DNA from: Ostreococcus lucimarinus | Lineage: Eukaryota | Length of the DNA stretch: 64,000 nucleotides | Assembly (NCBI GenBank): GCA_000092065.1 | Contig: CP000595.1 | Direction: 5' to 3' (one strand) | Part shown: positions 1 to 64,000 of the stretch, one piece after another | Layout of the letters: every line of letters begins with the position of its first letter | Position numbering within the stretch: position 1 is the stretch's first letter | Made by a program: the position numbers and the translations under genes | The notes under the pieces: generated by a model | What the model saw: the letters and a program-made list of their open reading frames with translations, nothing else | Told to the model about the DNA's origin: nothing | Database searches by the model: none

Positions 1-186
1 GTCCAGCCACCACAGCGGCACGGGCGCGCGATGCTCCTTCGGGACGTCGGCGCGACCGTTTGAATCCTTCTTCGCCTTGGGACCGATGACTTCCGGGCCG
101 ACCGTCGCCGCGCCCCACGCGAACTCCACCGTGACCGCGTGTTCGCGCGCTAAGAAATCATCGATGTCGTAGTAATCCCGCCGCAT
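1..186 (-). CDS. Partial 5' end of a minus-strand gene that continues past the window start. Possible GINS complex Psf2-like N-terminus (MRRDYYDIDDFLAREHAVTVEF...VPLWWLD).
   Basis: In-frame ATG (CAT on + at 184-186). The open frame runs to position 1. The FLAxxxVTvEF...PLW pattern resembles the Psf2 N-terminus. No domain search was possible. Confidence 0.35.
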   Translation of the reverse strand, partial: MRRDYYDIDDFLAREHAVTVEFAWGAATVGPEVIGPKAKKDSNGRADVPKEHRAPVPLWWLD

Positions 187-269
187 CTCGCCCGCGCGAT
201 CGACGCGCGCGTCGCGAAGTGTCGCCGAGCCGTCGCGCGCCGTCCCGAAAAGCGCACCGGCCGCACACG

Positions 270-917
270 ATGACGCCCGCAGACGTCGAAGCGACGTCGT
301 TCGACGACGTCGACGCGCTCGTGTTCGACTGCGATGGAACGCTGATCGACACCATGGGATTGTTTTACGTCGCCGACGTCCGGGCGTGCGACGAGGTCGG
401 GGTGAAGATGTCGAAGGGGACGTTTTACGAGCTCGCGGGCGTCCCCATACGGGACATATTCCGTAAACTGTGCGTCGAACAGGGCGCGGCGAGCGACGAC
501 GCGACGCTGGACGCGATGGTGCGGTCGTGCGGCGCGCACGCGCGCGCGCTCGGGCCGCCGAAGGCGATCGAGTGCGTCGTGGAGGTGGCGAGGAACGCGA
601 AGGCGCGCGGGAAACGCGTCGCCGTGGCGTCGAGCGGCGTCAAGACGACCGTGCTCGAGCACCTCGAGCACCACGGATTATTAGATTTATTCGAAGTCGT
701 CGTCACGTGCGAGGACGTGACGCGCGGGAAGCCCGCGCCGGATCTGTACGCGCTCGCGGCGGAAAAATTAGGCGTCGCGCCCGAGCGGTGCTGCGCGTAC
801 GAGGACGCCGTCCTCGGCGTGGAGAGCGCGCGCGCCGCGGGGTACAAGCGCGTCGTGGACGTTCGCGCGATGTCTGGGTACCATCCGACGGATTATTTAT
901 GCTCGAACGAGCCGTAG
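270..917 (+). CDS. HAD-superfamily hydrolase (beta-phosphoglucomutase-like)
   Basis: Motif I LVFDCDGTLIDT, a conserved Ser/Thr block (VAVASSG) and GKPAPD. The track ORF starts with GTG at 219; the first in-frame ATG is at 270. Confidence 0.7.
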   Translation: MTPADVEATSFDDVDALVFDCDGTLIDTMGLFYVADVRACDEVGVKMSKGTFYELAGVPIRDIFRKLCVEQGAASDDATLDAMVRSCGAHARALGPPKAIECVVEVARNAKARGKRVAVASSGVKTTVLEHLEHHGLLDLFEVVVTCEDVTRGKPAPDLYALAAEKLGVAPERCCAYEDAVLGVESARAAGYKRVVDVRAMSGYHPTDYLCSNEP

Positions 918-982
918 CGCGCGCTGTATTCTTTCCCTCGCGTCTCGCGTTCCTTCGTCGGCGGCACACCTCGACGCGAGCG

Positions 983-1927
983 ATGCGCGCGGCCGCGGCG
1001 TCCGTCGTCGCCGTTCGCGTCCTCGCGCGCGCGTCGTCCTCGCGCGCGCGCGCGTCGTTCTCGCGCGCGCGCGCGATGTCGCGCGCGTCGCCGACGTTCG
1101 TGGACACGCACGCGCACGTCGACGTCGTGCTGGATAAACTCGGCCTGCCCTCCGCGGATGCGTACCTCGAGTACGCCGACGCGTTCGCGCGCGAGCACGG
1201 CGCCGCGGCCGCGCTCGAGGCGTGCGTCACGATCGGATGCTCGGAGAAGAGCCTCGCGAGCGCGGCGGCGGTCGTGGACGGGAGCGAGAGAATGTTCGGC
1301 GCGTACGGGTGTCACCCGCTGAGCGCGCGAGAGTGGACGAGGACGAGGACGCGCGTTCGCGAGATGTTGACCACGGGCGCGCGCGTCGTCGCGGTCGGAG
1401 AGACGGGATTGGATTATCACAGGATCCGCGACGACGCGGAGGACGGGGAGGACGCGGAGGCGTACAAGACGACGCAAAGGGACGCGTTCGCGGAGCAAAT
1501 GCGCTTGGCGACGGAACTCGGGCTGCCGCTCATCGTGCACACGCGAGAGGCCGAGACGGACACCGTCGCGATGATGAAGGAACATTTACCCGCGGACGCG
1601 CGCGTGCACGTGCACTGCTTCACGTCGAGCGTCGGGATGGCGATGGAATTGTTGCGCGCGTTTCCAAATTTGTGCCTCGGCTTCACCGGCGTATCGACGT
1701 TTAAAAACGGGCAGGACGTTCGCGACACGATCAAAGAGGTACCGCTCGATCGCATTTTGCTCGAAACCGACTCGCCGTACATGGCGCCGGTTCCATTCAG
1801 AGGGCAAACGTGCCACCCCGCGATGGGCGAGCGCGTCGCGCACGCCGTCGCCGCCGTGCACGAAGTCGACGTCGAGGAAGTCTTCGCGCGATGCCGCGAG
1901 AACACGAGGCGCGTGTACGGCATTTAA
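983..1927 (+). CDS. TatD-family metal-dependent hydrolase (DNase-like)
   Basis: FVDTHAHVD, GETGLDYHR, LPLIVHTREA, VHCFTSS and ILLETDSPY blocks. The track ORF 470..1927 overlaps the HAD gene in another frame upstream of 983, so the start was moved to the ATG at 983. The N-terminus is Ala/Arg/Ser-rich and presequence-like. Confidence 0.8.
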   Translation: MRAAAASVVAVRVLARASSSRARASFSRARAMSRASPTFVDTHAHVDVVLDKLGLPSADAYLEYADAFAREHGAAAALEACVTIGCSEKSLASAAAVVDGSERMFGAYGCHPLSAREWTRTRTRVREMLTTGARVVAVGETGLDYHRIRDDAEDGEDAEAYKTTQRDAFAEQMRLATELGLPLIVHTREAETDTVAMMKEHLPADARVHVHCFTSSVGMAMELLRAFPNLCLGFTGVSTFKNGQDVRDTIKEVPLDRILLETDSPYMAPVPFRGQTCHPAMGERVAHAVAAVHEVDVEEVFARCRENTRRVYGI

Positions 1928-1985
1928 GTGTATTCCTAGAACCATCAGCCATTGCATCCGATTCATCATTAACCGTAATCTTTCG

Positions 1986-2027
1986 CCGCGTCCCGCGTTC
2001 GCGTCCCGCGTTCGCGTCCCGCGCGGC
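1986..2027. repeat. Tandem ~13-bp GC repeat (gcgtcccgcgttc x~3) in the intergenic spacer
   Basis: Direct repeat visible between the TatD stop and the bestrophin-like start. Confidence 0.6.
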
Positions 2028-2051
2028 ATTCCGCGCCCCTCGGCCGTCGTC

Positions 2052-3161
2052 ATGCCGCGCCCGCGCCTCGTCGAGACCATGCTCGACGCCGACAACGCGT
2101 CCACGCGCGCGCGCGCCTTCGAACGCGGCGCGACGCTCCAGCCCGAATACGATTCGTTCTCTTGGCTCAAGACTGCGCTCCTCGCGACGCCTCGCGCGCG
2201 CGGCTTGCGCGCGTTCGCCTGGCCCTGGCTCTGTATCAACGGCGTGAGCGTGTTGTGGACGTCGCTCTACGAGCTCGCGCTGCCCAAGCGGACGTCGTCG
2301 CTCGGAAGCTTCGGCATGGTGTACCAGCTCGTGTTCTCGACGATGGGATTTCTGTTGGTTTTTCGGTTGAGCCGAGCGGCGGTGCGGTTCTGGGATTGCC
2401 GCGCGGCGTTCGGGAACTTTAACGTCGGCGTGCGAAGGCTCGTGGACGTGGCGCTGGTGCACGGGAAAGGACGAGACGCGCGGGCGCTGGATGATGTGTG
2501 CGCGTGGGCGTGCGCGTTCGTCGTGGCGAGTAAACAGTTTTTGCGAGGCGTGAAGACGATTTCGGCGGAGGAGGTGATGGGGATTCTGAGCGACGATGAC
2601 CGGAAGCGAGTGGAGAACGCGAGACATCCGCCGTTGTATTGCGCGTCGATGCTCAGACGGGCGATTCATCGCGCGTTCGGGGTGGATGAGAAAGGCGGGA
2701 CGACGAGCGATACGATTCGACTCGAGTCGCGCTTGCGGCAGTTGCACGAGCAGTGTGATTTTTTAATCACCAACGAGGGCGCGTTAGAGCGATTGCGAGG
2801 GACCAAGTTGCCGATGATCTACGTGATGCATTTGAGAACGTTTTTAATGGCGTATTGCGTCTCTATGCCGTTCGTGTTCGTAAACCAGTGGCGCTGGGGG
2901 ACAATCGTCGCCGTCGCCGTCGTGTCCTTCGCGCTGTTGGGCATCGAGGGCGCGGCGACGGAGTGCGAGATTCCATTCTCTGCCGACCACGCGAATCACT
3001 TGCGGATGGATCAGTACGCGCAAGCGTGTCTTTTGAGCGTTGGTGCGTACTTGGCGTGGAACGAGCGGCTCGAGGGAGCAAACGATTTCGGTCATCGCGA
3101 GGGCAACGTCTCGTGCGCGTCGCTCGAAGATTTAGTCATCGACGTCGATACGAACGTCTAG
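2052..3161 (+). CDS. Bestrophin-like / UPF0187 anion-channel family protein
   Basis: The RFWDCRAAFGN and ...EIPFSADHANHL blocks match bestrophin/UPF0187 signatures. Several TM segments. ATG at 2052. Confidence 0.7.
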   Translation: MPRPRLVETMLDADNASTRARAFERGATLQPEYDSFSWLKTALLATPRARGLRAFAWPWLCINGVSVLWTSLYELALPKRTSSLGSFGMVYQLVFSTMGFLLVFRLSRAAVRFWDCRAAFGNFNVGVRRLVDVALVHGKGRDARALDDVCAWACAFVVASKQFLRGVKTISAEEVMGILSDDDRKRVENARHPPLYCASMLRRAIHRAFGVDEKGGTTSDTIRLESRLRQLHEQCDFLITNEGALERLRGTKLPMIYVMHLRTFLMAYCVSMPFVFVNQWRWGTIVAVAVVSFALLGIEGAATECEIPFSADHANHLRMDQYAQACLLSVGAYLAWNERLEGANDFGHREGNVSCASLEDLVIDVDTNV

Positions 3162-3228
3162 AGCACCTGAATGTCGGTAGAAGTATACTTATTATTAAAC
3201 GCAAGAGCATGCAAGAGCGCGCGCGCGA

Positions 3229-4383
3229 TCACTTGGCGAAGCCGCCGTAGATTTCTTTGACGTTCTCGATCGCGTACACTTCGCCGTGTTCGGGGAGGAC
3301 GCCAAAGGACAAATCAAACGACACGACGCCGCAGTTGACGATTTTCTTCTTCTTTCCCGGGCACGTCGAGTCGAAGGGTAAATACGTCTTGAAGAACTCG
3401 CGGAACCAGATGGAGTGACCGCCGGCGATGACGACGTCGGCGTCCTGATTCATCACCCACGCGGCGAACTCTCGCATGGAGTCGCGGCCTTTTCGGTTGA
3501 GCTTCTTCTGACCGGCGTTCGACGACGCGTCGAAGAGTTTAGCTTCGTCGACGCTGGACACGCCGAGTTCTTTCGCGAGCGTTTGTGTCGGCACAAAATC
3601 GCCCTTCTTACACGCCAACGCATACGTGTCGACGTTGCGCGCCATCTCTTGCAAAGCGCTGTGAATGATTATTTTATCGTTCGCCTTCGCGTTCGACAAC
3701 CGGCACCACAGCGCGTGCGCAGTGGTGTTCACCGCTCGCCGCAAATTACTGCTCGCGATGACCGATTTACCTCGAAGCCCCAACATGACGTCCACGACGT
3801 CACCGACGTATCCTTTCGTCTGGCTCTTCGCCGCGCGAGACGCCGATTCCGTCGCGAAGTGCGCGCGCAGCGCCTGCGCCTGCGCCACCCCCGTCGCGCT
3901 CAGCGGCGAATCCAAAAAAAACGAATCTCGCGCGAAAAACTTCCCCAGCTCCGCGATGACGCCCCCGATCAGTCGCACTGGAAACGTGTGATCAAACTTT
4001 CGATTGAACACCTCGTTCCACGTGCTCTCACCGTGTCGAATGAAGACGACGGTGCGCGTCTTCGTCGCCCGCGTCGCCAGCGTCTTCGGGTCCACCTTCG
4101 ACCGCTTCCATCGCTTCTCATCGCTCGCCACCAGGTGCGCGTTCGCGCGCACCGCGTCGTGCACCTTTCGCACGCCGCGTTTCGCGCGCTTATCGACGAG
4201 CGACGCGCAGAGCAGGGCGCCGTACGCGGTGAGCAGCGCGCGCAGAATCATCGCAATCGTCGCCGCGCGCGCCCCGCTCGTCGCGCTCGAGCCCGCGTCC
4301 GCGAACCGCAGCGCGCCGAACAGCGCGTCCGCGAGCGCGCGCGCGATCGAACGCTCGATCGGCGGCGGCGCGCGCGAGAACAT
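3229..4383 (-). CDS. Histidine phosphatase superfamily (phosphoglycerate-mutase-like) protein with an N-terminal TM/presequence
   Basis: The catalytic RHGESTWN motif sits in VVFIRHGESTWNEV. ATG confirmed at 4383. Confidence 0.7.
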   Translation of the reverse strand: MFSRAPPPIERSIARALADALFGALRFADAGSSATSGARAATIAMILRALLTAYGALLCASLVDKRAKRGVRKVHDAVRANAHLVASDEKRWKRSKVDPKTLATRATKTRTVVFIRHGESTWNEVFNRKFDHTFPVRLIGGVIAELGKFFARDSFFLDSPLSATGVAQAQALRAHFATESASRAAKSQTKGYVGDVVDVMLGLRGKSVIASSNLRRAVNTTAHALWCRLSNAKANDKIIIHSALQEMARNVDTYALACKKGDFVPTQTLAKELGVSSVDEAKLFDASSNAGQKKLNRKGRDSMREFAAWVMNQDADVVIAGGHSIWFREFFKTYLPFDSTCPGKKKKIVNCGVVSFDLSFGVLPEHGEVYAIENVKEIYGGFAK

Positions 4384-4505
4384 GCGCGTCGAAGAGTGCC
4401 GCGGTCGTCTGCCGTCGTCCTTCGTCCTTCGTCATTCGCCGACGGCCGTCGACGCGACGCTCGACGGTTCGCGCGACGCGCGCGACGCGCGCGCGGCGAC
4501 GCGCG

Positions 4506-5441
4506 ATGCCCGAGCGACGCGCGGACGCGCGCGGGCGGCGCGCGCGGACGATTGTATCCGTCGTTCGCGATGGCTGTCGTCGCTTCATCGCGCGCGCGCT
4601 CCGCGCCGGCCCGATCCCGCGGCACGTGGCGGTGATCATGGATGGGAATCGTCGGTTCGCTTGCGCGAGCGGCGTGGCGCTGGCGCGCGGGCACGCGCGC
4701 GGCGCGGACGTGCTCAGGGAGGCGTGCGCGTGGTGCTTCGAGCTCGGCGTGGAGACGCTGAGCGTCTACGCGCTGAGCACGGAGAATTTCAAGCGCTCGG
4801 AGCGCGAGCTCGAGGCGTTGTTCGATTTGGCGTGCGGGGAAATCGGAACGCTGATCGACGACGAAGGGTTGCGACTTAGAGAGGCGCGCGTGCACGTGAG
4901 CGGGGATTTGGACGCGCTGCCGAAGCGCGTGCGAGACAAGGCGAAGGAGGCGATGGAAAAGACGAAGGATAATCGAGGACCGATGTTGAACGTGTGCATG
5001 GCGTACACGGGGCGAGAGGATATCGCGCGCGCGGTGATGAAGACGCGGGAAGACGTCCGGGGAGGAGCGTTGGACGCGAGCGAGGTGGACGAACGCGCGG
5101 TGGCGTCGCGATTGCACGGCGCCGAGCGGGAAATCGAGCTCGGAGCAGGCATGCCGGAGGTTGATTTGCTCGTGCGCACGAGCGGGGAAACGCGGTTGAG
5201 CGATTTTATGCTCTTCAACGCGCGATTCGCGAAGTTGGTGTTCGTGGAGGTGTTGTGGCCGGATTTCACGTTTATGGATTTTGTGCACGCGGTTTGGCAG
5301 TATCAGCTCGGGGCGAAGGATTTGAAACGGTCGAGACAGGCGTACGGCGACGCGAATGCGATCGAGGCGGAATCTGCCGTCGTCGCCGAGGTTCGCGTTC
5401 AGCCGGGGCGCGTGGCGAAAGGGGCGAAGCGTAGTGTGTAG
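4506..5441 (+). CDS. cis-Prenyltransferase (dehydrodolichyl-diphosphate / undecaprenyl-diphosphate synthase family)
   Basis: HVAVIMDGNRRFA, SVYALSTENFKRS and RTSGETRLSDFMLFN blocks. ATG at 4506. Confidence 0.85.
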   Translation: MPERRADARGRRARTIVSVVRDGCRRFIARALRAGPIPRHVAVIMDGNRRFACASGVALARGHARGADVLREACAWCFELGVETLSVYALSTENFKRSERELEALFDLACGEIGTLIDDEGLRLREARVHVSGDLDALPKRVRDKAKEAMEKTKDNRGPMLNVCMAYTGREDIARAVMKTREDVRGGALDASEVDERAVASRLHGAEREIELGAGMPEVDLLVRTSGETRLSDFMLFNARFAKLVFVEVLWPDFTFMDFVHAVWQYQLGAKDLKRSRQAYGDANAIEAESAVVAEVRVQPGRVAKGAKRSV

Positions 5442-5542
5442 TCTAGTTTGTGTGCAATTGTAGTTGTTAGATGATGATTCGCGACGACGAGGGATGTACG
5501 TGACGCGCGAACCCGTCGCACTCGTCGACGCGCGCTCGGTCG

Positions 5543-7054
5543 ATGCGCGCGAGTCTCTTGCGCGCGACGACAGTTGTTCTCCTGTTATATGCATCGACCG
5601 TGGCGAACGCGGCGTCGCTTAATGCTTTCGGTCAGGACGGTTTGTTTGAGTTCGACACCGTGACGGTTGCCATCCCATCCGCGTCGGCTCGCGAGGGAGG
5701 GGAAATCGTCGTCACGCATCCCACGGGCGTGATGGATGAACCCGCGCCGCTCGTGCTCTTCATGTTTCCAATACACGGTTTTCCGTTCTCGACATGGCGA
5801 ACGCTCATGGCGAACGTCATTCGCGCGCTTGCGTCCAACGGCTTTGCCGTCGCGACGCCGGCGAGTATCGACCCGAACGGGAATCGCCCGATCCAAGGAG
5901 GCATGTTCCCAGGAACCACTTCGACGGTGAGCGGCATCGATCTTCGCGAGATGGCGACGCGCTATCTGAATTTTTTCACGCACGCGAGCAGGTACTTGGT
6001 CGACCTCGCGCAGTCGGATCCGAGCTTCGCGTTGCACGGCAAGCTCGATACGTCTCGCATCGGCACGATGGGCTTCAGCGTCGGCGGCGCTCTATCGCAA
6101 TACCTCGCTCAGCGGCTAGATGCGGAGCTCCCCGGAAGAGTGGTAGCAGAAGTCGCGCTCGCGCCTACCATCGGCACGGAAGTTCCCTTCACAGGCGTCG
6201 ACGACATCGGCGCCGAATTGTTTCGCGAGTTCGCGAGCTCGATGACGGTCCCAACCGTCTTTGTCGCCGGAGAAAACGATGGAATGGGTGGTCTGCGAGA
6301 TTCGGCGATTTACTACGACCAATCGCGCGCACCGAGAGTGCGTGTGACTGCTGGTAATGGCGCCACGCATTGTCACGCCATCGTGCCGATGAGCGAATGC
6401 GATCTCGTTCAAGGCACCAGAGGTTTACAGAGCTTGGACTCCATCATCGCGCACGCGATGATGACGCTGTATCTTCGGCCAGACACGCCACGTTGGCGCG
6501 ACGAACGTGAGTTAGCGACGGAAATCATATGGCGTGATGGTCTCGAGGCGCTTCACGCGCAAATGGTGACGCCGCTCGCGCCGCCGAACCGCGCGTGGGA
6601 GATTAGAAAAGTCGAACGCGATCCCGAGTTGTCTTTGACGATGAACGCGTATTCGGTCGCCGCACCGCTCGCGCCGCAATCGGTCGAGCTCATCGCTGTG
6701 GTGCGTTCATCGTCGCGCGCCGACGAATGCGACGAAGTGCAGGTGACGGTGGAGAACGTTCCAGTCGGCATCGAGGCGACGGTGACGCGATTATCGCCGA
6801 CAGAGTTTGGAGTCGACGTGCGATGGACGACGGTGCCACAGCGCGCGCGCGGCGCACAAACGCGACAGTTTCTCGGAAACTTGCTCAACGCGAGATCAAA
6901 CAGGCGTCCAGTCCAGGTGTCGAGCGAGTTCGGACCTCGCGTCGGCTTCGCCGCGCCCTCGCAGAGCGTGTTGACGATTCAGGCGAAACACGCGTGCGTG
7001 CGATCCGGCTTCGCCTTCGCGGACGTCTTCGTGAACCAGCCGTACGCGTATTGA
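5543..7054 (+). CDS. Secreted alpha/beta-hydrolase-fold protein (chlorophyllase / PAF-acetylhydrolase-like, tentative)
   Basis: N-terminal signal peptide MRASLLRATTVVLLLYASTVANA. PLVLFMFPIHGF...ASNGFAVATP and a GxSxG-like MGFSVGG nucleophile elbow. ATG at 5543. Confidence 0.5.
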   Translation: MRASLLRATTVVLLLYASTVANAASLNAFGQDGLFEFDTVTVAIPSASAREGGEIVVTHPTGVMDEPAPLVLFMFPIHGFPFSTWRTLMANVIRALASNGFAVATPASIDPNGNRPIQGGMFPGTTSTVSGIDLREMATRYLNFFTHASRYLVDLAQSDPSFALHGKLDTSRIGTMGFSVGGALSQYLAQRLDAELPGRVVAEVALAPTIGTEVPFTGVDDIGAELFREFASSMTVPTVFVAGENDGMGGLRDSAIYYDQSRAPRVRVTAGNGATHCHAIVPMSECDLVQGTRGLQSLDSIIAHAMMTLYLRPDTPRWRDERELATEIIWRDGLEALHAQMVTPLAPPNRAWEIRKVERDPELSLTMNAYSVAAPLAPQSVELIAVVRSSSRADECDEVQVTVENVPVGIEATVTRLSPTEFGVDVRWTTVPQRARGAQTRQFLGNLLNARSNRRPVQVSSEFGPRVGFAAPSQSVLTIQAKHACVRSGFAFADVFVNQPYAY

Positions 7055-7142
7055 TGAGACGCAAATGATATAAAGTGGCATCACAACATCATAATTTCAC
7101 ACGCGCGCGCCGCTCGCCTAACGAATGTGGTGCCTAAAAGAC

Positions 7143-8021
7143 TCAATTATCGACGCCGACTCGCCCGTCGAATCCGTCGAGCGCCCCCCCCCACGAATCG
7201 ACCGGCGGTAACTCCACCGCGAATCGATTGAACGGCACGCGCCCGGTGCCCGACGAGCGCACTCGACCGTCCATTCGCAACCCAACGTAAACCCCTTTAT
7301 CGTCGCTCACCTTTGACATCTTCTTCTGTTCCGCGACCCACTCCAACCAATCGTTCGCGCGCAGCGGCGTGCATCGAAACTTGCGATCCTCGGCGCTCGG
7401 CGCCTCGATCGCGCCGTCTCCTCGAATCACCGGCACCACGAGCACCCCGCGCTCGATCAACGCCTCCCTGACGTCCTCCGCGTCCTCCAGCGCGGTTCGC
7501 GCGTACGCCTCGTCCCCGCTCACCACGACTACCCTCGAAAACGACCGCAAATCCTCCAACCGCACCGTCTTCCCCCCCGCGAGCTCCACCCGCAATCGCC
7601 CCAACCTCTCCTCGCGCCCGATCCTCGCCATCTGTCGCTCGCGCGCCGCCTCCTCTCGCGCGTACAGCCACGCGAACGTCGCCAGCGCCGCGCCGTCGAT
7701 CGCCAAATTCTCCAGCGATCCCTCCAGCGGCGGCGCGTTCGGCGCCCCCGCCGCCTTCGTCGCCGCCTGGATCGTCGCGATCCCGAATCCGATCGTCGCC
7801 GACGCCGCGCACGCGCCGTAGAGGAACTGTCGAGCCACGCGAAACGGCGCCTGCGCCTCGCTTCGCAGTTTCGTCTCGTTCGAGTACCGCGCGTCGTCGT
7901 CCTCGAGCGCGCGTCGCGGCGTCGTCGTCGCGCGTCGCGCCGGCCGTCGCGCCGCGCGTCGCGCCGTCGGTCGCGCCGCCGGTCGCGCGCTCGACCGCGC
8001 CGGCGCCGTCGCCATCGCCAT
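7143..8021 (-). CDS. Plastid-targeted conserved protein of unknown function
   Basis: The track ORF 7143..8918 is extended upstream by low-complexity sequence. I start at the [10 protein letters not shown] (8021), which is followed by an Ala/Arg/Thr-rich transit-peptide-like region. The C-terminal 200 aa have normal protein composition. A C9 run lies in the coding sequence at 7184..7192. Confidence 0.5.
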
Positions 8022-8262
8022 CGCCGCGCGTCGTCGTCCCCCGTCGACGCAGTGCGCGGTCTTCGAGCATCGTACCCGGTCCGTGTTTTTAATCGACGAA
8101 CCGCGAGACTCGGGTTCGAATCCCACGATCCGCGTCAGCGTCGCGGACGCGCGACACCGCCGCGACGACGCGACGCCGCGACGACGCGCGCGCGCGACGC
8201 GACGCGCGCGCCGACGACGACGACGACCGCGACGACGACGACCGCGCGCGAATCTCGACGCG

Positions 8263-10224
8263 ATGGCGCGCGGCGCGGCGACGACGCGCGGCGTCGCATC
8301 CGACGCGGCGACGACGACGGGACGCGCGCGACGCGCGCGAATGGCGCGGCGCGGCGTCGCGCGCGCGACGCGAGGACGCGCGGCGATGACGACGACGGAG
8401 GACGAGGACGCGCGCGCGGCGCGGTTGGAGGCGCTCAGGGCGAAGTCGGTGGAGCTGCTGGAGAAGCGGCGCGCGCTGACGGAGAGGTTGGAACGGCGAC
8501 GCGCGGCGCGGGAAGAGAAGAGCGCGTACGGGGGGGGGGGGAAGCCGGCGTTCGAGGACGCGTCGGCGTTCGTGGAGCGCGCGGGAAGCGGGGGGGGTGG
8601 GACGGCGTCGGAGGCGGCGGTCGCGGAGGCGGCGGTCGCGGAGGCGGCGGTCGCGGAGGCGGCGGCGGTCGCGGCGGCGGCGGCGGAAGCGGAGGCGGAA
8701 CGTGAAGCGCCGGCGGCGCCGAAATGTCGAGAGCGGCTGAACATCATCATGGTCGCGAGCGAGTGCGCGCCGTTTAGTAAGACTGGCGGTCTTGGTGACG
8801 TCATGCAGTCGCTTCCGAAGGCGCTCGCCGGGCGAGGCCATCGCGTGATGGTCGTCGCGCCGAGGTATAAAGAGTACGAAGAAGTGTACGACACCGACGT
8901 TCGGTTGACGTTAAACATTCTCGGGAGTCAAGTGGAGGTTGGGTACTTTCACTCGTACCGCGATGGGGTGGATTTTGTGTTCGTCGATCACGGCGCCTAT
9001 CACTTTGTGCGCGACAACATTTACGCGGGCGAACGCTCGGACGCGATGTTTCGCAACGCGATGCTGTGTCAAGCCGCTTTAGAGGCGGTGTGGCACGTGC
9101 CGTGCGGAGGTGTGCCGTATGGAGATGAAAATTTAATATTCGTCGCCAACGATTGGCACGCGGCGTTGCTTCCGGTGTACTTGCAGGCGTACTATCGCGA
9201 TCACGGCAAGTTTGAGTTCGCGCGCTCGTGCTTCGTTATTCACAACATGGCGCACCAGGGTCGCGGACCTTTAGTCGAATTCAACAACTTGCAGCTTCCA
9301 GATCATTACAAGCACCACTTCTTGCTCGACGATCCGATGGGCGGTGAATGCATGAACATCATGCAAGCCGGATTGCGTCTCGCCACCAAAGTCATCGCCG
9401 TGAGCGAAGGGTACGCGTGGGAGATCACGACGGACATGGGCGGCTGGGGGCTCGCGCCGACGATTCGCGAATTCGGCGAGCACAAGCTCAGTGGCATCGT
9501 CAACGGCATCGACTTGAACGAGTGGTCGCCCGACATTGATCATCATTTGGACGGCGACGGATACGCGAGATACGAGCCGCGCGCCGGCGCGTTTGAGGAC
9601 GGCAAGCGCGCGTGCAAACTCGCGCTTCAGCGCCAACTCGGGTTGGCCGAACGCGAAGACGTGCCTATTTTAGCATTCATCGGGCGTCTCGATGACCAGA
9701 AAGGCGTAGACTTGATCGCCGAAGCTGAAGGATGGTTGATGAGCCAAGACGTGCAACTCATCATGTTGGGCAGCGGGCGGGGCGATTTGGAAGACGCTCT
9801 GCGGGGGATGGAGAGCCGACATCACGACAAATGTCGCGCCTGGGTTGGGTTTTCGGTGCAAATGGCGCATCGAATCACCGCCGGGGCGGACATTCTGTTG
9901 ATGCCCTCCCGATTCGAGCCGTGCGGATTGAACCAACTGTACGCGATGCGGTACGGCACCGTGCCCGTCGTCCACGCCGTCGGCGGCTTACGAGACACGG
10001 TGAAGCAATACGACCCGTTCAATGACACCGGTAACGGTTGGACTTTTGATAGCGCGGAAACGAACAAGCTCATCGACGCCATGGGCCACGCGATTACAAC
10101 CTATCGCGATCACCGGGACGCGTTTCGCCGTATTCAAGCGCGCGGTTTCGAGCGCGATTTGGGTTGGGATCGCGCCGCCGAGCTCTACGAAGACCGTTTC
10201 ATCGACGCCAAGTACTCGTGGTGA
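8263..10224 (+). CDS. Starch synthase (GT5, ADP-glucose dependent), plastid-targeted
   Basis: KTGGLGDV motif ([19 protein letters not shown]) and a GT1-type C-terminal domain ([26 protein letters not shown]). N-terminal transit peptide plus a coiled-coil. Start moved to the ATG at 8263. Confidence 0.85.
8611..8672 (+). repeat. 15-bp tandem repeat (gaggcggcggtcgcg x~4) inside the starch-synthase CDS
   Basis: Direct repeats encoding [17 protein letters not shown]12 homopolymer lies nearby at 8530..8541. Confidence 0.7.
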
Positions 10225-10406
10225 TCACGTCGTCTCGTTTTACCCTTGTAACGCACGCGACAGCGTTTCTAGCCACGCGTCTCGTTCCGTCGCCCGACGT
10301 TCGCGTCTCGCTCGCCTCCGCGCGGCGTCAACCCTCCGCGCGGCGCGTGCCACTCCCCGCACACGCCCGCGCGTCCGTCGTCGCACCGCGCGCGCGGTTC
10401 GGCGAC

Positions 10407-13400
10407 ATGGAAGACCTTCGCGCCGCACTCGCTGGGTCAGTGAGCGCCGATGAGGGCACGCGCGTCGCCGCCGACGCGTTTTTAAAATCCGCCGCCGCCC
10501 GCAGCGGCGCCGCGCTCGGCCTTCTCGGCCTCGCGAGCGACGCCGCGACGGAGATGGGCACGCGGCAGAGCGCGAGCATTTACTTCAAGCATCTCGTCAA
10601 TAAGTCGTGGACGCAGCGCGAAGGCGCGACGGCGACGACGGAGACGAATCCGATCTTGGACGAGGGCGACAAAGCGGCGGTTCGACGCGTCGCGCTGGAG
10701 GCGATCGCGAACACGCCGAGCAAGGTGCGAAGTCAGCTCGTGGAGGCGGTGCGAGTGATCGTTCATCATGATTTCCCCGGGCGTTGGCCGGAGGTGGCGA
10801 ATCAGGTGCTGGATGGGTTGAACGCCGCGTCGTCGAGCGAGAGCGGAAAGCTGTGCGGGACGGTGTTGGTGTTGCACGCGCTGTGTCGAAAGTATGAGTT
10901 CAAGGCGGTGGATGAGCGAGCAGACATCGAAGAGATGATACGCGTGGTGTTTCCAAAGTTGCTGGAGATTTTGAAGGCGTTGCTTGCGTATCAAGGCCCG
11001 CCGGACACGGAATTGGAGGAGTTGAAGAAGGCGATTTGCAAGACGTACTTGAGCGCAACGTATCTTAACGTCGGACCGTCTTTGCGCGAGGAAGGGACGT
11101 TTCGGGAATGGATGGCGGCGTTTCACGCGATCATCACCGCGCCAGTGCCGACAGAGAATATGCCGACGGACGATAAGACTGAGTTGAAACATTGGCCGTG
11201 GTGGAAGACGAAGAAGTGGGCGATGCACGTCGTCAATCGGATGTTCAATAGATACGGCAACTTGAAAAAGTGCCAACCTCACGACAAGGCTCAAGCGACG
11301 GTGTATCGTGACAAATACGCTGGACACTTTGTGACAGTATACATCCAATTACTGAGCTCCCTCGCCACGGGTGCGGTGATGCCCGACCGAGTCGTCAATC
11401 TCGCCGTGCACCATCTCTCCACGGCGTTGGGGGTTCCGACGATGTACAAGCACATGGAGCCGCACCTCGATGCAATCTTCCAGCAAATCGTATTTCCAAT
11501 GCTATGTTTCAGCGCTGAGGACGACGAGCTGTGGAAGGATGATCCCCAAGAGTACGTTCGAAAATCACAAGATCTCATAGAAGACATGTATTCGCCACGA
11601 ACCGCGGCGTGCAGTTACACACAAGAATTGGTGATTACCGGCAGGCGTCTGAAGGAAAACTTGCCAAAGGTGTTAGGCGCGATGGTTCAAATATTCACCA
11701 AAAACTCTTCCAGCGTCAGATCCGGGCCGATGGACGCTAGAGCGCGATACGAACTCGATGGCGCGCTGCTCGTCATCACCACCCTGTCGCAACTTTTATC
11801 CACGCACCCGGATTACGCAAAGGAAATCGAAGGTATGCTCATGACGCATGTTGTTCCGGCATTTGGTTGTGTACATGGTCATATTCGCGCCAAGGCGGTA
11901 TCGTGCGTATCAAAGTATTCGGATATCACGTTCCGAGACCAGAATAACTTTATGCAGCTGTTTTCGAGCGTCGTAAATGCGATGAAGGATCCCGAAATTC
12001 CGGTGAGGTTCGAGGCAGTCGTTGGGCTCGGAGCTTTTGTGCAAGCCACAGACGACGTGAGCGCGCTGAAGGGTATTCTACCACAGTTGTTAGACGAGTT
12101 TTTCAAGCTCATGAACGAAGTGGAGTCGGAAGATGTTGTGTACACGCTTGAAACAATCACCGAAAAGTTTGGCGAAGACATCGCGCCCTTCGCTTTGGGC
12201 ATGACGCAGAACCTCGCCGCAGCGTTCTGGAAGGTTGTGCAAGAAGCTGAAGGAAAGGATGACGATGAGTACGGCATGATGGCATGCATGGGATGTCTGC
12301 GCGCCATGTCGACGATTCTCGAATCCGTTTCTAGTTTACCGCACATGTACCCCGAACTTGAAGCCGCCGTGTTCCCAATTTTGCATAAAATGATTAGCGA
12401 AGAAGGATACGACGTGTTTGAGGAAGTTTTGGAGATATTGTCCTACCTAACGTATTTCACTCCGGTCGTGACACCACGCATGTGGGAACTCTGGCCGCTG
12501 ATGATGCGCATGATGGATGACTGGGCGCTGCAATATTTCGAGAATATGCTCATTCCGCTCGACAACTACATCAGTCGAGGCACGGAGCACTTTCTCACCC
12601 CTGGCTCGAGTTACGTGGAAGATACGTATAAGCTGTGCGAAAAGGTATTAGGAGGCGATTATCCCGAGCCCGATTGCTTGCCAGCGCCAAAGTTGATGGA
12701 GTGCGTGATGACGAATTGCCGCGGCCGCGTCGACGTCGTCATCGAACCGTACGTGAACATTGCACTTGCGTGTCTCGCGACTGCGGAGTTGCCACACTTT
12801 AGGGATTGGCTCATGATGACTTACGCGCATGCACTTCATTATAACGCATCGCTTGCGCTGGCAGCGACGAACCGAACTGGCAAAACGAACGAAGTGTTCG
12901 CGTTGTGGTCGAACATGCTCGCCGAGCGCAGGAAGAGTGGAGAACGTAAAAACTTCACCTCTGAACACGCCAAGAAAGTTTGCGCGTTGGGACTCATGGC
13001 GCTTTTGCAAGCGCCGGCAGAGTCGTTAACACCTGAGATTCGAGGTGCGCTCGGAGGTATTCTTGACACGCTCATCTCTTTACTCGAAGATTTGCGATTG
13101 CAAATCACGGAGCGCAAGTCGGATGAAGCGAGCGGCAAGAGTAGGCATCAATGGAATGGCCTTGGCCTCTTCGACGGCGAAGACGAATACGAGGAACACA
13201 ACTTTGACGAAGAGGACGATGATGGAGAAATGCACTTTGACGCGACGACGCTCCGCGCGTTGGCGAAGCAAGCGCAAGACGCTGATCCGTACTCTCGCGC
13301 CGGCGACGTCGACTCAGAAGACGACGAGCATTTCTTCTTCGACGACGATGACGATTCGTGCCAAAGCCCGCTAGACGACATTGACACGTTCATCGTATTT

Positions 13401-13565
13401 TCGGAGTGCATGAATCAGTTGCATCGCACCGGTAGTCTCAATCCGAGCGCTGAATCTCATTCAAAATTGCAGGAGTTGATCAATCACGCCGCGATTCGTG
13501 CCGAAGAGTTCCCTCGAGAGCGCGCGGAGGCGAAGAAGGAATCACACGGCGTGTCTGGTAGTTGA
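10407..13565 (+). CDS. Importin-beta family nuclear transport receptor (importin-7/8 / RanBP7-like)
   Basis: Importin-N-like N-terminus (AFLKSAAARSG...IYFKHLVNKSW). About 1050 aa of HEAT-like repeats and an acidic C-terminus. ATG at 10407. Confidence 0.8.
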   Translation: MEDLRAALAGSVSADEGTRVAADAFLKSAAARSGAALGLLGLASDAATEMGTRQSASIYFKHLVNKSWTQREGATATTETNPILDEGDKAAVRRVALEAIANTPSKVRSQLVEAVRVIVHHDFPGRWPEVANQVLDGLNAASSSESGKLCGTVLVLHALCRKYEFKAVDERADIEEMIRVVFPKLLEILKALLAYQGPPDTELEELKKAICKTYLSATYLNVGPSLREEGTFREWMAAFHAIITAPVPTENMPTDDKTELKHWPWWKTKKWAMHVVNRMFNRYGNLKKCQPHDKAQATVYRDKYAGHFVTVYIQLLSSLATGAVMPDRVVNLAVHHLSTALGVPTMYKHMEPHLDAIFQQIVFPMLCFSAEDDELWKDDPQEYVRKSQDLIEDMYSPRTAACSYTQELVITGRRLKENLPKVLGAMVQIFTKNSSSVRSGPMDARARYELDGALLVITTLSQLLSTHPDYAKEIEGMLMTHVVPAFGCVHGHIRAKAVSCVSKYSDITFRDQNNFMQLFSSVVNAMKDPEIPVRFEAVVGLGAFVQATDDVSALKGILPQLLDEFFKLMNEVESEDVVYTLETITEKFGEDIAPFALGMTQNLAAAFWKVVQEAEGKDDDEYGMMACMGCLRAMSTILESVSSLPHMYPELEAAVFPILHKMISEEGYDVFEEVLEILSYLTYFTPVVTPRMWELWPLMMRMMDDWALQYFENMLIPLDNYISRGTEHFLTPGSSYVEDTYKLCEKVLGGDYPEPDCLPAPKLMECVMTNCRGRVDVVIEPYVNIALACLATAELPHFRDWLMMTYAHALHYNASLALAATNRTGKTNEVFALWSNMLAERRKSGERKNFTSEHAKKVCALGLMALLQAPAESLTPEIRGALGGILDTLISLLEDLRLQITERKSDEASGKSRHQWNGLGLFDGEDEYEEHNFDEEDDDGEMHFDATTLRALAKQAQDADPYSRAGDVDSEDDEHFFFDDDDDSCQSPLDDIDTFIVFSECMNQLHRTGSLNPSAESHSKLQELINHAAIRAEEFPRERAEAKKESHGVSGS

Positions 13566-13657
13566 ACGAGTACCAGCATACCGGCGGTACGTTAGACTGA
13601 TAATTATGTGAATATACTTAGTACAACAAGTAGCTAGATCGTACGTTTTTTACCTCG

Positions 13658-15487
13658 TTATTCGTCGAGATTTATTTCGTTGAGAATGCGAGACATCTCG
13701 TCGGGGATGTTCGCGTGCTTAAAAGACATTTCAAAGTTTTCGACGTCATCTCTATCGACGCGCTGTAACCCAGCCAATCCGAGCGTCGTATCAACGCTCT
13801 TGAGTCTATAAAAGAACAGCAGCATCCAGTCGTCGGGGACGTACACATTGACCAGTCGCCCCGATACCACTTCTCGCATCGGTTCCCAGACTTTATTCGA
13901 CGTAGACATCGGCGCCGAAATGAACACGACGCGCTCGACAATTTTCTTTCCCTTTTCACCAGCGGCGTGGAGCTTCATCAGCGCGCTCTGAACCACAAAC
14001 GCGCCAGAGCTGTACGTCACGAACGTCACGGGTCGTCGACCGTGCTGCTGGGTGAGCAAAGCGTTGGCGATTTCCTCCCCGGCGATTTCCGCCTTTGCTC
14101 GCGCAATCGTCCACGGATTGTCTAGGTAGCACGCGCAGCTGAGGAGCGTCACCGGCCAAGACACCGCGGTCGTGATCGACGCGAGCGCGGTTCGAGCTAA
14201 AACTTTCGGCGCGGCGACCGTGATGGCGTACTTACCACCCACGAACTGCATCGCGGTGCCGAGTTCGGTGAGCGTGGACGGCTCCCAGTTCAGCACGTAT
14301 TGTTCGCCGGTGTGATTTCCCCACTCAGGTTTTGCCGCCGGCGCTTCGGCGTCCTTCTCGTCGATCGTCTTCTCCAGCACGACCTCCCTCATCTTTTCCA
14401 CCAGCGAGTCCATTTTTTTATCCAACGCCTCGTCCTTGGTGAGTTGCAGTCGTAGCTCCAACGGCCGCGGCATGGCTTCCAGTTCCTCAATCTTCGGCGT
14501 CTTGCCCTTCTTGCTCAAGATTTTACTCGAACGCGAACGCGCCAACTCTTGCGGATCGATCGAGCGGTAAGAAACCAAGATACTCCCAGAGATCACCCCA
14601 GCCAGAGACGCCGCGCCCTTGACGGTCTGCTTCAACGCGTCGGTGGTTTGCACGATCAAATAGCCGTCGTCGTCGCGCTCGAGCGTCATCCCGAGTTCGC
14701 CCGGATCATCGATCACGACGACGTATTGATTCTTTTCCGCTCCCCACGCGCGGAGTAAATCGCGCTCATCGCGCAAAAATCCAGGAACGAACACGTGCAG
14801 CGCGAATCGTCGCCCGACGCCGCGCAGAGGAATGAACTGAAACTGTTCCATCTCCGTCGACGTTCGACGCAACATCGCGTACCCAGTCAGCCCCGCGCCC
14901 GTGGCGCCGAACACGGCGCCGACGCCGCCCAGCGTCGCCAACACCCCCGTCGTCGCCGCGCCTATCACGCCCAGCCCGCTCAACGACGCCAGCACCGCCG
15001 GCGCCGCGACCCCCCCCGTGACGAACAACGCCGCCCCCCCGATCGCCGCCGCTCCACCGATTTTCACCGCCCGCGTCCACGACCACTCCCCCTCCGCTCG
15101 TTCTTCGCTCTCCGATTCGCTCCCATCGTCCAACGCCGCCGCGCGTCGCATTCGCTCCGCCGCGCCGTCCTCCGCCTCCGCGAACGTCCTCCACGACTCG
15201 CCCGCGCGCGTCGCCCGCGTTCTCAATCCCGCTCTCGCGTCCGCGTCGTACGTCCCGCTCGCGATCAGCGCCTCCGCCGCGAATTCCACGCTCATGCGCT
15301 CCATGCTCTCCTCCTCGTCGCCGGATTCGTCGTACGTCGCCATGCGTCCCGCGCGTCGCGTCTCCGCCGCCGCCTCGAGCGCGCGTCGAACGCGCGCCCC
15401 CGTCTCTCGTCGCCGTTCGCGCGTCCAGTGCGCGCGTCCCACGTCCGCGTCGAAGTCCACGACGGACCAATCGATCGTCGTCGGCAT
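13658..15487 (-). CDS. DUF726 / TMCO4-like transmembrane alpha/beta-hydrolase-like protein
   Basis: C-terminal DUF726-like region (VTFVTYSSGAFVV, ISAPMSTSNKVWEPM) with TM helices. The maximal ORF reaches 15658, where its ATG overlaps the ATG of the opposing gene. I chose the next ATG at 15487. The start is uncertain. Confidence 0.55.
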   Translation of the reverse strand: MPTTIDWSVVDFDADVGRAHWTRERRRETGARVRRALEAAAETRRAGRMATYDESGDEEESMERMSVEFAAEALIASGTYDADARAGLRTRATRAGESWRTFAEAEDGAAERMRRAAALDDGSESESEERAEGEWSWTRAVKIGGAAAIGGAALFVTGGVAAPAVLASLSGLGVIGAATTGVLATLGGVGAVFGATGAGLTGYAMLRRTSTEMEQFQFIPLRGVGRRFALHVFVPGFLRDERDLLRAWGAEKNQYVVVIDDPGELGMTLERDDDGYLIVQTTDALKQTVKGAASLAGVISGSILVSYRSIDPQELARSRSSKILSKKGKTPKIEELEAMPRPLELRLQLTKDEALDKKMDSLVEKMREVVLEKTIDEKDAEAPAAKPEWGNHTGEQYVLNWEPSTLTELGTAMQFVGGKYAITVAAPKVLARTALASITTAVSWPVTLLSCACYLDNPWTIARAKAEIAGEEIANALLTQQHGRRPVTFVTYSSGAFVVQSALMKLHAAGEKGKKIVERVVFISAPMSTSNKVWEPMREVVSGRLVNVYVPDDWMLLFFYRLKSVDTTLGLAGLQRVDRDDVENFEMSFKHANIPDEMSRILNEINLDE

Positions 15488-15656
15488 CGCGTCGCCGTCG
15501 CTCGAGACGCGCGTCGGATTCGGATCGGAATTCGCGTCGCGCGCGACGATCCGCACTCGCGAGCGCGACGCGCGCGCGCGTCCGAGCGCGCGCGATGGCG
15601 AACCCGTGCCCGACGCCGTACCCGGAGCGGTGCGCGCGCGTCCGAGCGCGGCGCGC

Positions 15657-17567
15657 ATGCGAGCGCGCGGCGCTCTGACGAACTCGACCGCGACCGTTGG
15701 AGCGCGACGATTCGAGCGCGATTCGAGCGCGGCGACTGACCCGCGCGCGAACGCGCGACGCAGGTTTCACGCGGCGACGCGCGTGGGGAACTCGAGCGCG
15801 GCGCGGTCGTTTTTCAGCGACGAGACGCGATTGATGCTCTTCGCGTTGGAGCGACGCGCGACGCGCGGCGCGTTGACGACGGTGCGCGAACAGACGGGCG
15901 CGTCCGACGCGGAGGCGCTGGCGGAGGACGCGCACTTGGCGGAGGGCGACCCGCGGGCGCTGCGAGCGATGGCGCGGGCGTGGGAGGCGCTGGACGCGAC
16001 GCCGGCGAACGAGGCGATGCGGCTGTACGTCAAGGTGCTGGACGAGGAAAAACCGAATTGGTGGGACGGCGCGGCGACGGAGGCGCGGCGAAGCAATCGT
16101 GGGATGCACGCGAAGGGCGGGATGGAGGCGCTGCCGGAGGCGATGCGCGTCGAGCGCGGGAGATGGGAGTTTTTGGAGTACGCGGGGACGAAGCCGACGG
16201 CGCGGTTTCAACACGCGGCGACCGTCGCGGGCGCGAAGATGTACGTCATCGGGGGATCGTTTCGCGGACGATTCATGAACGACACGCACGAGCTCGATTT
16301 GACGACGTCGACGTGGCGGCGGTTGAAGACGAAGCCGGGGACGAGCGCGTTACCGGCGTGCGCGGGGCATCGGGCGGTGACGTGTCGAGGCGTCGTCTTC
16401 GTCGTCGGCGGCCGGTTCAAGGGACCGGAGACGAGCGCCATGTCGGTGTACAGGATGGAAACGAAAGACGATGGATTAGACGAAGTGGAATGGGTCAAGA
16501 TTGAAACCGGCGGAGACGAAGCGCCGTGCGCGCGTCGCGGCGCCTCGGTCACGATGGTCGGCGAACACAAGTGCATCGTCTTCGGCGGCGAAGACGACGA
16601 GCGACGATTTTTGAACGACGCGTGGATTTTAGACATGACTTCTTTCGTGTGGCGCGCGGTGAAGGCACCCGGTGGGCACCCTCCAGAGTCTCGCGCGGAG
16701 CACACTGCGACGATGTGGGGCCAAGACACGCTGCTCGTCTTCGGCGGTACGGGCAGATCGACGAAATGTTTTTCATCACTCTTTGCGCTCGACTTAGTGC
16801 AACACAAATGGATAGAGGTGAATCCTCGCGGCGCGGCGCGCGTCGAGCCTCGCGCGGGTCACGCGGCTGTCTTGATCAAAGACGGTCGGTTCTGGGTCCT
16901 CGTCGGCGGAGGCAACAACGAGCGCGGGCTCTCAGAGTGTTCGATTTTAGATTTGGAGGAGATGGAATGGGTCGATCGGAACGATGCATTTCTCGCACCG
17001 CCGATCGTGGGAGAAGGCATGACGTTGTGCGCGCTGAGCACGCGCGATGGTATGGAGGACGCCGTCGTCGCCTTTGGTGGATACAACGGAGCGTGCCAAA
17101 ACGAGACGCAAATCTTGCGCGTGCCGGAAGATTTCCCCGAGCACGAAGCCCTGGCGAGCGATGAAAATCGCGCTCCACCGGTGAGCACGAGCGTTCTGCG
17201 CGATGACAAGTCGATCGAACGAGACGACGAACGAGACGACGAACACGCGTCCTCCCCGGCGTCGGCGCTTATCGATTTCGCTAGTCCGGACAAGCCGGCG
17301 GCGACCACCTTCGCTTTCGGCACCGACGCGAGCGTGCAGGCGTACAGAAAAGAAAACGTCGAGCTCCGTCGCGCGTTACATCGCATGCGGAACGACGCCC
17401 AAATCGTCGCCGACGCACACGCCGCCCTCCGCGTGCGATGCGAGGACCTCGAGCGCGGCTTGAGCGACGAGCGCCGCCGCAACGAAGACCTCGAGCGCAA
17501 AGTCGCCGCGCTCGCGGAGCAAATTCGCGGCGGTTTAGGTGCCAGCGGTTCATTCTTCTCTCCTTGA
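15657..17567 (+). CDS. Kelch-motif acyl-CoA-binding protein (class IV ACBP, ACBP4/5-like)
   Basis: The ACB domain (RFHAATRV...LMLFALERRATRG...EAMRLYVKVLDEEKPNWW) aligns with Arabidopsis ACBP4. It is followed by several kelch repeats (KMYVIGG, VVFVVGG, KCIVFGG, LLVFGG, FWVLVGG) and a C-terminal coiled-coil. The upstream part of the track ORF (14901..15656) is a GC-content artefact. Confidence 0.75.
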   Translation: MRARGALTNSTATVGARRFERDSSAATDPRANARRRFHAATRVGNSSAARSFFSDETRLMLFALERRATRGALTTVREQTGASDAEALAEDAHLAEGDPRALRAMARAWEALDATPANEAMRLYVKVLDEEKPNWWDGAATEARRSNRGMHAKGGMEALPEAMRVERGRWEFLEYAGTKPTARFQHAATVAGAKMYVIGGSFRGRFMNDTHELDLTTSTWRRLKTKPGTSALPACAGHRAVTCRGVVFVVGGRFKGPETSAMSVYRMETKDDGLDEVEWVKIETGGDEAPCARRGASVTMVGEHKCIVFGGEDDERRFLNDAWILDMTSFVWRAVKAPGGHPPESRAEHTATMWGQDTLLVFGGTGRSTKCFSSLFALDLVQHKWIEVNPRGAARVEPRAGHAAVLIKDGRFWVLVGGGNNERGLSECSILDLEEMEWVDRNDAFLAPPIVGEGMTLCALSTRDGMEDAVVAFGGYNGACQNETQILRVPEDFPEHEALASDENRAPPVSTSVLRDDKSIERDDERDDEHASSPASALIDFASPDKPAATTFAFGTDASVQAYRKENVELRRALHRMRNDAQIVADAHAALRVRCEDLERGLSDERRRNEDLERKVAALAEQIRGGLGASGSFFSP

Positions 17568-17752
17568 TTTCGTTTAGCGTTTAGTGTTTAGCATTTCACC
17601 GCACATGCATCGCGTTTCAGCCGCGCGCCGCGTCTCCTGGCCTCCCTCTCCTCGAAAGTGACGCGAAGAGTCGCGCGCGCCGCAGTGCGCGACGCGCGCG
17701 ATCGCCGCGCCCGAGAGCGCCACGAACGCGAACGAACGCGAACGAACGCGTG

Positions 17753-19801
17753 ATGGGGCTTCATCTGCGTCAGCGCGCGCAGGAGTTGGCGCGCACGGTC
17801 GCGACAACGCGCGGCCGTCCGTCGCGCAGTTCGTCGCGCAGAGACGCGACGGAGAGCGAGCACGAGCGCGCGAATCGCATCGTGCGCGAGCGCAAGCTCA
17901 ACTACGATCGATTGTCGTTCTGCGTCATGGCGTGCGCGATGTGGGCGATGCTGCGGTTCGCGTTCGGGGAGGTGATGGCGCCGAACGGGGCGAACGTCGA
18001 GCTGAGCGGCGGCGGCGTCTGGGCGGTGGCGCTGATTTGGGCGTGCGCGCACGTCGGTGGGGCCGCGGCGGTGATGTGTGGGCTACCGTCGTTGACTGGA
18101 ATGTTGTTGTGCGGGTTGCTGCTGAGAAACGTGCCGGGAGGCCTGGTGAACGATTTGCCAGAGCGGTGGTCGAGCGACATTCGCGCCGCCGGTTTGAGCG
18201 TGATTTTAATGCGGAGCGGGTTAGAGTTAGATTTGGACGCGTTTCGCTCGATAGGATGGATGGCGAGTCGATTGACCGTCATGCCAGGGCTCTCTGAAGC
18301 GATCGCGTGCGGGTTATTTTCGATGCTGATATTTAAAATGTCGTTCCCGCTCGGGATGTGCTTGGGGTTCATCCTGGGCGCGGTGTCGCCCGCGGTGGTG
18401 GTGCTCGGCATGTTTGAGTTACAATCGCTCGGTTACGGCGTGGCGAAGGGAATTCCGTCGTTAGTCGTCGCGGCGGCGTCGTTTGATGACGTCGTAGCGA
18501 TCACGGGGTACACGATCTTCAAGTCGTTCGCGCTAGGCAGCAAGGGACACATGGCGTGGACGATTTTGCACGGTCCCGTGGACGTGTTGGCGGGTCTGTG
18601 CGTCGGCACGCTCGGGGGGGTTATTTGCGGTATGACGAAAATTTGGAACGAGCGTTGGAAGAGATCGTCCATGGTTATGATTTTAGGGTTGTTTACGATG
18701 TTCTTAGGTCGACATTACGGGTTCAACGGTGGTGGCGCCATGTCCGCGCTCGCTTTGGGCATCTCGGCCAATAAGTGTTGGCGCACGAACAAGCCGCACC
18801 CGGCGCTGACAAACGGACCTTCCGACGATCACGCGCACGGTGTGGAGACTGATTTGGCCAAGTTATGGCGTTTCATATTTCAGCCCTTGCTGTTCGGCGT
18901 CATCGGCACGGCGGTGAGTTTCAAAGACGTCACGCCGTCGACGATTCCCAAATCCATCGGTCTTCTCCTCATCGGTATTTGCATTCGTTTGCCCATGGCT
19001 TATGTAGCCGTGGGCGGCGGTGAGCTATCGCGAATCGAGCGCGCGTTTGTGTCTTTGGCATGGATCCCCAAAGCCACCGTCCAAGCTGCGCTGGCATCTG
19101 ATCCGCTGGATTACATCATAGAGAAGAAAAAATCCGCCGAGTACGTGTCGTGGGGCAACGACATTCTCACTACGGCGGTATTTTCAATCATTTTAACCGC
19201 GCCGCTCGGAATGGTCATCATCGCCACGCTCGGGCCGAAGTGGTTACAGAAGGATCAGAAGAACGCCATCGTGAGCAACGTCGAGCCCGGAGACGACATT
19301 GTCAAAAAAGTTGAGCTGGTCCGAAGAAACTCAATTGAAACTGCGGCGCGACGAACGAGCGAGGAACGTCGCGGCAGTTCCGTCGACGGCGGTTCGCCGT
19401 TCAGCGAACGTGTTGCAGACTTCTGGCGCGATGATGGCGCGTCATCTCGTCGCGATCAACGCGAAGGGAGCGTGATTTCAGAAGCTGACTCGCCAACCGG
19501 ACTGAAGGGCGCGTCGGCGAGCGAAAAGCTCGTCTATCACCTCGCCACCCTTCGCGATTTCGCCACGGATTCCGCAAACCTCGAACCTGAGGACATGAAG
19601 CTCATCCAAGACGCTTCGGACGAAATCGAAGCAATCATGCGCGAGCATTTACCGCGCGTGCGCTCGGTGGACACTCCGGGTTTGTTCTTCCGTCGAACGT
19701 CGGCGACGTACGCCGATTTAGACCTTCCCGCGCCCGAGGAATTCATCGAAGCCGACGTCGAGGTCACGGACCCGCGCGTCAACTCGGACGAAGCAGTGTA
19801 G
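17753..19801 (+). CDS. CPA2-type Na+(K+)/H+ antiporter, NHA2/SLC9B-like
   Basis: GLPSLTGMLLCGLLLRNVP resembles the NHA2 LPxLxGxLLxGxxLRNxP motif. AAASFDDV is a DD motif. 10-12 TM segments. First ATG at 17753. Confidence 0.7.
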   Translation: MGLHLRQRAQELARTVATTRGRPSRSSSRRDATESEHERANRIVRERKLNYDRLSFCVMACAMWAMLRFAFGEVMAPNGANVELSGGGVWAVALIWACAHVGGAAAVMCGLPSLTGMLLCGLLLRNVPGGLVNDLPERWSSDIRAAGLSVILMRSGLELDLDAFRSIGWMASRLTVMPGLSEAIACGLFSMLIFKMSFPLGMCLGFILGAVSPAVVVLGMFELQSLGYGVAKGIPSLVVAAASFDDVVAITGYTIFKSFALGSKGHMAWTILHGPVDVLAGLCVGTLGGVICGMTKIWNERWKRSSMVMILGLFTMFLGRHYGFNGGGAMSALALGISANKCWRTNKPHPALTNGPSDDHAHGVETDLAKLWRFIFQPLLFGVIGTAVSFKDVTPSTIPKSIGLLLIGICIRLPMAYVAVGGGELSRIERAFVSLAWIPKATVQAALASDPLDYIIEKKKSAEYVSWGNDILTTAVFSIILTAPLGMVIIATLGPKWLQKDQKNAIVSNVEPGDDIVKKVELVRRNSIETAARRTSEERRGSSVDGGSPFSERVADFWRDDGASSRRDQREGSVISEADSPTGLKGASASEKLVYHLATLRDFATDSANLEPEDMKLIQDASDEIEAIMREHLPRVRSVDTPGLFFRRTSATYADLDLPAPEEFIEADVEVTDPRVNSDEAV

Positions 19802-19902
19802 ACCATAGATGTCGCGCAGCTTTCGCGGTCGACGTCCTCTCGATATCGATGTAACGAAGAAACCGCCCCGCGGCGCCGCACACGTCGACTCTCCGTCGCG
19901 CC

Positions 19903-20601
19903 ATGTCGCACGCCGTCGCCTCGACGTCCTCGCGCGCGCCGCGCGCCCACGCGACGCGTTGCCGGCACCGTCGCACGCGCGCGCGCGTCGTCGTTCGCGC
20001 CTCGGCGGCGCCGAGCGACGAGGAAACGCCCGAAAGCGTGCTCAGAGTGAGCCGACGAACCTCGTTCGAAGGTCTCAAAGCCGCGCGTCGCGTCGAGTTA
20101 CAGGCGGCGCGCGACGCCGGCGACGACGAGAGAGCGGCGAAAGTGGAGTGGGCGTTCGATGCGCTGATCGCGCAGTCAAAAACGTTCTTCGAAGAGCGCG
20201 TGAAGACGGATGAGAGTCCAGAGAGTCGATTCATGTTGGGCAACTTTTATCAAACGCTGGAAAAGTTTGACGACGCGGAGCGGGAGTATCGACGCGCGCT
20301 GGAGCTCGGGACGAACGTGGACGCGGCGAATAATTTAGCGATGATATTACAGGCGCGAGGAGAGTTAGATGAGGCGGAAGCGTATTACTTAAAGGCGTTA
20401 GAGCCGGATCCCGATTGCGTCGACGTGCTCTTTAATTGGGCGACGTTGAAGCTCGAGTGTCGAAAAGACTTGAACGCCACGCGGATTTTGATTGAACGCA
20501 TCGTTACGATACAGCCAGATCTTAAGAAACATCCGCTGGTGAAGGCGTTGAGGGACGACGACGACGACGACGACGACGAGCCGTTCATTCCGCCGATTTA
20601 G
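19903..20601 (+). CDS. Small TPR-repeat protein with an N-terminal presequence
   Basis: Three TPR-like repeats (FMLGNFYQTLEKFDDAEREYRRALEL...AEAYYLKALEPDPD). An acidic tail is encoded by (GAC)8. ATG at 19903. Confidence 0.55.
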   Translation: MSHAVASTSSRAPRAHATRCRHRRTRARVVVRASAAPSDEETPESVLRVSRRTSFEGLKAARRVELQAARDAGDDERAAKVEWAFDALIAQSKTFFEERVKTDESPESRFMLGNFYQTLEKFDDAEREYRRALELGTNVDAANNLAMILQARGELDEAEAYYLKALEPDPDCVDVLFNWATLKLECRKDLNATRILIERIVTIQPDLKKHPLVKALRDDDDDDDDEPFIPPI

Positions 20602-20652
20602 TTTCGATTTGTGAATGTGAATTGAAAATTTCGAGCTGCAATAGTTTTGCGT

Positions 20653-22908
20653 CTACACCTCGATCTCGAACATCTCTTCCGGTTCTTCCTTGGCTGGGGG
20701 TGGTGCACTGCGCGTAGGCTTAAGTTTTGGAATGTTCGGGGGCACTTCCCAACGAAGCAAACCCCAATTGATGGATTTGAAAAATGGGTGTGACTTAATT
20801 TCTTCGGCACCGCCGAGCGTGCCCAAGCGATTTGTCGTATCGTGCTGCAGTAATTTACCGACACAATCTTTGAAATCGTCGCTCATGGGAACGTCATCTG
20901 GGAACGTCACTTTCCCATCCGAGATTTTGTTGAACGTCTCTTCTCGCGTCGCCGATTTGAACGGTGTCGTGCCGTACGCCATCTCGTACATGAAAATGCC
21001 CAGTTCCCACCAGTCAACCGAACCGGAGTGGCCGGTACCGTTCAAAACCTCTGGGGAAAGATACTCTTCCGTGCCGACAAAAGAGTTCGTGAATGTGAAC
21101 GGTTCCGCCATAAGCATGGGATTGGAACCGTTCTTTGGCAGTCGCGGCGGCTTGAGTGACTTCTTTGACGACGCTTGCTCGACGGCTCGCTCGCCGGCGA
21201 TCCAAGACGGGTTCCCAGGTTGAATATTAATGTGCGGTTTGCATGTCGCGCAAAACGACAGGTCGAAATCGGTGATAACGATGTGCCCACTACGACGTAG
21301 CAAAACGTTCTCCGGTTTCAAGTCTCTGTACACGAATCCGAGCAAGTGCAGGTACTGGAGCGCCACGAGTACTTCCGCCGCGTAAAACCTCGTCGCATTT
21401 TCGCTCAGACGCCTGTCTGGAATCTTTTGCAGGAAGTCATATAGCTCGCCTCCTTCGCAATACTCCATCAAAAAGTACACGTGAGTCGCGGTTTGAAACG
21501 ACGCGAACAACGTCGCCACGAATGGGTGGTCGACTTCGTTCAAAATCGTCGACTCAGTGTGCAAACGGTGAAGCTTGTTGCGGTCGATGATTTCCTGCTT
21601 GGTCAAAATCTTCAATGCGAACGTGATATCTTGCTGTTTGGCGAGGGTAACCAAGTGCACGGTGCCCACATCGCCTTGTCCAATGCGCTTTACCGGCACG
21701 AAGTCGTCGATCGTTAAAGCTCTGGTGCCATCGTTCGTCGCCTTGCGCAGCGCCTCCCAATGACGACGATTTTCAATTTGATGAGGCTTGGGCGTGAGCA
21801 TTTTCCCGTGCATGCGCACCCACGGTGGCTCGAACTCTTTGTCTTTTGCCGTCGCACCGGCGACCATACTCGCCGCGCCCTTCGATATGGCTATGTTCTC
21901 TTCATCCGTGCCCTTGAACGTGATCTCCGCGATCGACTCGTCCTCGGTGCTCGGATCGTGCGCGGTGATGTCCACCTGTACGCCCGCAAAAAATCGTACA
22001 ATTCCCTGGTCATCACGCACGGGGGCCAACGTGAACATGTTCCAAAACTGCTTTCCGCTCTTTGTGTAATTCAATAATCGCACCGTACACTCTTCCCCGA
22101 GCTCGATCGCCTGACGAATCTTCGCCACCGCCGCTCGATCCGTCTTCGGCCCTTGCAAAAACCGACAGTTCCGTCCCAAGATTTCATCCACAGAGTATCC
22201 AGTAAAATCCATGAAACCGTCGCTCGCGAACACGATCGGATGATCGGGCAACGACGGATCGGTGATGACGAACGATTGCTCGATGCGCTCGAGCGTCGAG
22301 GCCAAATCCAAACCCACGCGTCCCTTCCTCGCGCCCGCGTCGTCCACGCCATCCTCAGATAACCCTTCCGCCGCTCGCACCGCGTTCTCCACCTCGCTCA
22401 CGCGCCCTAGCGACACGGCTGCCGCGCGAGCGTCGTAGCGACTCGGCACTGGCATCCCTTCCTCATCGAAATCGATCCCTCGCTCGCCCGTCGTCGCGTC
22501 CTTCACCTCCGTCACGTCCACCTGCACGCCGATGTACTTCGCCACCGTCCCATCCGCCAGTTTCACCGGCGCGACGACGAGATAATTCCAAAACGGCGTC
22601 CCATCCTTCTTATAATTCAACAACCGCACGCTCCATCGATCGCCCCGCTTAATCGCCTCTCGCAGCTCGCGCACGTCGTTCCCATCCGTCGCCTCTCCCT
22701 GCAAAAATCGACAATTATGCCCGATCACCTCGTCCGCGCCGTACTGCGTCATCCGCAGGAACCCATCGCTCGCGTACACGATCGGACAATCCTCCCTCGT
22801 CGCGTCGCACACGGTGAACGTGTGATCGAACGCCGCGAACGCCCTCGCGACCTTGGCGTCCAGGCTCGGCGCGTGCGCGCCGCCCTCGATCGACCTCGCG
22901 CGCGACAT
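20653..22908 (-). CDS. PHOT: Phototropin (two LOV domains plus an AGC Ser/Thr kinase)
   Basis: LOV1 and LOV2 each carry a GxNCRFLQG block ([13 protein letters not shown]; [13 protein letters not shown]). The kinase carries [26 protein letters not shown] and [14 protein letters not shown] confirmed at 22908. Confidence 0.9.
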
Positions 22909-23335
22909 CGTCGCCGTCTCCTCGCGACGTCTCCCGCGTCGTCCCGCGCGTCGTCCCGCGCGTCGCCCCGCGCGTCACCGCGTCACCGCGTCACCGCGTC
23001 GCGCGTCGCGCCCTCAAGATAACGAATGCCCTCGCCGCCGCGTCCGCGCGCGTCGACGCGCGTCGACGCGCTCGCGCCGCGCGTCGCGCGTCGCGCGTCG
23101 CGACGCGCGTCGCGGTTCCGCGCGTCCGTCGCCGCGCGTCCGTCGACGGGCGCGCGTCGACGCGTTCTGGCGCGACGGGCGCGCCCAACCGTCGTCGTCG
23201 CACTCGGACGCGCGCGCGACGCGCCGACGACTCGACCCGCGCCGACGATGCGCGCGCGCTGACGACTCGACCCGCGCGACCGCGACCGCGACGACGCGCG
23301 ACGACGCGCGACGCGCGACCGCGACGACGACGCGA
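22909..23335. promoter_or_regulatory. Divergent (bidirectional) promoter region of GC-rich short tandem repeats between PHOT (-) and the ANK-RCC1-BTB gene (+)
   Basis: cgcgtcgtcccg x3, cgtcaccg x3, cgcgtcgacg x2 and similar repeats. No protein-like ORF. Confidence 0.4.
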
Positions 23336-26300
23336 ATGGATGCGACGACGACGACGACGCGAATGGACGCGTTCGCCGCGGCGCTGGGCGCGCTCGACGC
23401 CGTCAGGGCGGGATACGCGACGGGCGCGCGTCCGCGATGCCTCACCGCGATCGTGGACGCGTACGACGACGTGGCGGTGGAGGGGGCGATGCGGACGCTG
23501 AGCGGACGAGACGACGCGGCGGCGGTGGCGGCGCTGGCGAGACGACGCGCGAGGTGCGACGAGGGCGCGGCGAACGCGAGGGCGAGCGATCGGGACGATG
23601 GAGACGATGGGAAAGACGCGAAAGACGCTGGATTCGCGCCGACGCTGGATGTGGGGCGACAGGGCGTGGATGAGGAAAGCGGGTGGGGCGCGATGCACCA
23701 CGCGGCGCATTACGGCGCGTTGGCGTGCTGTCAAACGCTGTCAAAGACGTGTCGAAACGCGGATTGGGAGCGACCGCGCGATCGACGAGGACGGGGGGCG
23801 ATAGATTTGATCAGTGAAAAGTTGACGAGGGATCGGGCGAGGAAACGCGCGATCGGGGGTGGGGGAGACGAAGCGGCGCGAACGACGTTTGTGCGTTCGT
23901 TTGGAAGCGGGGCGAATTATTGCTTGGGGACCGGGAGCACGGAGACCGAGCGCAAGCCCGCGCGCGTGGAGGGGGCGCTGATGAAGGCGAACGTGTCGCG
24001 GGTGAGCACGTCCAAGTTTCACGCGCTCGCCGTGGATGAGAGCGGGAGCGTGTACGCGTGGGGGTGCGCTCGAGACGGAGTTTTGGGATTCGGACGCGAA
24101 CGCGGAGACGAGGCGGTGGTATTTCCGACGCTCGTGCGTAGCTTTGGATGCGACGTGCGCGTCGTGCGCGTTTCCGCGGGTCTCGCGCACAGCGCGGTGA
24201 CGACGGATGCGTTCGAGACGTTTACGTGGGGAAACGGAGCGCTCGGGCGATTGGGATACTCCGTCGCCGTCGACGATTCGGCGTCCGACGACGAACGCGA
24301 ACGCGAGCGGAGGTGCACACAATTCACGCCGCGTAAGGTGCCGAACATGGCTGGCGCGCGCGCCGTCGACGTGTCGTGCGGCGACACCTTCACGGCTGTG
24401 CTCGACGCCGACGGCGCGGTGTGGACGATGGGTTCGAACGCTCGAGGGGCGCTGGGATACTACCTCGGCGGCGGCGGCGACTCGCGAGACGGGCCGCACT
24501 CGAGCGTCGCCAAGCAGGTGGAATATTTAAAACACCGTGACGTCGTCGTGACCGGTGTGTCGAGCGCAAAACAACACGTCGTCGCGTGCTCGTCCGCCGG
24601 CGACGTGTACTCGTGGGGCAACGGATCCGTCTCTGTTCGTCGAGTTGTCATCCCGAAAGCGTCAGCCGACGGCACGCGATGGCACGAGCTCGATCAAAAG
24701 ATTATCAAGGTTTCTGCGGGTGCCGCGCAAAGCGCGGCGCTCACCGCCGACGGTTGGGTGTACGTCTGGGACAGCGCGTCTGAACGCGTCGAAGCGCGGT
24801 TGCTCGCTGACGGCGACGGACCGGGTGGACGCGCCGTCGACGTGTCGTGCGGAGCGACGTCTTCCGCCATCGTCACCGACACTGGTGATGTGTACACGTG
24901 GGAGTCGACTGAGCTCGAAGTCGTCGACACGGCGTCGAAGAACGTGCTCTCGTCGGCGTCGCCAAAATCTTTCGCGAGTTCCGGTGAATTTGCGGCGAAG
25001 CGACGATGCGGGGCACTTCGTCGTGTCAGCGGATTGAAGGGTGTCGCGAGCGCGTGCGTAGGAGACGCGCATGTGTTGGTGCTGCAAGCGATTTCGCGTC
25101 CGCAATTTTCTCTGGGGCGGTTGGATCCGCGGCGAAAGAAGGCGTCTGTAGAATCCGAGCTCGATCGCTTGATTCGCGACATCGGTTCCGTCGTCGTGTC
25201 CCCGCCTCGACCTCGCGACGAAGAAGACGTGGAAGAAAGCGAGGAAGAAGAGGACTTTGAAGACGATGAAAGCGAGTTCCCGTCTTTGAACGTGTTGGCG
25301 CAACACGCCGTGGCGAAATTCATCGAACCGAGAAACGTGTTGAATGTTGTGCAGCTCGCCGATCAAATTAACGCCGTGGCGCTGAAGCGGTTCGCCATCG
25401 AGTACGCGGTGAAGAACCTCGACGTCGTTTTGTTGGAAACACCGAAGGCGAGTTTCGATTCGCTCGAGGAGGAGACTTTGGAGGACATCACCCAGGTACT
25501 GCGTTCGGGCGATGTCGTCGGCGGGTGGACGGAAGCCGCCACGGCGACGCGAAGCGTGGGTCGTGAGCCGGACGATGAAATCGAGCGTGCGGCAAAATTA
25601 GCGCCTCGTGCGAGAGCTCAACCCAAAGTGCACGAAGAAAAGGTTGACGTCGGCAAACCGCCGCTCGCGTCGCAAGTCGTCGCGAAGGCCGCACCTCGAA
25701 CGCCGCCGTCGTCTTCTTCCCGCGTCAAGGGTTCATTGAGTATGTTTCTTTCGGGTGAATTGGATAAAGACACTTCGACGCCGAGCGCACCATCGAGCAA
25801 CGTCGCGTTATCTTTGCGAGACATCCAATCACAGCAAGAGCGAGCGGCGAGTCGGTCGAAATCGCTCGAGCCGAGCGGGGCGGCGCCGGCGCCGATGTTC
25901 TCGCCGTCGCCCTCAAGCCCGGGTGCGTTCTCTCTCGGTGATCTCTTGAGACGCACCGCGGCGTCGTCATCGTCAAAGAAACCAGCCTGGCGACCTCCGA
26001 AAAGCGCATCACCGACGATGCGTGAGATCATCGCCGCCGAAGCCTCCGCGCAGGCGGCGGCGTTCGCCACGACGACGGGTTTTGACGTCGCCCGCGCTTC
26101 GCCCACCGACCGCTCGTCGTGGTACGTCGCCGAACCTAGCGACCGTAAAAAATCACTGCGTGAAATCCTCGACGAAGAGCGCCAGCGCTCCGCCGAAGAG
26201 GCTGAACTCGCCCTCGCGCTCGAAGCCATCGCTCGGCTCGAGCGCGGCGCCGGCGACAAGAAATCCGCCCCCAGGCGTCGCCGAGGCGGCGCGCGCGGCA

Positions 26301-26362
26301 AAGGCAAGGCTGTCGAGCCCACGAAAGCGAACGCGCGCAGAAAAAACACTAGCCCAACGTAG
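23336..26362 (+). CDS. Ankyrin + RCC1-repeat + BTB/BACK-like protein (IBTK-like architecture)
   Basis: The ANK-like block is WGAMHHAAHYGALACC. RCC1 repeats include VYAWGCARDGVLGFG, FTWGNGALGRLGY, VWTMGSNARGALGY and VYSWGNGS. BTB/BACK-like segment FPSLNVLAQHAVAKFIEP...VKNLDVVL. Lys/Ser-rich tail. The start was set to the first ATG past the PHOT overlap and is uncertain. Confidence 0.6.
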   Translation: MDATTTTTRMDAFAAALGALDAVRAGYATGARPRCLTAIVDAYDDVAVEGAMRTLSGRDDAAAVAALARRRARCDEGAANARASDRDDGDDGKDAKDAGFAPTLDVGRQGVDEESGWGAMHHAAHYGALACCQTLSKTCRNADWERPRDRRGRGAIDLISEKLTRDRARKRAIGGGGDEAARTTFVRSFGSGANYCLGTGSTETERKPARVEGALMKANVSRVSTSKFHALAVDESGSVYAWGCARDGVLGFGRERGDEAVVFPTLVRSFGCDVRVVRVSAGLAHSAVTTDAFETFTWGNGALGRLGYSVAVDDSASDDERERERRCTQFTPRKVPNMAGARAVDVSCGDTFTAVLDADGAVWTMGSNARGALGYYLGGGGDSRDGPHSSVAKQVEYLKHRDVVVTGVSSAKQHVVACSSAGDVYSWGNGSVSVRRVVIPKASADGTRWHELDQKIIKVSAGAAQSAALTADGWVYVWDSASERVEARLLADGDGPGGRAVDVSCGATSSAIVTDTGDVYTWESTELEVVDTASKNVLSSASPKSFASSGEFAAKRRCGALRRVSGLKGVASACVGDAHVLVLQAISRPQFSLGRLDPRRKKASVESELDRLIRDIGSVVVSPPRPRDEEDVEESEEEEDFEDDESEFPSLNVLAQHAVAKFIEPRNVLNVVQLADQINAVALKRFAIEYAVKNLDVVLLETPKASFDSLEEETLEDITQVLRSGDVVGGWTEAATATRSVGREPDDEIERAAKLAPRARAQPKVHEEKVDVGKPPLASQVVAKAAPRTPPSSSSRVKGSLSMFLSGELDKDTSTPSAPSSNVALSLRDIQSQQERAASRSKSLEPSGAAPAPMFSPSPSSPGAFSLGDLLRRTAASSSSKKPAWRPPKSASPTMREIIAAEASAQAAAFATTTGFDVARASPTDRSSWYVAEPSDRKKSLREILDEERQRSAEEAELALALEAIARLERGAGDKKSAPRRRRGGARGKGKAVEPTKANARRKNTSPT

Positions 26363-26556
26363 TCCAGCCGTAGCGAGCTTAGAAGTTTAGAAATTCCACT
26401 TCGCGCCGGGTCGCGGCGCGAGCCCCGGACCTATTGAAAACCCTCGAGTTCAACAGCCATTGTGTCACACGCCGCCTCGCTCGCCGAGCCCGCCGTCCCG
26501 CCCCCCCCGAACGCGCGAAGCGTCTTCTATCGTCTCTTCCTCACCCACCGCGCGCG

Positions 26557-27903
26557 ATGCACGCCTGCGCCGTCGCGCGCACCGCCGCCACGACCGTCTC
26601 GGCGAAGACGCTCAAGACGAACGCGCCGCGTCGCGCGGTCGTCAAGCCCGCGCGACGCTCGAACGTCGTCTCGCGCGGCGTCGGACCTTCGGGTGACGTG
26701 AAAAAAGTCGTCCTGGCGTACTCCGGTGGCCTGGACACGTCCATCATCCTGAAGTGGTTGCAAGACACGTACGGGTGCGAAGTCGTGACGTTTACGGCGG
26801 ACCTGGGGCAGGGAGAAGAACTCGAACCGGCGCGCGCGAAAGCGGCGCAATTCGGTGTCAAGGAAATATTCGTGGATGATTTGCGAGAGGAGTTCGTGCG
26901 GGACTACGTGTTCCCGATGTTTCGAGCGAACGCGTTGTACGAAGGGACGTATCTGCTGGGGACGTCCATCGCGCGACCGCTCATCGCGAAGAGACAGATT
27001 GAAATTGCGAAGCAAGTTGGCGCCGATGCGGTGTGCCACGGGGCGACTGGGAAAGGGAACGATCAAGTTCGATTCGAGCTCGGATATTACGGCTTGAAGC
27101 CGGACGTCAAGGTGATCGCGCCGTGGAGAGAATGGGATTTGAACTCGCGAACCAAGTTGTTGGCGTACGCCGACGAGGCGGGGATCCCGGTGGCGCAATC
27201 GAAGCGTCAAGACGCTCCGTACTCCACCGATGCCAACTTGTTGCACATTTCTTACGAAGGCAACGCTTTGGAGGATCCGTGGGTTGAATACTCGGAAGAT
27301 ATGTTCACGCGATCGGTGAGCCCGGAGAACGCCCCGGATAAGCCGACGTACATTGAAGTCGAGTTCGAAAAGGGTGACCCGGTGGCCATCGATGGCGTGA
27401 AATACTCCCCGGCCGATATGCTCGCCAAGCTCAACCAGCTCGGTGGCGACAACGGCATTGGGCGCTTGGATATTGTTGAATCTCGCTTTGTCGGCATGAA
27501 GTCGCGAGGCGTGTACGAGACGCCCGGTGGGACGATTTTGCTCGCCGTCCGCCGCGCGCTCGAAACCATCTGCCTCGATCGCGGTGAGATGCACTACAAG
27601 GATCAAATGATGCCGCAATACGCTGAACTCATCTACAACGGTTTCTGGTTCTCCCCGGAACGCGAAATGATGCAAGCCGCCATCGACACGTGCTCCGAAA
27701 GCGTCACCGGTACGGTGCGCGCCAAACTCTACAAGGGCAACGTCATCGTCGTCGGTCGCAAGGCTGCCAACACTCTCTACGACGATCGTCTCTCCACGTT
27801 CGAAGAAGACGGTGGTGCGTACGACCAAAAGGACGCTGCTGGTTTTATCAAGCTTCAAGCGCTTCGCTTGCGCACCCTCAAGGTTGCTCGGGAAAAGAAG
27901 TAA
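26557..27903 (+). CDS. argG: Argininosuccinate synthase
   Basis: [12 protein letters not shown] (PP-loop) plus canonical ASS blocks ([24 protein letters not shown]). Transit-peptide-like N-terminus. ATG at 26557. Confidence 0.9.
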
Positions 27904-27915
27904 ACGCATTCGTCA

Positions 27916-27920
27916 TGTAA
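27916..27920 (+). terminator. TGTAA green-algal poly(A) signal downstream of argG
   Basis: The TGTAA pentamer lies 13 nt after the stop, inside a 107-bp convergent spacer. Confidence 0.4.
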
Positions 27921-28010
27921 TCAATTTATTGTCGGTGGACATCGTTTGCCTAAGTCGAGTCTCTATTATTATATTGTCTAATCGCTACGATGTGCTAAAC
28001 GTGACGAGAT

Positions 28011-29582
28011 CTACGGCGCGCGGCGCCTGTCACTTTCGACGCGCGAGAACGCGGCAGCCTCAAACATTTTGATGACGTCGGATGGAATCTTCATTCCGTC
28101 CGGTGGTGGTGGAAGGAGCATCGGATCGTCGCAACACGCCGCGTACGCGCGCGCATACGCCGGTACTAAGTCCTCAGGCCACTTGAAATCTCGAAGACGT
28201 GACTCGATTGTTTCCGCGAGCGACGTATGAAATGCCATTTCTTTGTCAGACGCGGCGACGACGGCGGCTTTCTCTCGTGCGCGCACCAATCGACGCGCGC
28301 GCGCGTACGTGGCGTCGTAGTACAAACGCGCGTGCACCTTCTCTTTCGCACAATCTGATTCTTCGACGACAGGCCTCTCCGCAGGTTCTTCACTCGCAAC
28401 ATACACGCGCATGCGAAGATCAATTGCGCACACGGGTTGTTTTTCCTCAACCAAGGCGAGCCAAAACGAACGCTTCGCCCCTCCGTCGCGCTCCGTGAGT
28501 AATCTATGAACGGAAATCTTGGCACATCCCATGAAGAGCGACTTACCTTGGCGATTCAAGTGGTAGACACGTATCGCGACCACATCCGCGGCGGACGATT
28601 TGCGTTCCGTCGCGACGGTGAATTTCATCGCGTGATTCCACACAGGATCCTTCGTGCCCGCGCGTGGTGCCGTGGCGTGGAGTTGTGTTCCGCACATCAC
28701 CTCGGCGTACGCGTTACTCGTGCCAAAGACGTCGCCGGCGCTGAGGTCCATCGCACGCGCCGCAATGATTCGCAAGTCAGTGCGCGCGTCGTCTTTGAAG
28801 TATGCGATCACGTTCATCTTACCCAGACACTCGAGTTTTGTCGTCAATTGTCGCCATTCTACGTCGCGAATCGCAGCGTGAGTATCCATCGGTCGCGCCG
28901 CCTTGATTTCACGCACGCGCACCGCGTATTGACTCAGTAAATCGTCGTCGCCCACCATGTCATGATCCCACAACTCAAACGTCACGTACGATTCTGAGCC
29001 ACGATCTACGCGCTCAAACTCAAAGGTCTCGTTCCACACCGGGTCGAGCGTTTTCTTCACCGTCTCCGTTCTGAACGAGTCCTTCCCGGCATGATGGCCG
29101 AACGCATCGCCGCTCGCGACGGCTAACGCCTTAATTTTGGCCGTCGACTCGTTGACGCGATGTAACTTGACAACGACGTACGGGTCAGACAGCCCCGATA
29201 AATCGGATCCCTTGATCCCGTGCGCGCTCACCACCTTCACTCGCAACATCCCATCGATTTCGTGGTCAAAGTAACACTGAAATTTTAGTCGCCCTAGTTT
29301 CTCCGGCACGCGAAGCTCGTGATTCAACTCGATCCACCGCGCCGGTTCGCCCGCCTCGATCGTCGGCACGCGCCTCGCCAAAATCTCACACGTTCCCAGC
29401 GCGTATCGCATCTTTACGTCGTTCGTCTCCCCTTCTTTCGCGCCGCTTCCCCGAAACACGCTCGCTCGCACGACGTCGTTTAAAGAAACATCCGTCACGT
29501 ACACCTCAAACGTCGTCTTCACCGCCGCCTCACGCTGCGCATCCCGAACGACGCCGCGACTCTTTTGTCGCTGTCGCTCCAT
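28011..29582 (-). CDS. Multiple C2-domain protein
   Basis: Two C2-like domains (LRVKVVSAHGIKGSDLSGLSDPYVVVKL...DPVWNETFEF; DLSAGDVFGTSNAYAEVMCG...KDPVWNH). The track ORF starts with GTG at 29762. The first ATG is at 29582, although the 60 codons upstream look coding. A 5' exon is possible. Confidence 0.6.
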   Translation of the reverse strand: MERQRQKSRGVVRDAQREAAVKTTFEVYVTDVSLNDVVRASVFRGSGAKEGETNDVKMRYALGTCEILARRVPTIEAGEPARWIELNHELRVPEKLGRLKFQCYFDHEIDGMLRVKVVSAHGIKGSDLSGLSDPYVVVKLHRVNESTAKIKALAVASGDAFGHHAGKDSFRTETVKKTLDPVWNETFEFERVDRGSESYVTFELWDHDMVGDDDLLSQYAVRVREIKAARPMDTHAAIRDVEWRQLTTKLECLGKMNVIAYFKDDARTDLRIIAARAMDLSAGDVFGTSNAYAEVMCGTQLHATAPRAGTKDPVWNHAMKFTVATERKSSAADVVAIRVYHLNRQGKSLFMGCAKISVHRLLTERDGGAKRSFWLALVEEKQPVCAIDLRMRVYVASEEPAERPVVEESDCAKEKVHARLYYDATYARARRLVRAREKAAVVAASDKEMAFHTSLAETIESRLRDFKWPEDLVPAYARAYAACCDDPMLLPPPPDGMKIPSDVIKMFEAAAFSRVESDRRRAP

Positions 29583-30157
29583 CGCGTACCGCACCGGCGC
29601 CTCTTCGTACGACGTCGCGAATCCGTGCGAGCTCGCGTTCGCCTTCTCGCTCGGCTCGACGTTCACCTGCGAGTGACGCTCGCGCGCGCGCTCGGTCAGC
29701 GATACGAACGACGGCGACGCGACGACGACGCGACCGCGCGATGCGAGCGCGCGAGATTCCACGACGCGTCGCGACGCACCGTCGCGTGCACGCGGTGGAC
29801 GTCGCGCGGTAGACCGCGCGCACCGTCGATTTCGACAACCAACTTTAACGGTTTCGGACGGTCGCGCGCCGCTCTCGCCTTGGCGCGCGCGCGGCTCTCG
29901 TCGACGCCGCGCGCGATGACGCGTCCGACGGCGTCGTACTGGATCTCGCGCGACGGCGCCGACGACGGCGCGGCGTCGACGTCGGACATCGCGCGCGGCG
30001 ACGCGAGGCGACGTGTGCGGCGGAAACGCTCGCGGAGGAAACGCTCGACGCGCGAGAAACGCGTCGCGGAGAAAAGAACCTGGGGAATGAATCGACTACG
30101 CGAACGGCGCGCCTCGCGCCGCGATCTACGGGCTACGCGACGCGGTGCGCCGCCGCT

Positions 30158-31387
30158 CTACGCGACTCGCGTCGCGCTGCACGCGAAGGCGCGAAAAGCG
30201 TCGCGCGCGTGGCCGCGCGCGGCGTCGGCGAAAAGAAACGCGGGCTCGCGCGAGGCGGCGATGGCGCTCGTGACGTCCACGGGGTGCAGACGCGCGCGTT
30301 CCAGCGCGTCGATCAGGACGTCCATCGTCGTCGCTTGACGCACGGCGCTCACGACGAACGCGCACGGCGTTCGAGCGTACCGGTCTCTGATGACTTCTCG
30401 GGCTCGAGACGCCTCGAGCGTCTCGAGCGTCGTCGGCGCGCTCTCGTCGTCGGCGCCGCGAGCGCGCAAAAGCGCGCGGAGCGCTCGAACGAGTCCTGGA
30501 ATGAGGGTCGGGTCGTACGAGCAATCGGCGGCGAGAACAAAGTCCGCGTTCACGGCGCCCAAGACCTCGACGGGCGCGCGCTCCCAATCTAAATCGCGAA
30601 CCGACACGACGAGCGCTTCGTCCGGCGTCGACCGCTTCGCGACGGGCGCGTCGAGGGCGTCGAACACCACTCGCGTCGCGCCGTCGCCGTCCATATCTAC
30701 GTTGAGCCGCACGTTGTCGCGCAAGTTTTCCAACGTTTGCGCGTCGCGATCCGTGAGCACCAACGCCGCGGGCGCGCACCGCGCCATCGCGACTCCCGCG
30801 ACGCCAACACCGCTTCCGAGCTCTACGACCGCGCGTCCGCGCACCAGCGCCTCGCTCGCGAGCCGCGACATCACGAACTCGCTCGCGACGAAACCCGCCG
30901 GCCACGCGAAAGCTCCCGTGCTCCCCGCCAACGCGTCGCTCTGCGTCCTCGCTCGAATCGCGTCGACGTCGCGCGTCCCCAACGCCGTTCGCGCGTTCAT
31001 CTCTCGCGCGTCGATCGCCCGCGACCGCGCGTCGTCCTCGCACCGCGTCGCGCGTTCGTACGCGTACACGCAGTCGCGCCATCCGTCGCGCTCGCGCTCC
31101 CACGCCTCGTCGTCTCGCGCGTGCAGCGCCGCGGCCAGCGCGTCGTCCAACGCCAACCCCGCCGCGGCGATCGCCTTGCACGCCGCGCGCGCGACGCGCA
31201 CGGCGTACGACTTTGAAAATTTACTCGAAATTTCCAGCGCGCGCGCCAATCGCGCTTGCGCGTCCTCGTCGAGCGTCACCGCGCCGTCCGCGCGCGCGCA
31301 CCGCGCGAACAATGTATCGCAGTCTCTCTGCGCCAGCGCCACGGCGAGCGCGCGCGCCTCGGCGTGCGCCTCGTCGTCATCGCTCAT
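30158..31387 (-). CDS. Class I SAM-dependent methyltransferase (Methyltransf_16 / FAM86-METTL21-like protein-lysine MTase)
   Basis: Motif I VVELGSGVGVAGVAMA. The ALVLTDRD...LENLRDNVRLN pattern is typical of METTL21/FAM86. Start moved to the ATG at 31387. The upstream track extension is antisense to the cytochrome b5 gene. Confidence 0.6.
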   Translation of the reverse strand: MSDDDEAHAEARALAVALAQRDCDTLFARCARADGAVTLDEDAQARLARALEISSKFSKSYAVRVARAACKAIAAAGLALDDALAAALHARDDEAWERERDGWRDCVYAYERATRCEDDARSRAIDAREMNARTALGTRDVDAIRARTQSDALAGSTGAFAWPAGFVASEFVMSRLASEALVRGRAVVELGSGVGVAGVAMARCAPAALVLTDRDAQTLENLRDNVRLNVDMDGDGATRVVFDALDAPVAKRSTPDEALVVSVRDLDWERAPVEVLGAVNADFVLAADCSYDPTLIPGLVRALRALLRARGADDESAPTTLETLEASRAREVIRDRYARTPCAFVVSAVRQATTMDVLIDALERARLHPVDVTSAIAASREPAFLFADAARGHARDAFRAFACSATRVA

Positions 31388-31471
31388 GCGCCGCGGAGTG
31401 ATGGGCGACACAAACCGTCGCGTCGTCGTCGACGCCGGACGCGCGCGCGCGACGCCGTCCGGCGCGCGACG

Positions 31472-31867
31472 ATGCGCGAGGCGACGCTCGCGTCCGCGCC
31501 GCCGCCCGCGCCGCTGCTCATCGCGCGCACGCTCGTCGTCGCGGTGGTTTTGTACTTTATCGCGCAAAAGTTGAACGATCGACGACGACGCGCGCGCGCC
31601 GTCGCGACGCCGTCGCGCGCGCCCGTCGATCGCGCGACGACGTACTCGAGAGAAGACGTCGCCAAGCACGCCGCGCGCGACGATCTGTGGGTGATCATCG
31701 ACGGCAAGGTGTACGATTTGACCGAGTACGTGGACGAACACCCGGGCGGCGCGGACGCCATCGCGCGAAACGCGGGCGGAGACGCGACGACTGGATTCAA
31801 CGGGCCGCAGCACCCGTCGAGAGTGTTCGACATCGTGGACGATTACTTGATCGGCGCGTTGAAGTGA
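31472..31867 (+). CDS. Cytochrome b5-domain protein with an N-terminal membrane anchor
   Basis: The heme-binding block HPGG sits in DLWVIIDGKVYDLTEYVDEHPGGADAI. The track ORF starts with TTG; the first ATG is at 31472. An 84-bp divergent spacer separates it from the methyltransferase gene. Confidence 0.75.
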   Translation: MREATLASAPPPAPLLIARTLVVAVVLYFIAQKLNDRRRRARAVATPSRAPVDRATTYSREDVAKHAARDDLWVIIDGKVYDLTEYVDEHPGGADAIARNAGGDATTGFNGPQHPSRVFDIVDDYLIGALK

Positions 31868-32243
31868 CGCGGCGATCGGGCGACGCGCGGGGTCGTTTCG
31901 AGTCGACGCGCGTCGACGCGCGGCGGCGACGGCGCGGCGGCGGCGCGGCGGCGGCGCGGCGGCGCGCGCGCGGCGCGGCGACGACGCGCGGTCTCGCGCG
32001 TTCGCGCGTCGGCGTTCGCATCCTTAGCATTCGTAGCGTTTTCGTGTCCATCACGGACGACTTTAAAGATCGCGCTCGCGTCGTCGTCGCGTCGTCGTCG
32101 TCGTCCCGCTCGCCGCGCTCGGGACGCCTCGTCTGATCGACGTCACGCTCGCCGCCATCGCGTCATTCGCCGACGCGCGTGTGGACGAGCGTCCGACGCG
32201 CGCCTCGTCGAACGAACGCGCGAGAACGCGCGCGCTCGACGCG

Positions 32244-34145
32244 ATGCGCGCGATGGTCGCGCGTCCCGCGCGCGCGACGACGACGACGACGACGACGCGA
32301 CGCGCGCGCGCGGATAAGATGAAAAGCGCGCCGATGACGACGACGACGCGCGCGCACGTCGTCGCGCGCGCGATGCCGGCGCGAGCGCGCGCGGGTGATG
32401 GTGCGCGATGCGCGGTGGTCGCGACGCGGGACGCGGGACGCGGTGACGGCGTCAAGGCGCGCGCGGCGTCGAGCGAGGATGAGGGAAAAGACGCGAGCGA
32501 CGGCGGCGAGTCGGGGGACTCGGAACTCACGCAAGGGATGATCGACGCGATGCAAGCGCGACGGGCGCGTAAGATGGCGAAACAAGAGAGTAAGGGACCG
32601 GCGGGATTGGAGGACGTGAACCCGGTGAATCTCGGACGGAAGTCGCGGGCGGCGTTTGAGAACGTCTTCAAGCAGCTGACGTCGTTGACGTCGTTTCAAA
32701 AGTCCACGGCGCCGACGAACGCGAGAGAGTTTGATCAGGTCTACGACGCGGATTTGCTCAGTGGGAGCTCGGTGGGGGAGTTCGAGACGCCGAACGCGAA
32801 GTTTACGACGGTGTTGGTCACGGGGGCGACGGGGCGCATAGGTCGCGTTTTGATTCGCAAGCTCTTGTTGCGCGGATACACAGTCAAGGCGCTCGTGCGT
32901 CGCCAGGAAGACGTCGAGAAGCTTCCGGGTTTGGTACAAGTCATCGTCGGGGACGTCGGGGAGAAAGAAGTGATCAAAAATGCCATGATTGGCGTGAACA
33001 AGGTGATTTACTGCGCGAGCGCAAAAACCTCCGTCACGAGCGACTTGTACAACGTCGCCGACCAAGGTGTGAAGAACGTGGTATCGTGCATGCAAGACTA
33101 CTATCACATGCTCGCTTCCCGTCGCGCCGGTCGCAGCGCCAAGTCCAAGGTGATGTTGACCAACTTCAAGCACCCGACGGCGTACGAGGCGTGGGACGTC
33201 GAAGAGATCGAAGCCGACGCCGGCGCCGGCGCCGACGGGCGATGGGCCGCCGCGGCGGAGATGCAGCGTGTGAACTTCGATCCGCTCTACCCCGAAGACG
33301 AGGACAAACCTTTCGAATTCGCGACGTTCAACGGTTTCATCACCTCTCGTACGGGTAAGGCTGAAGTGAGCTCAAACGTCGAAGGTTTGCAAGCCGACGT
33401 CGACTTTTCAGCCAAGGAAGGTTTGTTGTTCCGTTTGAAGGGCGACGGGAAGCGCTACAGCGTGATGCTCACGCAGGACGATGGTTCCAAGTTCAGATTT
33501 TCGTTCAACACCACTGGGGGATGGCAAGTCATTCGTATGCCGTTTCACAAATTCGTCAGTGAAGGGAAAACTTCTTGGGGAGACGACGGCGACGCCATTC
33601 TCGACTTGACGAGAATCGAGAAGATTGGCGTTCGCTTCGATGCGAGAAAGAACCAACGCGAGACGACGATGTCAGACGTGATGAGTGGGAACAATAACAT
33701 GTTCAACTTGACGCTCGAGTACGTCAAGGCGATTCCCAAGGGCGAGGAACCCGATGTCATTTTGGTTTCGTGCTTCGGCGCCGGTTTGGAAGAGGGCGAA
33801 GAAAAGGAACGTATCCTGAAGATAAAGCGTGACGGTGAACGCGTGCTGCGCAACTCTGGTGTAGGATACACCATCGTTCGCCCGGGTGAGCTCGTCGAAG
33901 AGGCTGGTGGGGGCAAGGCGTTGGTTTTCGATCAAACCGAACGCATCAACACGCCGATTTCTTGCGCCGACGTCTCCGACGTCTGCGTCAAGGCGATGCA
34001 CGACGAAGAGGCGCGTAACAAGAGCTTCGATGTCGGCTACGAGTACGAAAGCGAGCAAGCCGAGTACGAGCTGATCACCCAAGTCAAAGGCAAATCCGAC
34101 AACTACCTCACTCCGGCGTTGAAGGTGCTCGAAAAGAACTCGTAA
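32244..34145 (+). CDS. NAD(P)-binding Rossmann-fold (NmrA/SDR-like) protein with a C-terminal CIA30-like domain, presequence-bearing
   Basis: VLVTGATGRIGRVLIRKLLLRGYTV (TGxxGxxG), and later FNTTGGWQVIRMPFHKF. The track start is GTG; the first ATG is at 32244. Confidence 0.65.
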   Translation: MRAMVARPARATTTTTTTRRARADKMKSAPMTTTTRAHVVARAMPARARAGDGARCAVVATRDAGRGDGVKARAASSEDEGKDASDGGESGDSELTQGMIDAMQARRARKMAKQESKGPAGLEDVNPVNLGRKSRAAFENVFKQLTSLTSFQKSTAPTNAREFDQVYDADLLSGSSVGEFETPNAKFTTVLVTGATGRIGRVLIRKLLLRGYTVKALVRRQEDVEKLPGLVQVIVGDVGEKEVIKNAMIGVNKVIYCASAKTSVTSDLYNVADQGVKNVVSCMQDYYHMLASRRAGRSAKSKVMLTNFKHPTAYEAWDVEEIEADAGAGADGRWAAAAEMQRVNFDPLYPEDEDKPFEFATFNGFITSRTGKAEVSSNVEGLQADVDFSAKEGLLFRLKGDGKRYSVMLTQDDGSKFRFSFNTTGGWQVIRMPFHKFVSEGKTSWGDDGDAILDLTRIEKIGVRFDARKNQRETTMSDVMSGNNNMFNLTLEYVKAIPKGEEPDVILVSCFGAGLEEGEEKERILKIKRDGERVLRNSGVGYTIVRPGELVEEAGGGKALVFDQTERINTPISCADVSDVCVKAMHDEEARNKSFDVGYEYESEQAEYELITQVKGKSDNYLTPALKVLEKNS

Positions 34146-34191
34146 TCCCAGTCGCGGCGAGACGAAATACTAGACCACGCGCGGTGCTGTA

Positions 34192-34196
34192 TGTAA
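34192..34196 (+). terminator. TGTAA poly(A) signal
   Basis: The pentamer lies 47 nt downstream of the 34145 stop, in an 83-bp convergent spacer. Confidence 0.4.
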
Positions 34197-34228
34197 ACGA
34201 CGAACATTCATTCATTCATATGTTCTAC

Positions 34229-35176
34229 CTAAACCTGCGCCGCCTCCTTCAGCAGAGGCCTGACTATGGAGAGTAGCGTCTCGTTGTCCGAGGCGTAGCG
34301 TTGGAGTAACCGCTCCGTCGCCGCGTCCGCGAGCTCCAACGCGCCGTTATCTTTAAACTCTTCCCCCCTCTTCGACGACATGATGCGTAACTTCTTCACA
34401 CATAAAATGACGGCGTAAAGCGCGCGAATATCTTTGCCATTGGTGAAATCAATCGCCGCGGCGAAGTGATGCTTCGCGTCGCGAATGTTTTCCTCGCCGC
34501 CCATGGTGTAGAGCACCTCACCCATTCGCCTGTGCGAGTTGGGATCGAACGGTCTCGCGCACAGCACTTCTTCGTAACAAAACAACGCCTTCTCGTACTC
34601 ACACCGCTCGGCGTACAGCTTCCCAAGCTCCAGCCACGCCTCGTCGTCCGCGCCAAAGTCTTCCAGATACTCCGTCAACGCCGCGACGGCGCCCGGGACG
34701 TCGCCCTCGCTCTTCGCGCACGCCACGCGCATTTTTCGCAACCTCGCCTCGCCTTTATTTTCCTCCAACATTTCATCCAACATCTTTCGCGCCTCCGCGG
34801 CGCCGCCCTCCTTTCCGAGCGTCGTCGCCGCTCGCAGCGCGCGCGCTCGAATCGACGTCGTCCCGAACCGTCCCTCCAGCGCCTCGCACAGCTTTTCCGC
34901 CGTCTCCGCGTCGCCGTAATCCAGCGCCGCGTACACCGCGCGTTCACATCGCGCGTGCGCTTCCCTCGCGCGCGCGCCGCTCCCTCGCAGCGACGCGAGC
35001 GACGTCGACGAGTTCGCGAACGCCTTCGCCGCGCGCGCCCACGACGCGATCTCTTTCCCACCGCCGCGCCGCGTCTGTTGCGCCGCGTGCGCCGGCGCGT
35101 CGTCGCGCGACGCGCGCGCGTGCGTCGACGCCGCTCGCCGCGCGTCGTCCAGCGCGCGCTCGTGCTCGCGCGTCAT
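34229..35176 (-). CDS. TPR-repeat protein, possibly EMC2 (TTC35)-like
   Basis: TPR repeats along the whole length (CEYEKALFCYEEVL...HRRMGEVLYTMGG). About 315 aa from the ATG at 35176. The EMC2 assignment is tentative. Confidence 0.5.
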   Translation of the reverse strand: MTREHERALDDARRAASTHARASRDDAPAHAAQQTRRGGGKEIASWARAAKAFANSSTSLASLRGSGARAREAHARCERAVYAALDYGDAETAEKLCEALEGRFGTTSIRARALRAATTLGKEGGAAEARKMLDEMLEENKGEARLRKMRVACAKSEGDVPGAVAALTEYLEDFGADDEAWLELGKLYAERCEYEKALFCYEEVLCARPFDPNSHRRMGEVLYTMGGEENIRDAKHHFAAAIDFTNGKDIRALYAVILCVKKLRIMSSKRGEEFKDNGALELADAATERLLQRYASDNETLLSIVRPLLKEAAQV

Positions 35177-35695
35177 GCGCGTCGCCGAGTCGCGTCGATC
35201 GCCTCGCCCGATGCGCGCGCCATCCGTCGCGCCGCACACACCGACGCGACGCGATCGCCTCGCGCCGTCGCGCGCCGTCGATCGAGCGACCGCGCGCCGA
35301 TCGCGGCGCCGCATGAAGCGCGTCGCTGACGCGCTCGCGCGCCGCGCGGCGCGACGGACGCGCGACGGGGTTTCGACGAGCCTCGGCGAATCCGCGCGCG
35401 CGCGCGCCGCGTCGACGATGTGCGTCGCGCTTCGTCGACGACGCGATTCGCGCGTGTTGAATTCGAGCGTCGCGACCGCGACGCGCGGCCGCGGCGACGC
35501 GTCGACCGATCCCAGCCGACGATCGAGCGACTGACCTCGCGCGCGTCTCGCGCGCGTCTCGCGCAGGACGAAGATATTGGACGGGAGCGTGTGGTGCGTC
35601 GATCGCGACGCCGAGCGATGCCGACGACGAAACGATGCGTTATTTGTAGTCGCGCGCGACTGACGACGACGACGACGACGACGACGCGCTCGCAG

Positions 35696-36050
35696 GCACT
35701 TGGAGTCGCGCTCGGGCGAAAAGGTCGGCGAGGACGAGCTCGGAAACGCGTACTACGAAAACAAATCGTATCAACAGGGACGCTCGCGATGGGTGGTGCC
35801 CAAAAACCTCGACGATTACTCCGCCGCGAACATTCCGCGCGAGTGGCACGGTTGGTTGCATCACATCAACGACGAACCGGGTCTTCCGAACGCGACGACG
35901 CCGATTTACGAAGACGCGTCGCCGTACTTCGTCGCCGGGAAATCGAACGCGGGGACGTACTTACCGAAGGGGCACTTTCTCCGTCAGCGTCCGTCCGACG
36001 CGGGCGTGACGCGGAGTTGGGCCAAGTACCAACCGTGGTCACCGCCGTGA
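35696..36050 (+). CDS. NDUFA12: NADH dehydrogenase (complex I) subunit NDUFA12 / B17.2. Main exon, preceded by a candidate exon 1 at 35635..35645.
   Basis: VGEDELGNAYYEN...RSRWVV...REWHGWLHHINDEPG aligns with NDUFA12. The open frame has no ATG (the track start is TTG at 35700). The ATG at 35635 plus the GT(35646)...AG(35695) would give MRYLHLESRSGEKVG... Confidence 0.7.
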
Positions 36051-36172
36051 GTAGATTCGTCCGTTTGTAACACCGTGTTTCGTCTTTCGTCGCCTCGCCC
36101 GGCGCGCGCTCGCGGCGCGGGGATCGTCGCCGATTCCACGTCGCGCCGAATCGTCAAACGTCGACGCGCGAC

Positions 36173-38044
36173 ATGGGCCGTCGAATCGACGCGAACGGTG
36201 GCGCGTCGAACGGTGAAGCCGACGCGTCGCGCGCGTCCCCTCGCGCGCGCGACGACGCGGTGTCGCGCCTCGACGCCGCGACGGTATCGCGCAGTGGGAC
36301 GCCGCCGCTCCCGCCGCTCGCGCCGTCGCAATACGAAGCGATGCTGCGCGCGCAGTACGCCGCGGGGGTGAGCCCGGGATCTGGGTTCGTCCCGGACGAC
36401 GCGCGAGCGTCGGATGAGGAGGACGGCGACGACGAAGGCGCGAGGCGGCGGTCGCGGGGACGAGCGAGCGGGACGGAGGAAGACGCGAAGACGAAGACGA
36501 GGGACGAAAACACCGCGGAGGGGCGCGCGGGGGGGCTGGTGAGGGATTTGATGGGAGGGTACGGCGACGACGCGCGCGGTACGGTGAGCTCGAGCGCGAC
36601 GGCGGGAGCAGAGGGTCGACGCGAGGCGAGCGCGGCGCGAGAGGCGGCGACGAGCGGATTGCAGACGGTGATGGTTGGTAAACCGCCGCGTGGGGTTGGA
36701 AACTACGATAAACCGAACGGCGACGATATCGAACCCGTCAAAGCGGTGCCGGTGTCGACGTCGGGGCGTGCCAAGGTGGGATGGGTGCGCATCAACACTC
36801 TGGGCGTTGTCAACCGGTTGTCGATGGAGAAGACAAAAATCGCGACTTTGCTCAGGGTACCGCTGCGGGATTTGCGCGTGCTCGAACCGACGACGGCAGA
36901 TTCGTACTCCGCCGCGGTACTGTGTCGTGAGCGCGCGATCGTGGTGAATTTGGAGCAGATTAAAGTGTTGATCACCGCCGAAGAAGTCATCATGACGGAT
37001 TCGCAAACGAGCACGGTGACGCACTTTTTGCCCGAGCTCCAAACCCGGTTGTTGCGACGAAAAAGACTGCGCGAGAGAGACCCATCGCTATCGACGCTAC
37101 CGCTGAATTTATCTGCCGCAGACTTGACGAATGTGATGGAAGGTCAAGCGGAGAAGGCGAAGAGCGAAACATCGCCCGAAAAAGAATTACGCCAGGCGCA
37201 GCCCACCACGGATGAGTTCCCGTTTGAATTCGTAGCCCTGGAAGTTGCGCTGGAGATGGTGTGTAACACCCTGGAGGTAGAGGCGAACAAAGTCGAGCTC
37301 GACGCCAAGCCCGCGCTCGAGGCGCTTCGTAAGCGGGTCGACAACGTCAACCTCGAACGCGTGCGAAGGATGAAGACGAGACTCGTGCGCGTCGCTGGTC
37401 GCGTGAGCAAGGTTCGAGAAGAGATTCAACGTTATTTAGACGATGATTCCGACATGCGTGACATGTATTTGACGCGTAAATCGAAACAACAGTCGGAATC
37501 ACTCAGAAGGGAGGGCTCCGTGACGTCGCCTCCGCCCAACGGCGCGGATGGCGGCCAACGAGGCGCGACGGCGCACTATCAGCTCGAGCACGCATTGAGT
37601 GCGTCGAGCGGACGATCTCCGCTCGGTGTGCACGGCGTGCACACACAAAGTGGCGAGGCACACAACGCATACTTCGACGCCTACGATGAAGACAAGGATC
37701 TACAAGAGCTCGAGGATTTACTCGAAACGTACTTTACCCACGTCGATTCCACCCACCGCTCGCTCAACGGTTTGAACGAGTACATCGATGACTTGGAGGA
37801 TTTGATCGAAATTGAACTCGATTCCCAGCGTAACCAGCTCATCAAACTCGAGCTCATCCTGACCACCGCGACGCTGTGCCTGACGTGCTTCTCCGTCGTC
37901 GTCGGCATCTTTGGCATGAACATCAAAAACAACGTCGAAAATGAGCATGGCATGTTTTTGTTGGTCGTCTTGCTCGGTTCAGCGGCGACGATCGGCATGT
38001 TCATCATCCTGTTGCGCGTGTGCCGATATTACAGGCTCTTCTAG
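36173..38044 (+). CDS. MRS2: MRS2/CorA-family magnesium transporter
   Basis: C-terminal GMN motif in two TM helices (GIFGMNIKNN). Coiled-coil stalk. Long Asp/Arg/Gly-rich N-terminal extension. ATG at 36173. Confidence 0.85.
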   Translation: MGRRIDANGGASNGEADASRASPRARDDAVSRLDAATVSRSGTPPLPPLAPSQYEAMLRAQYAAGVSPGSGFVPDDARASDEEDGDDEGARRRSRGRASGTEEDAKTKTRDENTAEGRAGGLVRDLMGGYGDDARGTVSSSATAGAEGRREASAAREAATSGLQTVMVGKPPRGVGNYDKPNGDDIEPVKAVPVSTSGRAKVGWVRINTLGVVNRLSMEKTKIATLLRVPLRDLRVLEPTTADSYSAAVLCRERAIVVNLEQIKVLITAEEVIMTDSQTSTVTHFLPELQTRLLRRKRLRERDPSLSTLPLNLSAADLTNVMEGQAEKAKSETSPEKELRQAQPTTDEFPFEFVALEVALEMVCNTLEVEANKVELDAKPALEALRKRVDNVNLERVRRMKTRLVRVAGRVSKVREEIQRYLDDDSDMRDMYLTRKSKQQSESLRREGSVTSPPPNGADGGQRGATAHYQLEHALSASSGRSPLGVHGVHTQSGEAHNAYFDAYDEDKDLQELEDLLETYFTHVDSTHRSLNGLNEYIDDLEDLIEIELDSQRNQLIKLELILTTATLCLTCFSVVVGIFGMNIKNNVENEHGMFLLVVLLGSAATIGMFIILLRVCRYYRLF

Positions 38045-38117
38045 CGACCGCCCTTTCTTGCAATTAAATCATCCAAACACCGGGAGCCGCTCGCGACGCC
38101 GCACTCCATGGTGTGGC

Positions 38118-38942
38118 ATGGCGCCGGTCGATTTCCGCGCCGTGCGCGCGAAAGCGTTGATGCGCGAGTCAACGACGACGACGACGACGACGACGCGCGA
38201 CGACACCCTTTCGTTCGCCGCGCGCGGTGGATTCGTCGACACAGATGTCGATGACGAGATTTCATCTTCATCGTCGCCCGACGTCGCGAAACGCGTCCCG
38301 GGGTTGGCGTATTGTCGTGAATTCATCGGTGCGCGCGACGCCGAGTTCGTCGAAAGCGCGTTACTGCGCGAGCCCGCGGCGTGGTGGACGAAAGGACGCG
38401 GTCGAAGGGTGATGAACGCGGGCGGGACGTCGCCTTCGAGGTTGTATCGCGAAGGCGATGACGAGGCGATTCCGACGTACCTGCGCGAACTCGTGGAGGT
38501 TTTGGTACGACGGAAAGCGAGCGAGCGCGCGGCGAATCACGTGCTGGTGAATGAATACGACGCTGATGGATTCATTTCGCCGCATTCAGATGGGGACGTG
38601 TACGCGCCCGATGTGCAAATTTTGACGCTACGGTCGAGCGCGTTGATTGAGTTTTGGCCGGCAGAGGGCGCGACGGCGGGAGACTTTGATGAGTGTGACA
38701 ATATCGATGCACCGCGGCCGGTCGTGAGCGTGTTGCTTGAACCTAGAAGCTTGTTGATGTACCGCGGCGAAGCGTATCGCTTACGTCACGGTATTCGCGC
38801 GCGAGTAAAAGACGTAGTGGCTGCAGAAACGGCGAACGCACGCGAATTAGGATTAGAAATAGGCGACGTCGTCGAACGTAATCCCGCGGGGCGGCTCAGC
38901 GTGGTGTTCGTGCGAAAGTACGCGGAGAGAAGATGTGAGTAA
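38118..38942 (+). CDS. AlkB-like 2OG-Fe(II) oxygenase (tentative)
   Basis: HVLVNEYDADGFISPHSDG (HxD facial triad) and a distal RHGI. The track ORF overlaps the MRS2 3' end; the start was moved to the MAPVDF ATG. Confidence 0.5.
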   Translation: MAPVDFRAVRAKALMRESTTTTTTTTRDDTLSFAARGGFVDTDVDDEISSSSSPDVAKRVPGLAYCREFIGARDAEFVESALLREPAAWWTKGRGRRVMNAGGTSPSRLYREGDDEAIPTYLRELVEVLVRRKASERAANHVLVNEYDADGFISPHSDGDVYAPDVQILTLRSSALIEFWPAEGATAGDFDECDNIDAPRPVVSVLLEPRSLLMYRGEAYRLRHGIRARVKDVVAAETANARELGLEIGDVVERNPAGRLSVVFVRKYAERRCE

Positions 38943-38988
38943 GAAACTAGTTAGGCGAGAGCGTCGAGAATCGGATCGAGTCGACGAG

Positions 38989-39669
38989 TCACCTCGTTTC
39001 GAATCGAAATCGTCTAGGGTCGTCGTCGTCGTCGTCGTCATCGGACGGGTGCCTCGATGTGCGTCGTCGAGCCGACTCGCGTAGCAGTCGCGCGCGCGCG
39101 AAGAACTCGTCGGCTTGATCTCTCTTCGCGTGCGCTCGTCTCGACATCTCTCGAGCGCGTTGGCGAAGACGGCGATGCGCCTTGGCAAACATCGCATCGG
39201 CGTCATGTTCGAGCTCTTCAGCCATTCGTCGCAGCTGTAACGCTCGACTTTCGAGATGCGCTGGCGATGCGTTCACGTCGTCGCCGCGCTCTTCCATTTC
39301 CATTTCCTCTACCATCATTTCACGAAAGAGACGTTGCATTCTCGCGTCGCGCTCGGCGACACTCTCATCGTCCAGCGCAGCGTCGTCTTCGATGTTCTCC
39401 GCCGACGAAAAGTCGTTCGTCGTAGTTTCGTTCTTCGTATCGCTCTTCGTAGTTTCACTCTTCGTGTCGTCGCTCGACGTCGAAGACGTGCGAGAGGACC
39501 ACAGGGCGCCCATCTTTGGATTTGGCTGCGCGCTCGCTCGTTGGGGCACCAAGAGCCACGGCAAGGATGGTTTCACAGGCGATGGCGACGACGGGAAGAG
39601 CGATTTTTTTGCGAGTGTTCGTAGCAGCGACGCACGCACGGCGATCGTGGATCGAGCGAGCACGAACAT
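38989..39669 (-). CDS. Hypothetical acidic coiled-coil protein
   Basis: ATG at 39669. Normal protein composition with a poly-Asp tail. Internal MGALWSS is a possible N-myristoylation start. No recognisable family. Confidence 0.35.
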   Translation of the reverse strand: MFVLARSTIAVRASLLRTLAKKSLFPSSPSPVKPSLPWLLVPQRASAQPNPKMGALWSSRTSSTSSDDTKSETTKSDTKNETTTNDFSSAENIEDDAALDDESVAERDARMQRLFREMMVEEMEMEERGDDVNASPAHLESRALQLRRMAEELEHDADAMFAKAHRRLRQRAREMSRRAHAKRDQADEFFARARLLRESARRRTSRHPSDDDDDDDDPRRFRFETR

Positions 39670-39758
39670 GTCGCGTCAGTGTGTGAAGATTTTGGACGAG
39701 ACGAGACCAGACGAGTCGACAATTTGGCGCACGCCCAATATCTACAATATCTACGATT

Positions 39759-41084
39759 TCACGCGCGTTTCTGACGCTTGAGTTGAGCGAGCGTGGGCAC
39801 AGCTCGCGCCATCGCGACACGCACGGATGTGGCGAACGTATCCTTCACACCCACGTCTCGCGCTGCTTTGGAAGATTGCAAGACGAAGACGCACGTGTCG
39901 TACGGCGACGCTCGATAGGGATCGCGCCGTTGATGCGAAGCGCCGTCGCAATATCCGTGGTCGACCGCGGCGATGAGTACGTTCGCTCGAAGAAACGCGC
40001 TGTTTGTGAGCGCATCGAACGCGCCCGTCTCTTTCCATCCCGGCATGATGAAGACAAACGTGAGCGCGTTTTGTGACTTCTCCGCGCGTTCGAGCAACGC
40101 CTCGCACCAGAGGGCGGCCTCGTCCAAGACCTCGCGCACGAAAGGTGGATTTACCTCGTACGACCCTCTCGACGGTTGAAACGCCGCGAACGAGCCGATG
40201 CTCCCGAACGGGGCGTCGACGTCGCCGAAAGCGCTGCAAAATCGCGCGAAGTACGCGTTCATGGGCGACGCGAAGCACTCCATCGTAACCTTCAGATCAT
40301 CGTGCAACACGCGGAAGACGTCGTGCGAGCACGCCGCTTGGAATCCATGGCCATGAATCGTTTTGTACCTAAGCAACAGCGCGAACATTCTGTCGTGCAC
40401 GTCGTCGTCACCGTCGTCGTCGCCGCCGGCGCGCGAGTGCTTTTCGTAAAGCGCGCGCAACTTGCCGTACGCCTCGTGCGTCAACTTGACCAAGTAATCG
40501 TCGCCAAGCGTCAAATCTCGCGAGTGTTTATGTATCGTCAATTTCGTCGCCGCGAGCTTGGCCAGACCGTGCGCGCCACCGTCCACCAGTTTCTGTTTCA
40601 TCGCCTCCAACGCGACGACCTCCTTCGCCGACGCCGCGCACACCGACGCCTCAATCTCGATGGCGATCGCCTCCGAGACCCCCGCGCGCATCAAATCGTT
40701 CGCCATCGTCCCTTTCGTCGCGCCGTCGTGCGCGACGTTCGGAAACATGGCGTCCGTGTTCTCCCCCACGAGGCCGCACGCGCCTCGTCTCCGCCGTTTC
40801 GTCTTTCCCTTTCCCGCCGCCGCCGCCGTTCGTCCCCGCGCCTCCTCCGCCAACTTCGTCGCGAACCTCCATCGCTCGAGCGCCAGCTGCGGCGGCGCTT
40901 CCAGTCCCCCCCTCCGTTCGCACGCCGCTCGAAACGCCTCTCGCACGCGTTTCATCGCCTCCGCGCGTCTCGCCTCGCAGTGCGCCGCCGCCCGCGCGCT
41001 CCGCGCCGTCGCCCGCGCGCACGCCGCGTCCACGCGCACGACCGCCGCGTCGTGTTCGACCGCGAAGTCGTACGATTGACCCAT
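39759..41084 (-). CDS. PCIF1/CAPAM-like (PCIF1_WW family) NPPF-motif RNA methyltransferase-domain protein
   Basis: ECFASPMNAYFARFCSAFGDVDAPFGSIGSF...GSYEVNPPF...FVFIMPGW aligns with the PCIF1 catalytic core including NPPF. Start at the MGQSY ATG (41084). The upstream track extension is a poly-Thr/Arg low-complexity tract encoded by (GTC)n. Confidence 0.6.
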   Translation of the reverse strand: MGQSYDFAVEHDAAVVRVDAACARATARSARAAAHCEARRAEAMKRVREAFRAACERRGGLEAPPQLALERWRFATKLAEEARGRTAAAAGKGKTKRRRRGACGLVGENTDAMFPNVAHDGATKGTMANDLMRAGVSEAIAIEIEASVCAASAKEVVALEAMKQKLVDGGAHGLAKLAATKLTIHKHSRDLTLGDDYLVKLTHEAYGKLRALYEKHSRAGGDDDGDDDVHDRMFALLLRYKTIHGHGFQAACSHDVFRVLHDDLKVTMECFASPMNAYFARFCSAFGDVDAPFGSIGSFAAFQPSRGSYEVNPPFVREVLDEAALWCEALLERAEKSQNALTFVFIMPGWKETGAFDALTNSAFLRANVLIAAVDHGYCDGASHQRRDPYRASPYDTCVFVLQSSKAARDVGVKDTFATSVRVAMARAVPTLAQLKRQKRA

Positions 41085-41090
41085 CGCGCG

Positions 41091-41305
41091 CGTCGTCGTC
41101 GTCGTCGTCGTCGCGCGTCGTCCCGCGTCGTCGTCCCGCGTCGTCGCCTTCGCCTTCGTCAGCGCGTGTAACGGTCCCGCCGTCCATCGTCGTCGCGGCG
41201 TCTTCGTCGTCGTCGTCCTCGTCGTCGCGCGCGGCGACGGCGTCTCTCGCGTCGTCGTCGTCGTCGTCGCTCGCGTCGTCGTCGGCGGCGGCTCTCGCGT
41301 CGTCA
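41091..41305. repeat. Interrupted (GTC/GAC)n trinucleotide tract
   Basis: (cgt)8 at 41091..41113 and further gtc runs at 41205..41305. They read as poly-Asp or poly-Thr depending on frame. Confidence 0.7.
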
Positions 41306-41485
41306 TGAAAGGTTCGCGCGACGACGCGTCGCGGCGCGCGGCGGTCGACGCGCGGCGGTCGCGCATCGTGGCGGTATACGGCGCATTTCGTGGCGGTGTA
41401 CGGCACACTCGATCGTATCGTAAGGCTCGTGGCCCCATATAGCGCGAAATGCGACGCCGCGCGCCCGCCCGCGCGTCTTTGGGTG

Positions 41486-41556
41486 CGATCGCGCGATCGA
41501 TCGATCGCGCGTCGCGAAACGCGATCGATCGATCGCGTTTCGCGCGCCGCGATCGA
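41486..41556. promoter_or_regulatory. Nested GATC-based palindromes in a divergent promoter: two copies of cgcgatcgatcgatcgcg embedded in a 32-nt perfect palindrome
   Basis: cgcgaaacgcgatcgatcgatcgcgtttcgcg at 41513..41544 is its own reverse complement. gcgcgatcgatcgatcgcgc at 41491..41510 is also palindromic. Confidence 0.6.
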
Positions 41557-41735
41557 CCGGTCAAAACCCTAGGCCCGCGAGGTCAATCGCCGCCCGGGCC
41601 CTCAATTGTCCCCACTCGTCGTCGTCGACGTCGTTCGACGCGATTCGATCGCGCCGCGAACGCGAGATCGACGACACCGACACCTTTCGCGTCGTTGAAC
41701 GCGCGCCTTGGCTCGATTCGCGCGTCGCGCGCGAC

Positions 41736-42635
41736 ATGAATGCCGACGAAATGATCGCCGACGGCGACGCGAACGGCGTCGACGTTCGCGCGCTCGACGA
41801 GGCGATGGCGATGGACGACGATCACGCGAGCGCGCGAAAGAGCGCGTCGTCCGCGCCCGCGAACGCGAACCCGCCGCTGCCGCCGAACGCGCGACCGCGG
41901 CACGAAGGGCGAGGCGGGGCGAACGGACACGGCGGCGAACGACGACGAGGCGGCGGCGAACGAGGCGGAGGACGAGGCGGTGGACGTTTTCAACAGCGAG
42001 AGCGCGCGCCGACGCGACCGGGGTGGTTCGCGACCGGGGAGGTGGACGAGCACAGCGGAAGGCCCGCGCACAGCGGACAGTGCGAGGGGTGCAGGGTGAG
42101 CACGGTTGTGAATTTCAGACCCGTGGTTGGCGGCAATCCACCGTTGTGCGGAGTGTGTTTGGATTCGTTGAAAGCCGCCACCGCGGGAGGATCGGTGGAC
42201 GGCGACAACGCGTCGGGCGGACCGAATCGTGGGCGACGAGGCGGGCGCAATGGGGCGATGATGATGATGGGGATGCCGCACCAAGGCGGGTTTCAGGGCG
42301 GCGCGAGGTTTTCGCCGTACGCCTCGGGCGGGCAGATGGTGATGATCGATCCACGGATGATGGCGGCGTACGGTGGAGGTCGTGGAGGCGGTATGATGGC
42401 GGCGTACGGCGCCGCCGGCGCGGGCGGCGGCGGTGGGCGCGGTAAGAACAGGACGTGGACGAGAGAAGGCGGAGACGCCGGCGCGGGGGTCGGCGGACAA
42501 GAAGACGTGGACACGTCGGGCATTCCGTGCATATTCTTCCAGCGCGGCGCGTGTCGCGCGGGGGATTCGTGTAAGTATTCCCATAGCGGTGAAGGCTCGG
42601 GCGCCGCGCCGGCGGAGATGAACGTTGAAATGTGA
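41736..42635 (+). CDS. CCCH-type zinc-finger, RGG/Gly-rich putative RNA-binding protein
   Basis: C-terminal C-x8-C-x5-C-x3-H (CIFFQRGACRAGDSCKYSH). RGG/GGR-rich middle region. ATG at 41736. Confidence 0.7.
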   Translation: MNADEMIADGDANGVDVRALDEAMAMDDDHASARKSASSAPANANPPLPPNARPRHEGRGGANGHGGERRRGGGERGGGRGGGRFQQRERAPTRPGWFATGEVDEHSGRPAHSGQCEGCRVSTVVNFRPVVGGNPPLCGVCLDSLKAATAGGSVDGDNASGGPNRGRRGGRNGAMMMMGMPHQGGFQGGARFSPYASGGQMVMIDPRMMAAYGGGRGGGMMAAYGAAGAGGGGGRGKNRTWTREGGDAGAGVGGQEDVDTSGIPCIFFQRGACRAGDSCKYSHSGEGSGAAPAEMNVEM

Positions 42636-42743
42636 GCGAAGGCGCCAAGTTTTGTAAATATACGTACGTCGGTCTGCGACTTCGAGCGCGGCGCGCGGCG
42701 TCGATTTCGCAAGCGTTCGCTTGTATTACACAAAAAAACTCCC

Positions 42744-42797
42744 CGAATTCATGACGCGGAGCGAATTCGTGACGCGAAGCGAATTCGTGACGCTTCG
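42744..42797. repeat. 18-bp x3 tandem repeat (gcgaattcgtgacgcgaa) with short inverted arms
   Basis: Lies in the 200-bp convergent 3' spacer between the CCCH gene and the amino-acid transporter gene. Confidence 0.6.
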
Positions 42798-42835
42798 CAT
42801 CGATCACACTCAAGAGATATCGTCACGTTCGCCCC

Positions 42836-44239
42836 TTAGAGGACGATAGAAAGCACGATGCACGTGACGCCCGTGACGAAGACGCCGCCGATTCTCGCGA
42901 GCTCGAGCGGGACGATTTCAGCCTTGACCTTCTTTTGCGTCAAGTACAGAATCATCGCCGGCAAGACGAGAGAGAGAATGGAGCAGCACACACCACCGAC
43001 GTAGCCGAGGACGACGCCAAAGTTCGGGACGTTAGCTGCGGTCCAAAGCGCGCCCGCGGTGAACGCGGTGCGCACGGCGAGCGCTTGCGGCGCGCCGATG
43101 GATCCCGGCTTGTCGCCTTCGAGCACGTTTTCGCAAATGCGGAGCGCGGATTGCGCCATGATCGGGTACGTGGACAGCAAGTTCAAGCACAACAACAGTT
43201 GCACCGCGATCCCCGACGGGCCCGTGAGCATGGTGACGACGACTGAGGAGACCCCCGTGCCGAAACCCGCGGCGCCGGCGACGCCAAAGAGCCCGGCGAT
43301 GACGGCGGCGCCCGTGAACGCCTTCACCGCGGCACCGAAGAACTTATCCGGTTGCGGCATCGCTTCCTTAATCCCGAACAGGGTGAAGTGAATGAAGAAC
43401 AAAAACGCCACGGTGCCGAAGAATCCCGGAAACGCCGCAAAGTTGGCCACCGGCAACGCGCCGAGTTGCAGCGGGTTGGACAGCGCCGTCGCCGTCGTCA
43501 CCGCCATGCCGACCGCGACCGACGCGGTGCCGACGGCGGAAATCACAGCCACGCCGCTCATCTCGCGCAACCACGACAGCGCGATCATGAGCGGCCCGAC
43601 GAGCGCGAGCATGCTCGCCGTCGTCGGCGACGCCCCGAACGCGCTCACCCCGAGCGCGGGCACCACCACCTTCATCGTCTCCGCGATGAAGATTAAATAG
43701 CTCACCGTGATCCCGAAGCACGTCAGCACGTTCATCACTCGGCACGCCGCGTCTCCCGCGCGTCCCATCGCCGCGTTCGTCAGCCCCGCGTACGTCGCCA
43801 CCTCGCTCGCCGTCGACGCTCCCGCGCCGACGAGCGCGTCCTGCGCCTTAATCAGCATTCGCAGCGCCTCGAGCGCGAACACCAGCGACGCCGCCATGCA
43901 CGTCCCCACGAGCGCGATCCCTCCCTGCGCGAACGCCCACGGCAGCGCGAACCCCCCCGCGCCGAAGATCGCCTTCACCGTGTTCACGATCGCCGCGTTT
44001 TCCCCGCTCGCGTCGCCCGCGGACGCGAAAGTTCGCGTCGCTCGCGCCTCGCGCGTCCCGCGTCCCGCGATCGTCGTCGCGTCGTCGCGACGCGCGCGTC
44101 CCGCGTCCAACGGGACGCGCGCGAAACCGCGTCGCGCGCGCGCGCGTCGCTCGATCGCGACGCCGCGTCGCGTCGGTCGCGCCGTCGCGCGTCCGGCGAC
44201 GCATCCGCGCGTCGCGCGCGTCGCCGTCGTCGTCGCCAT
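42836..44239 (-). CDS. Amino acid transporter (AAAP/SLC38-like, Aa_trans family)
   Basis: About 11 TM segments. N-terminal IVNTVKAIFGAGGFALPWAF typical of Aa_trans. Start at the MATTTA ATG (44239). The upstream track extension is an Arg/Ala artefact. Confidence 0.8.
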   Translation of the reverse strand: MATTTATRATRGCVAGRATARPTRRGVAIERRARARRGFARVPLDAGRARRDDATTIAGRGTREARATRTFASAGDASGENAAIVNTVKAIFGAGGFALPWAFAQGGIALVGTCMAASLVFALEALRMLIKAQDALVGAGASTASEVATYAGLTNAAMGRAGDAACRVMNVLTCFGITVSYLIFIAETMKVVVPALGVSAFGASPTTASMLALVGPLMIALSWLREMSGVAVISAVGTASVAVGMAVTTATALSNPLQLGALPVANFAAFPGFFGTVAFLFFIHFTLFGIKEAMPQPDKFFGAAVKAFTGAAVIAGLFGVAGAAGFGTGVSSVVVTMLTGPSGIAVQLLLCLNLLSTYPIMAQSALRICENVLEGDKPGSIGAPQALAVRTAFTAGALWTAANVPNFGVVLGYVGGVCCSILSLVLPAMILYLTQKKVKAEIVPLELARIGGVFVTGVTCIVLSIVL

Positions 44240-44509
44240 CGTCGTCGTCGTCGTCGTCCCGCGTCGCGCGCGCGTCGCGACGCCGCGGTGTGCGGACCGG
44301 GAGAGCGCGTCGTCGCGCACGCGGGTGTTTGCGTCCGGACCGGGAGAGCGCGTCGTCGCGGTCGTGTTCGCGCGACCGCGACGCCGCGCGCGACCGAAAC
44401 GAGACGTGCCGAACGGCGCGGCGACGCTCTTCGTCGCGACGACGCGCCGAAGTCGTGACGACGACGACGACGCGCCGACGCGACCGAGGCGAGACTTTCG
44501 GCGCGCGAC

Positions 44510-46039
44510 ATGAAGCGCGCGCGCGCGACGCGCGAGGACGGGCGCGGATTCGACGCGCGCGAGGCCATGCGCGCGTGGACGCGAGGCGCGCGGGAGACGA
44601 CGCGCGAGGCGACGCTGCGCGCGTTCCACGGCGGCGACGTGACGAAGATTCTGCGCGAGTGTCGAGACGGGAGTAACGAGGCGTACGACGACGACGACGT
44701 CGAGGCGGCGATGGAGGCGCTGACGCGAGACGGGACGACGATCAACGCGCCGTTTTGTTTCACGGCGGGCGCGATCGGGCTGAAACGCGCGCTGCATCTC
44801 GAGGCGTGGGCGCGGCTGCGCGGCGGCGAGTTTCGCGGACGCGACGGGGAGATTTTCGGCGTCGCGGGGGGGTGCGTCGGTTACGGCGAGTGCGAAGTCG
44901 GCGTGTACGCGTCGAGGGCGAACGGGGACATCGCGGAGTGGCATCGGGACGCGTGCGATAACGCCACGATTCAACTCGTCGGCAAAAAGCAGTGGGAGGT
45001 GGAGGTGTACCGCGACGCGCGCGACGGCGCGGAGCTCCGCGAGGAGCTTCGAGGCAAGTCGCGAAACGCGTCGGCGAGCGACGAGGCGACGTGCGGCGCG
45101 GATTACATCGAGCAAATTTGGACCGAGACGGAGATAGTGACGCGCGTCATCGGACCGGGGGAGACGATTTGCGTGCCGCGAGGGCGAATGCATCGCGTCG
45201 TGCCTTTGGGGGAAGGCGTGAGCGTCTCCGCGGACATTCGCATGACGACGATCGAAAGCGCCGAAATCGCGGCGGAGATCGCGTATCTCAAAGCGATCGC
45301 GCTCTACGACGAGCGAAGCGTCTCGAAACGTCCCGTCGAATTGCCTCCGATTCATTGGTTGCCGTTTGAAGAGGAATTTTCCGACGGTTTAGTGCTCGGC
45401 GCTCGATTGGAATACATCGTCGCCGCCGCGGCGAATCGTTCGGGGACGCACGACGACGCGACGACGTACGAACCGGTGCGGCGGACCGACGGCACGGAAA
45501 AGTTGGGGGTCAGCGCGCGCGCGGAAACGTTGCGGCGCTCCCCGACCGCCGTTTTACATCCGTCGTGCGCGTGCGCGGTGCGCGACGACGACGAGCGCGG
45601 GGATTATCACGTATTCAACGTCAAAGCCACGTCCGCGCTGACGAATAAAGATCTCATGAGCGAGTTCAACATTTACGTTCGACGCGATTCCGTGCGCGAG
45701 GGAGAAATGCGCGCCTTCAACAGCCCCGTCGACTTCATCGAAGCCGAACTAGGCCGATTGGAGCGACAATCGCCCGATCGCGGGAACGACCGCAGGCTCG
45801 TGGCGCGCGACTCGGGCGAGTTTTCCGACGCCGTCTCGTCGCTCAGGGGAGTTCTTTACGACGCGAACATTTTGCTGCCTCCGGGCAACGATTGGTGGTT
45901 CTTTTGGTGTAACACTTCGAAACGTTTGTCCGACGCGCACCCGTCGGGTCTCGCGCGACGCGACCGCTCGCCGGCCGCCGTTCGAATCCCCAGCATTCAA
46001 CAGTCGATCGGGCTCCGCGCGATCGCTTCGCAAAACTAG
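44510..46039 (+). CDS. JmjC/cupin-domain protein (2OG oxygenase-like)
   Basis: EWHRDACDNATIQLVGKKQWEV (HxD) and ICVPRGRMHRVVPLGEGVSVSADI (distal His). ATG at 44510. Confidence 0.6.
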   Translation: MKRARATREDGRGFDAREAMRAWTRGARETTREATLRAFHGGDVTKILRECRDGSNEAYDDDDVEAAMEALTRDGTTINAPFCFTAGAIGLKRALHLEAWARLRGGEFRGRDGEIFGVAGGCVGYGECEVGVYASRANGDIAEWHRDACDNATIQLVGKKQWEVEVYRDARDGAELREELRGKSRNASASDEATCGADYIEQIWTETEIVTRVIGPGETICVPRGRMHRVVPLGEGVSVSADIRMTTIESAEIAAEIAYLKAIALYDERSVSKRPVELPPIHWLPFEEEFSDGLVLGARLEYIVAAAANRSGTHDDATTYEPVRRTDGTEKLGVSARAETLRRSPTAVLHPSCACAVRDDDERGDYHVFNVKATSALTNKDLMSEFNIYVRRDSVREGEMRAFNSPVDFIEAELGRLERQSPDRGNDRRLVARDSGEFSDAVSSLRGVLYDANILLPPGNDWWFFWCNTSKRLSDAHPSGLARRDRSPAAVRIPSIQQSIGLRAIASQN

Positions 46040-46092
46040 CGCGTTTCAATCTCTACTAGGCGTTTGACAATTTCTAGCAATTCTAGTCAATT

Positions 46093-49000
46093 CTAAGACG
46101 CGCCGCCGCTCGCTCGAAGACGCGCGCGTCGCGCCCTGCGCCGTCTCGCGCGCGGCGCCAGCAACGCGGCGACGACGCCAAAGGCGACGACGTAATATCG
46201 AACGTTCGACCCGTCGTCCGCGCGATCCGTCGCGACGTAATCTGTTTTCACATCGAGCGTCGTGCGTGAATCCTTCATCGGGCGCTGTGGAACGGTCGTC
46301 TTCAAAGACGTCTTCTCCGACTCGGACACTTTCAATCGCCCCGGAAGATCGCTGTACGCCGCCTTGGCGTCGTGACGGTCCAAAGGAGCGTTGGGGCCGC
46401 ACGTCATCGAACCTTCGTTCCCAGGGTGTCCTCCGAGAACGGTGCTAAACCGTGAAAAGTCCACGTCTGTTCTTCGCGAGGGAAGAGGCTTCGAGTCCGA
46501 CCACGATTCGGCGAGACGCTTTCGATCGTCGCAGTGCGCGGCGGCGCACGAACCGCCGACGGCGAACTCGACACCTTTTCGCGCGAAACCGAAGCATTGA
46601 CCGCGCATGTGCGAGCTGTCGACGCAGTTAGAGTCGACGAACGCGAAGATTCTTCCTTTACCCGCCTCAAAGAGCGATAAAAATGCGTAATCGCCCTCCG
46701 CCTTGCCGCGCTGCGTCATGCGTTCGCTGTGCAAATACGCGCCCGCCGGCGCGCGCGTGATGTGGGTTCCGCTCGAGACGATGACTTGGTCGTCATCGAA
46801 AACGATGCTATCTTCCGTGACCTCGCCCCCGAACTGAATGCCAAAGTCTTTCAAAAGATCATTCAAAGCCGGCACGTTGGCTCCACCCGTGGCGGCGTGC
46901 CATTCGTAGTGCGTGTTGTCGTCGAAAAATTTCAGGCTTTCCATCGTCGTCAAATCGTACCAATCGGCGAAGACGACCAGCCCCAATCCTTCTTCGCGAA
47001 CGTCTCGAGTGAGTTTGGCGATTTCATCGCTCGCGTACTCCTCTTCGAGATCGATGAGCAGTAGCGCCCCGTAATTCTTCGCGTCAAAGCACGTGAACGG
47101 CGATCCCAAGACTTCGACAAAGTAACCCGCCCGCGTCAGATCATCGTACCATTGGTGGAAGTTCGTGTGCGGGTGATCGCCGTGCCAATCCAAAACGTCT
47201 TGCTTCATGTCGATGTTATCTCTCGGAATGTATCCCGGTGGATACCGCACGTTGTGAAATTGGTCCCACAGCAATCGCTTGTCGCGACTCGGCGTCGGCA
47301 CGACGTTGACCTTGAGCGTCATCTCAACCTCCGACACGCGCAATTTCGTCTCTCCGCGCGCGCCCGACGAAGCGACGGTGAATCGCACGCGCCCACTCGC
47401 GACGCCAGACTTGGTCGCCGCGTCGTCCTGGACTCGCACGTACAACGCCAAGAACCCAGAGTACGGCCAAAGCGTCTCCGAAAACGCAAAGCGAACGTCG
47501 AGGTGCGCGCCCAAGTCGCCGTCGTTCGGGATGAAATCGGGCCCGCTCACAATCTCCCCGTGCGTGCCGAGACCGTTAACGATGGTCGCGTTCAACATCA
47601 GCGGCATCATCGTGGCGTAGATTCCTTGTTTGCAGTGCGGCCACGCGTACGGGCACTCCGTCAAGTCAAACGTCGCCGGAATCACCGAGGCGCGCGGCGT
47701 GTACGTCTTCAGAATCTCCGCCGATTTCAACAAATCCAGCTTCCCCGCCCCCTGCTCGTAGCGATGTGCTAACGGTATTCGCGTCGCCCCTTCCACGAGC
47801 GCCTGTTTCATCACCGCTGGATTTAACACCGACCATCGCTCGCTCTCGGGTATGATGGAGCTGAGCAACACCGCCGCGCCCGCGGCGACGGGCGACGCGA
47901 CGGACGTCCCCGAAAGCGCGCGGCAGCCATCGCCAACCTTACTTCCCCAGATACCGTCGCCATACGTCACGATATCGGGTTTCACACGGCCGTATCCACT
48001 GGGTAGCTCCATCGTGGTCATCCCGCGCGAACTAAAGTGCGCGATGGCGTCGGCGTCGGTGATGCCGCCCACGCCGATGATGTCCAAGTTATCCGCCGGG
48101 TTGTTCAACGTTCCGTACAGCGGCCCATCGTTTCCTATCGCGCTAATCATGATGATTCCCGCCGCCGTGATCTCGTTGATCTTGTCCGTGAACGGGCGGT
48201 CCAAGTAATCAGGCCCGCCGATGGAAAGATTTAAGACGTGCACGCCCGTGGCGATGGCGTAGTTGAACCCGTCGAGAAACCACGACGTGTACGAGTTTTG
48301 ATCGTTCGTGAATACGCGAAACGTGTGTATGAGGGCATCAGGCGCGAATCCCGCGCACTGTTTCGACGTTCCCGCGACGACGCCCGCGACGAAGCTCCCG
48401 TGTCCCAACCCGTCGTGGAGTTGGTTTTCGTTGGTCCAATTCGTGCGTTCGACGATGTGCCGAAAGTGCGGATGATCTTCGGCGATACCGGTGTCGAAGA
48501 CGGCCATCTTCACCCCAGCCCCGGTGTACCCTTGCTCCCACAGCGTCGGCGCGCCCATGCTCTTCGCGATGCTCACGTCTCCGAGCAACGAACGCCGACC
48601 CTTCGCCGCCGCCGCGTCGTCTTCGTCTCGTTCGCCCAGCGCCGACCGCCGCGTCAACCTTTGTTCCCTGTGCACATCCTTCACCACGCCTCGAAGCGCC
48701 GCGCGAAGCGTCTCGAGCACCGCATCACCCTTCACCGCTCCCCGCGTCGCGCCCGCGCCGTCGTCGACGCTCTCGACGACGACGAAATCCGTCGGAAACC
48801 GCGTCGCCGCGACGTTGTCGCGAGACGCCACTCGAAACGTCGCTTCGCCCCTCCCCCGACGCGCGCGCGCGCGCCCACCGCCCTCGCGCGCGTCGACCGC
48901 TTTCCGTACCGCGTCCTCGTGCGTCGCCGCCGTCGCGTACGTCTCGAACCGCGCGATGAACGTCCCGCGCGTCGTCCCGTCCGCGCGCACGCGCTCGCTC

Positions 49001-49236
49001 GCCCATCCCGCGGTCTCGTCGTCGTCCCGGACGCGCGCGTTCGAGTCCCGGGCGCGCGCGTCCGAGTCCCGGACGCGCGCCGTCGCGCGCGTCCCCGTCG
49101 TCGCGTCGCACGCGTCGTCCACGCGACGCGCGCCGTCGCGATGCGCGCTCGCGACGACGCTCGCGACGACGCTCGCGACGACGACGACGACGACGACGAC
49201 GCGCGACGCGATCGCGCGCGCGCGTCGCCTCGCCAT
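46093..49236 (-). CDS. Subtilisin-like serine protease, site-1 protease (S1P/MBTPS1)-like, type I membrane protein
   Basis: Catalytic triad blocks VFDTGI (Asp), HGSFVAGVVAG (His) and GTSVASPVAAGAAVLL (Ser). Signal peptide MARRRARAIASRVVVVVVVVASVVA at the chosen ATG (49236). C-terminal TM plus basic tail (VVAFGVVAALLAPRARRRRARR). Confidence 0.8.
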   Translation of the reverse strand: MARRRARAIASRVVVVVVVVASVVASVVASAHRDGARRVDDACDATTGTRATARVRDSDARARDSNARVRDDDETAGWASERVRADGTTRGTFIARFETYATAATHEDAVRKAVDAREGGGRARARRGRGEATFRVASRDNVAATRFPTDFVVVESVDDGAGATRGAVKGDAVLETLRAALRGVVKDVHREQRLTRRSALGERDEDDAAAAKGRRSLLGDVSIAKSMGAPTLWEQGYTGAGVKMAVFDTGIAEDHPHFRHIVERTNWTNENQLHDGLGHGSFVAGVVAGTSKQCAGFAPDALIHTFRVFTNDQNSYTSWFLDGFNYAIATGVHVLNLSIGGPDYLDRPFTDKINEITAAGIIMISAIGNDGPLYGTLNNPADNLDIIGVGGITDADAIAHFSSRGMTTMELPSGYGRVKPDIVTYGDGIWGSKVGDGCRALSGTSVASPVAAGAAVLLSSIIPESERWSVLNPAVMKQALVEGATRIPLAHRYEQGAGKLDLLKSAEILKTYTPRASVIPATFDLTECPYAWPHCKQGIYATMMPLMLNATIVNGLGTHGEIVSGPDFIPNDGDLGAHLDVRFAFSETLWPYSGFLALYVRVQDDAATKSGVASGRVRFTVASSGARGETKLRVSEVEMTLKVNVVPTPSRDKRLLWDQFHNVRYPPGYIPRDNIDMKQDVLDWHGDHPHTNFHQWYDDLTRAGYFVEVLGSPFTCFDAKNYGALLLIDLEEEYASDEIAKLTRDVREEGLGLVVFADWYDLTTMESLKFFDDNTHYEWHAATGGANVPALNDLLKDFGIQFGGEVTEDSIVFDDDQVIVSSGTHITRAPAGAYLHSERMTQRGKAEGDYAFLSLFEAGKGRIFAFVDSNCVDSSHMRGQCFGFARKGVEFAVGGSCAAAHCDDRKRLAESWSDSKPLPSRRTDVDFSRFSTVLGGHPGNEGSMTCGPNAPLDRHDAKAAYSDLPGRLKVSESEKTSLKTTVPQRPMKDSRTTLDVKTDYVATDRADDGSNVRYYVVAFGVVAALLAPRARRRRARRARLRASGGAS

Positions 49237-49462
49237 CCGCGACGGACGCGACGGACGCGACGGACCGTCTTCGCGTCGCGTCGTCCGAAGCGCGTCGCCC
49301 AAAGCGCGCGCCCGGTCCCGCGGTCGCGCGGTCGAGTGACTCGGACCGACCGCTCGACCGACCGACCGCGCGACGCCAACACGAATGCGTGCCCGTCGCG
49401 CCGTCGACGCGCGCGACGGCACAGCGCGTCCGACGGCGTCGCGAACGCGTCCGACGCCGCGG

Positions 49463-51040
49463 ATGACGACGATGGACGCCGACGCGACGCCGCTGCTGCC
49501 GCGCGGCGCGCTCGAGGACGACGGCGCGACGCGCGAGCGGGACGAGCGAGGACGACGACGATGGCGACGCGGCGTCGCGATCGCGGCGCTGTTCGCGCTG
49601 GGAGGGTGCGCGGCGATCGCGAGCCGAGACCTGGGAGGGCGAAAAGCGACGACGGACGCGACGACGCGCGATAGAGACGCGAGCGAAGCGACGGGGGGGG
49701 AGAGAGACGACGCGAGGACGAGGACGAGGACGGAGACGCGCGCGGGACGAAGCGCGGGACGAAGCGCGGGACGCGGGACGCGCGACGGGACGCGCGACGC
49801 GGCGACGGCGACGCGCGACGCGCGGACGACGGCGACGATCGCGTCGACGACGCGCGAGCGAGGGATGTGGGTCGACGCCGTGGAGCGCGTCGTCGCCGCG
49901 GACGCGGAGGACGACGCGGAGGGTGTTGAGACGACGGCGGCGACGCGAGGACGATGGATCCCGACCAAGGCGCGGGTGGGGGGAGATTTCGACGTCGGCG
50001 AAGAGAGCGACGATGCGGAGCGCGAGGACGCGGAGGCGTCGTCCGACGCCGACGACGCGTACGAAGCGAACGCCACGCTTCGCGCGTTGGACGACGAGGT
50101 TTGGATTGAAAATTACGGGCAAGCCAAGCGCAGGAGGGCGCGCGCAAAGTTTCTGCGCGCGCACGGCGTCGATCCGAAGACGACGTCGGGCACGGCAGCC
50201 TTCGCCGCGCTCGGGGCGACGCGAGATGACTGCCCGGCGGCGTATTTCGCCCCGAAAGTGGGCGCGGCGAGCCTCGGCGGGCCCGGCGCGAGCGAGTTAC
50301 CCGAGCACTTTGCAAAGTTTTCCGTGCACGCCACGAAATTGGCGGCGTTGGCGGATCAGATTTACATCTTGTGCACCGAGTGTTCTTTAGGCATCCCCGA
50401 GGATTGGCGGGCGAAGACGTCCTTCGTGCACGGGTTTAGAATCGACGAGTGTCTCAAGACGCAGGGAATCGACCACTGGCACAAGGCGTCGTTTTCGCAC
50501 GCCCACGCGTTGATGGATGCTCAAAAGAAGCAGCACAAGACGGTCGCCATCATCGAAGAAGACGTGATCACGCGAGATTTCGCGGACGGCGGCGTCGGGT
50601 GGCGCATGCTGTTGGACAATCTGGGGCACGTTCGCGATACGATGCGTTTGGAGAAGGATTGGCGCACGATTCGCGTCGGCTATCGCGCCATGTTCATCGA
50701 TAGATCGATCGAGAGCGTCAGCAAGCTCGAAGGCAAGGAGACGTGTCCGAAGGATTGTCGCTGCGAGAAGAAGAACGCCTTCACGTGCATCATGCGCCAA
50801 TCCGGGTGCGATATGCGTTCGAGCGATTTCTACCTCGTTCGCGAAGCCGCGTACCAGCCCATCATCGACAAAATCTACGAAGGCTACACCGTCGATTGCG
50901 AAGCGTTGCGCGAGGTGCCGAATCAAATCTACATCACCCCGCAGCTTTCGTTTCAAGGCACGCTGGATTTAAAGCTCCAAACCCAAATCCAAATGGGCGA
51001 AGAGTTTATGCAAAAGTGCGCCGTCGGCGCCACGGCGTGA
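49463..51040 (+). CDS. Type II membrane protein, putative Golgi glycosyltransferase-like (family unassigned)
   Basis: N-terminal signal-anchor (RRRWRRGVAIAALFALGGCAAIAS) after a short cytoplasmic tail. Acidic stem. C-terminal globular domain of normal composition. No motif I can name confidently. Confidence 0.4.
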   Translation: MTTMDADATPLLPRGALEDDGATRERDERGRRRWRRGVAIAALFALGGCAAIASRDLGGRKATTDATTRDRDASEATGGERDDARTRTRTETRAGRSAGRSAGRGTRDGTRDAATATRDARTTATIASTTRERGMWVDAVERVVAADAEDDAEGVETTAATRGRWIPTKARVGGDFDVGEESDDAEREDAEASSDADDAYEANATLRALDDEVWIENYGQAKRRRARAKFLRAHGVDPKTTSGTAAFAALGATRDDCPAAYFAPKVGAASLGGPGASELPEHFAKFSVHATKLAALADQIYILCTECSLGIPEDWRAKTSFVHGFRIDECLKTQGIDHWHKASFSHAHALMDAQKKQHKTVAIIEEDVITRDFADGGVGWRMLLDNLGHVRDTMRLEKDWRTIRVGYRAMFIDRSIESVSKLEGKETCPKDCRCEKKNAFTCIMRQSGCDMRSSDFYLVREAAYQPIIDKIYEGYTVDCEALREVPNQIYITPQLSFQGTLDLKLQTQIQMGEEFMQKCAVGATA

Positions 51041-51507
51041 CGCGCGCCGTCGACTTTCGCGCGACTGGCGCGGCGCATCCTAGGTAGATAGAGCGCGTGG
51101 AGCGCATTCATCTGCGCGACACGTCGACGACGTCGACGCGCGCGTTGATTTTGTAATCGAAACGACCGCGCGGACAAAGTGTCGGTTCTTCTTTCGCTCG
51201 CCCGCTCGCTCGCTCGTCGGCGACGGCTCGACAGCCCCGCGGCAGTGCGCGCCTCGACGTCGACGGCGCGGTCGAGTCCGTGGACGCGATCGCGCGAGAA
51301 CGAGCTCGTGGACCCGCGCGGCACGGCGCAGGGCGAGATCGACGCATCCGCGCGTCGTCGCGGTCGTCGCGTCGTCGCGCCGTTCGTTCGTTCGCGCCGT
51401 CGCCGCGCGCGACGCGTCGAACGCGTGCGTGATTGATTGATTCATCTGTTCGGTTTTATTCGCCGTCGACGAACGCGCGAGCGCGAGGCGAGAGCGAACG
51501 ATCGGTG

Positions 51508-51852
51508 ATGTTGCTCGTCAAGCTGTGGATCGCGAAAAAGCTCGCCGTGCTGCTCGCCGTGCGCGCGTTCGGCGTGAAGAGACTGTACCGACGAGGATTA
51601 AAGCTCTCGCGCTACGCCTTTGGCGACGTGGAGGCTTCGGAGAACGCCTATCGCCGGACGACGGAGCGAGTGCTGTGGCACACGTGTCACGCGGCTATGA
51701 TAACCGAACAGTGGCTCGTGCGACGGGCGACCGCGTTCACGGAAAAGGTGTTCACGAACGCCGGGTTCAGCGCGCGAGGGATGCCGAGCGGCGGGGAGGC
51801 GTTTGGCGGGACGAAGGCGACGCCGAAACCGCCGAAGACGAAGACGCCGTGA
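51508..51852 (+). CDS. Hypothetical small protein (114 aa) in an unusually long 1-kb spacer
   Basis: ATG at 51508. Protein-like composition (MLLVKLWIAKKLAVLLAVRAFGVKRLYRRGL...). TGTAA at 51993..51997 about 140 nt downstream. No recognisable family. Could alternatively be UTR. Confidence 0.3.
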   Translation: MLLVKLWIAKKLAVLLAVRAFGVKRLYRRGLKLSRYAFGDVEASENAYRRTTERVLWHTCHAAMITEQWLVRRATAFTEKVFTNAGFSARGMPSGGEAFGGTKATPKPPKTKTP

Positions 51853-51939
51853 CGACTTCGAGCGACGAGCGATGGACGTTCATCATAGGGAAACGGGAAC
51901 GCGCGCCGGCGCACCGAAGCACCAGAACACGCGCGCACA

Positions 51940-51955
51940 GACACACACACACACA
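51940..51955. repeat. (AC)8 microsatellite
   Basis: agacacacacacacacacgc. Confidence 0.8.
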
Positions 51956-52037
51956 CGCAGCAGCGATTATTACGCACTAGCGCACGCGGTACTGTAAATT
52001 ATATTCTTCATTCATTCTTTCATAATACAAGTGAGAC

Positions 52038-53729
52038 TCACCAAAGTTTCGGTTTCGGCACGCCTCTTCGAGGCACGCTCGACAGGAATTCGTGCTGCAT
52101 GTCGCGAACCTTTTCGGCGCCGACGAGAGAGGCGCCGGCGAGACAGGTGGCGATGATGGCTGGCGCTTCTTGATCGAACGCTGCACCCGTGACGGCGAGG
52201 AACAACCCGCCGGCGAGCAAGTACTTGCTCGCGGCGACGCATCGCTCTTCGAGCACGCCGAGTTCGCTGAGCGCCGTCTTACACGCCACGCAGTGCTTGG
52301 TGTGACGATGGTACCGATCCAGCTGTTCGGCTTCGGATTTCACCTTCGACGCGTCGTCGACGACGCCCGGCGCCCACGCGACTTTGCCTCCGGCGTGCTT
52401 GTCCATCCAATTTCTAAACGCCGACACTCCAGCGTCGGCGGGCGTCGGCAAATAATACGATTGTTTCCACGGTTTGTTTTGAAGCTCCATCTCGACCTCA
52501 ACTCCGTGCATGGCTAAGATATCCTGGTCCCCCAAGTTGTACGCGCTCGATCCCGGCGGCGTGCCGTGCGACAGCCCTACGCGCACGAGCTTTGGGTCGC
52601 TCGTAAAGTTGTCGACGTAAAAGTCAAACAGCGACGTCGCGGGAGCGGTGACAAGGGAGTTGATGCGATCGGCGGGTGAAACCTTACGCGCGCCCGCGCC
52701 CTGCACCGCGCTCGCCTGGTGGGCTTGGAACTTTGTAAACATGAGCGTTCGTCCGGGCTCCGTCGGCGCGTAGAGAATCGCCGCCGAGAGGTACTTTTTA
52801 CCCTTGGCGTCCAAGTATTCGCTTCGACTCGAGCACGGCGCGGTGAACACGCGCGATGCCGATACGCCGACGTTCGACTTGTTGTATCCACCGTGCTCGA
52901 CCACGAATCCATCCTTTTGCATCGTCCCCTCGCGAACGCTGAACTCAGTCATGGCCACGAAACCCGCGTTCGCGCGCTCGTCGAGCTGTCCTTCGGCGTC
53001 GTACCTCGCGTGCAACCACTCCGCGTGAGACGGGTCAAACTGATTCTCGAGCGCCGGGGCGTAACCCACGGGAAGCTCCACCATGCCCCACTCCCCGGGA
53101 AGCGTGCCTTCTCGCGCCAGAGACGTCGCGCACGGCGCGCCCGCGCTGGCGAGAAGGCCATCCGCGCCCGCCGTCGGCCACACCCAGAGAATTCCGTCTT
53201 CGACGCGGCTCGGATAGCTCGTAGCGCAAGATCGCGGCGATGCGCACGCGGTCTTTTCCGCGGCTTCATCGACGGACATCGGGATGGACACGCACGAGCC
53301 GTCCTTGCCGTCAAACGCCCAGCCGTGGTACCGGCACGCCAGCGTGCCGTCTTTTTGAACGTATCCCAGGCTCAAAGGCGCACGTCTGTGCGGACAGCTA
53401 TCCTCCAACACTCGCCACTCCTTGCACGTCGGGTCGAGGTAGGCGACGAGCTTTTTACCGAGCACGCGCAGCTCGTTCGGTTCGTTGGCATCCAAAAAGC
53501 TCACCGGACGAAGGGGATACCACGCGCTGGACCAATCGAACGACTCCCCCGCCGCCGCCGGCGGCGCGTTCGTCTCCGCAGTCGCCGCCTCGGACGTCGC
53601 TTCGAGTCGCACCGCGCTTCGGTGTCGTCGAACCGTCGCGGACCGAGTCGTCCTCTTATCCATCTTCCGCGGCGTCCCTCGCGCCGCGCCCCTCGCGATC
53701 GCGCTCGACATCGCCGTCGCCGCCGTCAT
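52038..53729 (-). CDS. Rieske [2Fe-2S] non-heme-iron oxygenase of the PAO/TIC55/PTC52/CAO family, plastid-targeted
   Basis: Rieske CxH...CxxH (CPHRRAPLSLG...CRYHGWAF). Mononuclear-iron region. C-terminal CxxC (HTKHCVACK) characteristic of PAO/TIC55/PTC52. Transit-peptide-like N-terminus. ATG at 53729. Confidence 0.85.
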   Translation of the reverse strand: MTAATAMSSAIARGAARGTPRKMDKRTTRSATVRRHRSAVRLEATSEAATAETNAPPAAAGESFDWSSAWYPLRPVSFLDANEPNELRVLGKKLVAYLDPTCKEWRVLEDSCPHRRAPLSLGYVQKDGTLACRYHGWAFDGKDGSCVSIPMSVDEAAEKTACASPRSCATSYPSRVEDGILWVWPTAGADGLLASAGAPCATSLAREGTLPGEWGMVELPVGYAPALENQFDPSHAEWLHARYDAEGQLDERANAGFVAMTEFSVREGTMQKDGFVVEHGGYNKSNVGVSASRVFTAPCSSRSEYLDAKGKKYLSAAILYAPTEPGRTLMFTKFQAHQASAVQGAGARKVSPADRINSLVTAPATSLFDFYVDNFTSDPKLVRVGLSHGTPPGSSAYNLGDQDILAMHGVEVEMELQNKPWKQSYYLPTPADAGVSAFRNWMDKHAGGKVAWAPGVVDDASKVKSEAEQLDRYHRHTKHCVACKTALSELGVLEERCVAASKYLLAGGLFLAVTGAAFDQEAPAIIATCLAGASLVGAEKVRDMQHEFLSSVPRRGVPKPKLW

Positions 53730-53863
53730 CGCCCGTCGTCGCCACCGTTTGTCGCTCGTCCACGACCGTCCGGCTCAGTCGTCAGCGCGCGCGCGACCGA
53801 CTGTGCGCGCGCCGATCCCGCGCTCGTTCGAGTGCGCGCGGCGGGACTTTTGAAAAATCACAA

Positions 53864-54166
53864 TCACTCGTCGCCGTCCTCGTCCATCGCTCGACGCCGT
53901 CGTTCGACGAGTTGACGGAGCCTCCGCGCGCGCAAATCGCAATCCTTGACGCCCACGACGTCGCGGTCGGCGTGATTGGCGTACGCCCTGACGTCGCGCG
54001 CGATGGACTTCGTCAACTCGTACGACAGCTCGCTCAACGCGTGGGCGGTTTTGGGCGTCAACGACTTGTCGTGCGAGCGAGCGACGCGCTCGGCGACGCG
54101 GACGACGTGTGATTTGAGGTGCTCGAATAAATTGGCGTCGCCGTCGCCGTCGCCGACGTCGCCCAT
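53864..54166 (-). CDS. CENPS: Histone-fold protein CENP-S / MHF1-like
   Basis: HALSELSYELTKSIARDVRAYANHADRDVVGVKDCDLRARR aligns with the CENP-S/MHF1 core (ISELTFRQCENFAKDLEMFASHAKR...EDVKLLARR). 100 aa from the ATG at 54166. Confidence 0.6.
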   Translation of the reverse strand: MGDVGDGDGDANLFEHLKSHVVRVAERVARSHDKSLTPKTAHALSELSYELTKSIARDVRAYANHADRDVVGVKDCDLRARRLRQLVERRRRAMDEDGDE

Positions 54167-54247
54167 CGTCGTCGCCGCGAAGTGCGGGCGCTCCACGGCG
54201 TACAACTCGCCTACGCTACTTCTACTTTGGCGACGCGCTGATTTACT

Positions 54248-54889
54248 TTACTTTACTTTTACGCAAATCAGCGTGTCGCCGCGCGAATCCCTCGACACGC
54301 GCCGCTCGTCGTCCACGTACACGTTTTCGAACCATCCACTGCCGACCGGGGGAATGGGAATCGAAAACTTGTCCCTGAACGTCAACGAAGCCGCCGTGAA
54401 TCGAAACTTCATCGTCGCGCGAGACGACTCTTCGACGACGGCGTCGACTTTAAACACCACCTCCCCGTCGTTGAACACGACTTCATTCGACAGCGTCTTC
54501 GCGTCTTCGCGAAGCGTCTGAAACGCTCGCGTCTTCGAGCGCGTCTTCAGCCCTAGCAACCACAGCGTTTCCTTCTCCGTCGTGTACGCGAGCTCCCACC
54601 TGGCGTACGACTTGGCGTTGTTCGAGCGCGCGTCGTCGCCTTTCGCGCGCGTCGTCGACGCCAACGCATCGATCGCGCGCTCGATGTCTCGTCGCGCGTC
54701 ATCGTTCGGCGCCACACCGACGCCTCGTCGCGACGCGTCGACGAGTTCGAACAGCGACGACGACGACGACGACGACGACGCGCGCGATGACGACGCGCGA
54801 CGCATCGCGCGCGACGCGCGCGACCCGCGCGCGAACGACGCCGGAGACGACGCCGGAGACGACGATTCGAACGACGTTCGCGCTCGCAT
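54248..54889 (-). CDS. Plastid-lipid-associated protein / fibrillin (PAP) family
   Basis: The C-terminal fibrillin signature GWFENVYVDDERRVSRDSRGDTLICVKV matches GWFDTTYLDEDLRI(S/G)RGDKG..FVL. Ser/Arg-rich transit peptide from the ATG at 54889. Confidence 0.65.
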   Translation of the reverse strand: MRARTSFESSSPASSPASFARGSRASRAMRRASSSRASSSSSSSSLFELVDASRRGVGVAPNDDARRDIERAIDALASTTRAKGDDARSNNAKSYARWELAYTTEKETLWLLGLKTRSKTRAFQTLREDAKTLSNEVVFNDGEVVFKVDAVVEESSRATMKFRFTAASLTFRDKFSIPIPPVGSGWFENVYVDDERRVSRDSRGDTLICVKVK

Positions 54890-54969
54890 CTCGAACGAGC
54901 GATCGCGCGTCCGCGCGTGACGCCGCCCTCGACCGGGCGCGCGCGACGCGGACGGTCGAAACGGCCGAC

Positions 54970-55004
54970 GCGGACATTCGGACATTCGGACATTCGGACA
55001 TTCG
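54970..55004. repeat. (cggacatt)4 tandem octamer repeat in a divergent promoter
   Basis: Four perfect 8-bp units between the fibrillin start and the 55130 gene start. Confidence 0.8.
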
Positions 55005-55129
55005 GTCGAATCGCCATCGGCGGGCGATTCACGATCAGCACGCATTGATCGACGCGCATCGCGCTCGCACGCGCGAAGACGGGGCGAACCGACGCCGATA
55101 CCGCGACGAATACCTAAACTTTAAGCGAC

Positions 55130-56554
55130 ATGGGGCCCTGCATGAGCGTTCTCGAGGCCGCGGGCGTGAACCTCGCGGCGTTACCGCCCACGGGACCGTA
55201 CGCGATGTCGAGCGAAGAATCGCTGTCGTTCTTGACGAACGCGGCGACGTTCGACAGCAACGGTGCCGGGAAACCGTTCGGTAAGCTCGTTCAACTGCGC
55301 GGCGGATCGCACACGCTCGCCAAGGCGTTCGGACTCGCGCCGGGAGGGACGCACAATTGCTTCATGTACGTCGACAAGGCGGAGTGCAAAATATCTAAAG
55401 ACGCCAAGCCCTTGAACGGGGCCACGATCGACGTGAGCGACGGTGAGCTGCAACTGTGGTACTGCCAAGGCGCCGCGATATCGATGCCGGTGGCGTGCGT
55501 GAAAGTCAACGGCGGCAGCGCGCGAGCGATTTTACCCCGATTGCACGCGGTGGATTTGTACGTCGAAATCGACGGCAAGGCGTACGCCGACGGGCACGTG
55601 TGCTACGGCAGCGACGCGAACTTGTCGCGCGACAAGGCGATCGATGCGGCGGTGAAGAACACGTTTGAAGGTGAACTTTGGATGAAGGACTTCTTGAAGA
55701 AAGGCCCATCCGATGGTTCCAAGCCGTGGGCCACCATCGTCAAGGATGAGCGTTGGGGCGACGACGACGGGTACGTGTACTTGCCGCTCATGGCTAACGA
55801 TGTTGACAACGCTTTGATGGGCGACGATAAGCTCACGTATGTGCACAGCTTGATGTCCAAATGGGCCCAGCTGATGGGCAAGATCGGCGCCGGCGCGCAC
55901 AGCTTCACCGTTCGCATCCGTCCGCGCGGCGTTATTTACAAGGACGAAGACGGCGCGCCCATGTTCGACTCCATCGGCGGTGGTAGCGACGATAACGACG
56001 CTGTCTTGGGAATGTGCGGGCAACATCTCACCGATCCCAACGCGCCGGGCATGAGCGCGACCTGGACTATGACACTCGACGCCGCGCAGGCGAGCGGCAA
56101 GGGACCCGTTCGCAAGGCTCAGGAATTCACCAACTGGCCGGCGGGCGAAATCGAAGAATGCATCGAGATGGCGATGGATTTCGCCAATAAGGGTGTGTGC
56201 GGTCGAAAGGCGGCTGAGATGGCGCCCAAATCGAAGTGCTGCCACATCATCTTGTCCGACGGCGATCAAGGGTCGGGCATCAAAACTGCGCGGTACGGCA
56301 ACGGCGAGCGCGAATATGACTTTTTCTGCGCGTGGGCGTTGTTTAAGAACGCCAACGGCAAGCCGGATTCTCTCGGCGCTCAGATCAAGTTCGTCGTCAA
56401 GAAGAAGAAGATTGTCAATTTCCGACCTGTGGACGAGGACTGGCATTCCGCCGGTTTCGAAACCGCGGCCGTCGGCGTCGAAAGCGTCACTGGTTTGACG
56501 ATCACCAACGCGGAAATCGACGCCGCAATCGCACGCGATGCCCAGTACTACTGA
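55130..56554 (+). CDS. Hypothetical protein with an N-terminal MGxC dual-acylation motif (MGPCMS)
   Basis: 474-aa ORF of normal composition. The opposing track ORF 55532..56629 is an Arg/Ala-rich artefact. HIILSDGDQGSG is vaguely vWA/MIDAS-like. Family unknown. Confidence 0.5.
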   Translation: MGPCMSVLEAAGVNLAALPPTGPYAMSSEESLSFLTNAATFDSNGAGKPFGKLVQLRGGSHTLAKAFGLAPGGTHNCFMYVDKAECKISKDAKPLNGATIDVSDGELQLWYCQGAAISMPVACVKVNGGSARAILPRLHAVDLYVEIDGKAYADGHVCYGSDANLSRDKAIDAAVKNTFEGELWMKDFLKKGPSDGSKPWATIVKDERWGDDDGYVYLPLMANDVDNALMGDDKLTYVHSLMSKWAQLMGKIGAGAHSFTVRIRPRGVIYKDEDGAPMFDSIGGGSDDNDAVLGMCGQHLTDPNAPGMSATWTMTLDAAQASGKGPVRKAQEFTNWPAGEIEECIEMAMDFANKGVCGRKAAEMAPKSKCCHIILSDGDQGSGIKTARYGNGEREYDFFCAWALFKNANGKPDSLGAQIKFVVKKKKIVNFRPVDEDWHSAGFETAAVGVESVTGLTITNAEIDAAIARDAQYY

Positions 56555-56574
56555 AACTGCTGACGCGACTTCAA

Positions 56575-56967
56575 GACATGTGCCCACCATCGCTGGCACA
56601 ACCCCTCGCATATCCATACTATAATCCACGCTTGAGTCATTTTGATTAGCACTTGATCGCTCGCGGCGCTAGCGCTTTTGTGTAATATAAGGTTGAAATG
56701 AGATTGAAATGAAAGCTTACAACACTCGCGCTGTGATTACGCCGCGATCTGTCGCGTCTCCGAACGAAGCGCTCGCTCTAGCGCTTCAAAGGCGCGACAT
56801 TTTTCATCGAGCGAAACGTCCTTCGCGAACGCTGGTCGATTGCATGCCAACGTTCGAAGCCACACATCTTCCTCTGCCGCATCTAGCTCGCGACGCAGAT
56901 TCGCGATGCGCGTTTGTTTCATCGATAGTATCGCGTTCATCTTATCGCCGCGTTCCGACTTCGCGCC
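56575..56967. repeat. Left copy of a ~393-bp inverted segmental duplication (truncated 3' end plus 3' UTR of the 61866..63464 gene, in reverse orientation)
   Basis: The reverse complement matches 63234..63626 with only a few mismatches. It carries a pseudo-exon encoding ...KSERGDKMNAILSMKQTRIANLRRELDAAEEDVWLR(T/A)LACNRPAFAKDVSLDEKCRAFEALERALRSETRQIAA. Confidence 0.85.
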
Positions 56968-57025
56968 ATTATTCATCTGTTCTTTATTCTCGCTGTTGTT
57001 CCTAGTCGCTATCTTTTTCTTTCTA

Positions 57026-59080
57026 TTATTCCACGACGGTTTCGTACGACGTCGATATTCCGATGAGTTTCACGCGGTGGCCATCACCACTCGTCACCTC
57101 GATGCGCACGTCGCACGTGTTCGATCCATCGAACTCGACGCTCTGCGGTCCCGCGTCGAGGCTGACACCATCTATAGTTATTGGAATCGAGTCGGCGTTC
57201 GTGAGACTCACTCTGCGTTCCCATTGCGTGCTTACGACTCGCTCCTCACACGAACACCCGTTCGAGCAGGATACGGCGATCGTTCCGTAACCAGACCACG
57301 AATGCAGCGTCGAAACCAAAATGGTGACACCTTTGACTTTACCGAACGGTTTACCGAGTGATTGACGCACGACGATGTACGCGCCTTTCTTCGTCGCGAC
57401 GTACCCTGGTTTGTGCGCAGTTCGCCCGCTTTCTTCGCGTTCGACGTACGTCCAGTCCGGTGACTCGTCCACTATCGGAGGCCACGCGAAGAAGCCGCTC
57501 GATTCGATGTCATCGACGACATCGCCGCCGTGCGTCAGCGTTTCTTTCCCAAACTCGTAACATTTCGAGACAATCTGCGCGGTTTTCGACGACGACAGCA
57601 TCGGAGGCAACTTTCCGGGCGCCGCATCTTTCGGTGGCGACACCGCGTCGTCTCTGGCAGACCAATACGCGGACGAGACGTATCGACCTTGTTCGTCCGA
57701 GTCTCGCGCTTCAACCGACACGAATGTGAAAGGTGCGTACGATGTCAAAGGCTTTCGTCCTCCCTCGTCGGCGTACGCCAAACGCGTCGCGTCGATGGCC
57801 ATGCGCAAACCATTGACGAAGTAGCTACCAACGATTCGTGTAGCATTCGGTTGCGTCGGGTGTAAGCCGTCGCGCGTCCAATCTAAAAGAGCAAAAGGCG
57901 CGCTCTCGTCTTGCGTCGAATCGCGCATGACGTCAAACATGCCTCGTCGCAGGTTGACCACGGGGATGCCGTAGTGCTCGGATAAGCGCTCGTACACATC
58001 GAGTACTGGGTGATATCTCGTATAAGCGTCGCGGATCGCACTTTTCATCGCTTCTTTTCGCGGAACGTCCAAGTTGTAGCCCTTGAAAATGAGCGAATCG
58101 GGCAACTCTCGGCACAATTGTCGCGTAGCCGCGAAGGAGTCCCCCGACGACACTTTCGCAAAGCGTGGCGAGCACCAGTTCTGAGCGTGCACAATCATGA
58201 ACGCTGGCATGTTTCTCTTCTCCTCGGATCCCTCTATTATTTGCTTTCGCTGCGTCAACTGGTGCATGATTGTCTCGAGTTCGTGCGTCAGACGCGCGAG
58301 GTGTACCTCCGCCACAGAGCCTTCATCCATGAGCTCGAGCGTAGCCGAGAACTCAAAAATAAAGAGATCGACGTTTTCTGAGTCGGGAAGCCATTTATCC
58401 AGACAGCTCGCAAAGGAGTGAATCCCACCACCCGGACGCGCGATGTTGATCCACTCGTGCGAAACGTTCGGGTTGTTGTACAGCGGTTCGACCTTCGACA
58501 GGTCTACCGGATACGTTTCCTCGAGCCAATCGATGGCGGGTCGCAACCATTCTCGAGCTTCACTCGGCGGCGCGTACATCCCAGCGCCGCAACATACGTC
58601 TCGCTTCCCGACCACTTCGCACATATGGCGAAGCGGGCGCGCGGTTGACGTGCAACCGCCGTGGACGCCCATTACGCTCGAGCCCAGCGCGACGATGCTC
58701 AGTCGTTCCCGCGCGTCGAGTTTACGGACCAGTTCACGCCAGCCCTCAGATACTGTGGAAATTGAGGTGGCATCGAATAACGCCTTGTCGACTCGCCGCG
58801 TCCAACTGCCCGACCGCCGGCGGTCGTCGACCGCCGGCGCCAACACCGCCGTCTCCGAACGCGCGCGCTTCTCGTACCGCGCCGGCGATGTCGCAGTAGT
58901 CGACGTGCGCGTGCGCGTTTTCACCGCGCTCGCGCTCGCGAGTGCTCCGCGCGAAAGCACGCTCAGCGCGACGAAAACGACCACCGCGGTCGCGTCCACC
59001 ACGCGCGCGCGAGAAAAAGAGGCGCGCGACGACGACCTCCCCGTGCATCCGCTCGCATCGTCGCGCTTTGTCTCCGCCAT
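57026..59080 (-). CDS. SGNH/GDSL-like hydrolase-domain membrane or secreted protein
   Basis: Signal-anchor (ATAVVVFVALSVLSRGALASASA) after the ATG at 59080. Block I IVALGSSVMG. Catalytic DxxH in WTRDGLHP. Extra C-terminal beta-rich domain. The upstream track extension overlaps the next gene's start. Confidence 0.6.
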   Translation of the reverse strand: MAETKRDDASGCTGRSSSRASFSRARVVDATAVVVFVALSVLSRGALASASAVKTRTRTSTTATSPARYEKRARSETAVLAPAVDDRRRSGSWTRRVDKALFDATSISTVSEGWRELVRKLDARERLSIVALGSSVMGVHGGCTSTARPLRHMCEVVGKRDVCCGAGMYAPPSEAREWLRPAIDWLEETYPVDLSKVEPLYNNPNVSHEWINIARPGGGIHSFASCLDKWLPDSENVDLFIFEFSATLELMDEGSVAEVHLARLTHELETIMHQLTQRKQIIEGSEEKRNMPAFMIVHAQNWCSPRFAKVSSGDSFAATRQLCRELPDSLIFKGYNLDVPRKEAMKSAIRDAYTRYHPVLDVYERLSEHYGIPVVNLRRGMFDVMRDSTQDESAPFALLDWTRDGLHPTQPNATRIVGSYFVNGLRMAIDATRLAYADEGGRKPLTSYAPFTFVSVEARDSDEQGRYVSSAYWSARDDAVSPPKDAAPGKLPPMLSSSKTAQIVSKCYEFGKETLTHGGDVVDDIESSGFFAWPPIVDESPDWTYVEREESGRTAHKPGYVATKKGAYIVVRQSLGKPFGKVKGVTILVSTLHSWSGYGTIAVSCSNGCSCEERVVSTQWERRVSLTNADSIPITIDGVSLDAGPQSVEFDGSNTCDVRIEVTSGDGHRVKLIGISTSYETVVE

Positions 59081-59252
59081 CGTCGCGTCGCCTCGGAAGC
59101 GACGCGACACCTCGTCGCGCGACACCTCGTCGCCATGCACCGCACAGTGCGGACGAACGCCTCGGACATCGCGATCATTCGCCGACGCGCGTCGCCGTCG
59201 CCGTCCCGCGCGCGCGCCTCGAGAGCGAGCGATCGCCGACGATTGATACGCC

Positions 59253-61784
59253 ATGATCGAGCAGCTGCGCCGCGCGGTCGAGGCGAAGCCCGCGCTCGAG
59301 CCTTTTGCCAGCGGCAGACGAACGATCGACGCGAGTGGAACGGCGAACGTCGCGTCGTCGTCGTACGCGGCGAATAACATTCGAGCGTGGTTGAGCGGGG
59401 ATGCATCGACGCCTTCGACGACGAGCGCGAACGCGACGAAGGAGGACGACGACGCGTTCGACGCCGTCGCGTACGCTAGAGAGGCGTTCAGTCGCTCGCG
59501 ACGAGGCGGCGCGGGGAGCGGTGGAGACGCTCTGGATGACGTCGCGTTACTCGCCGATGGCGCACGGACGATGGAGGCTTTGATCAGGGACGAAGTGATC
59601 GGGAAGCGTGAGACGTTGGAGGAGGCGTTGCGCGGCGTCGAAGAGGCGGAGGCGACGATGAAGACGATTCGCGAGGGCGCGAATGAAATCGCGGACGCGA
59701 TGCGTCGCGTGGCGCGCGAAATCGGAGAACCGCATGAATCCGTGGAGGCGTCGACACGGACGCTCGAGCGCGTGATGGCGACGGGGGAGACTTTGCGGGG
59801 CGTCGTCAAGGTGTTGAAGCTGACGAGTAAATTGCGCGAGTGTTACGGCGGCGGCGACGACGAAACCAGATCGAGAGACGCGAGCGAGTTGAGTAAAGCA
59901 GCCAAGCTTCTGGGAGAGGTTAAGCTCACGTTGAAGAGCGCCGGTCGCGATTTCGACGGTGTTGACGTCGTGGATGAGCAAATGGTATTTATTCAAGACT
60001 GCTCCGTAGCCGTCAGTCGCGAGGCGAACGAGGCGCTGGATCGAGGCATGGAGACCGCATCACAAGCTGACGTCGGCGCGGCATTGCAGGTGCACTACAA
60101 CTTGAATGAGCTTAGCGCCGTCGTGGATGCGCGCGTGGCGAGTTACACGAACGCCGCCGTCGACGCCGTCAAGGACGCCGTCGACGCGGAGAGCGTAGGC
60201 AAGACGGCGACCGGCGCGAGCGGCGACGGCGCTCGACGCGGCAGTCGAGGTCTCGTGGCGCCACCGAGTGGAGCCGAGCACGCGTGGGAAGATGCTCTGT
60301 GGCGTCGCGTCGACGTCGCCATGGAAACCGTGCAGGAAAATGCCATGGCGGTGTGGCATCTGCAACGCGTGTTGGCGAAGAAGCGAGATCCCCTCACTCA
60401 GACGCTGTTTCTCGATGAAGTTGTCGGTAAAACTGCGTCGACGCAAGCGCTTTGCGATCGTTTTTGGGCCGTGTTTGCCAAGGGCGTGAGCGAACACCTG
60501 TCTCGCACGCACGCCGCCGGGGGATTTGTATCGCGCGCCTTGCAAAAGGGGTTCCCAAGTCTCATCGGCGCTCTCGAAGACGCCGTCGCCAAGTGTGCTC
60601 GAGACGCGGACGCGGCAAAGGGGGCACCAGGATGTACGCGTAAAGACGGCACGACACGCGCACTGGTTTTGCGTGCGTGCGAACCGATCGCCGCGGCGTT
60701 CTTCGCGCACTCTTCCTCGCGTCTGAGCGACGCCGCAAACTATTGTTTCGCGGATGGGCGCGTGATAGACGAGGCGAGCGCCGATCGATTTCTTTCTCGC
60801 ATTCGCGCTGAAATCGATGTCGTCGCAGAATACGATAATTTGCTCAACAACGCGTGTGGAAACGCGAGTTCTGCTTTGAAAACATTGGCTGACCGGGCAA
60901 AGCGGTCGATCGGTCGATCGATCGAGGCTTCGAGTCTAACCGAAGAGGCCACGCCGACGCAACGCGCGAACGCGCAAATCGCCGAGCAACTCGCGCGAGC
61001 GCACGGATTGATGAGCAAAGTGTTGCCATCCTTCGCGCCGACGCCGAAGCGAGCGTTGGAGGTTGGACTCGAACACATCGAGTCTGCGGTGCGCGAAGCC
61101 ACCAGACCGCTCTTCGACGCCGTCGGCGATTGGTGCGACGCGAGATTTACTCAAATGCACAACACCGACTATAGCTCGACTGCGTCGGACGGGTCTGCGA
61201 AGCACATCATAGCGGTCACCTCTACACTCGGACACGTGGCTGATTCGCACCCAGGTCTTTTCACCGCCGCTCGCGGACCGTTGTTTGCGGCTCGCGTCGC
61301 GCTCGGCGATCGAATCCTGCACTCTTTCGTCGTGCACGCTTCGCTCATTCGCGATTTCGATCAGGGCGGGAAAATGCGTCTCGTCAAGGAATGCGGAGAG
61401 ATCGAACTCGCAGTGGTGAAGACCCTGCGTCTGGCTGGGGCGGAAACGGAATCCATGGAGTTCAAATCCATCAAGGCGTTTAAATCGCTCGTTCTTTTGC
61501 CGACGGAGAACATCGAAGCGTCTCCGTTGGTTCGAGATGTGTCGCGGCGAGCGCTGCTACATCACTTGTACAGTCGCGCGCCTGCCGAGTTAACGACGCC
61601 CGCTAATCGTGCATCCCTCAGTCAAACGCAATACGCATCGTGGTTACTTAAAAAAGCGAGCGACGCCGAGGTGTGGCGCGGTGTCAAGGGCACTCTCGAC
61701 GTCTTCACGGACGTCAACAGCGCAAATGCATCACACGTCGCCGTAGCGCTCATGCGGAAAATTGGTGAGAGCTTTGGTAAATAA
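59253..61784 (+). CDS. Large helical protein, tentatively conserved oligomeric Golgi complex subunit 5 (COG5)-like
   Basis: 843-aa ORF. ATG at 59253. N-terminal FDAVAYAREA...coiled-coil. All-helical composition and size are consistent with COG5. The identity is tentative. Confidence 0.5.
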   Translation: MIEQLRRAVEAKPALEPFASGRRTIDASGTANVASSSYAANNIRAWLSGDASTPSTTSANATKEDDDAFDAVAYAREAFSRSRRGGAGSGGDALDDVALLADGARTMEALIRDEVIGKRETLEEALRGVEEAEATMKTIREGANEIADAMRRVAREIGEPHESVEASTRTLERVMATGETLRGVVKVLKLTSKLRECYGGGDDETRSRDASELSKAAKLLGEVKLTLKSAGRDFDGVDVVDEQMVFIQDCSVAVSREANEALDRGMETASQADVGAALQVHYNLNELSAVVDARVASYTNAAVDAVKDAVDAESVGKTATGASGDGARRGSRGLVAPPSGAEHAWEDALWRRVDVAMETVQENAMAVWHLQRVLAKKRDPLTQTLFLDEVVGKTASTQALCDRFWAVFAKGVSEHLSRTHAAGGFVSRALQKGFPSLIGALEDAVAKCARDADAAKGAPGCTRKDGTTRALVLRACEPIAAAFFAHSSSRLSDAANYCFADGRVIDEASADRFLSRIRAEIDVVAEYDNLLNNACGNASSALKTLADRAKRSIGRSIEASSLTEEATPTQRANAQIAEQLARAHGLMSKVLPSFAPTPKRALEVGLEHIESAVREATRPLFDAVGDWCDARFTQMHNTDYSSTASDGSAKHIIAVTSTLGHVADSHPGLFTAARGPLFAARVALGDRILHSFVVHASLIRDFDQGGKMRLVKECGEIELAVVKTLRLAGAETESMEFKSIKAFKSLVLLPTENIEASPLVRDVSRRALLHHLYSRAPAELTTPANRASLSQTQYASWLLKKASDAEVWRGVKGTLDVFTDVNSANASHVAVALMRKIGESFGK

Positions 61785-61865
61785 AGTAGCAGTCTCGGCG
61801 TAGATTGAGAGCATCGTTTGCGTTGTAGAGATTGTAGATATTATTAGACGGCGAACGGTGATCCA

Positions 61866-63464
61866 ATGCGCGAGCTCAGTCAACTCGATGTGGAAGACCT
61901 CGGGCGTCCTCAGAGCGAGGCGATCATGCGCGCGAACGACTTGGACACGGCAAACAGCGATGATACGGCGAACGGCGATGACGACAATGCGCGTCGTCGC
62001 GTCGCAAAACGTCGCGCACGGCACGATCGCGCGATCGCGAACGCCTTTGGCTCGGAAAAAGCGATTGGTATTCTGCTAAAATTATCTGTGCCAACGCACG
62101 CGCGCGAGGGCGCACGCGTTGACGCCGCCGCCGCCGCCGACGACGATGATGATTCGCGCGAACGCGCGTTGCGCCCGTCGCGCGACGCTGCGGAAGCCCT
62201 GCGCGCCGACGGCGATGCCTTCGGCTGCATCGAGCGCGAGACGACGCGGACGCTTCGCGCGGAGAGCGGAAATCGATTGCGGACGATGGCGGCGCATTCA
62301 CGCGAACGCGAGGAAGCGCGCCGAGAAGTCGTTCGTGAGACACGGTATTCGTTTCGGTGCGACATGCTCGATGATGCTGAGACGAGCGGGGTTTTGAACG
62401 ACGAACTCGTTGAGGCGTGGAACTCGCTTTTGCGAGAAAATCATATTTCAAAAGACGACGAGACGGGAGATGGCTTCGGCGCACGCGACGACGACGACGA
62501 GGACGGCGATCGCGTTGATTGCATGGATCTCGACGCGCGGTTCCGCGCGCACGTTGATGCATGTAAAACCGCGCTCGAGCCGAAGGAATCGCTCGCAGCT
62601 CGGTTGAAGGCGCATTTAGTTGCCGAAGTCGACGCGCGATTCGACGATGCGATACACGAGCACAGACTCGAAATCGGCAAAGCTCGACGACTGGCTGCAG
62701 AAGAAAGACTCACGCGCAAAAATGCTGTCGAAGAAGTCATTTCGAACACGAAAACGACCTTTGGCGAGACCTCGACGCGTCGAGACGCTTTGCGCTCGGA
62801 AGCTCTCGCCGCGACCGATCGCTCAGCGGCGGCTGAAGACGCGGATTTATCTGCGCGATCTCGGCGCGAAGCGGACGCGCGCCGCGCATCTTTGATAGAA
62901 ATCAAACTTCGGAACGCGAGTGAGGTGTCAGAACTTCGCGCTTGCTTAGAGCACCGCGTGAGTGAGGCCTTCTCCCGTCTCCAGTATGCCATCGCTCGAG
63001 CGCCTCTTCGAGCCGAACGGCTGCGAGACGCGATGAAGCGGCGACGGGGTGACGAGGCGCGAAGGCGAGCGAGGGAACGCTTGGCGTCCAGAGCGATGAA
63101 AGACACGCGCTTCGAGCTACAAGAAATGAAGAGATGCTATACCGAGACGGAGCGAGCCAACGCCGGGCGGGACCGGAAACTACGACTGGCGACGCTGAAG
63201 ACGACGTCTCGCGTCGGCTCGATCGAGAGTATCGGCGCGAAGTCGGAACGCGGCGATAAGATGAACGCGATACTATCGATGAAACAAACGCGCATCGCGA
63301 ATCTGCGTCGCGAGCTAGATGCGGCAGAGGAAGATGTGTGGCTTCGAGCGTTGGCATGCAATCGACCAGCGTTCGCTAAGGACGTTTCGCTCGATGAAAA
63401 ATGTCGCGCCTTTGAAGCGCTAGAGCGAGCGCTTCGTTCGGAGACGCGACAGATCGCGGCGTAA
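61866..63464 (+). CDS. Hypothetical acidic coiled-coil protein. Last gene before the telomere. Its 3' end is duplicated at 56575..56967.
   Basis: ATG at 61866. Long heptad-like Arg/Glu/Ala-rich segments. No recognisable family. Confidence 0.55.
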   Translation: MRELSQLDVEDLGRPQSEAIMRANDLDTANSDDTANGDDDNARRRVAKRRARHDRAIANAFGSEKAIGILLKLSVPTHAREGARVDAAAAADDDDDSRERALRPSRDAAEALRADGDAFGCIERETTRTLRAESGNRLRTMAAHSREREEARREVVRETRYSFRCDMLDDAETSGVLNDELVEAWNSLLRENHISKDDETGDGFGARDDDDEDGDRVDCMDLDARFRAHVDACKTALEPKESLAARLKAHLVAEVDARFDDAIHEHRLEIGKARRLAAEERLTRKNAVEEVISNTKTTFGETSTRRDALRSEALAATDRSAAAEDADLSARSRREADARRASLIEIKLRNASEVSELRACLEHRVSEAFSRLQYAIARAPLRAERLRDAMKRRRGDEARRRARERLASRAMKDTRFELQEMKRCYTETERANAGRDRKLRLATLKTTSRVGSIESIGAKSERGDKMNAILSMKQTRIANLRRELDAAEEDVWLRALACNRPAFAKDVSLDEKCRAFEALERALRSETRQIAA

Positions 63465-63626
63465 TCACAGCGCGAGTGTTGTAAGCTTTCATTTCAATCT
63501 CATTTCAACCTTATATTACACAAAAGCGCTAGCGCCGCGAGCGATCAAGTGCTAATCAAAATGACTCAAGCGCGGATTATAGTATGGATACGCGAGGGGT
63601 TGTGCCAGCGATGGTGGGCACATGTC
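63234..63626. repeat. Right (intact-gene) copy of the ~393-bp inverted duplication
   Basis: Covers the last ~77 codons of the 61866..63464 gene and ~160 bp of its 3' UTR. It is the reverse complement of 56575..56967. Confidence 0.85.
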
Positions 63627-63891
63627 GTTTGTCGTCCAACACGAACACTGAAGAAGGAACTTTGACGCAAGAGTCCGGCGACGTCCGGAGCGTCGAGGGG
63701 GAAGTCTGCGGTGCCGTGCTGGTCGACGCGTGATGGCCGTAGGGTGTCGTGAAGGTGCACAGGAAGGATGCGAATGCTAGTGACTTTTCGGGTTTTAGTA
63801 CGTCCCAGAGAACCTAGGGTTAGGTGTAATAAGTATTAGCTAGTCGGTCGGTTACGGCACTTCTCCCGAAGCGCCTCCCTCCCTCATGCGT

Positions 63892-64000
63892 AGGGTTTAG
63901 GGTTTAGGGTTTAGGGTTTAGGGTTTAGGGTTTAGGGTTTAGGGTTTAGGGTTTAGGGTTTAGGGTTTAGGGTTTAGGGTTTAGGGTTTAGGGTTTAGGG
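63892..64000 (+). repeat. Telomere: (TTTAGGG)n, ~15.5 units, G-rich strand running 5'->3' toward the window end (right chromosome terminus)
   Basis: Perfect tandem gggttta units to the last base. Degenerate telomere-like cctagggttagg at about 63814..63825. Confidence 0.95.

What the first reader, a model, noticed from the sequence alone, without database searches (positions are those of the whole stretch)
35635..36050. NDUFA12 gene has no in-frame ATG, and a 50-nt GT-AG mini-intron would supply one
The NDUFA12/B17.2 homology (VGEDELGNAYYEN...RWVV...EWHGWLH) begins in a frame that is closed by TGA at 35661..35663, so the frame is open only from 35664, with no ATG before the conserved core. The track ORF begins with TTG. 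The ATG at 35635 is out of frame (atg cgt tat ttg tag). A GT donor at 35646 and the acceptor cgctcgcag at 35694..35695 would remove 50 nt containing a ctgac branch-point-like motif. Splicing would join ATG CGT TAT TT|G CAC TTG GAG... to give MRYLHLESRSGEKVGEDEL... in frame. This would be one of the smallest spliceosomal introns, and it is (gac)8-rich. Alternatively the first exon lies further upstream.
Basis: partly seen in the sequence, partly recalled or inferred. Interest (0 to 1): 0.55.

Follow-up and report, generated by a model that had tools for sequence, protein, structure and literature searches.

The report
Ordinary split NDUFA12 gene, mini-intron refuted
The complex I subunit gene NDUFA12 of the tiny green alga Ostreococcus lucimarinus seems to lack a start codon only because its first two exons (one just 27 bases long) lie upstream behind two ordinary introns; the proposed 50-base mini-intron is a chance arrangement inside the second intron.

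Summary
The NDUFA12 frame is closed by TGA 35661-63. The ATG at 35635 is out of frame, and GT 35646 to AG 35695 would remove 50 nt and restore the frame. But 28-34% of comparable stretches offer such an arrangement by chance.

Orthologues carry a conserved N-terminus, AST[LM]-TKILDGSV[WF]-HLE. The window encodes it in two upstream pieces, each followed by GTGCGTCG. The supported model has three exons:
- exon 1, 35313..35419
- intron 1, 35420..35566 (147 nt)
- microexon, 35567..35593 (27 nt)
- intron 2, 35594..35695 (102 nt)
- exon 3, 35696..36050

The product is 162 aa. Both introns match the published consensus for O. lucimarinus introns outside chromosome 2: donor GTGCGTG, branch site GACTGAC(G) 29 nt before CGCAG.

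Comparative support:
- Four unnamed related lineages have both introns at the same positions.
- In one of them a spliced contig lacks both introns exactly.
- A Micromonas-like contig shares intron 2.
- O. tauri-like contigs are intronless and encode the same peptide without interruption.

The donor and the ATG are wrong, and the ATG is intronic. The GenBank model XP_001421665.1 is a 5'-partial protein. This is a routine gene-model correction of low interest.

The parts
35313..35419 (+). Exon 1 coding part (107 nt). It encodes MKRVADALARRAARRTRDGVSTSLGESARARAAST plus the first two bases (AT) of the Met-36 codon.
   Evidence: The frame-0 translation ends ...ARARAASTM and is followed directly by GTGCGT. 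AST[LM] is conserved just before TKILDG in every full-length orthologue. The DNA pattern 'Ala-Ser-Thr + split Leu/Met codon + GTGCG' occurs once in the 64 kb, at 35409. Choosing ATG 35313 as the start is an inference. It rests on N-terminal length, on M[KLR]R[AV]... similarity to the orthologues, and on the 136-nt gap to the likely EMC2 start at 35176.
35420..35566 (+). Intron 1 (147 nt). Donor GTGCGTC at 35420-26, branch motif GACTGACC at 35529-36 (branch A at 35534), acceptor CGCAG at 35562-66. It contains an in-frame TGA at 35532-34.
   Evidence: The signals match the published consensus for O. lucimarinus introns outside chromosome 2: GTGCGTG, ACTGAC, CGCAG, with a branch-to-AG distance of 20-35 (PMC2483917). 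There are 29 nt between ACTGAC and AG, and this is the first AG after the branch site. An intron lies at the same position in L001, L009/L010 and P0079, and the spliced contig L007 lacks it exactly.
35567..35593 (+). Microexon (27 nt): G ACG AAG ATA TTG GAC GGG AGC GTG TG. It completes Met-36, encodes TKILDGSV and supplies the first two bases of the Trp codon.
   Evidence: The motif TK[IL]LDG[SG]V[WF] occurs once in the six-frame translation of the window, at 35568. A 27-nt exon of the same frame and position, flanked by cag| and |gtgcg, is present in L001, L008, L009, L010, L011 and L012, and is base-identical to the window's in L008, L009 and L010. The peptide aligns to the N-terminal segment of Polytomella and Arabidopsis/Brassica B17.2 in solved complex I structures.
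35594..35695 (+). Intron 2 (102 nt). Donor GTGCGTC at 35594-600, branch motif GACTGACG at 35658-65 (branch A at 35663), (GAC)8 at 35662-85, acceptor CGCAG at 35691-95.
   Evidence: The consensus fit is the same as for intron 1, again with 29 nt between ACTGAC and the first downstream AG. The position and phase (TG|G of the Trp codon) are shared with L001, L009, L011, L012 and P0079, and with the Micromonas-like contig L016. In the sister lineage the intron is removed exactly in the spliced contig L007.
35696..36050 (+). Exon 3 (355 nt including stop TGA 36048-50). It supplies the last base of Trp-45, then HLESRSGEKVGEDELGNAYYEN...KYQPWSPP, which is the whole Pfam NDUFA12 domain.
   Evidence: Pfam PF05071 matches at E about 5e-20. 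PDB hits are to NDUFA12/B17.2 chains at E=3e-18 to 1e-14, against E=1e-4 for NDUFAF2. The sequence is identical to GenBank XP_001421665.1, 'predicted protein, partial [Ostreococcus lucimarinus CCE9901]'.
35635..35647 (+). Both lie inside intron 2 and have no supported function.
   Evidence: The arrangement is expected by chance in 28-34% of comparable stretches. It is not conserved in the orthologous introns. The donor GTAGTC does not fit the species consensus.

Best explanation
The window is Ostreococcus lucimarinus nuclear DNA, from CCE9901 or a near-identical strain. Its NDUFA12 (B17.2) gene, a subunit of mitochondrial complex I, has three exons: 35313..35419, 35567..35593 (a 27-nt microexon) and 35696..36050. 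They are separated by two canonical U2-type introns of 147 and 102 nt.

Splicing joins ...AAST-M|TKILDGSVW|HLESRSGEKVGEDEL... into a 162-aa protein that starts at ATG 35313. The apparent lack of a start codon comes from reading only the last exon. The ATG at 35635 and the GT at 35646 are chance features inside intron 2.

Shown here: the positions and signals of both introns, their conservation in related lineages, and exact removal of both in a spliced contig of a sister lineage.

Inferred: that O. lucimarinus itself splices this way, since no transcript of this species was available, and that translation starts at 35313 rather than at the split Met-36 codon.
For: 1. Orthologues carry AST[LM]TKILDGSV[WF]HLE.R.G..VG.D upstream of the NDUFA12 core.
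2. The window encodes AAST+AT|GTGCGT at 35409-35425 and TKILDGSVW at 35568-35593|GTGCGT. Each motif is unique in the 64 kb.
3. The three pieces join in frame into a 489-nt CDS with no stop.
4. Both introns have GTGCGTC donors, GACTGAC(C/G) branch motifs, 29 nt to the first AG, and CGCAG acceptors. This is the EST-derived consensus for O. lucimarinus introns outside chromosome 2: GTGCGTG at 4.8 bits, ACTGAC in 87%, CGCAG, and a branch-to-AG distance of 20-35 (PMC2483917).
5. The genomic contig L001 and the contig L007 of the same lineage align as three colinear blocks. L007 lacks exactly the two introns and keeps the 27-nt exon. MERC sequences P0018 and P0063 show the same spliced peptide.
6. 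L009/L010, L011, L012 and P0079 have the same two introns. L016, which is Micromonas-like, has intron 2 at the identical codon phase.
7. O. tauri-like contigs L004-6, and also L002/L003 and L014/L015, encode the same junction peptides without interruption. L002/L003 and L014/L015 also keep the upstream neighbours, the NAD-binding/CIA30 gene and EMC2; L004-6 keep MRS2 and the 2OG oxygenase gene downstream.
8. The GenBank model for this gene is flagged partial. It starts at 35688, 8 nt inside intron 2.
Against: No transcript of O. lucimarinus itself was found.
- The exact 162-aa product is not in the 15-billion-protein collection.
- Homology searches returned no spliced protein closer than 73% identity.

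I did not verify that L007 is cDNA-derived. An intronless allele in that population is formally possible.

The start codon is not proven. In-frame ATGs also exist at 35175 and 35211, and the O. tauri GenBank model starts at the Met homologous to the split Met-36.
Confidence: 0.92

Rival explanations
1. A 50-nt GT-AG mini-intron (35646..35695) joins an 11-nt first coding exon starting at ATG 35635 to exon 3, giving MRYLHLESRSGEK... (121 aa).
For: The arithmetic is right, and the branch site and acceptor are real.
Against: - The arrangement is expected by chance in 28-34% of comparable stretches.
- The donor GTAGTC matches the species consensus GTGCGT at 0 of 4 variable positions.
- It would discard the conserved TKILDGSVW peptide, which sits 52 nt upstream in the correct phase in front of a perfect donor.
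- Orthologous introns in L001, L009 and L012 contain no ATG.
- Orthologues have Trp, or Phe in the intronless lineages, before H/Q-L, not Leu.
Confidence: 0.02
2. Same splicing, different start. Translation begins at the Met-36 codon that is assembled by splicing (AT from 35418-19 plus G at 35567). Exon 1 would then be essentially 5' UTR and the product 127 aa (MTKILDGSVWHLE...), as in the O. tauri GenBank model.
For: O. tauri XP_003083747.1 and OUS45628.1 are annotated as starting at the homologous Met (MTKILDGSVFHLE..., 123 aa).
Against: - In L001, L009, L002, L014, P0079 and L016 this residue is Leu, so translation there must start upstream.
- The three residues before it (AST) are conserved in every lineage.
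- The upstream ORFs all begin with a similar M[KLR]R[AV]... Arg/Ala-rich segment of 30-42 aa.
- ATG 35313 would be an upstream in-frame start that a scanning ribosome meets first.
Confidence: 0.06
3. There is no splicing. The gene is translated from the non-ATG codon TTG 35700 as a 116-aa protein, or it is a 5'-truncated pseudogene.
For: Bacterial-style gene callers produce exactly this 116-aa ORF on many contigs.
Against: - This is a eukaryotic nuclear gene.
- The upstream exons are conserved with intact consensus splice signals in several lineages.
- The spliced form was observed in a sister lineage.
- The exon 3 ORF is intact, and the same 116-aa ORF, or one differing at a single residue, recurs on hundreds of metagenome contigs.
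Confidence: 0.01

Closest known systems
EST-confirmed introns of Ostreococcus lucimarinus outside chromosome 2 (Irimia & Roy 2008, PMC2483917)
   Same: Donor GTGCGT(G/C). Branch motif GACTGAC(G/C). 29 nt to the first AG, within the 20-35 nt peak. Acceptor CGCAG. Lengths of 102 and 147 nt sit near the published median predicted-intron length for this species (111 bp) and below its means (168 and 188 bp).
   Different: Position +7 is C rather than the consensus G. The two introns bracket an unusually short 27-nt exon. Neither intron is in the public GenBank gene model, which is partial.
NDUFA12 / B17.2 subunit of mitochondrial complex I (Pfam PF05071; e.g. Arabidopsis/Brassica 7A23 chain U, Polytomella 7ARC/7ARD chain q)
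   Same: Full-length domain match. Conserved VGxDxxGNxYYE, RWV and EWHGWLH motifs. The C-terminal YQxW(S/T)P is present. The N-terminal ILDGSVW segment aligns to IVDGNL and LPDGNLL of the green-lineage structures.
   Different: It has an Arg/Ala-rich N-terminal extension of about 35 aa that resembles a presequence and is not seen in the aligned part of the solved chains. No function was tested.
Chromosome-2 type short introns of Ostreococcus, and very short introns elsewhere
   Different: The locus has normal GC of about 62-65%. The signals are of the non-chromosome-2 type. The proposed donor fits neither GTGCGTG nor GTRNGT.

Membership tests
NDUFA12 (PF05071) complex I subunit | Significant full-length match to the Pfam NDUFA12 profile above the gathering score | tested here: met
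   72.6-72.8 bits against a cut-off of 23, covering profile positions 1-98 of 98.
NDUFA12 (PF05071) complex I subunit | Closer to the structural subunit NDUFA12 than to its paralogue, the assembly factor NDUFAF2 | tested here: met
   Best PDB hits are NDUFA12/B17.2 chains at E=3e-18 to 1e-14. NDUFAF2 (8ca5_t) scores only E=1e-4.
NDUFA12 (PF05071) complex I subunit | Physical presence in assembled complex I | not testable with these tools
   This needs proteomics of O. lucimarinus mitochondria.
Canonical U2-type intron of the O. lucimarinus non-chromosome-2 class (introns 1 and 2) | 5' splice site GTGCGTG | tested here: met
   GTGCGTC at 35420 and at 35594, matching 6 of 7 positions and all of +1 to +6.
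Canonical U2-type intron of the O. lucimarinus non-chromosome-2 class (introns 1 and 2) | ACTGAC branch motif 20-35 nt before a CGCAG acceptor | tested here: met
   GACTGACC at 35529-36 and GACTGACG at 35658-65. Each is 29 nt before the first downstream AG, and both acceptors read CGCAG.
Canonical U2-type intron of the O. lucimarinus non-chromosome-2 class (introns 1 and 2) | Removal from mature mRNA | tested here: inconclusive
   Exact removal is seen in a sister lineage (L007 against L001). No O. lucimarinus transcript was available.
   The donor is GTAGTCG, which matches 0 of 4 at positions +3 to +6.
Microexon | An internal exon of 30 nt or less, or 51 nt or less depending on the definition, flanked by two spliced introns and conserved | tested here: met
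   It is 27 nt, flanked by cag| and |gtgcg. It is the same in four further unnamed lineages, and it is retained in the spliced contig L007.
Introner elements (repeated intron families, as in Micromonas) | Many near-identical copies of the intron sequence elsewhere in the genome | tested here: not met
   blastn of both introns against the 64-kb window gave only short (GAC)n and CG-rich low-complexity hits, and the two introns do not match each other. Only this window was searched, not the whole genome.
U12-type (minor spliceosome) intron | Donor (A/G)TATCCTT and branch site TCCTTAAC close to the 3' end | tested here: not met
   The donors are GTGCGTCG and the branch motifs ACTGAC. The U12 consensus is taken from established knowledge.

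The most novel reading that the evidence does not exclude
Intron 1 is a lineage-specific gain within Ostreococcus. It split off a 27-nt microexon next to the older intron 2, which Micromonas-like lineages share. Both introns were later lost together in the O. tauri branch. If so, this small gene would record intron gain, microexon creation and concerted loss in one of the most compact, intron-poor eukaryotic genomes.
Probability: 0.35. Interest if true: 0.3.

Novelty: new member of a known kind. Interest (0 to 1): 0.12.

Why it matters
The main value is a correction. The public O. lucimarinus NDUFA12 model (XP_001421665.1) is 5'-partial. The full 162-aa protein, with its Arg/Ala-rich N-terminus and the conserved TKILDGSVW segment, can now be written down.

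The case also shows that the strict Ostreococcus splice consensus (GTGCGTG ... ACTGAC ... CGCAG) combined with orthologue N-termini resolves "missing start codon" cases. A free search for ATG, GT and AG succeeds by chance about one time in three.

The presence or absence of the two introns among Mamiellales lineages, and the 27-nt microexon, are small useful data points for work on intron gain and loss. Nothing here challenges current knowledge.

Tried and rejected
1. I scanned JGI metagenome contigs for any junction onto exon 3 other than the genomic one, using pattern BNGCACTTGGAGTCGCGCTCGGGCG. There were 0 hits, so there is no transcript evidence for either model in O. lucimarinus.
2. An exact look-up of the 162-aa product and a homology search with it found no same-species spliced protein.
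3. Introner or repeat origin of the introns: blastn against the window gave only low-complexity matches.
4. A candidate GTGCGT...CTGAC...CAG at 28916..28741 on the minus strand lies inside a continuous C2-domain ORF, so I dismissed it as chance.
5. I tried to validate the third candidate intron (29779..29667, minus strand) by a Pfam domain spanning the junction. No domain covers it, so it remains unconfirmed.
6. The metagenome contig L008 looked like a strain with a different 5' end. The breakpoint sits at a shared 20-nt GC-rich motif, so I treat it as a probable chimeric assembly.
7. An NDUFAF2 identity was considered and rejected on PDB E-values.

Full report
**Observation.**
- The NDUFA12-homologous frame is closed by TGA 35661-63, and the mechanical ORF begins at TTG 35700.
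- ATG 35635 is out of frame (atg cgt tat ttg tag).
- GT 35646 to AG 35695 spans 50 nt and contains ACTGAC and (GAC)8.
- Removing it gives MRYLHLESRSGEKVGEDEL... in frame.
- Pfam confirms an NDUFA12 domain at E about 5e-20.

Such an arrangement is cheap, however. In 28% of shuffles of the 102 nt upstream of the acceptor, and in 34% of all AG-ending 102-mers on the + strand of the window, some ATG, in-frame GT and AG combination gives an open join to this exon.

**What the homologues say.** A protein search returned Mamiellales-type NDUFA12 sequences. Many carry a conserved N-terminal extension...AST[LM]TKILDGSV[WF]HLE.R.G..VG.D... (P0006, P0011-P0014, P0018).

- The frame-0 translation reads ...ARARAAST-M and is followed immediately by GTGCGT at 35420.
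- TKILDGSVW lies at 35568-35593 and is followed immediately by GTGCGT at 35594.

Joining 35313..35419, 35567..35593 and 35696..36050 gives a 489-nt CDS with no stop and a 162-aa protein. That protein aligns along its whole length with the orthologues. The peptide motif TK[IL]LDG[SG]V[WF] occurs once in all six frames of the 64 kb. The DNA pattern Ala-Ser-Thr + split Leu/Met codon + GTGCG also occurs once.

**Splice signals.** Both introns begin GTGCGTCG. Both carry GACTGAC(C/G) with exactly 29 nt to the first downstream AG, and both end in CGCAG.

The window is O. lucimarinus. GenBank XP_001421665.1/ABO99958.1, [quoted passage not shown], is identical to exon 3 and starts at 35688, 8 nt inside intron 2.

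Irimia & Roy (PMC2483917) characterised EST-confirmed introns of this species outside chromosome 2.
- The 5' consensus is the atypical GTGCGTG, at 4.8 bits.
- ACTGAC is present in 87% and GACTGACG in 66.5%.
- The acceptor preference is CGCAG.
- The branch-to-AG distance is 20-35 nt.

The two introns proposed here are textbook members of this class. Intron lengths of 102 and 147 nt are ordinary. The EST survey reports a mean of 188 bp and a minimum of 26 bp (PMC2367439), so even a real 50-nt intron would not be a record.

**Comparative test at the DNA level.**
- The genomic contig L001 (a sister lineage) shows the same structure...ACGCT|GTGCGT...CAG|GACGAAGATATTAGACGGGAGCGTGTG|GTGCGT...TAG|GCACCTCGAG.
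- Contig L007 of the same lineage aligns to L001 in three colinear blocks. It lacks exactly the two introns while keeping the 27-nt exon. The simplest reading is that L007 is a transcript-derived assembly. MERC sequences P0018 and P0063 show the same spliced peptide.
- L009/L010, L011 (the closest relative, 80-82% aa identity), L012 and P0079 also have the 27-nt exon bracketed by cag| and |gtgcg.
- A Micromonas-like contig, L016, has AASTLTQILDGSVW uninterrupted, followed by an intron at the identical codon phase: TG|GTGCGTG...ACTGAC...TCGCAG|G. Intron 2 is therefore old, and intron 1 is restricted to some Ostreococcus lineages.
- O. tauri-like contigs (L004-6; their cluster contains XP_003083747.1), and also L002/L003 and L014/L015, are intronless. 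They encode AST[LM]TK[IL]LDG.VFHL without interruption. L002/L003 and L014/L015 also share the upstream neighbours, NAD-binding/CIA30 and EMC2 on the opposite strand; MRS2 and a 2OG oxygenase gene follow downstream in L002 and L004-6.
- Intron 2 of L001, L009 and L012 contains no ATG at all.

**Identity of the protein.** PDB sequence hits are to NDUFA12/B17.2 chains of algal, plant and animal complex I, at E=3e-18 to 1e-9. NDUFAF2 scores only 1e-4. The microexon-encoded ILDGSVW aligns to IVDGNL and LPDGNLL of Polytomella and Arabidopsis/Brassica B17.2.

**Start codon.** I infer ATG 35313 for four reasons.
- It gives an N-terminus of the same length and character (M[KLR]R[AV]..., Arg/Ala-rich, 30-42 aa before TKILDG) as the orthologues.
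- It leaves 136 nt to the likely EMC2 start on the opposite strand (Met at 35176, TPR_EMC2 domain). The same gap is 124-190 nt in related loci.
- Residue 36 is Leu in most lineages.
- The AST just before it is conserved throughout.

The alternative is initiation at the spliced-together Met-36, as annotated in O. tauri. I keep it as a minor rival.

**What is missing.** I found no O. lucimarinus transcript.
- The 162-aa sequence is absent from the protein collection.
- No close spliced homologue turned up.
- A scan of JGI metagenome contigs for any non-genomic junction onto exon 3 found nothing.

That null result is neutral between the models. The decision rests on conservation, on splice-signal fit, and on the spliced orthologous contig.

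**Evolutionary note (inference).** A neighbour-joining tree of the exon 3 region (about 115 aa, no support values) places the two-intron lineage L012/P0007 outside a group that contains both the intronless O. tauri/L002/L014 clade and the two-intron O. lucimarinus clade. This suggests that intron 1 was gained in an Ostreococcus ancestor and that both introns were lost together in the O. tauri branch. The introns are not introner-like repeats within this window.

**Verdict.** The real gene has three exons including a 27-nt microexon, and the public model is merely 5'-incomplete. This is a routine annotation fix of low interest.

Noticed in passing
L008:1-1998 versus window 35322: The JGI metagenome contig L008 is 99.6% identical to window 35322..38537, but its first 1998 nt match nothing in the window. 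The breakpoint lies 9 nt after ATG 35313, at a shared GTCGCYGACGCGCTCGCGCGCC motif. It is probably a chimeric assembly, though a structural variant is not excluded.
   Followed up: partly
window 29779..29667 (- strand): A candidate 113-nt intron (GTGCGTCGCG ... CGCTGAC ... CTCGCAG) joins an ORF starting at ATG 29989 in frame to the 583-aa C2-domain ORF (28011..29762). No Pfam domain spans the junction, so it is unconfirmed.
   Followed up: partly
L004-L006 (O. tauri-like contigs); P0064, P0065: The O. tauri GenBank NDUFA12 models (XP_003083747.1 and OUS45628.1, 123 aa) start at MTKILDG. The contigs carry an uninterrupted 154-aa ORF with the conserved AAST upstream, so the annotated start may be about 31 codons too far downstream.
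   Followed up: partly
P0087 (Micromonas pusilla XP_003063301.1); L016:1580-1990: The M. pusilla model lacks the conserved TKILDGSVW segment. A Micromonas-like contig shows that segment in an exon upstream of a GTGCGTG...TCGCAG intron, so the M. pusilla N-terminus is probably mis-modelled as well.
   Followed up: no
window 32181..38044 and loci L002, L009, L014: The gene order is conserved across the longer Ostreococcus-type contigs: NAD-binding+CIA30-domain protein, EMC2 (opposite strand), NDUFA12, MRS2-like Mg transporter. A protein with a CIA30 (complex I assembly factor) domain thus sits two genes from a complex I subunit. In the Micromonas-like L016, EMC2 lies on the same strand as NDUFA12.
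   Followed up: no
window 35174-35177 and 35312-35315: Two CATG palindromes give an ATG on both strands at the same spot. Bacterial-style ORF listing therefore produces long overlapping ORFs on both strands across the EMC2/NDUFA12 divergent intergenic region (the 361-aa and 119-aa ORFs).
   Followed up: partly
window 35662-35685; L011 intron 2, 3' end: The spacer between branch site and acceptor in intron 2 is an AG-free (GAC)8 run. The closest relative, L011, has (GAC)4 in the same place. Similar (GAC)n runs are scattered through the window.
   Followed up: no

What the first reader, a model, noticed from the sequence alone, without database searches (positions are those of the whole stretch)
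39759..41084. PCIF1/CAPAM-like NPPF methyltransferase-domain gene in a green-lineage genome
The C-terminal 250 aa align block by block with the PCIF1 catalytic and helical region: ECFASPMN.YF..FCSAF.D.D..FGS.GSF, then the defining NPPF motif, then the F.FIMP.W block. PCIF1 is the metazoan cap-specific m6Am writer. It is generally considered absent from land plants and fungi, so a clear homologue in an intron-poor picoalga is unexpected. The expected N-terminal WW domain is not visible. A (GTC)n and poly-Asp low-complexity tract replaces it.
Basis: partly seen in the sequence, partly recalled or inferred. Interest (0 to 1): 0.6.

Follow-up and report, generated by a model that had tools for sequence, protein, structure and literature searches.

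The report
Ostreococcus PCIF1-type cap adenosine methyltransferase gene
This is a real, intact green-algal copy of the enzyme that in vertebrates methylates the first adenosine after the mRNA cap, but the family is ancient and widespread in eukaryotes and public databases already label this gene, so it is an ordinary find.

Summary
The minus-strand ORF ending at 39759 encodes a full PCIF1/CAPAM core.

- Pfam PF12237 matches end to end (E 6e-60, 202 bits against a cut-off of 31).
- NPPF (N406-F409) follows a modelled β-strand, and the family's invariant residues checked in the MTase region are intact.

- The window is Ostreococcus lucimarinus CCE9901. The gene is already XP_001421800.1 / UniProt A4S8Q2, named "PCIF1 WW domain-containing protein".
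A family-conserved N-terminal motif (RRRWTAGPLHALTKAK) lies there.
- The triplet repeat reads poly-Thr in frame, not poly-Asp.

The claim that the gene is unexpected is not supported.
- Iyer et al. [quoted passage not shown]
- Homologues occur in Prasinoderma, Pseudoscourfieldia, Tetradesmus, Chlamydomonas, chytrids, haptophytes and dinoflagellates.
- The gene branches among green-algal sequences and has the host's codon composition.
- None of 74 close homologues has a WW domain.

Most likely it is a SAM-dependent N6-methyltransferase acting on the cap-adjacent adenosine. Activity is inferred, not shown.

The parts
39759..41366 (-). Most likely complete CDS of the PCIF1/CAPAM homologue: 535 aa plus the TGA stop at 39759-39761, one exon.
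   Evidence: ORF list and sequence. Metagenome gene calls of 535 and 515 aa that are 99-100% identical. The N-terminal motif is conserved in homologues. The C-terminal 398 aa equal XP_001421800.1 of O. lucimarinus.
41148..41195 (-). Conserved N-terminal motif RRRWTAGPLHALTKAK (aa 58-73). The family consensus is basic-x-T-x-x-x-(L/A)-H-x-x-T. Its function is unknown.
   Evidence: Alignment of 74 homologues. Blocks 51-80 of the AlphaFold model have mean pLDDT 75/92/75, while the flanking low-complexity sequence is below 50. The motif is invariant among environmental variants.
41091..41284 (-). Imperfect triplet repeat: (CGT)n on the plus strand, ACG = Thr in the gene's frame. It gives a Thr/Arg-rich tract that is mostly predicted disordered and flanks the N-terminal motif.
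   Evidence: Tandem Repeats Finder: period 3, 68.7 copies, 70% matches. Composition T31 R18 A13 in the first 94 aa. pLDDT is below 50 for residues 1-44 and 90-94.
40464..41027 (-). Helical domain (about aa 114-301): long helices 124-153, 162-184 and 232-269 plus a small sheet at 275-295. It corresponds to the CAPAM helical domain.
40782..40811 (-). Basic cluster KGKTKRRRRG (aa 186-195), with basic clusters at the corresponding place in several homologues. It may be a nuclear localisation signal or an RNA-binding loop (inferred).
   Evidence: Sequences of homologues P0003, P0005 and P0023 show basic clusters at the corresponding place. No experiment bears on this.
39942..40463 (-). Methyltransferase catalytic region (aa 302-475), the Pfam PF12237 'PCIF1_WW' match. 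The Pfam name is misleading: the model covers the Rossmann-fold catalytic region, not the WW domain.
   Evidence: Pfam match 1-176/176, E about 1e-59. Columns invariant in 74 homologues: R333 Y334 E363 S367 P368 N370 D382 D384 F387 G388 G391 N406 P407 P408 F409 L435 H470 G475. Of these, at least R333-Y334, E363, S367-P368, N370, F387-G388, the NPPF motif and H470 match the human and zebrafish chains in the alignment.
40140..40151 (-). Catalytic NPPF motif (N406-F409, codons aat cca cct ttc).
   Evidence: Read directly from the sequence. It follows modelled strand 401-405 and is invariant in 74 homologues.
41367..41735 (.). Short divergent intergenic region shared with the zf-CCCH gene (41736-42635, plus strand). 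It contains a 28-bp tandem repeat with GATC palindromes at 41492-41556. There is little room, and no signal, for a WW-encoding exon.
   Evidence: ORF list, gene calls on L001, TRF, six-frame WW pattern search.

Best explanation
Window 39759-41366 (minus strand) is the single-exon nuclear gene of Ostreococcus lucimarinus CCE9901 for its orthologue of PCIF1/CAPAM. The protein has the two-domain catalytic core of the vertebrate enzyme: a helical domain packed against a Rossmann-fold, SAM-dependent adenine-N6 methyltransferase domain with the NPPF motif. It lacks the N-terminal WW domain. In its place are a Thr/Arg-rich disordered tract and a short motif conserved among protist and algal homologues.

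Shown here: family membership, fold, an intact catalytic motif, placement among green-algal sequences, and host-like composition.

Inferred: like vertebrate PCIF1, it binds the m7G cap of nascent or newly made RNA polymerase II transcripts between the two domains. It then transfers a methyl group from SAM to N6 of the first transcribed adenosine, giving m6Am. If Ostreococcus does not 2'-O-methylate that nucleotide, the product would be cap-adjacent m6A. Without a WW domain, it would reach its substrates by cap recognition alone or through some other contact, not through the Ser5-phosphorylated CTD.

The gene was most likely inherited vertically from the last eukaryotic common ancestor and later lost in land plants.
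For: Family and fold:
- PF12237 over the full profile, E 6e-60.
- PDB sequence hits only to CAPAM/PCIF1, E 1e-33 to 4e-36.
- AlphaFold2 model with pLDDT 86 and pTM 0.85.
- Foldseek: the six best PDB hits are all CAPAM/PCIF1 (E 1e-21 to 1e-24, TM 0.57-0.68); the next hit has E 0.04.

Catalytic competence:
- NPPF and 14 other invariant family positions are present. Those spot-checked against the alignment (R333-Y334, E363, S367-P368, N370, F387-G388, NPPF, H470) match the active vertebrate enzymes.
- The WW domain is not needed for methylation in vitro (PMC8287941).

Organism and prior annotation: the neighbouring zf-CCCH protein equals XP_001421668.1 and the C-terminal 398 aa equal XP_001421800.1 / A4S8Q2.

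Vertical inheritance:
- The NJ tree places it with two unnamed metagenome sequences (bootstrap 100).
- That group is sister to Pseudoscourfieldia (69), inside a group that includes Chlamydomonas UWO241 (52).
- Prasinoderma also has a homologue.
- GC3 is 0.80 against 0.73-0.80 in neighbouring genes.
- The neighbours are ordinary eukaryotic housekeeping genes.
- Only 2 dubious hits were found in 185,579 prokaryote genomes.
- Viral homologues are only 25-39% identical.

Conservation: environmental variants are 99-100% identical in protein sequence over the whole length.

Literature: the PCIF1 clade is traced to LECA (PMC4738411).
Against: - No biochemical or RNA-modification data exist for any green alga in the searchable library.
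- An intact or near-intact motif does not guarantee m6Am in vivo. Honey bee Pcif1 has NPPY, yet no m6Am was detected (PMC9479742).
- The cap-binding residues of CAPAM could not be checked one by one, because neither the crystal coordinates nor the original structure paper were available.
- The middle of the helical domain is too diverged for sequence alignment.
- Whether Ostreococcus has a cap 2'-O-methyltransferase, which makes the preferred Am substrate, was not tested.
- The lack of a WW domain removes the only known route for co-transcriptional recruitment.
Confidence: 0.65

Rival explanations
1. It is an active PCIF1-fold N6-adenine methyltransferase, but with a different substrate from vertebrate PCIF1. 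Candidates are snRNA or other non-coding Pol II transcripts, internal adenosines, or DNA.
For: There is no WW domain, so the CTD link is missing. Identity to vertebrate enzymes is only 35-36% in the MTase region, and most of the helical domain does not align by sequence. Human PCIF1 shows DNA and internal-site activity in vitro (PMC9178792).
Confidence: 0.2
2. It is a non-catalytic, regulatory PCIF1, as in Drosophila.
For: Fly Pcif1 is catalytically dead yet functional (PMC10158991). m6Am is undetectable in bees despite a near-canonical motif (PMC9479742).
Against: Fly Pcif1 has NPPH and keeps the WW domain that mediates its non-catalytic role. The algal protein is the reverse case: NPPF and all invariant positions are intact and there is no WW domain. 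The catalytic region is nearly invariant in natural populations.
Confidence: 0.1
3. The gene was acquired recently by horizontal transfer from a giant virus, a bacterium or another eukaryote, or it is a domesticated DIRS1-retrotransposon methyltransferase domain.
For: PF12237 genes exist on giant-virus-type contigs (17 loci). Iyer et al. describe PCIF1-derived MTase domains in DIRS1 elements.
Against: - The nearest named relatives are green algae (52% identity to Pseudoscourfieldia, against 25-39% to viral copies).
- Codon composition matches the neighbours.
- No reverse transcriptase or recombinase lies nearby.
- DIRS1 copies are described as having substitutions in catalytic and substrate-binding residues; here the catalytic motif and invariant positions are intact.
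- The full helical domain is present.
Confidence: 0.03

Closest known systems
Vertebrate PCIF1/CAPAM (human 6IRV/6IRW, zebrafish 6IRX-6IS0), the cap-specific m6Am writer
WW-less PCIF1 homologues of other algae and protists (Pseudoscourfieldia marina, Prasinoderma coloniale, Tetradesmus obliquus, Chlamydomonas sp. UWO241, Prymnesium, Polarella, chytrid fungi)
   Same: The same architecture: PF12237 is the only recurrent Pfam domain and none of the 74 has a WW domain. They share the N-terminal T..H..T motif, the ERWRF block and the C-terminal core. Identity is 31-64%.
   Different: In the Ostreococcus protein a triplet-repeat-encoded Thr-rich tract occupies the place of the PTGxG...LWD...KWAPP segment that most other members have between the N-terminal motif and the helical domain.
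Drosophila Pcif1 (catalytically dead)
   Same: The same family: helical and MTase domains.
   Different: The fly protein keeps the WW domain but has NPPH and is inactive (PMC10158991, PMC9479742). The algal protein keeps NPPF but has no WW domain.
Other NPPF/DPPW N6-adenine RNA methyltransferases (METTL16, METTL5, ZCCHC4, RlmJ) and the M.TaqI / M.EcoKI DNA methyltransferases
   Different: They have no CAPAM-type helical domain and no sequence-level similarity. They are related only at superfamily level, so this protein is not a member of those families.

Membership tests
PCIF1/CAPAM (Pfam PF12237) | Significant match to the family profile over its whole length | tested here: met
   PF12237 1-176/176, E 6.3e-60, 202 bits against a cut-off of 31.1. 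In the 50%-identity representative library, 3174 proteins match at E <= 0.001.
PCIF1/CAPAM (Pfam PF12237) | Catalytic NPPF motif following strand 4 of a Rossmann-fold MTase domain | tested here: met
   N406-P407-P408-F409 directly follow modelled strand 401-405. Codons are at window 40140-40151.
PCIF1/CAPAM (Pfam PF12237) | CAPAM-specific helical domain packed against the MTase domain (the cleft that holds the m7G cap) | tested here: met
PCIF1/CAPAM (Pfam PF12237) | Individual m7G-cap and SAM-contacting residues conserved | tested here: inconclusive
   The MTase-side blocks identical to the human and zebrafish enzymes (ECFASP.N, D.D..FGS.G.F, NPPF, H470) are present. The published contact residues could not be retrieved (the Akichika 2019 paper was not looked for, and PMC6703822 is not held). 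The helical-domain side does not align by sequence.
PCIF1 in the strict sense (phosphorylated-CTD interacting factor) | N-terminal WW domain that binds the Ser5-phosphorylated Pol II CTD | tested here: not met
   No WW Pfam hit at E <= 1 in the 601-aa ORF. No WW-like pattern in six frames of 41000-43000. None of 74 close homologues has one. The WW domain is dispensable for catalysis (PMC8287941). So this counts against 'CTD-interacting factor', not against membership of the methyltransferase family.
PCIF1/CAPAM (Pfam PF12237) | Cap-dependent N6-methylation of the first transcribed adenosine (m6Am formation) | not testable with these tools
   This needs an enzyme assay or LC-MS/MS of decapped mRNA. 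No such data for green algae were found in the library.
DIRS1-retrotransposon PCIF1-like MTase domain | Embedded in a polyprotein with reverse transcriptase and tyrosine recombinase; catalytic residues degenerate | tested here: not met
   It is a stand-alone gene between a zf-CCCH gene and a small coiled-coil gene, with no transposon domains nearby. The catalytic residues are intact.
METTL16 / METTL5 type NPPF m6A methyltransferases | Sequence or close structural match to those families | tested here: not met

The most novel reading that the evidence does not exclude
Marine picoalgae such as Ostreococcus, and many other protists, may mark the cap-adjacent adenosine of their mRNAs with N6-methylation, using a WW-less PCIF1. 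Instead of reaching its substrate through the Pol II CTD, this enzyme would work through cap recognition alone, or through the conserved N-terminal basic-T-x-x-x-L-H-x-x-T motif that the structure model places with confidence. Cap m6A(m) would then be an ancestral eukaryotic mark lost in land plants, and the WW-mediated CTD coupling would be a lineage-specific addition.
Probability: 0.45. Interest if true: 0.4.

Novelty: already known. Interest (0 to 1): 0.2.

Why it matters
The practical value is limited.

- It corrects the idea that PCIF1 is an animal-specific enzyme whose presence in a green alga needs a special explanation. [quoted passage not shown] Land plants are the lineage that lost it.
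- It shows that the public O. lucimarinus gene model (398 aa) is truncated at the N-terminus. The model removes part of a conserved helix of the helical domain and a conserved N-terminal motif.
- It identifies Ostreococcus, which is genetically tractable, as a convenient system to ask two questions: whether cap-adjacent m6A(m) exists outside animals, and how a PCIF1 without a WW domain finds its substrates.

None of this would surprise a specialist in RNA-modification enzymes.

Tried and rejected
- A Foldseek search of the AlphaFold database (afdb50), meant to give a taxonomic survey including land plants, could not run because the library is not installed.
- The supplement of Iyer et al. 2016, which would list family members per species, is not held. 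Boulias et al. 2019 is not held either. The published cap-contact residues therefore could not be mapped.
- NCBIfam, a prokaryote-oriented library, gave no hit for the protein or for its AlkB-like neighbour.
- I tested whether the AlkB-like 2OG oxygenase two genes away (38121-38942) forms a writer/eraser pair with the methyltransferase. The neighbourhood is not conserved at the loci of the 63%- and 52%-identical homologues, so I treat the proximity as coincidence.
- Bacterial origin or recent transfer: only 2 of 185,579 prokaryote genomes gave a hit. One of them is a glycosyltransferase fusion on a contig whose neighbouring gene looks viral or eukaryotic. Rejected.
- Viral origin: viral copies are much more distant than the green-algal ones. 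Rejected.
- The first tree script timed out. It was rerun with a faster distance method. The result is a neighbour-joining tree on 206 columns with moderate support, not a full maximum-likelihood analysis.
- Literature searches combining PCIF1 with green algae, Chlamydomonas, Ostreococcus or Micromonas found no experimental work on an algal PCIF1.

Full report
**What is there.** The minus strand of the window carries an ORF that is open from 41564 to the TGA at 39759-39761. Pfam PF12237 (PCIF1_WW) matches it over the entire profile (1-176 of 176), with E = 6.3e-60 and 202 bits against a gathering score of 31.1. The only solved structures it matches by sequence are zebrafish CAPAM (6irx, E 3.7e-36) and human PCIF1 (6irv, E 1.2e-33). 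A second weak aligned stretch at the start of the helical domain includes the ERWRF / NRWLL block. One caution on naming: despite the name 'PCIF1_WW', PF12237 covers the catalytic region, not the WW domain.

**Which organism, and is the gene already known.**
- The neighbouring zf-CCCH protein (41736-42632, plus strand) is residue-for-residue XP_001421668.1 of Ostreococcus lucimarinus CCE9901.
- The C-terminal 398 residues of the ORF equal XP_001421800.1 / ABP00094.1 / UniProt A4S8Q2. NCBI calls it 'predicted protein' and UniRef calls it 'PCIF1 WW domain-containing protein'.
- JGI/IMG annotates the environmental copies as 'phosphorylated CTD-interacting factor 1'.

The gene is therefore already labelled in public databases, although nothing in the searchable literature discusses it.

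**Gene model.** Four start codons are in play:
- M138 (40955, the NCBI model, 398 aa);
- M21 (41306, 515 aa);
- M1 (41366, 535 aa, the metagenome gene calls).

In Ostreococcus it reads RRRWTAGPLHALTKAK; the consensus is basic-x-T-x-x-x-(L/A)-H-x-x-T. In the AlphaFold2 model this stretch has pLDDT 75-92, while the surrounding low-complexity sequence is below 50. It is also invariant in environmental variants. The CDS therefore begins at 41366 or 41306.

The NCBI model starts in the middle of helix 124-153, which aligns with the vertebrate enzymes, so that model is truncated. Poly-Asp belongs to a different frame. The whole homologous region is one continuous ORF, so no intron is needed.

**Structure.**
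- With the 74-sequence alignment, AlphaFold2 gives mean pLDDT 86 and pTM 0.85.
- In Foldseek against the PDB, the six best hits are all CAPAM/PCIF1 entries (E 1e-21 to 1e-24, TM 0.57-0.68). The seventh hit has E 0.04.

Both the CAPAM-specific helical domain and the Rossmann methyltransferase domain are thus present in the same arrangement. NPPF (N406-F409, window 40140-40151) follows modelled strand 401-405.

**Catalytic residues.** Eighteen columns are invariant in the 74 homologues: R333, Y334, E363, S367, P368, N370, D382, D384, F387, G388, G391, NPPF, L435, H470 and G475. Those I checked against the HMMER alignment (R333-Y334, E363, S367-P368, N370, F387-G388, NPPF, H470) are also identical in the active human and zebrafish enzymes. 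By contrast, the inactive Drosophila protein has NPPH (PMC9479742; PMC10158991).

**WW domain.**
- Pfam finds no WW domain even at E <= 1 in the full 601-aa ORF.
- A six-frame pattern search of 41000-43000 finds none.
- The intergenic space to the divergently transcribed zf-CCCH gene is only about 370 bp.
- None of the 74 closest homologues has a WW domain.

The WW-less form is therefore the norm in this part of the family, not a peculiarity of this gene. The WW domain is not needed for catalysis in vitro (PMC8287941).

**Is it unexpected in a green alga?** No.
- Named homologues here include the green algae Pseudoscourfieldia marina (52% identity), Tetradesmus obliquus, Chlamydomonas sp. UWO241 and Prasinoderma coloniale. 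They also include chytrid fungi, Prymnesium, Polarella and Nannochloropsis.
- An exhaustive HMMER scan of 1.84 billion cluster representatives finds 3174 family members at E <= 0.001 and 336 at E <= 1e-30.
- The literature supports only the absence from land plants (PMC12973405).

**Vertical or horizontal?**
- A neighbour-joining tree on 206 well-aligned MTase columns groups the Ostreococcus protein with two unnamed metagenome sequences (bootstrap 100).
- That group is sister to Pseudoscourfieldia (69), inside a group containing Chlamydomonas UWO241 (52). Vertebrates sit on a long separate branch.
- GC and GC3 (0.66 and 0.80) match the neighbouring genes.
- The neighbours are ordinary nuclear genes: MRS2 magnesium transporter, NDUFA12, site-1 protease, RCC1, an exportin-like protein and COG5.
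- Only two of 185,579 prokaryote genomes gave a hit, and at least one looks mis-binned.
- Giant-virus copies are 25-39% identical.

All of this fits vertical descent. The tree is simple and its deeper nodes are weakly supported, so this conclusion is likely rather than proven.

**Mechanism.** Shown: the fold, the motifs and the family. Inferred from the vertebrate enzymes (PMC8287941, PMC11345611): the protein binds SAM in the Rossmann domain and holds the m7G cap between the helical and catalytic domains. It then methylates N6 of the first transcribed adenosine. Vertebrate PCIF1 prefers 2'-O-methylated A about eightfold but also accepts A. The algal product would therefore be m6Am if a cap 2'-O-methyltransferase exists in Ostreococcus, and cap-adjacent m6A if not. 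This was not tested. Without a WW domain, coupling to the Ser5-phosphorylated CTD is not expected. The conserved N-terminal motif and the basic cluster KGKTKRRRRG are candidates for localisation or recruitment, but that is speculation.

Caveats: honey bee Pcif1 has a near-canonical motif yet no detectable m6Am, and no cap-modification data exist for green algae. I put family membership at about 0.97 and the specific cap-adjacent activity at about 0.6-0.65.

**Verdict.** This is a correct identification of an ordinary, already-annotated orthologue of an ancient eukaryotic family. The 'unexpected' framing does not hold. Small useful outcomes are a corrected 5' gene boundary, the recognition that algal and protist PCIF1s are WW-less and share an N-terminal motif, and a testable suggestion that cap-adjacent adenosine methylation exists in marine picoalgae.

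Noticed in passing
IMG/VR loci L010-L026, e.g. L011:2371-3666 (+): Seventeen giant-virus-type contigs, several labelled GVMAG, encode PF12237 (PCIF1-type) methyltransferase domains. The L011 protein (431 aa) hits PF12237 at E 2e-22, has NPPY instead of NPPF, and is 39% identical to the Ostreococcus protein over aa 331-467. One 164-kb contig carries two copies (L011, L015). A viral cap-adjacent adenosine methyltransferase may be worth a separate look.
   Followed up: partly
L008:1501-3579 (+), contig CAYUOL010000060.1 of an 'Iamiaceae bacterium' MAG: A 692-aa fusion of a family-8 glycosyltransferase domain with a PCIF1-type MTase domain (PF12237, E 5e-29). The neighbouring gene encodes a Pro-rich protein with KKNKKNKK repeats. 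The contig looks viral or eukaryotic and is probably mis-binned. Only 2 hits were found in 185,579 prokaryote genomes.
   Followed up: partly
window 38121-38942 (+): An AlkB-like 2OG-Fe(II) oxygenase gene (PF13532, 30.7 bits, just under the 31.2 cut-off) lies two genes from the methyltransferase. That would suggest a writer/eraser pair, but the neighbourhood is not conserved at the loci of the 63%- and 52%-identical homologues (L005, L007), so the proximity is probably coincidental.
   Followed up: yes
window 40955-41366 (-): The public O. lucimarinus gene model XP_001421800.1 / A4S8Q2 (398 aa) starts at an internal Met inside conserved helix 124-153. It omits the conserved N-terminal motif, so the database entry appears to be truncated at the N-terminus by 117-137 residues.
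   Followed up: yes
window 41492-41556: A 28-bp tandem repeat (2.3 copies, 86% matches) rich in GATCGATCGATCGC palindromes lies in the short divergent intergenic region between the methyltransferase gene and the zf-CCCH gene. It may be a shared promoter element.
   Followed up: no
window 38989-39669 (-): The 226-aa ORF immediately downstream of the methyltransferase gene, on the same strand, is acidic and basic, looks like a coiled coil, ends in a poly-Asp run, and has only sub-threshold Pfam hits (FUSC, Neugrin). Metagenome gene callers split or shift this gene differently (139, 129 or 236 aa). Its function is unknown.
   Followed up: no
environmental variants P0116-P0128 of the window protein: Metagenome copies from several marine samples are 99-100% identical in protein sequence over the whole length, including the Thr-rich tract. 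They differ only by a 2-residue indel (EA) and a few substitutions. The low-complexity N-terminus is therefore stable in natural populations, despite being encoded by a triplet repeat.
   Followed up: partly

Follow-up and report, generated by a model that had tools for sequence, protein, structure and literature searches.

Why should a run of nested perfect palindromes, built from GATC units, stand between two genes, and is its symmetry maintained by selection or simply generated by mutation? The tract in question begins at position 41486 of the window, by which we mean the whole 64-kb stretch of DNA that was analysed; exact protein matches identify it as part of a 468-kb chromosome of Ostreococcus lucimarinus CCE9901. 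The earlier note on this DNA had placed the element between a PCIF1-like gene (minus strand) and a CCCH zinc-finger gene (plus strand). We confirm that placement and the divergent orientation of the two genes; the centre of the largest, imperfect palindrome (41528/9) lies 8 nt off the midpoint of the 429-nt region that separates them. The features of the region are as follows.

39759..41306, minus strand: PCIF1_WW-domain gene, 515 aa (ATG at 41306; PF12237, E = 9e-60)
41442-41449: GCGCGAAA, presumed match to the E2F consensus
41486-41499: CGATCGCGCGATCG, 14-nt perfect palindrome containing GCGATCGC; left fringe of the tract
41490-41511: CGCGCGATCGATCGATCGCGCG, 22-nt perfect palindrome holding copy 1 of the 18-mer
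41492-41509: 18-mer CGCGATCGATCGATCGCG, copy 1, inside the 22-nt palindrome
41495-41562: 68-nt imperfect palindrome spanning all three copies (arms 41495-41528 and 41529-41562, 85% complementary)
41510-41519: spacer 1, CGTCGCGAAA, polymorphic at 41517-41518
41513-41544: CGCGAAACGCGATCGATCGATCGCGTTTCGCG, 32-nt perfect palindrome centred on copy 2, the longest in the 64-kb window
41520-41537: 18-mer CGCGATCGATCGATCGCG, copy 2, built on (GATC)3
41538-41545: E2F-like word TTTCGCGC, within spacer 2
41538-41547, plus strand: spacer 2, TTTCGCGCGC, approximately the reverse complement of spacer 1
41548-41562: CGCGATCGACCGGTC, degenerate third copy, 28-nt period kept
41591..41735, plus strand: proximal 145 nt 5' of the CCCH ATG, near-invariant across haplotypes (1.4% variable sites against 5-6% farther upstream)
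41736..42635, plus strand: CCCH zinc-finger gene, 299 aa, XP_001421668 (ATG at 41736; zf-CCCH)

The two copies of the 18-nt palindrome are 28 nt apart from start to start, with a 10-nt spacer between them, and the second is nested in the 32-nt perfect palindrome, both as previously described. That description had passed over the 22-nt and 14-nt palindromes, the third copy and the 68-nt imperfect palindrome. Given that the spacers flanking copy 2 are inverted rather than direct with respect to each other, the architecture is palindromic and is not that of a simple tandem duplication.

Symmetry of this extent is improbable by chance, as the earlier note had supposed. Not one of 200 dinucleotide-preserving shuffles of the window contained a perfect palindrome of 32 nt, and a length of 30 was reached once. 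The exact 14-mer CGATCGATCGATCG occurs at two sites in 64 kb, both of them in the tract, while GATCGATC occurs outside the tract four times (about five are expected for the whole window) and always within long open reading frames, so that GATC multimers are indeed atypical of the surroundings. Part of the palindromy is nevertheless automatic, because (GATC)n and (CG)n units are self-complementary, a composition resembling that of a microsatellite. As single-stranded DNA, 41480-41570 is predicted to fold with -40 kcal/mol, against -28.2 +/- 2.3 for shuffled sequences (z = -5.2); together with the 85% complementarity of its arms, this makes the tract an imperfect inverted repeat capable of fold-back. 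Thus, of the earlier suggestion of a cruciform-forming element, the strong potential to form a hairpin or cruciform stands, but a functional cruciform is unsupported. A search of the tract against Rfam at a permissive threshold returned generic hairpins only, at no more than 27 bits against gathering scores of at least 83, and we reject a structured RNA since all matches fall below threshold.

Variation within the species is informative about whether the tract is needed. The 299-aa CCCH protein is unchanged on hundreds of marine metagenomic contigs. Two anchors flanking the region served to compare 15 metagenomic contigs with the reference; all contigs compared encode an identical CCCH protein, and they fall into the following arrangements.

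Haplotype A, reference and 7 contigs: tract present
Haplotype B, 2 contigs (L003/L136/L145; L143/L150): lacks 41457-41562 (106 nt)
Haplotype C, at least 2 (L153, L140): a segment of about 2.15 kb abuts the right edge of the tract and parts it from CCCH; it carries a 513-aa ammonium-transporter gene (PF00909)
Haplotype D, L142: DNA-methylase gene upstream; may be an assembly chimera
Haplotype E, 1 contig: 41350-41556 replaced by about 45 nt of unrelated CG-rich sequence; PCIF1 start codon lost too
Scaffold L004/L137/L146: run of N at the tract

The JGI contig L130 terminates within the tract. Assembly breaks of this kind (the N gap, the end of L130 and the 9 of 23 other 18-mer loci that lie at contig ends) are what a repetitive palindrome should give. 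Natural haplotypes can do without the tract. Among haplotype A sequences it carries three independent variants (41505 T->G, 41517-8 AA/CG and 41552 A->C), each of which disrupts a pairing and none of which is compensated; the first (L138/L147) breaks the 22-nt palindrome. Across six tract-bearing haplotypes 4 of 77 sites in the tract are variable (5.2%), compared with 6.0% in the adjacent distal intergenic DNA, 4.1% in another divergent intergenic region nearby, 1.4% in the proximal CCCH promoter and 0.1-0.5% in coding sequence. Diversity in the tract is therefore at the intergenic level and far above that of the proximal CCCH promoter, which is how unconstrained DNA evolves. The real CCCH promoter and 5' untranslated region are probably the invariant proximal segment, 41591..41735.

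The haplotypes also bear on how the two genes came to be neighbours. Window positions 41300-41556 align with L153:7412-7670, and 41578-41740 with L153:9843-10005, and homology to the haplotype carrying the ammonium transporter stops at 41556/41557. Beyond that boundary lies one further piece:

41557..41573, plus strand: 11-nt island CCGGTCAAAAC, followed by CCTAGG; the island matches L153:9637-9647, in the interior of the transporter segment

Haplotype E lengthens the island match to 25 nt (E = 4e-5). On the simplest reading of these alignments, the arrangement with the transporter came first and haplotypes A, B and E arose from it by deletion, the deletion in haplotype A having one end within the third GATC copy. 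On that same reading the tract was PCIF1/ammonium-transporter intergenic DNA before it became PCIF1/CCCH intergenic DNA. As for the term 'divergent promoter' used for it earlier, the tract does lie between divergent genes, but the reference arrangement appears to be a recent fusion, given that in another haplotype the transporter gene intervenes between the tract and the CCCH gene. No close named homologue of the transporter was found among Ostreococcus reference proteomes, and it thus behaves as an accessory gene. Rearrangement junctions concentrate at the right edge of the tract, 41556-41568, although this clustering could merely mark the edge of the constrained CCCH promoter. One of the junctions, CAAAAC|CCTAGG, creates the telo-box-like word AAACCCTA (41565-41572). 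Telo-box or telomere-like words were seen in the window and in L013, and near the 18-mer at none of 28 other algal loci; we reject an association with telo-boxes as a rule, given this absence and the origin of AAACCCTA as a deletion-junction product.

Where the tract is present, spacer 1 exists in an allelic series that determines which perfect palindrome is seen. In haplotype C (L153) the spacer is CGTCGCGCGACG, which is self-complementary and yields a 48-nt perfect palindrome centred on the spacer, known from one metagenomic contig. In L135 and L152 it is CGTCGCGCGA, 2 nt shorter than CGTCGCGCGACG, and the longest palindrome is at most 22 nt. In the reference and 5 contigs it is CGTCGCGAAA, which gives the 32-nt palindrome with copy 2 at its centre; 6 of 9 element-bearing haplotypes have it. 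Positions 41517-41518 read AA in the reference and CG in L135/L152/L153. A change from CG to AA hits exactly both left-arm mismatches to the TTT of the opposite arm, and the perfect palindrome, 20 nt long with GCGCGA, measures 32 nt with the AA allele (GCGAAA). If the change ran in that direction, it is a clustered multi-nucleotide change raising arm identity, and such adjacent repair of a quasi-palindrome would be the signature of template-switch mutation. The series also bears the marks of a microsatellite, namely tandem units with polymorphism of length and copy number: (GATC)3 occurs twice alongside partial copies, spacer length differs among haplotypes by one CG unit, and haplotype C has 10 GATC copies against 8.

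To compare species we used the CCCH gene as the anchor, because relatives of PCIF1 lie in non-syntenic contexts: the nearest of them (at most 60% identity) are non-syntenic and lack the tract. CCCH homologues (60-66% identity) led to orthologous loci in three other Ostreococcus lineages (L010, L011 and L013), at which genes for an AlkB-like 2OG oxygenase, CCCH, an amino-acid transporter and JmjC lie in the same order. The tract is missing from the syntenic CCCH-upstream region of all three. The corresponding site holds a telo-box-like word only in L010, one CGATCG in L011, and GGTCGATCGATCGAGG beside a CG run, plus three TTTAGGG repeats, in L013. The sister lineage L154 has an ammonium transporter 94% identical in protein sequence; there one CGATCG and a degenerate GCTATCTATCGACG occupy the positions of the reference's two (GATC)3 blocks, and GTCGCGTTTCGCGCG beside copy 2 is kept. 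Given that the tract is absent or rudimentary in these four lineages, the double (GATC)3 array is a recent expansion; the lack of conservation at orthologous sites is likewise the behaviour of a microsatellite.

A scan of metagenome contigs for the 18-mer returned at least 120 stretches. Among the 120 matches listed we kept as alga-like the 46 that are GC-rich with a CpG observed/expected ratio of at least 1.5, a combination which we take to be a signature of the Mamiellales; the other 74 of the 120, with a ratio below 1.5, were left out as unrelated, being mostly soil or bacterial-type contigs. The alga-like contigs carry eukaryotic genes (GATA, HMG, HORMA, Prp19, NOP9, SDA1 and others) and place the 18-mer at no fewer than 23-28 distinct loci among the matches listed. 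At the alga-like loci listed a local cluster of its own units always surrounds it: up to 170 nt away, and compared with the rest of the same contigs, GATCGATC is 33-fold denser, TCGATCGA 25-fold and CGATCG 7-fold. Local clustering of this type is what local repeat expansion yields. The longest stretch that any other locus among those listed shares with the window tract is 22-28 nt.

The earlier note had named common and random placement as the observation that would undo its case, and random placement is not what we see. On alga-like contigs the 18-mer is intergenic, mostly 5' of genes, in 65% of cases compared with 22% of random positions; it lies between divergent genes in 22% against 4%, and deep in coding sequence in 13% against 59%, these location classes being approximate in that the GC3-based gene calls are crude and missed several of the window's own genes at the first threshold. 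The genes beside other copies (mitochondrial carrier, NDH2, NOP9, GATA, HMG, SRP54, HORMA, Prp19, GH31 and others) are heterogeneous. Pfam annotation of 20 of them revealed no shared function, and we reject a common regulon.

Positional bias is not accompanied by enrichment of the core words. We counted these in 357 kb of unbiased alga-like sequence against the dinucleotide expectation. Upstream of genes CGATCG is found 93 times against 88 expected and GATCGATC 5 against 4.3; RGATCY shows no enrichment upstream beyond composition. GATC itself is under-represented, both upstream (168 against 217) and in coding sequence (1212 against 1438), and no (GATC)3 occurs in the 28.6 kb upstream of genes or in the 235 kb of coding DNA. 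TCGATCGA is modestly high upstream (13 against 6.2), TTTCGCGC is below expectation (7 against 12.6), and ATCGAT (25 against 17.8) is not significantly enriched; ApT contexts of the VATB type are not enriched either (820 against 870). CG-type simple repeats are abundant upstream, with (CG)4 at 243 against 112 and (GACC)2 at 34 against 2.6. The genome pattern fits sporadic local repeat expansion in scarce non-coding DNA, and not a widely used binding motif. In the literature on Ostreococcus and Micromonas, the motif turned up in primers and Hi-C ligation-site strings only.

Our preferred reading of this set of results, which we hold with moderate confidence, is that the tract is a self-complementary microsatellite quasi-palindrome, prone to form hairpins and shaped by slippage and template switching. 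It starts from what the comparisons established: the anatomy of the tract, its lack of conservation, the allelic series within the species and the distribution across the family. Short self-complementary runs of (GATC)n and (CG)n would expand locally in unconstrained 5' intergenic DNA; slippage of repeat units would then gain or lose copies and shift the palindromes, while intra-strand template switching would 'correct' an imperfect inverted repeat into a perfect one, and the same fold-back structure probably favours deletions. The nested perfect palindromes would be products of this mutational mechanism and not of selection, and what seems to count about hairpin potential is its effect on mutation, not a function under selection. 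The tract itself would hold no sequence-specific regulatory information, and would contribute at most the generic properties of a CpG-rich, probably nucleosome-poor intergenic region. Some observations count against this reading. The presence of 48-nt and 32-nt palindromes in two haplotypes would be expected under selection for palindromy as well, the bias of the 18-mer to 5' intergenic and divergent positions is also expected of a promoter element, and L154 has kept the word GTCGCGTTTCGCGCG that adjoins copy 2.

Quasi-palindromes are known hotspots of template-switch mutation in E. coli, yeast and great apes (PMC7202029, PMC3820800, PMC8604942, PMC7954356). The tract resembles these in that an imperfect inverted repeat would have been made perfect by a clustered change (CG->AA at 41517-41518), and in being hairpin-prone and associated with insertions and deletions. 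It differs in that we infer the mechanism from the natural haplotypes of a green alga, and in that the arms lie on a self-complementary tetranucleotide microsatellite, so that slippage and template switching would act together and the centre of symmetry can jump between registers (48 or 32 nt). With promoter micro- and minisatellites the tract shares short tandem units ((GATC)3, (CG)n and the 28-nt period), local clusters, fast turnover, length polymorphism and assembly breaks, but its copy number is low and its higher-order layout is inverted, not head-to-tail. HIP1, the highly iterated palindrome GCGATCGC of cyanobacteria, is a single octamer over-represented genome-wide. Here too GCGATCGC is present, at 41485-41492, and CGATCG cores are plentiful in the tract; the host, however, is a eukaryote, CGATCG is at its compositional expectation outside such tracts, and GCGATCGC is not over-represented, at 0.30 per kb away from them.

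The functional readings offered earlier (a dimeric transcription-factor site, a functional cruciform, or a replication or nucleosome signal) are unsupported, considering that the tract lacks conservation, that wild haplotypes have deleted or replaced it, that its diversity is neutral-like and that its cores are not enriched. Each has something in its favour nonetheless. We consider it unlikely, though still worth weighing, that the tract is a homotypic cluster of sites on a bidirectional promoter, for which candidate factors would be of the GATA type, dimeric (on CGATCG or TCGATCGA) or E2F (on TTTCGCGC). Plant GATA factors bind GATC cores (PMC9102942; SlGATA6 DAP-seq motif, PMC11922032), and repeated GATC cores in a promoter of the green lineage resemble such sites. 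GATA proteins are encoded on alga-like contigs (L016), the tract is midway between two divergent genes, the 18-mer favours 5' intergenic and divergent positions, and TCGATCGA is the one core in modest excess upstream. The flanks here are CGATCG, however, and not the contexts reported for the plant sites, with neither enrichment nor conservation of the core.

The Drosophila DRE, TATCGATA, is bound by DREF, E2F sites have the form TTTSSCGC, and in other organisms the two are characteristic of bidirectional promoters linked to proliferation. Here there are ATCGAT cores within (GATC)3 and TTTCGCGC beside copy 2 (41538-41545), which, like GCGCGAAA (41442-41449), we take to match the E2F consensus and which is kept in L154. 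Unlike in such promoters, neither ATCGAT nor TTTCGCGC is significantly enriched upstream. E2F is therefore unsupported as a general explanation, TTTCGCGC being rarer upstream than expected, even though the word beside copy 2 is kept. Against a factor cluster of any kind stand the upstream counts of CGATCG, GATCGATC and RGATCY, the depletion of GATC, the uncompensated variants, diversity at the neutral level and the unrelated functions of genes at 20 other loci. The purifying selection expected of a cis-regulatory element is also not seen: the tract is 5.2% variable, is absent from three other species, and is lost from haplotypes B and E, with deletion found in wild haplotypes that retain both genes.

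A platform for chromatin or methylation, on which the tract would serve as a maximally dense substrate for linker-DNA 5mC and 6mA or as a nucleosome-excluding spacer between two promoters, is in our estimation rather improbable. The composition fits, in that no base pair of (CGAT)n lies outside a symmetric CpG or ApT. In Micromonas and Ostreococcus both marks occupy linker DNA, 6mA at ApT in the first linkers that follow an active transcription start site and 5mC along the gene body (PMC12695648). The tract lies in 5' intergenic DNA, and upstream regions in general are CpG-rich simple sequence. Yet perfect palindromes are not needed for such a role, natural haplotypes do without the tract, and ApT in VATB-type contexts is not in excess upstream.

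A bolder proposal would make tracts of (CGAT)n and (CG)n a class of bidirectional-promoter element found throughout the Mamiellales, in which symmetry is selected and is read by the 5mC/6mA systems or by a dimeric factor, marking a nucleosome-free region between divergent genes. To this we give a low probability. If true, it would explain why two haplotypes restore a palindrome in different registers, and why the 18-mer concentrates between divergent genes.

It is very unlikely that selection for palindromy has kept the tract as a functional cruciform, such as a replication origin or recombination signal. Strong fold-back potential, long perfect palindromes in two haplotypes in different registers, and the junctions clustered at 41556-41568 would all suit such an element. 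Natural variants break the symmetry uncompensated, however, the tract is absent from other species and from some haplotypes, and the clustering of junctions is explained equally well by a constrained CCCH promoter boundary or by the fragility of a palindrome without function. Palindrome-mediated fragile sites are known in the form of the human PATRRs and of long inverted repeats in yeast; the deletion (41457-41562) and the junctions (41556/7 and 41567/8) at or beside the tract recall these, although arms of at most 34 nt are far shorter than the classical ones. Finally, that a MITE or transposon footprint inserted in the promoter explains the 106-nt presence or absence is barely credible, despite the clean indel between haplotypes and the recurrence of the 18-mer at many loci, as the 106 nt have neither terminal inverted repeats nor a target-site duplication at 41457/41562, and as other loci share 22-28 nt around the 18-mer (the 18-mer and CG-rich flanks only) and none shares the non-palindromic part of the segment.

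As a regulatory element, then, the tract is of little weight: the evidence points to dispensable simple sequence. It does carry two warnings, namely that perfect palindromes in the promoters of CpG-rich picoalgal genomes are not necessarily binding sites, and that such palindromes break metagenome assemblies. Its interest lies in the wild haplotype series, which on the preferred reading, that of a quasi-palindromic microsatellite, is a natural example of long perfect palindromes arising, changing register and disappearing through slippage and hairpin-templated mutation, in a eukaryote whose genome is very compact. In these haplotypes such tracts also coincide with deletions, one of which would have removed an entire ammonium-transporter gene, and the polymorphism of this accessory transporter beside the tract is instructive in its own right.

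GATC palindromic tracts are frequent gap or end points of metagenome assemblies. One scaffold (L004/L137/L146) carries a run of N at the tract that lies between the PCIF1 and CCCH zinc-finger genes, L130 ends inside that tract (L130:1-47), and breaks are also found at 9 of the 23 other algal loci among the matches listed. Assembled data therefore probably give too low a figure for how common such tracts are. In our unbiased set of 357 kb, made up of the window and 32 alga-like loci, the tetramer GATC is rarer than dinucleotide frequencies predict: 168 occurrences upstream of genes where 217 are expected, and 1212 in coding DNA where 1438 are expected. By the same measure (GACC)n/(GGTC)n lies far above expectation upstream, with 34 occurrences observed and 2.6 expected.

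Among the matches listed, the 18-nt (GATC)3 palindrome of the tract also forms the core of a conserved repeat of 50-120 nt in contigs of low GC content (41-43%), at the following sites:
L018:474-593
L040:263-395
L076:2523-2575
L090:1008-1064 and 1210-1260
L095:2004-2063
Since the repeat adjoins telomere-like (AACCCTA)n arrays in L076 and L095, it may belong to the subtelomeres of some other organism.

The window holds further perfect palindromes. Two clusters, at 23047-23114 and 31902-31922, are CG/TCGA-based and comprise the 24-nt GCGCGTCGACGCGCGTCGACGCGC, the 18-nt CGCGCGTCGCGACGCGCG and the 16-nt CGCGCGTCGACGCGCG; the former is intergenic, with a protein-kinase gene (-) on one side and, in divergent orientation, the next gene on the + strand on the other. 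Another perfect palindrome, GCGAGCAAGTACTTGCTCGC (20 nt, 52213-52232), is unremarkable in base composition and falls within an ORF (52038-53729, -) whose product is a Rieske-domain protein.

Around the PCIF1 gene of the reference (window 37941-45636), several genes whose domains modify nucleic acids or chromatin lie together, namely an AlkB-like 2OG oxygenase, PCIF1 and JmjC. PCIF1 is missing from the syntenic locus of one other Ostreococcus lineage (L010:2126-3000), and haplotype E carries a mutation in the start codon annotated for it (L151:9725-9735). In the distal part of the PCIF1/CCCH intergenic region, a 20-nt unit, TCGTGGCGGTATACGGCGCA, is present twice, 22 nt apart (window 41366-41407), in copies that are 90% identical and contain several polymorphic sites. 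Directly 3' of CCTAGG, window 41572-41577 is a hypervariable patch with at least five alleles in eight haplotypes; over 41563-41590, 21% of sites are variable.

Some wild O. lucimarinus-like genomes carry an ammonium-transporter gene between PCIF1 and CCCH that the reference is without:
L153:7671-9832, inserted segment, corresponding to window 41556-41568
L153:7869-9410, ammonium-transporter gene, 513 aa, PF00909
No close named Ostreococcus homologue of the transporter was found, and its best-matching cluster, 94% identical, has members from ENA metagenomes only. A different arrangement is seen in the single contig L142, where CCCH is preceded by a gene for a DNA methylase (PF00145) and by a short ORF resembling PIGBOS1 (1-1063). 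It has only a 167-nt segment in common with the ammonium-transporter haplotype (L140:891-1057; 99.4% identical), after which the two diverge; L142 represents either one more structural variant or an assembly chimera joined at a repeat.

Several Ostreococcus lineages have telo-box or telomere-like words upstream of CCCH:
window 41565-41572, AAACCCTA
L013:697-722, (TTTAGGG)3
L010:2901-2909, AAACCCTAA
In the unbiased set AAACCCTA is upstream-specific (three observed upstream against 0.1 expected, and none in 235 kb of coding DNA); despite this specificity, its copy in the reference arises from a deletion junction. Analysis of the junction sequences suggests that the reference arrangement is itself the product of a deletion, one that possibly happened twice, in haplotype A (the reference and seven contigs) and in haplotype E.

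What the first reader, a model, noticed from the sequence alone, without database searches (positions are those of the whole stretch)
56575..63626. Subtelomeric ~393-bp inverted duplication brackets the last three genes before the telomere
The 3' end of the terminal coiled-coil gene (its last ~77 codons plus ~160 bp of 3' UTR, 63234..63626) is present a second time, reverse-complemented and ~99% identical, at 56575..56967. That copy sits in the spacer between two unrelated genes. The two arms flank a 6.3-kb segment carrying the SGNH-hydrolase, COG5-like and coiled-coil genes, roughly 270 bp from the start of the telomeric array. The high identity suggests a recent event, either break-induced replication or template switching at the chromosome end. 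Inverted arms of this kind can drive inversion of the enclosed segment or form hairpins that cap a broken end. The left copy retains an intact pseudo-exon whose minus-strand ORF still reads MNNGAKSERGDK...RQIAA.
Basis: seen in the sequence. Interest (0 to 1): 0.65.

Follow-up and report, generated by a model that had tools for sequence, protein, structure and literature searches.

The report
Repair scar inverting a chromosome end
The 393-bp inverted repeat is real and is best read as the scar of an old chromosome-end repair in the alga Ostreococcus lucimarinus, one that flipped the last three genes relative to a simpler version of the same chromosome end still common in the sea.

Summary
Arms 56575-56967 and 63234-63626 are 393 nt long with 4 mismatches and sharp edges, and they are the only sizeable repeat in the 64-kb window. 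The window is Ostreococcus lucimarinus CCE9901.

More than 40 marine metagenome contigs, about 99-99.8% identical, show this chromosome end is structurally polymorphic:
- **One-copy form.** Thirteen contigs carry a single copy of the 393 bp, as the true 3' end of the coiled-coil gene beside gene A. Their interior has the opposite orientation, and the 684-aa gene runs into the subtelomere; five of them reach TTTAGGG repeats.
- **Window form.** Eleven contigs reproduce the window's left junction.
- **Repeat-free derivative.** This form has the 684-aa gene deleted and a telomere added inside the right arm. It shows the window orientation exists in the wild without any repeat ambiguity.

Both novel junctions carry 3-nt microhomology (TAT and GTC). 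The distal junction joins a subtelomere module shared with other chromosome ends.

Best reading: microhomology-mediated inverted template switching (fold-back or MMBIR type) at a broken end, healed by subtelomere capture. The left arm sits at the ancestral position, so it is not a stray insert.

This is a new example of a known kind, of modest interest.

The parts
55130..56554 (+). Gene A (474 aa, XP_001421672.1 of O. lucimarinus CCE9901). It is the proximal anchor gene and is convergent with the ancestral position of the coiled-coil gene.
   Evidence: ORF. Exact match to the CCE9901 protein. Adjacent to the repeat in all contigs.
56575..56967 (-). Left arm R_L: a copy of the last 77 codons plus 162 nt of downstream sequence of the coiled-coil gene. 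It lies at the ancestral location of that gene's 3' end and carries wild-type alleles.
   Evidence: Allele table. One-copy wild haplotypes have this same copy next to gene A, continuous with the coiled-coil gene.
56737..56976 (-). 79-aa ORF ('pseudo-exon'). Its ATG comes from the 3' UTR of the 684-aa gene and the rest is the coiled-coil C-terminus. It is annotated in CCE9901 as the 61-aa XP_001421806.1.
56968..56972 (.). Inner novel junction J2, joining the 3' UTR of the 684-aa gene to the inverted repeat. The pristine wild form is GAATAT|CGGCGCG, with 3-nt microhomology TAT to the coiled-coil gene's GAGTAT|CGGCGCG. The window carries a 2-nt variant, GAATAATGGCGCG.
57026..59080 (-). It is the last gene before the telomere in one-copy wild haplotypes and is deleted in haplotype e.
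59253..61784 (+). COG5 (conserved oligomeric Golgi complex subunit 5), 843 aa.
   Evidence: Pfam COG5_N and COG5_C. Orthologues in sister species.
61866..63464 (+). Coiled-coil-like 532-aa gene with no Pfam match. Its 3' end is the right arm. The window allele has WLRALAC where wild alleles and the left copy have WLRTLAC.
63234..63626 (+). Right arm R_R: at a novel position next to the subtelomere. It has 3 private substitutions and 1 polymorphic substitution relative to 36 wild copies.
63624..63626 (.). Outer novel junction J4: the 3-nt overlap GTC between the end of R_R and the start of the shared subtelomere module X.
63624..63890 (+). Subtelomere module X, shared at 94-100% with the ends of other contigs that have unrelated proximal sequence (other chromosome ends).
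63891..64000 (+). Telomere array (TTTAGGG)n, running off the end of the window.

Best explanation
The inverted repeat is the scar of a microhomology-mediated, replication-type repair of this chromosome end in an ancestor of the reference strain.

**Ancestral layout (inferred).** Gene A(+), then R as the 3' end of the coiled-coil gene(-), COG5(-), the 684-aa gene(+), a short subtelomere and the telomere. This layout still segregates in the sea.

**The event (inferred).** A broken end primed DNA synthesis in inverted orientation on the same or the sister chromatid at a 3-nt microhomology (TAT). It copied the coiled-coil 3' end a second time: 393 nt in the window, 600 nt in one wild contig. It then switched at a second 3-nt microhomology (GTC) onto a subtelomere module of another chromosome end and so regained a telomere.

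**Two routes to the window's gene order:**
- (a) The break lay just after the 684-aa gene's UTR (...GAATAT-3'). The end folded back, and the 6.3-kb spacer later flipped by homologous recombination between the arms. I prefer this route.
- (b) The break lay inside the coiled-coil gene, and the whole interior was copied back in inverted orientation from the sister chromatid. This gives the window order directly.

**Consequences.** No gene is disrupted. The left arm leaves a 79-aa ORF with no evidence of function. The arms remain a substrate for flipping and gene conversion.

**Shown:** the repeat, the junction sequences and their microhomologies, the alternative haplotypes and the shared subtelomere module. 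**Inferred:** the polarity, the order of events and the enzymology.
For: - **Repeat.** It is real and unique in the window.
- **Organism.** O. lucimarinus CCE9901.
- **One-copy haplotypes.** Thirteen independent contigs carry one R copy next to gene A, continuous with the coiled-coil gene, in the order coiled-coil(-), COG5(-), 684-aa gene(+). Five of them run on into TTTAGGG repeats. Having no repeat, these are unambiguous.
- **Inner junction J2.** It cuts the coiled-coil coding sequence. It lies exactly where wild type-b UTR continues into other sequence, with TAT microhomology.
- **Outer junction J4.** It overlaps by GTC with module X, which occurs at other chromosome ends.
- **Chance of the microhomology.** At least 3 nt arises by chance at 0.076 of simulated junctions.
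- **Order of adjacency and duplication.** L011 has 600-bp arms that include 200 nt of gene A's 3' end plus the spacer. So the adjacency of gene A and R predates the duplication.
- **Window-type layout in the wild.** It is found in 11 independent contigs. It also occurs in the repeat-free derivative, haplotype e: gene A, 72 nt of R, COG5(+), coiled-coil(+), telomere.
- **Comparison with known cases.** Spacer length (6.3 kb) and microhomology length fall within the ranges for sequenced human fold-back inverted duplications: spacers 766-70,466 bp with median 3,428 bp, microhomology 2-8 bp (PMC3907307).
- **Which arm is new.** The distal arm alone carries private substitutions.
Against: - Polarity could not be checked with an outgroup. 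Sister Ostreococcus species have rearranged synteny here.
- Two 3-nt microhomologies are only suggestive. The joint chance is about 0.006 if they are independent.
- In a fold-back product the spacer keeps its original orientation, but in the window it is inverted, so an extra step or route (b) is needed.
- The only contig showing both arms in the unflipped orientation (L011) may be mis-phased across its 600-bp arms. A test for long-read origin was inconclusive.
- Short-read contigs cannot phase across the arms in principle.
- The outer junction J4 was not found in any wild contig.
- End-types b, c and d share one breakpoint, and this is not fully explained.
Confidence: 0.72

Rival explanations
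1. The window order arose directly in one event (route b). A break inside the coiled-coil gene at the inner edge of R was followed by microhomology-mediated break-induced replication on the sister chromatid in inverted orientation. That replication copied the 684-aa gene, COG5, the coiled-coil gene and R, then switched to another chromosome's subtelomere. No later flip is needed.
For: It yields exactly the window order with the same two junctions. The window order is the commoner two-arm layout among the contigs fetched and is the parent of haplotype e.
Against: It does not explain why wild end-types c and d break at the same base of the UTR. Error-prone synthesis would be expected across the whole 6.3 kb, yet the excess substitutions are confined to the distal arm. 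L011 and L007/8/10 show the other order with the same junction, though their phasing is uncertain.
Confidence: 0.25
2. The two-arm window layout is ancestral. The one-copy haplotypes were derived from it by inversion followed by loss of the distal arm.
For: Haplotype e shows that terminal truncation with de novo telomere addition inside the right arm does happen. No outgroup polarisation was possible.
Against: J2 interrupts the coiled-coil reading frame, so it cannot be original. Types b and c would each have had to lose the distal arm exactly at J2. Type b's UTR continues past J2 into sequence that is not repeat-derived. The 600-bp arm of L011 duplicates part of gene A.
Confidence: 0.08
3. 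The left copy or the orientation of the interior is an assembly artefact of the reference (a collapsed or misjoined subtelomere).
For: Inverted repeats near contig ends are classic sources of misorientation. The opposite orientation is seen in many metagenome contigs.
Against: The two arms differ at 4 sites, so they are distinct sequences. Eleven independent contigs from several assemblers cross gene A, R_L, J2 and the 684-aa gene. Haplotype e fixes the window orientation without any repeat. From my own knowledge, the reference was Sanger-finished, and such reads span 393 bp.
Confidence: 0.03
4. The arms are terminal inverted repeats of a mobile element, or the recombination sites of a site-specific invertible cassette.
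For: The region consists of two inverted arms bracketing a cassette, and both orientations are seen in populations.
Against: There are no target-site duplications. There is no transposase or recombinase among the three interior genes. The arm is the coding 3' end of a host gene. The unit occurs nowhere else in the window. COG5 is a conserved housekeeping gene that lies in the same neighbourhood in sister species. One-copy haplotypes exist at the same site.
Confidence: 0.02

Closest known systems
[quoted passage not shown] 2014, PMC3907307; yeast foldback inversions, Li, Putnam and Kolodner 2020, PMC7467729)
   Same: An inverted duplicate lies at a chromosome end, separated from its source by a single-copy spacer of a few kb (6.3 kb here; 0.77-70 kb in humans). 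There is 2-8 nt inverted microhomology at the spacer/duplication junction (3 nt here). The original terminal sequence is lost, and the end is stabilised by acquiring a telomere or another chromosome's end.
   Different: The retained duplication is tiny (393-600 bp, against kb to Mb). The spacer is inverted in the window, which is not a primary fold-back product. The rearrangement is not a pathological or laboratory event. It is a haplotype segregating in wild populations of a haploid picoalga, alongside the ancestral allele and further derivatives.
Microhomology-mediated break-induced replication / fork stalling and template switching (MMBIR/FoSTeS), the model proposed for complex inverted duplications (cited from my own knowledge)
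   Same: There are two junctions, each with about 3 nt of microhomology. There is a switch to the opposite strand and then a switch to a different chromosome end. An excess of base changes in the newly placed arm is compatible with error-prone synthesis.
   Different: No inserted templated snippets are seen at the junctions. The enzymology cannot be tested here. The substitution excess rests on only 3-4 sites.
Inversion isomers generated by recombination between inverted repeats (plastid genome IR isomers, yeast 2-micron plasmid; cited from my own knowledge)
   Same: Two inverted arms bracket a segment found in both orientations. A base private to the reference is shared by both arms (56585), which suggests inter-arm gene conversion.
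   Different: There is no dedicated recombinase. The arms are short and 1% diverged. Coexistence of both isomers within one strain is not shown. Most opposite-orientation contigs lack the second arm altogether.

Membership tests
Fold-back inverted duplication with spacer (inv-dup / terminal deletion class) | An inverted second copy of proximal sequence placed at the chromosome end | tested here: met
   The 393-nt arms are 99% identical, and the distal arm lies 264 nt from the telomere array.
Fold-back inverted duplication with spacer (inv-dup / terminal deletion class) | A single-copy spacer between the source and the inverted copy | tested here: met
   There are 6,266 nt between the arms with no internal repeat. 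This lies within the 766-70,466 bp range of PMC3907307.
Fold-back inverted duplication with spacer (inv-dup / terminal deletion class) | Inverted microhomology at the spacer/duplication junction | tested here: met
   TAT is shared by the UTR (GAATAT) and the coiled-coil gene (GAGTAT). The chance of at least 3 nt is 0.076, so this is suggestive only.
Fold-back inverted duplication with spacer (inv-dup / terminal deletion class) | Loss of the original terminal sequence and healing by telomere addition or capture | tested here: met
   The type a/b subtelomere (module Y) is absent from the window. It is replaced by module X, which is shared with other chromosome ends and joined with a GTC overlap.
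Fold-back inverted duplication with spacer (inv-dup / terminal deletion class) | The spacer retains its original orientation | tested here: not met
   The interior is inverted in the window relative to the one-copy haplotypes. This requires a later flip or a different primary event.
MMBIR / template-switch rearrangement | Microhomology at every novel junction | tested here: met
   J2 has TAT and J4 has GTC. The deletion junction of haplotype e has AT.
MMBIR / template-switch rearrangement | Elevated mutation in the newly synthesised tract | tested here: inconclusive
   The distal arm has 3 private substitutions in 393 nt, against about 0.1% divergence in the interior. The counts are too few, and gene conversion or relaxed constraint are alternative explanations.
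IR-mediated inversion isomers | Both orientations present with both arms intact, in one lineage | tested here: inconclusive
   L011 (flipped) and L023 (window order) share an identical coiled-coil allele. However, short-read assemblies cannot phase across the arms.
DNA transposon with terminal inverted repeats | Target-site duplication, a transposase, and multiple genomic copies | tested here: not met
   The flanks are not direct repeats. There is no transposase domain. There is no other copy in the window.
Assembly artefact | The junctions are absent from independent data | tested here: not met
   The left junction and the orientation are reproduced in 11 contigs and in the repeat-free haplotype e. 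The outer junction J4 was not recovered elsewhere.

The most novel reading that the evidence does not exclude
This chromosome end may be a recurrently breaking site. Three different wild continuations diverge after exactly the same base of the 684-aa gene's UTR. At least six structural haplotypes coexist. The inverted arms may then act as a standing flip-flop, with inter-arm gene conversion, that changes which gene abuts the telomere and buffers the essential COG5 gene against terminal erosion. On this reading it would be a maintained structural feature of minimal subtelomeres in picoeukaryotes and not a one-off scar.
Probability: 0.08. Interest if true: 0.6.

Novelty: new member of a known kind. 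Interest (0 to 1): 0.38.

Why it matters
- **For users of the reference.** At this chromosome end the O. lucimarinus CCE9901 genome carries a derived, rearranged allele. The terminal 6.3 kb is inverted relative to a common wild haplotype. The annotated 61-aa 'predicted protein' XP_001421806.1 is a duplicated gene fragment.
- **For genome-stability research.** This is a natural case readable at base resolution. The ancestral allele, the rearranged allele and later derivatives can all be read from environmental data in a haploid eukaryote with very short subtelomeres. The derivatives comprise a gene deletion and a de novo telomere addition 64 nt after a stop codon.
- **Limits.** It does not open a new mechanism.

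Tried and rejected
- **Outgroup polarisation.** COG5 homologues of sister Ostreococcus species (60-67% aa identity) were located and their neighbourhoods fetched. Gene order differs too much to polarise: the coiled-coil gene lies upstream of COG5 in L036, and there is no 684-aa gene nearby.
- **Search for the outer junction J4 in the wild.** An exact junction pattern found nothing in JGI metagenome contigs. Two ORFs spanning it are not on record. The second scan instead revealed that the sequence after the arm is a shared subtelomere module.
- **The window's exact coiled-coil protein.** It is not in the collections.
- **Test of whether L011 is a long-read assembly.** Its indels are not associated with homopolymers, so the result is inconclusive.
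- **Clustering of interior SNPs by structural type.** No structure was found, with only 0-11 differences per 5.1 kb. There is therefore no evidence for long-term recombination suppression.
- **Transposon/TIR and site-specific inverton readings.** Rejected: no target-site duplication, no recombinase, and the arm is host coding sequence.
- **Hairpin-cap reading.** Not pursued, because the arms are 6.3 kb apart and a telomere is present.
- **Protein family searches.** Pfam and PDB searches gave nothing for the 684-aa, 532-aa and 474-aa proteins.
- **Literature searches.** No prior description of this repeat was found.


Full report
**1.

A repeat search over 54-64 kb returns one inverted pair, 56575-56974 / 63227-63626 (400 nt, 98%).
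- Base-by-base comparison gives a clean 393-nt core, 56575-56967 versus the reverse complement of 63234-63626. It has no gaps and four mismatches (56610 A/G, 56628 A/G, 56824 C/A, 56853 T/C), which is 98.98% identity. Similarity is abruptly lost outside both edges.
- Over the whole window it is the only repeat of at least 60 nt, apart from a 67-nt, 73% low-complexity match. Chance is not an issue.
- The right arm is the last 77 codons plus 162 nt downstream of the 532-aa ORF 61866-63464.
- TTTAGGG repeats begin at 63891, 264 nt beyond the right arm.
- Of the two coding mismatches, one is synonymous and one changes Thr to Ala (WLRTLAC on the left, WLRALAC on the right).

**2. Source and gene content**

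Gene A (55130-56554) is identical to XP_001421672.1 of Ostreococcus lucimarinus CCE9901, on a 468,366-bp record. The left-arm ORF is annotated there as a 61-aa 'predicted protein', XP_001421806.1.

COG5 is confirmed by Pfam. The 684-aa protein (57026-59080, minus strand), the 532-aa protein and gene A hit no Pfam family even at E = 10. The 684-aa protein has no meaningful PDB sequence match.

**3. Wild relatives show a structurally polymorphic chromosome end**

Exact-protein look-ups returned more than 40 distinct marine and estuarine metagenome contigs, about 99-99.8% identical to the window.

*One-copy haplotypes (13 contigs).* Their order is gene A(+), R, the rest of the coiled-coil gene(-), COG5(-), the 684-aa gene(+), a short subtelomere, then (TTTAGGG)n. 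There is a single copy of the 393 bp, continuous with the coiled-coil gene. They fall into three end-types:
- **Type a** (5 contigs) leaves the 684-aa gene's UTR after ...CAGCGAG.
- **Type b** (7 contigs) continues ...GATGAATAT|GTATGAG... into a subtelomere module Y.
- **Type c** (1 contig) continues ...GAATAT|TCGTGAAGG, which is window 63747 onward.

Five of these contigs (four of type a, plus type c) reach telomere repeats. The type-b contigs stop in subtelomere sequence that type a carries on to the telomere. These contigs contain no repeat, so their order is unambiguous. In them the interior is inverted relative to the window.

*Two-arm contigs.* All share an inner junction J2, ...GAATAT|CGGCGCGAAG..., where the UTR of the 684-aa gene runs into an inverted copy of R.
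- Eleven contigs are collinear with the window across gene A, R_L, J2, the 684-aa gene(-), COG5(+) and the coiled-coil gene(+). L023 matches over 16.7 kb at 99.2%. Nine of them stop inside the right arm. The other two (L021, L022) are contigs of about 1 kb that span only the left junction, and they carry the window's own 2-nt variant of J2, GAATAATGGCGCG.
- Four contigs (L007, L008, L010, L011) instead follow gene A, R, coiled-coil(-) ... 684-aa gene(+), J2, R'.
- L011 passes through both arms. There the arms are 600 bp (99.67% identical) and include 200 nt of gene A's 3' end plus the 20-nt spacer. The distal arm is joined to subtelomere sequence.

*Haplotype e (8 contigs).* It has gene A, the outer 72 nt of R, then directly COG5(+) and the coiled-coil gene(+).
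- Window 56647-59080 is deleted. That removes the rest of R_L, J2 and the entire 684-aa gene, with AT microhomology at the deletion junction.
- In six of these contigs a telomere is added de novo after window 63528: ...ACACAAAAGCG|TTTGGGTTTAGGG..., 64 nt after the coiled-coil stop codon.
- One contig (L046) keeps the right arm to at least 63598.
- The telomere-healed form of e has no inverted repeat left. It therefore shows, free of phasing ambiguity, that the window orientation exists in the wild. It is most simply a deletion derivative of the window-type layout.

A 453,766-bp JGI contig ends exactly at the inner edge of R, as expected at an assembly branch point.

**4. The caveat on phasing**

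For any genome with both arms, the two orientations of the interior give the same set of junctions. Short-read assemblers cannot choose between them unless differences between the arms are closer together than k.

Consequently L007/8/10, and possibly L011, do not prove a two-arm 'flipped' isomer. My test for a long-read origin of L011 was inconclusive. L011 and L023 carry identical coiled-coil alleles yet are assembled in opposite orientations, which fits either flip-flop or arbitrary traversal of the repeat.

Three results are secure:
- the one-copy flipped haplotypes;
- haplotype e;
- the existence in the wild of every novel junction except J4, the outer junction of the window.

**5. Which arm is the 'copy'**

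In all 36 wild copies, the R next to gene A carries the alleles of the window's left arm at the four sites where the arms differ; 56853 is polymorphic. The right arm has three private substitutions.

The left arm therefore sits at the ancestral position of the coiled-coil gene's 3' end. The right arm, now serving the gene, is the one at a new position.

Both window arms share C at 56585 where all wild copies have G. This points to inter-arm gene conversion or to a consensus artefact.

The interior differs among all haplotypes by only 0-11 sites per 5.1 kb and does not cluster by structural type. The 1% divergence between the arms is therefore about ten times the background.

**6. The junctions**

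- **J2.** The UTR ends ...GAATAT and the coiled-coil gene reads ...GAGTAT|CGGCGCG, so 3 nt (TAT) are shared.
- **J4.** The right arm ends ...ACATGTC. The sequence from 63624 onward (GTCGTTTGTCGTCC...) is a module X found at the ends of six other contigs whose proximal sequences are unrelated to the window, meaning other chromosome ends. Three nt (GTC) are shared.

In 200,000 simulated inverted junctions within the window, at least 3 nt of microhomology occurs in 7.6%. The two together are suggestive (about 0.006) but not conclusive.

Module Y of types a and b is also shared with another chromosome end. Subtelomeres here are short mosaics of shared modules.

**7. Polarity**

Sister Ostreococcus species could not polarise the change, because synteny is rearranged. 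Within the species, three points indicate that the one-copy layout is ancestral:
- J2 interrupts a reading frame.
- Type b's UTR continues past J2 into non-repeat sequence.
- L011's arm duplicates part of gene A, so the adjacency of gene A and R predates the duplication.

The reverse history would require types b and c each to have lost the distal arm exactly at J2.

**8. Mechanism**

The anatomy matches sequenced fold-back inverted duplications in most respects. It has a terminal inverted copy, a single-copy spacer of a few kb, short inverted microhomology, loss of the original end, and capture of a telomere-bearing sequence. In the human cases spacers are 766-70,466 bp with a median of 3,428 bp, and microhomology is 2-8 bp (PMC3907307). 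Yeast foldback inversions are likewise stabilised by secondary rearrangements (PMC7467729).

The mismatch is that a primary fold-back keeps the spacer's orientation, whereas the window's spacer is inverted. Two routes remain.
- **(a) Fold-back, then flip.** A break just after ...GAATAT is followed by fold-back priming, and the spacer later flips by recombination between the arms. This route also accounts for types c and d sharing that breakpoint, and for substitutions being confined to the distal arm.
- **(b) Inverted copying from the sister chromatid.** A break inside the coiled-coil gene is followed by inverted break-induced replication along the sister chromatid. This gives the window order at once.

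I favour (a), at roughly 0.45 against 0.25, within an overall confidence of 0.72 for the class.

The transposon, site-specific inverton and assembly-artefact readings each fail tested features (see the membership table).

**9. Consequences**

All three interior genes and gene A remain intact in either orientation. The 79-aa ORF owes its ATG to the UTR of the 684-aa gene and shows nothing that indicates function. Haplotype e shows that the 684-aa gene is dispensable in nature.

**10. Verdict**

It is one allele of a polymorphic, repeatedly repaired chromosome end and not a fresh event. The reference carries the derived, inverted form.

No prior description was found in the searchable literature. 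It is a new example of a known kind and of modest interest.

Noticed in passing
L011:832-2886 (equivalent to window 57000-59000): In contig L011 the 684-aa gene differs from the window by 157 substitutions over about 2 kb (about 8%), while COG5 next to it differs by 0-2 per 500 nt. This is a highly divergent allele of the gene nearest the telomere.
   Followed up: partly
window 56970 (UTR of the 684-aa gene); L002, L003, L007 tails: Three different wild continuations (module Y, the interior of module X, and inverted R) all start after exactly the same base, ...ACAGATGAATAT|. One broken end repaired in several ways, or a fragile site, would explain it. Not resolved.
   Followed up: partly
window 56647-59080 and 63528; L043-L050: A wild haplotype lacks the whole 684-aa gene. 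Its telomere is added de novo inside the right arm, 64 nt after the coiled-coil stop codon (...AAAAGCG|TTTGGGTTTAGGG).
   Followed up: yes
window 56585 and 63616: Both arms of the window carry C (G on the opposite strand) where all 36 wild copies carry G. This suggests gene conversion between the arms, or an assembly consensus effect.
   Followed up: partly
window 63624-63890; L037-L042: The last roughly 270 bp before the telomere is a module shared at 94-100% with other chromosome ends. A second module (Y) in types a and b is also shared. Both contain interstitial telomere-like motifs (TTTTTTAGGGTTTTC, CTAGGGTTAG).
   Followed up: partly
L025:7310-15301; window ~54803: One low-coverage contig is collinear with the window from 62115 down to 54803, then continues into unrelated genes (alpha-amylase/CBM48, Ctr, ornithine decarboxylase, Romo1). 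The break lies in the (GAC)n low-complexity tract 54749-54877. This is either a translocation of the terminal 9 kb or a chimeric assembly.
   Followed up: no
window 56737-56976: The CCE9901 annotation lists a 61-aa 'predicted protein' (XP_001421806.1) that is simply the duplicated C-terminal fragment of the coiled-coil gene.
   Followed up: yes
L051:1 (JGI contig Ga0494228_00130, 453,766 bp): A chromosome-scale metagenome contig terminates exactly at the inner edge of the repeat, as expected where an assembly graph branches.
   Followed up: yes
window 1-64000: GC content per kb swings between about 52% and 76% along the whole window.
   Followed up: no
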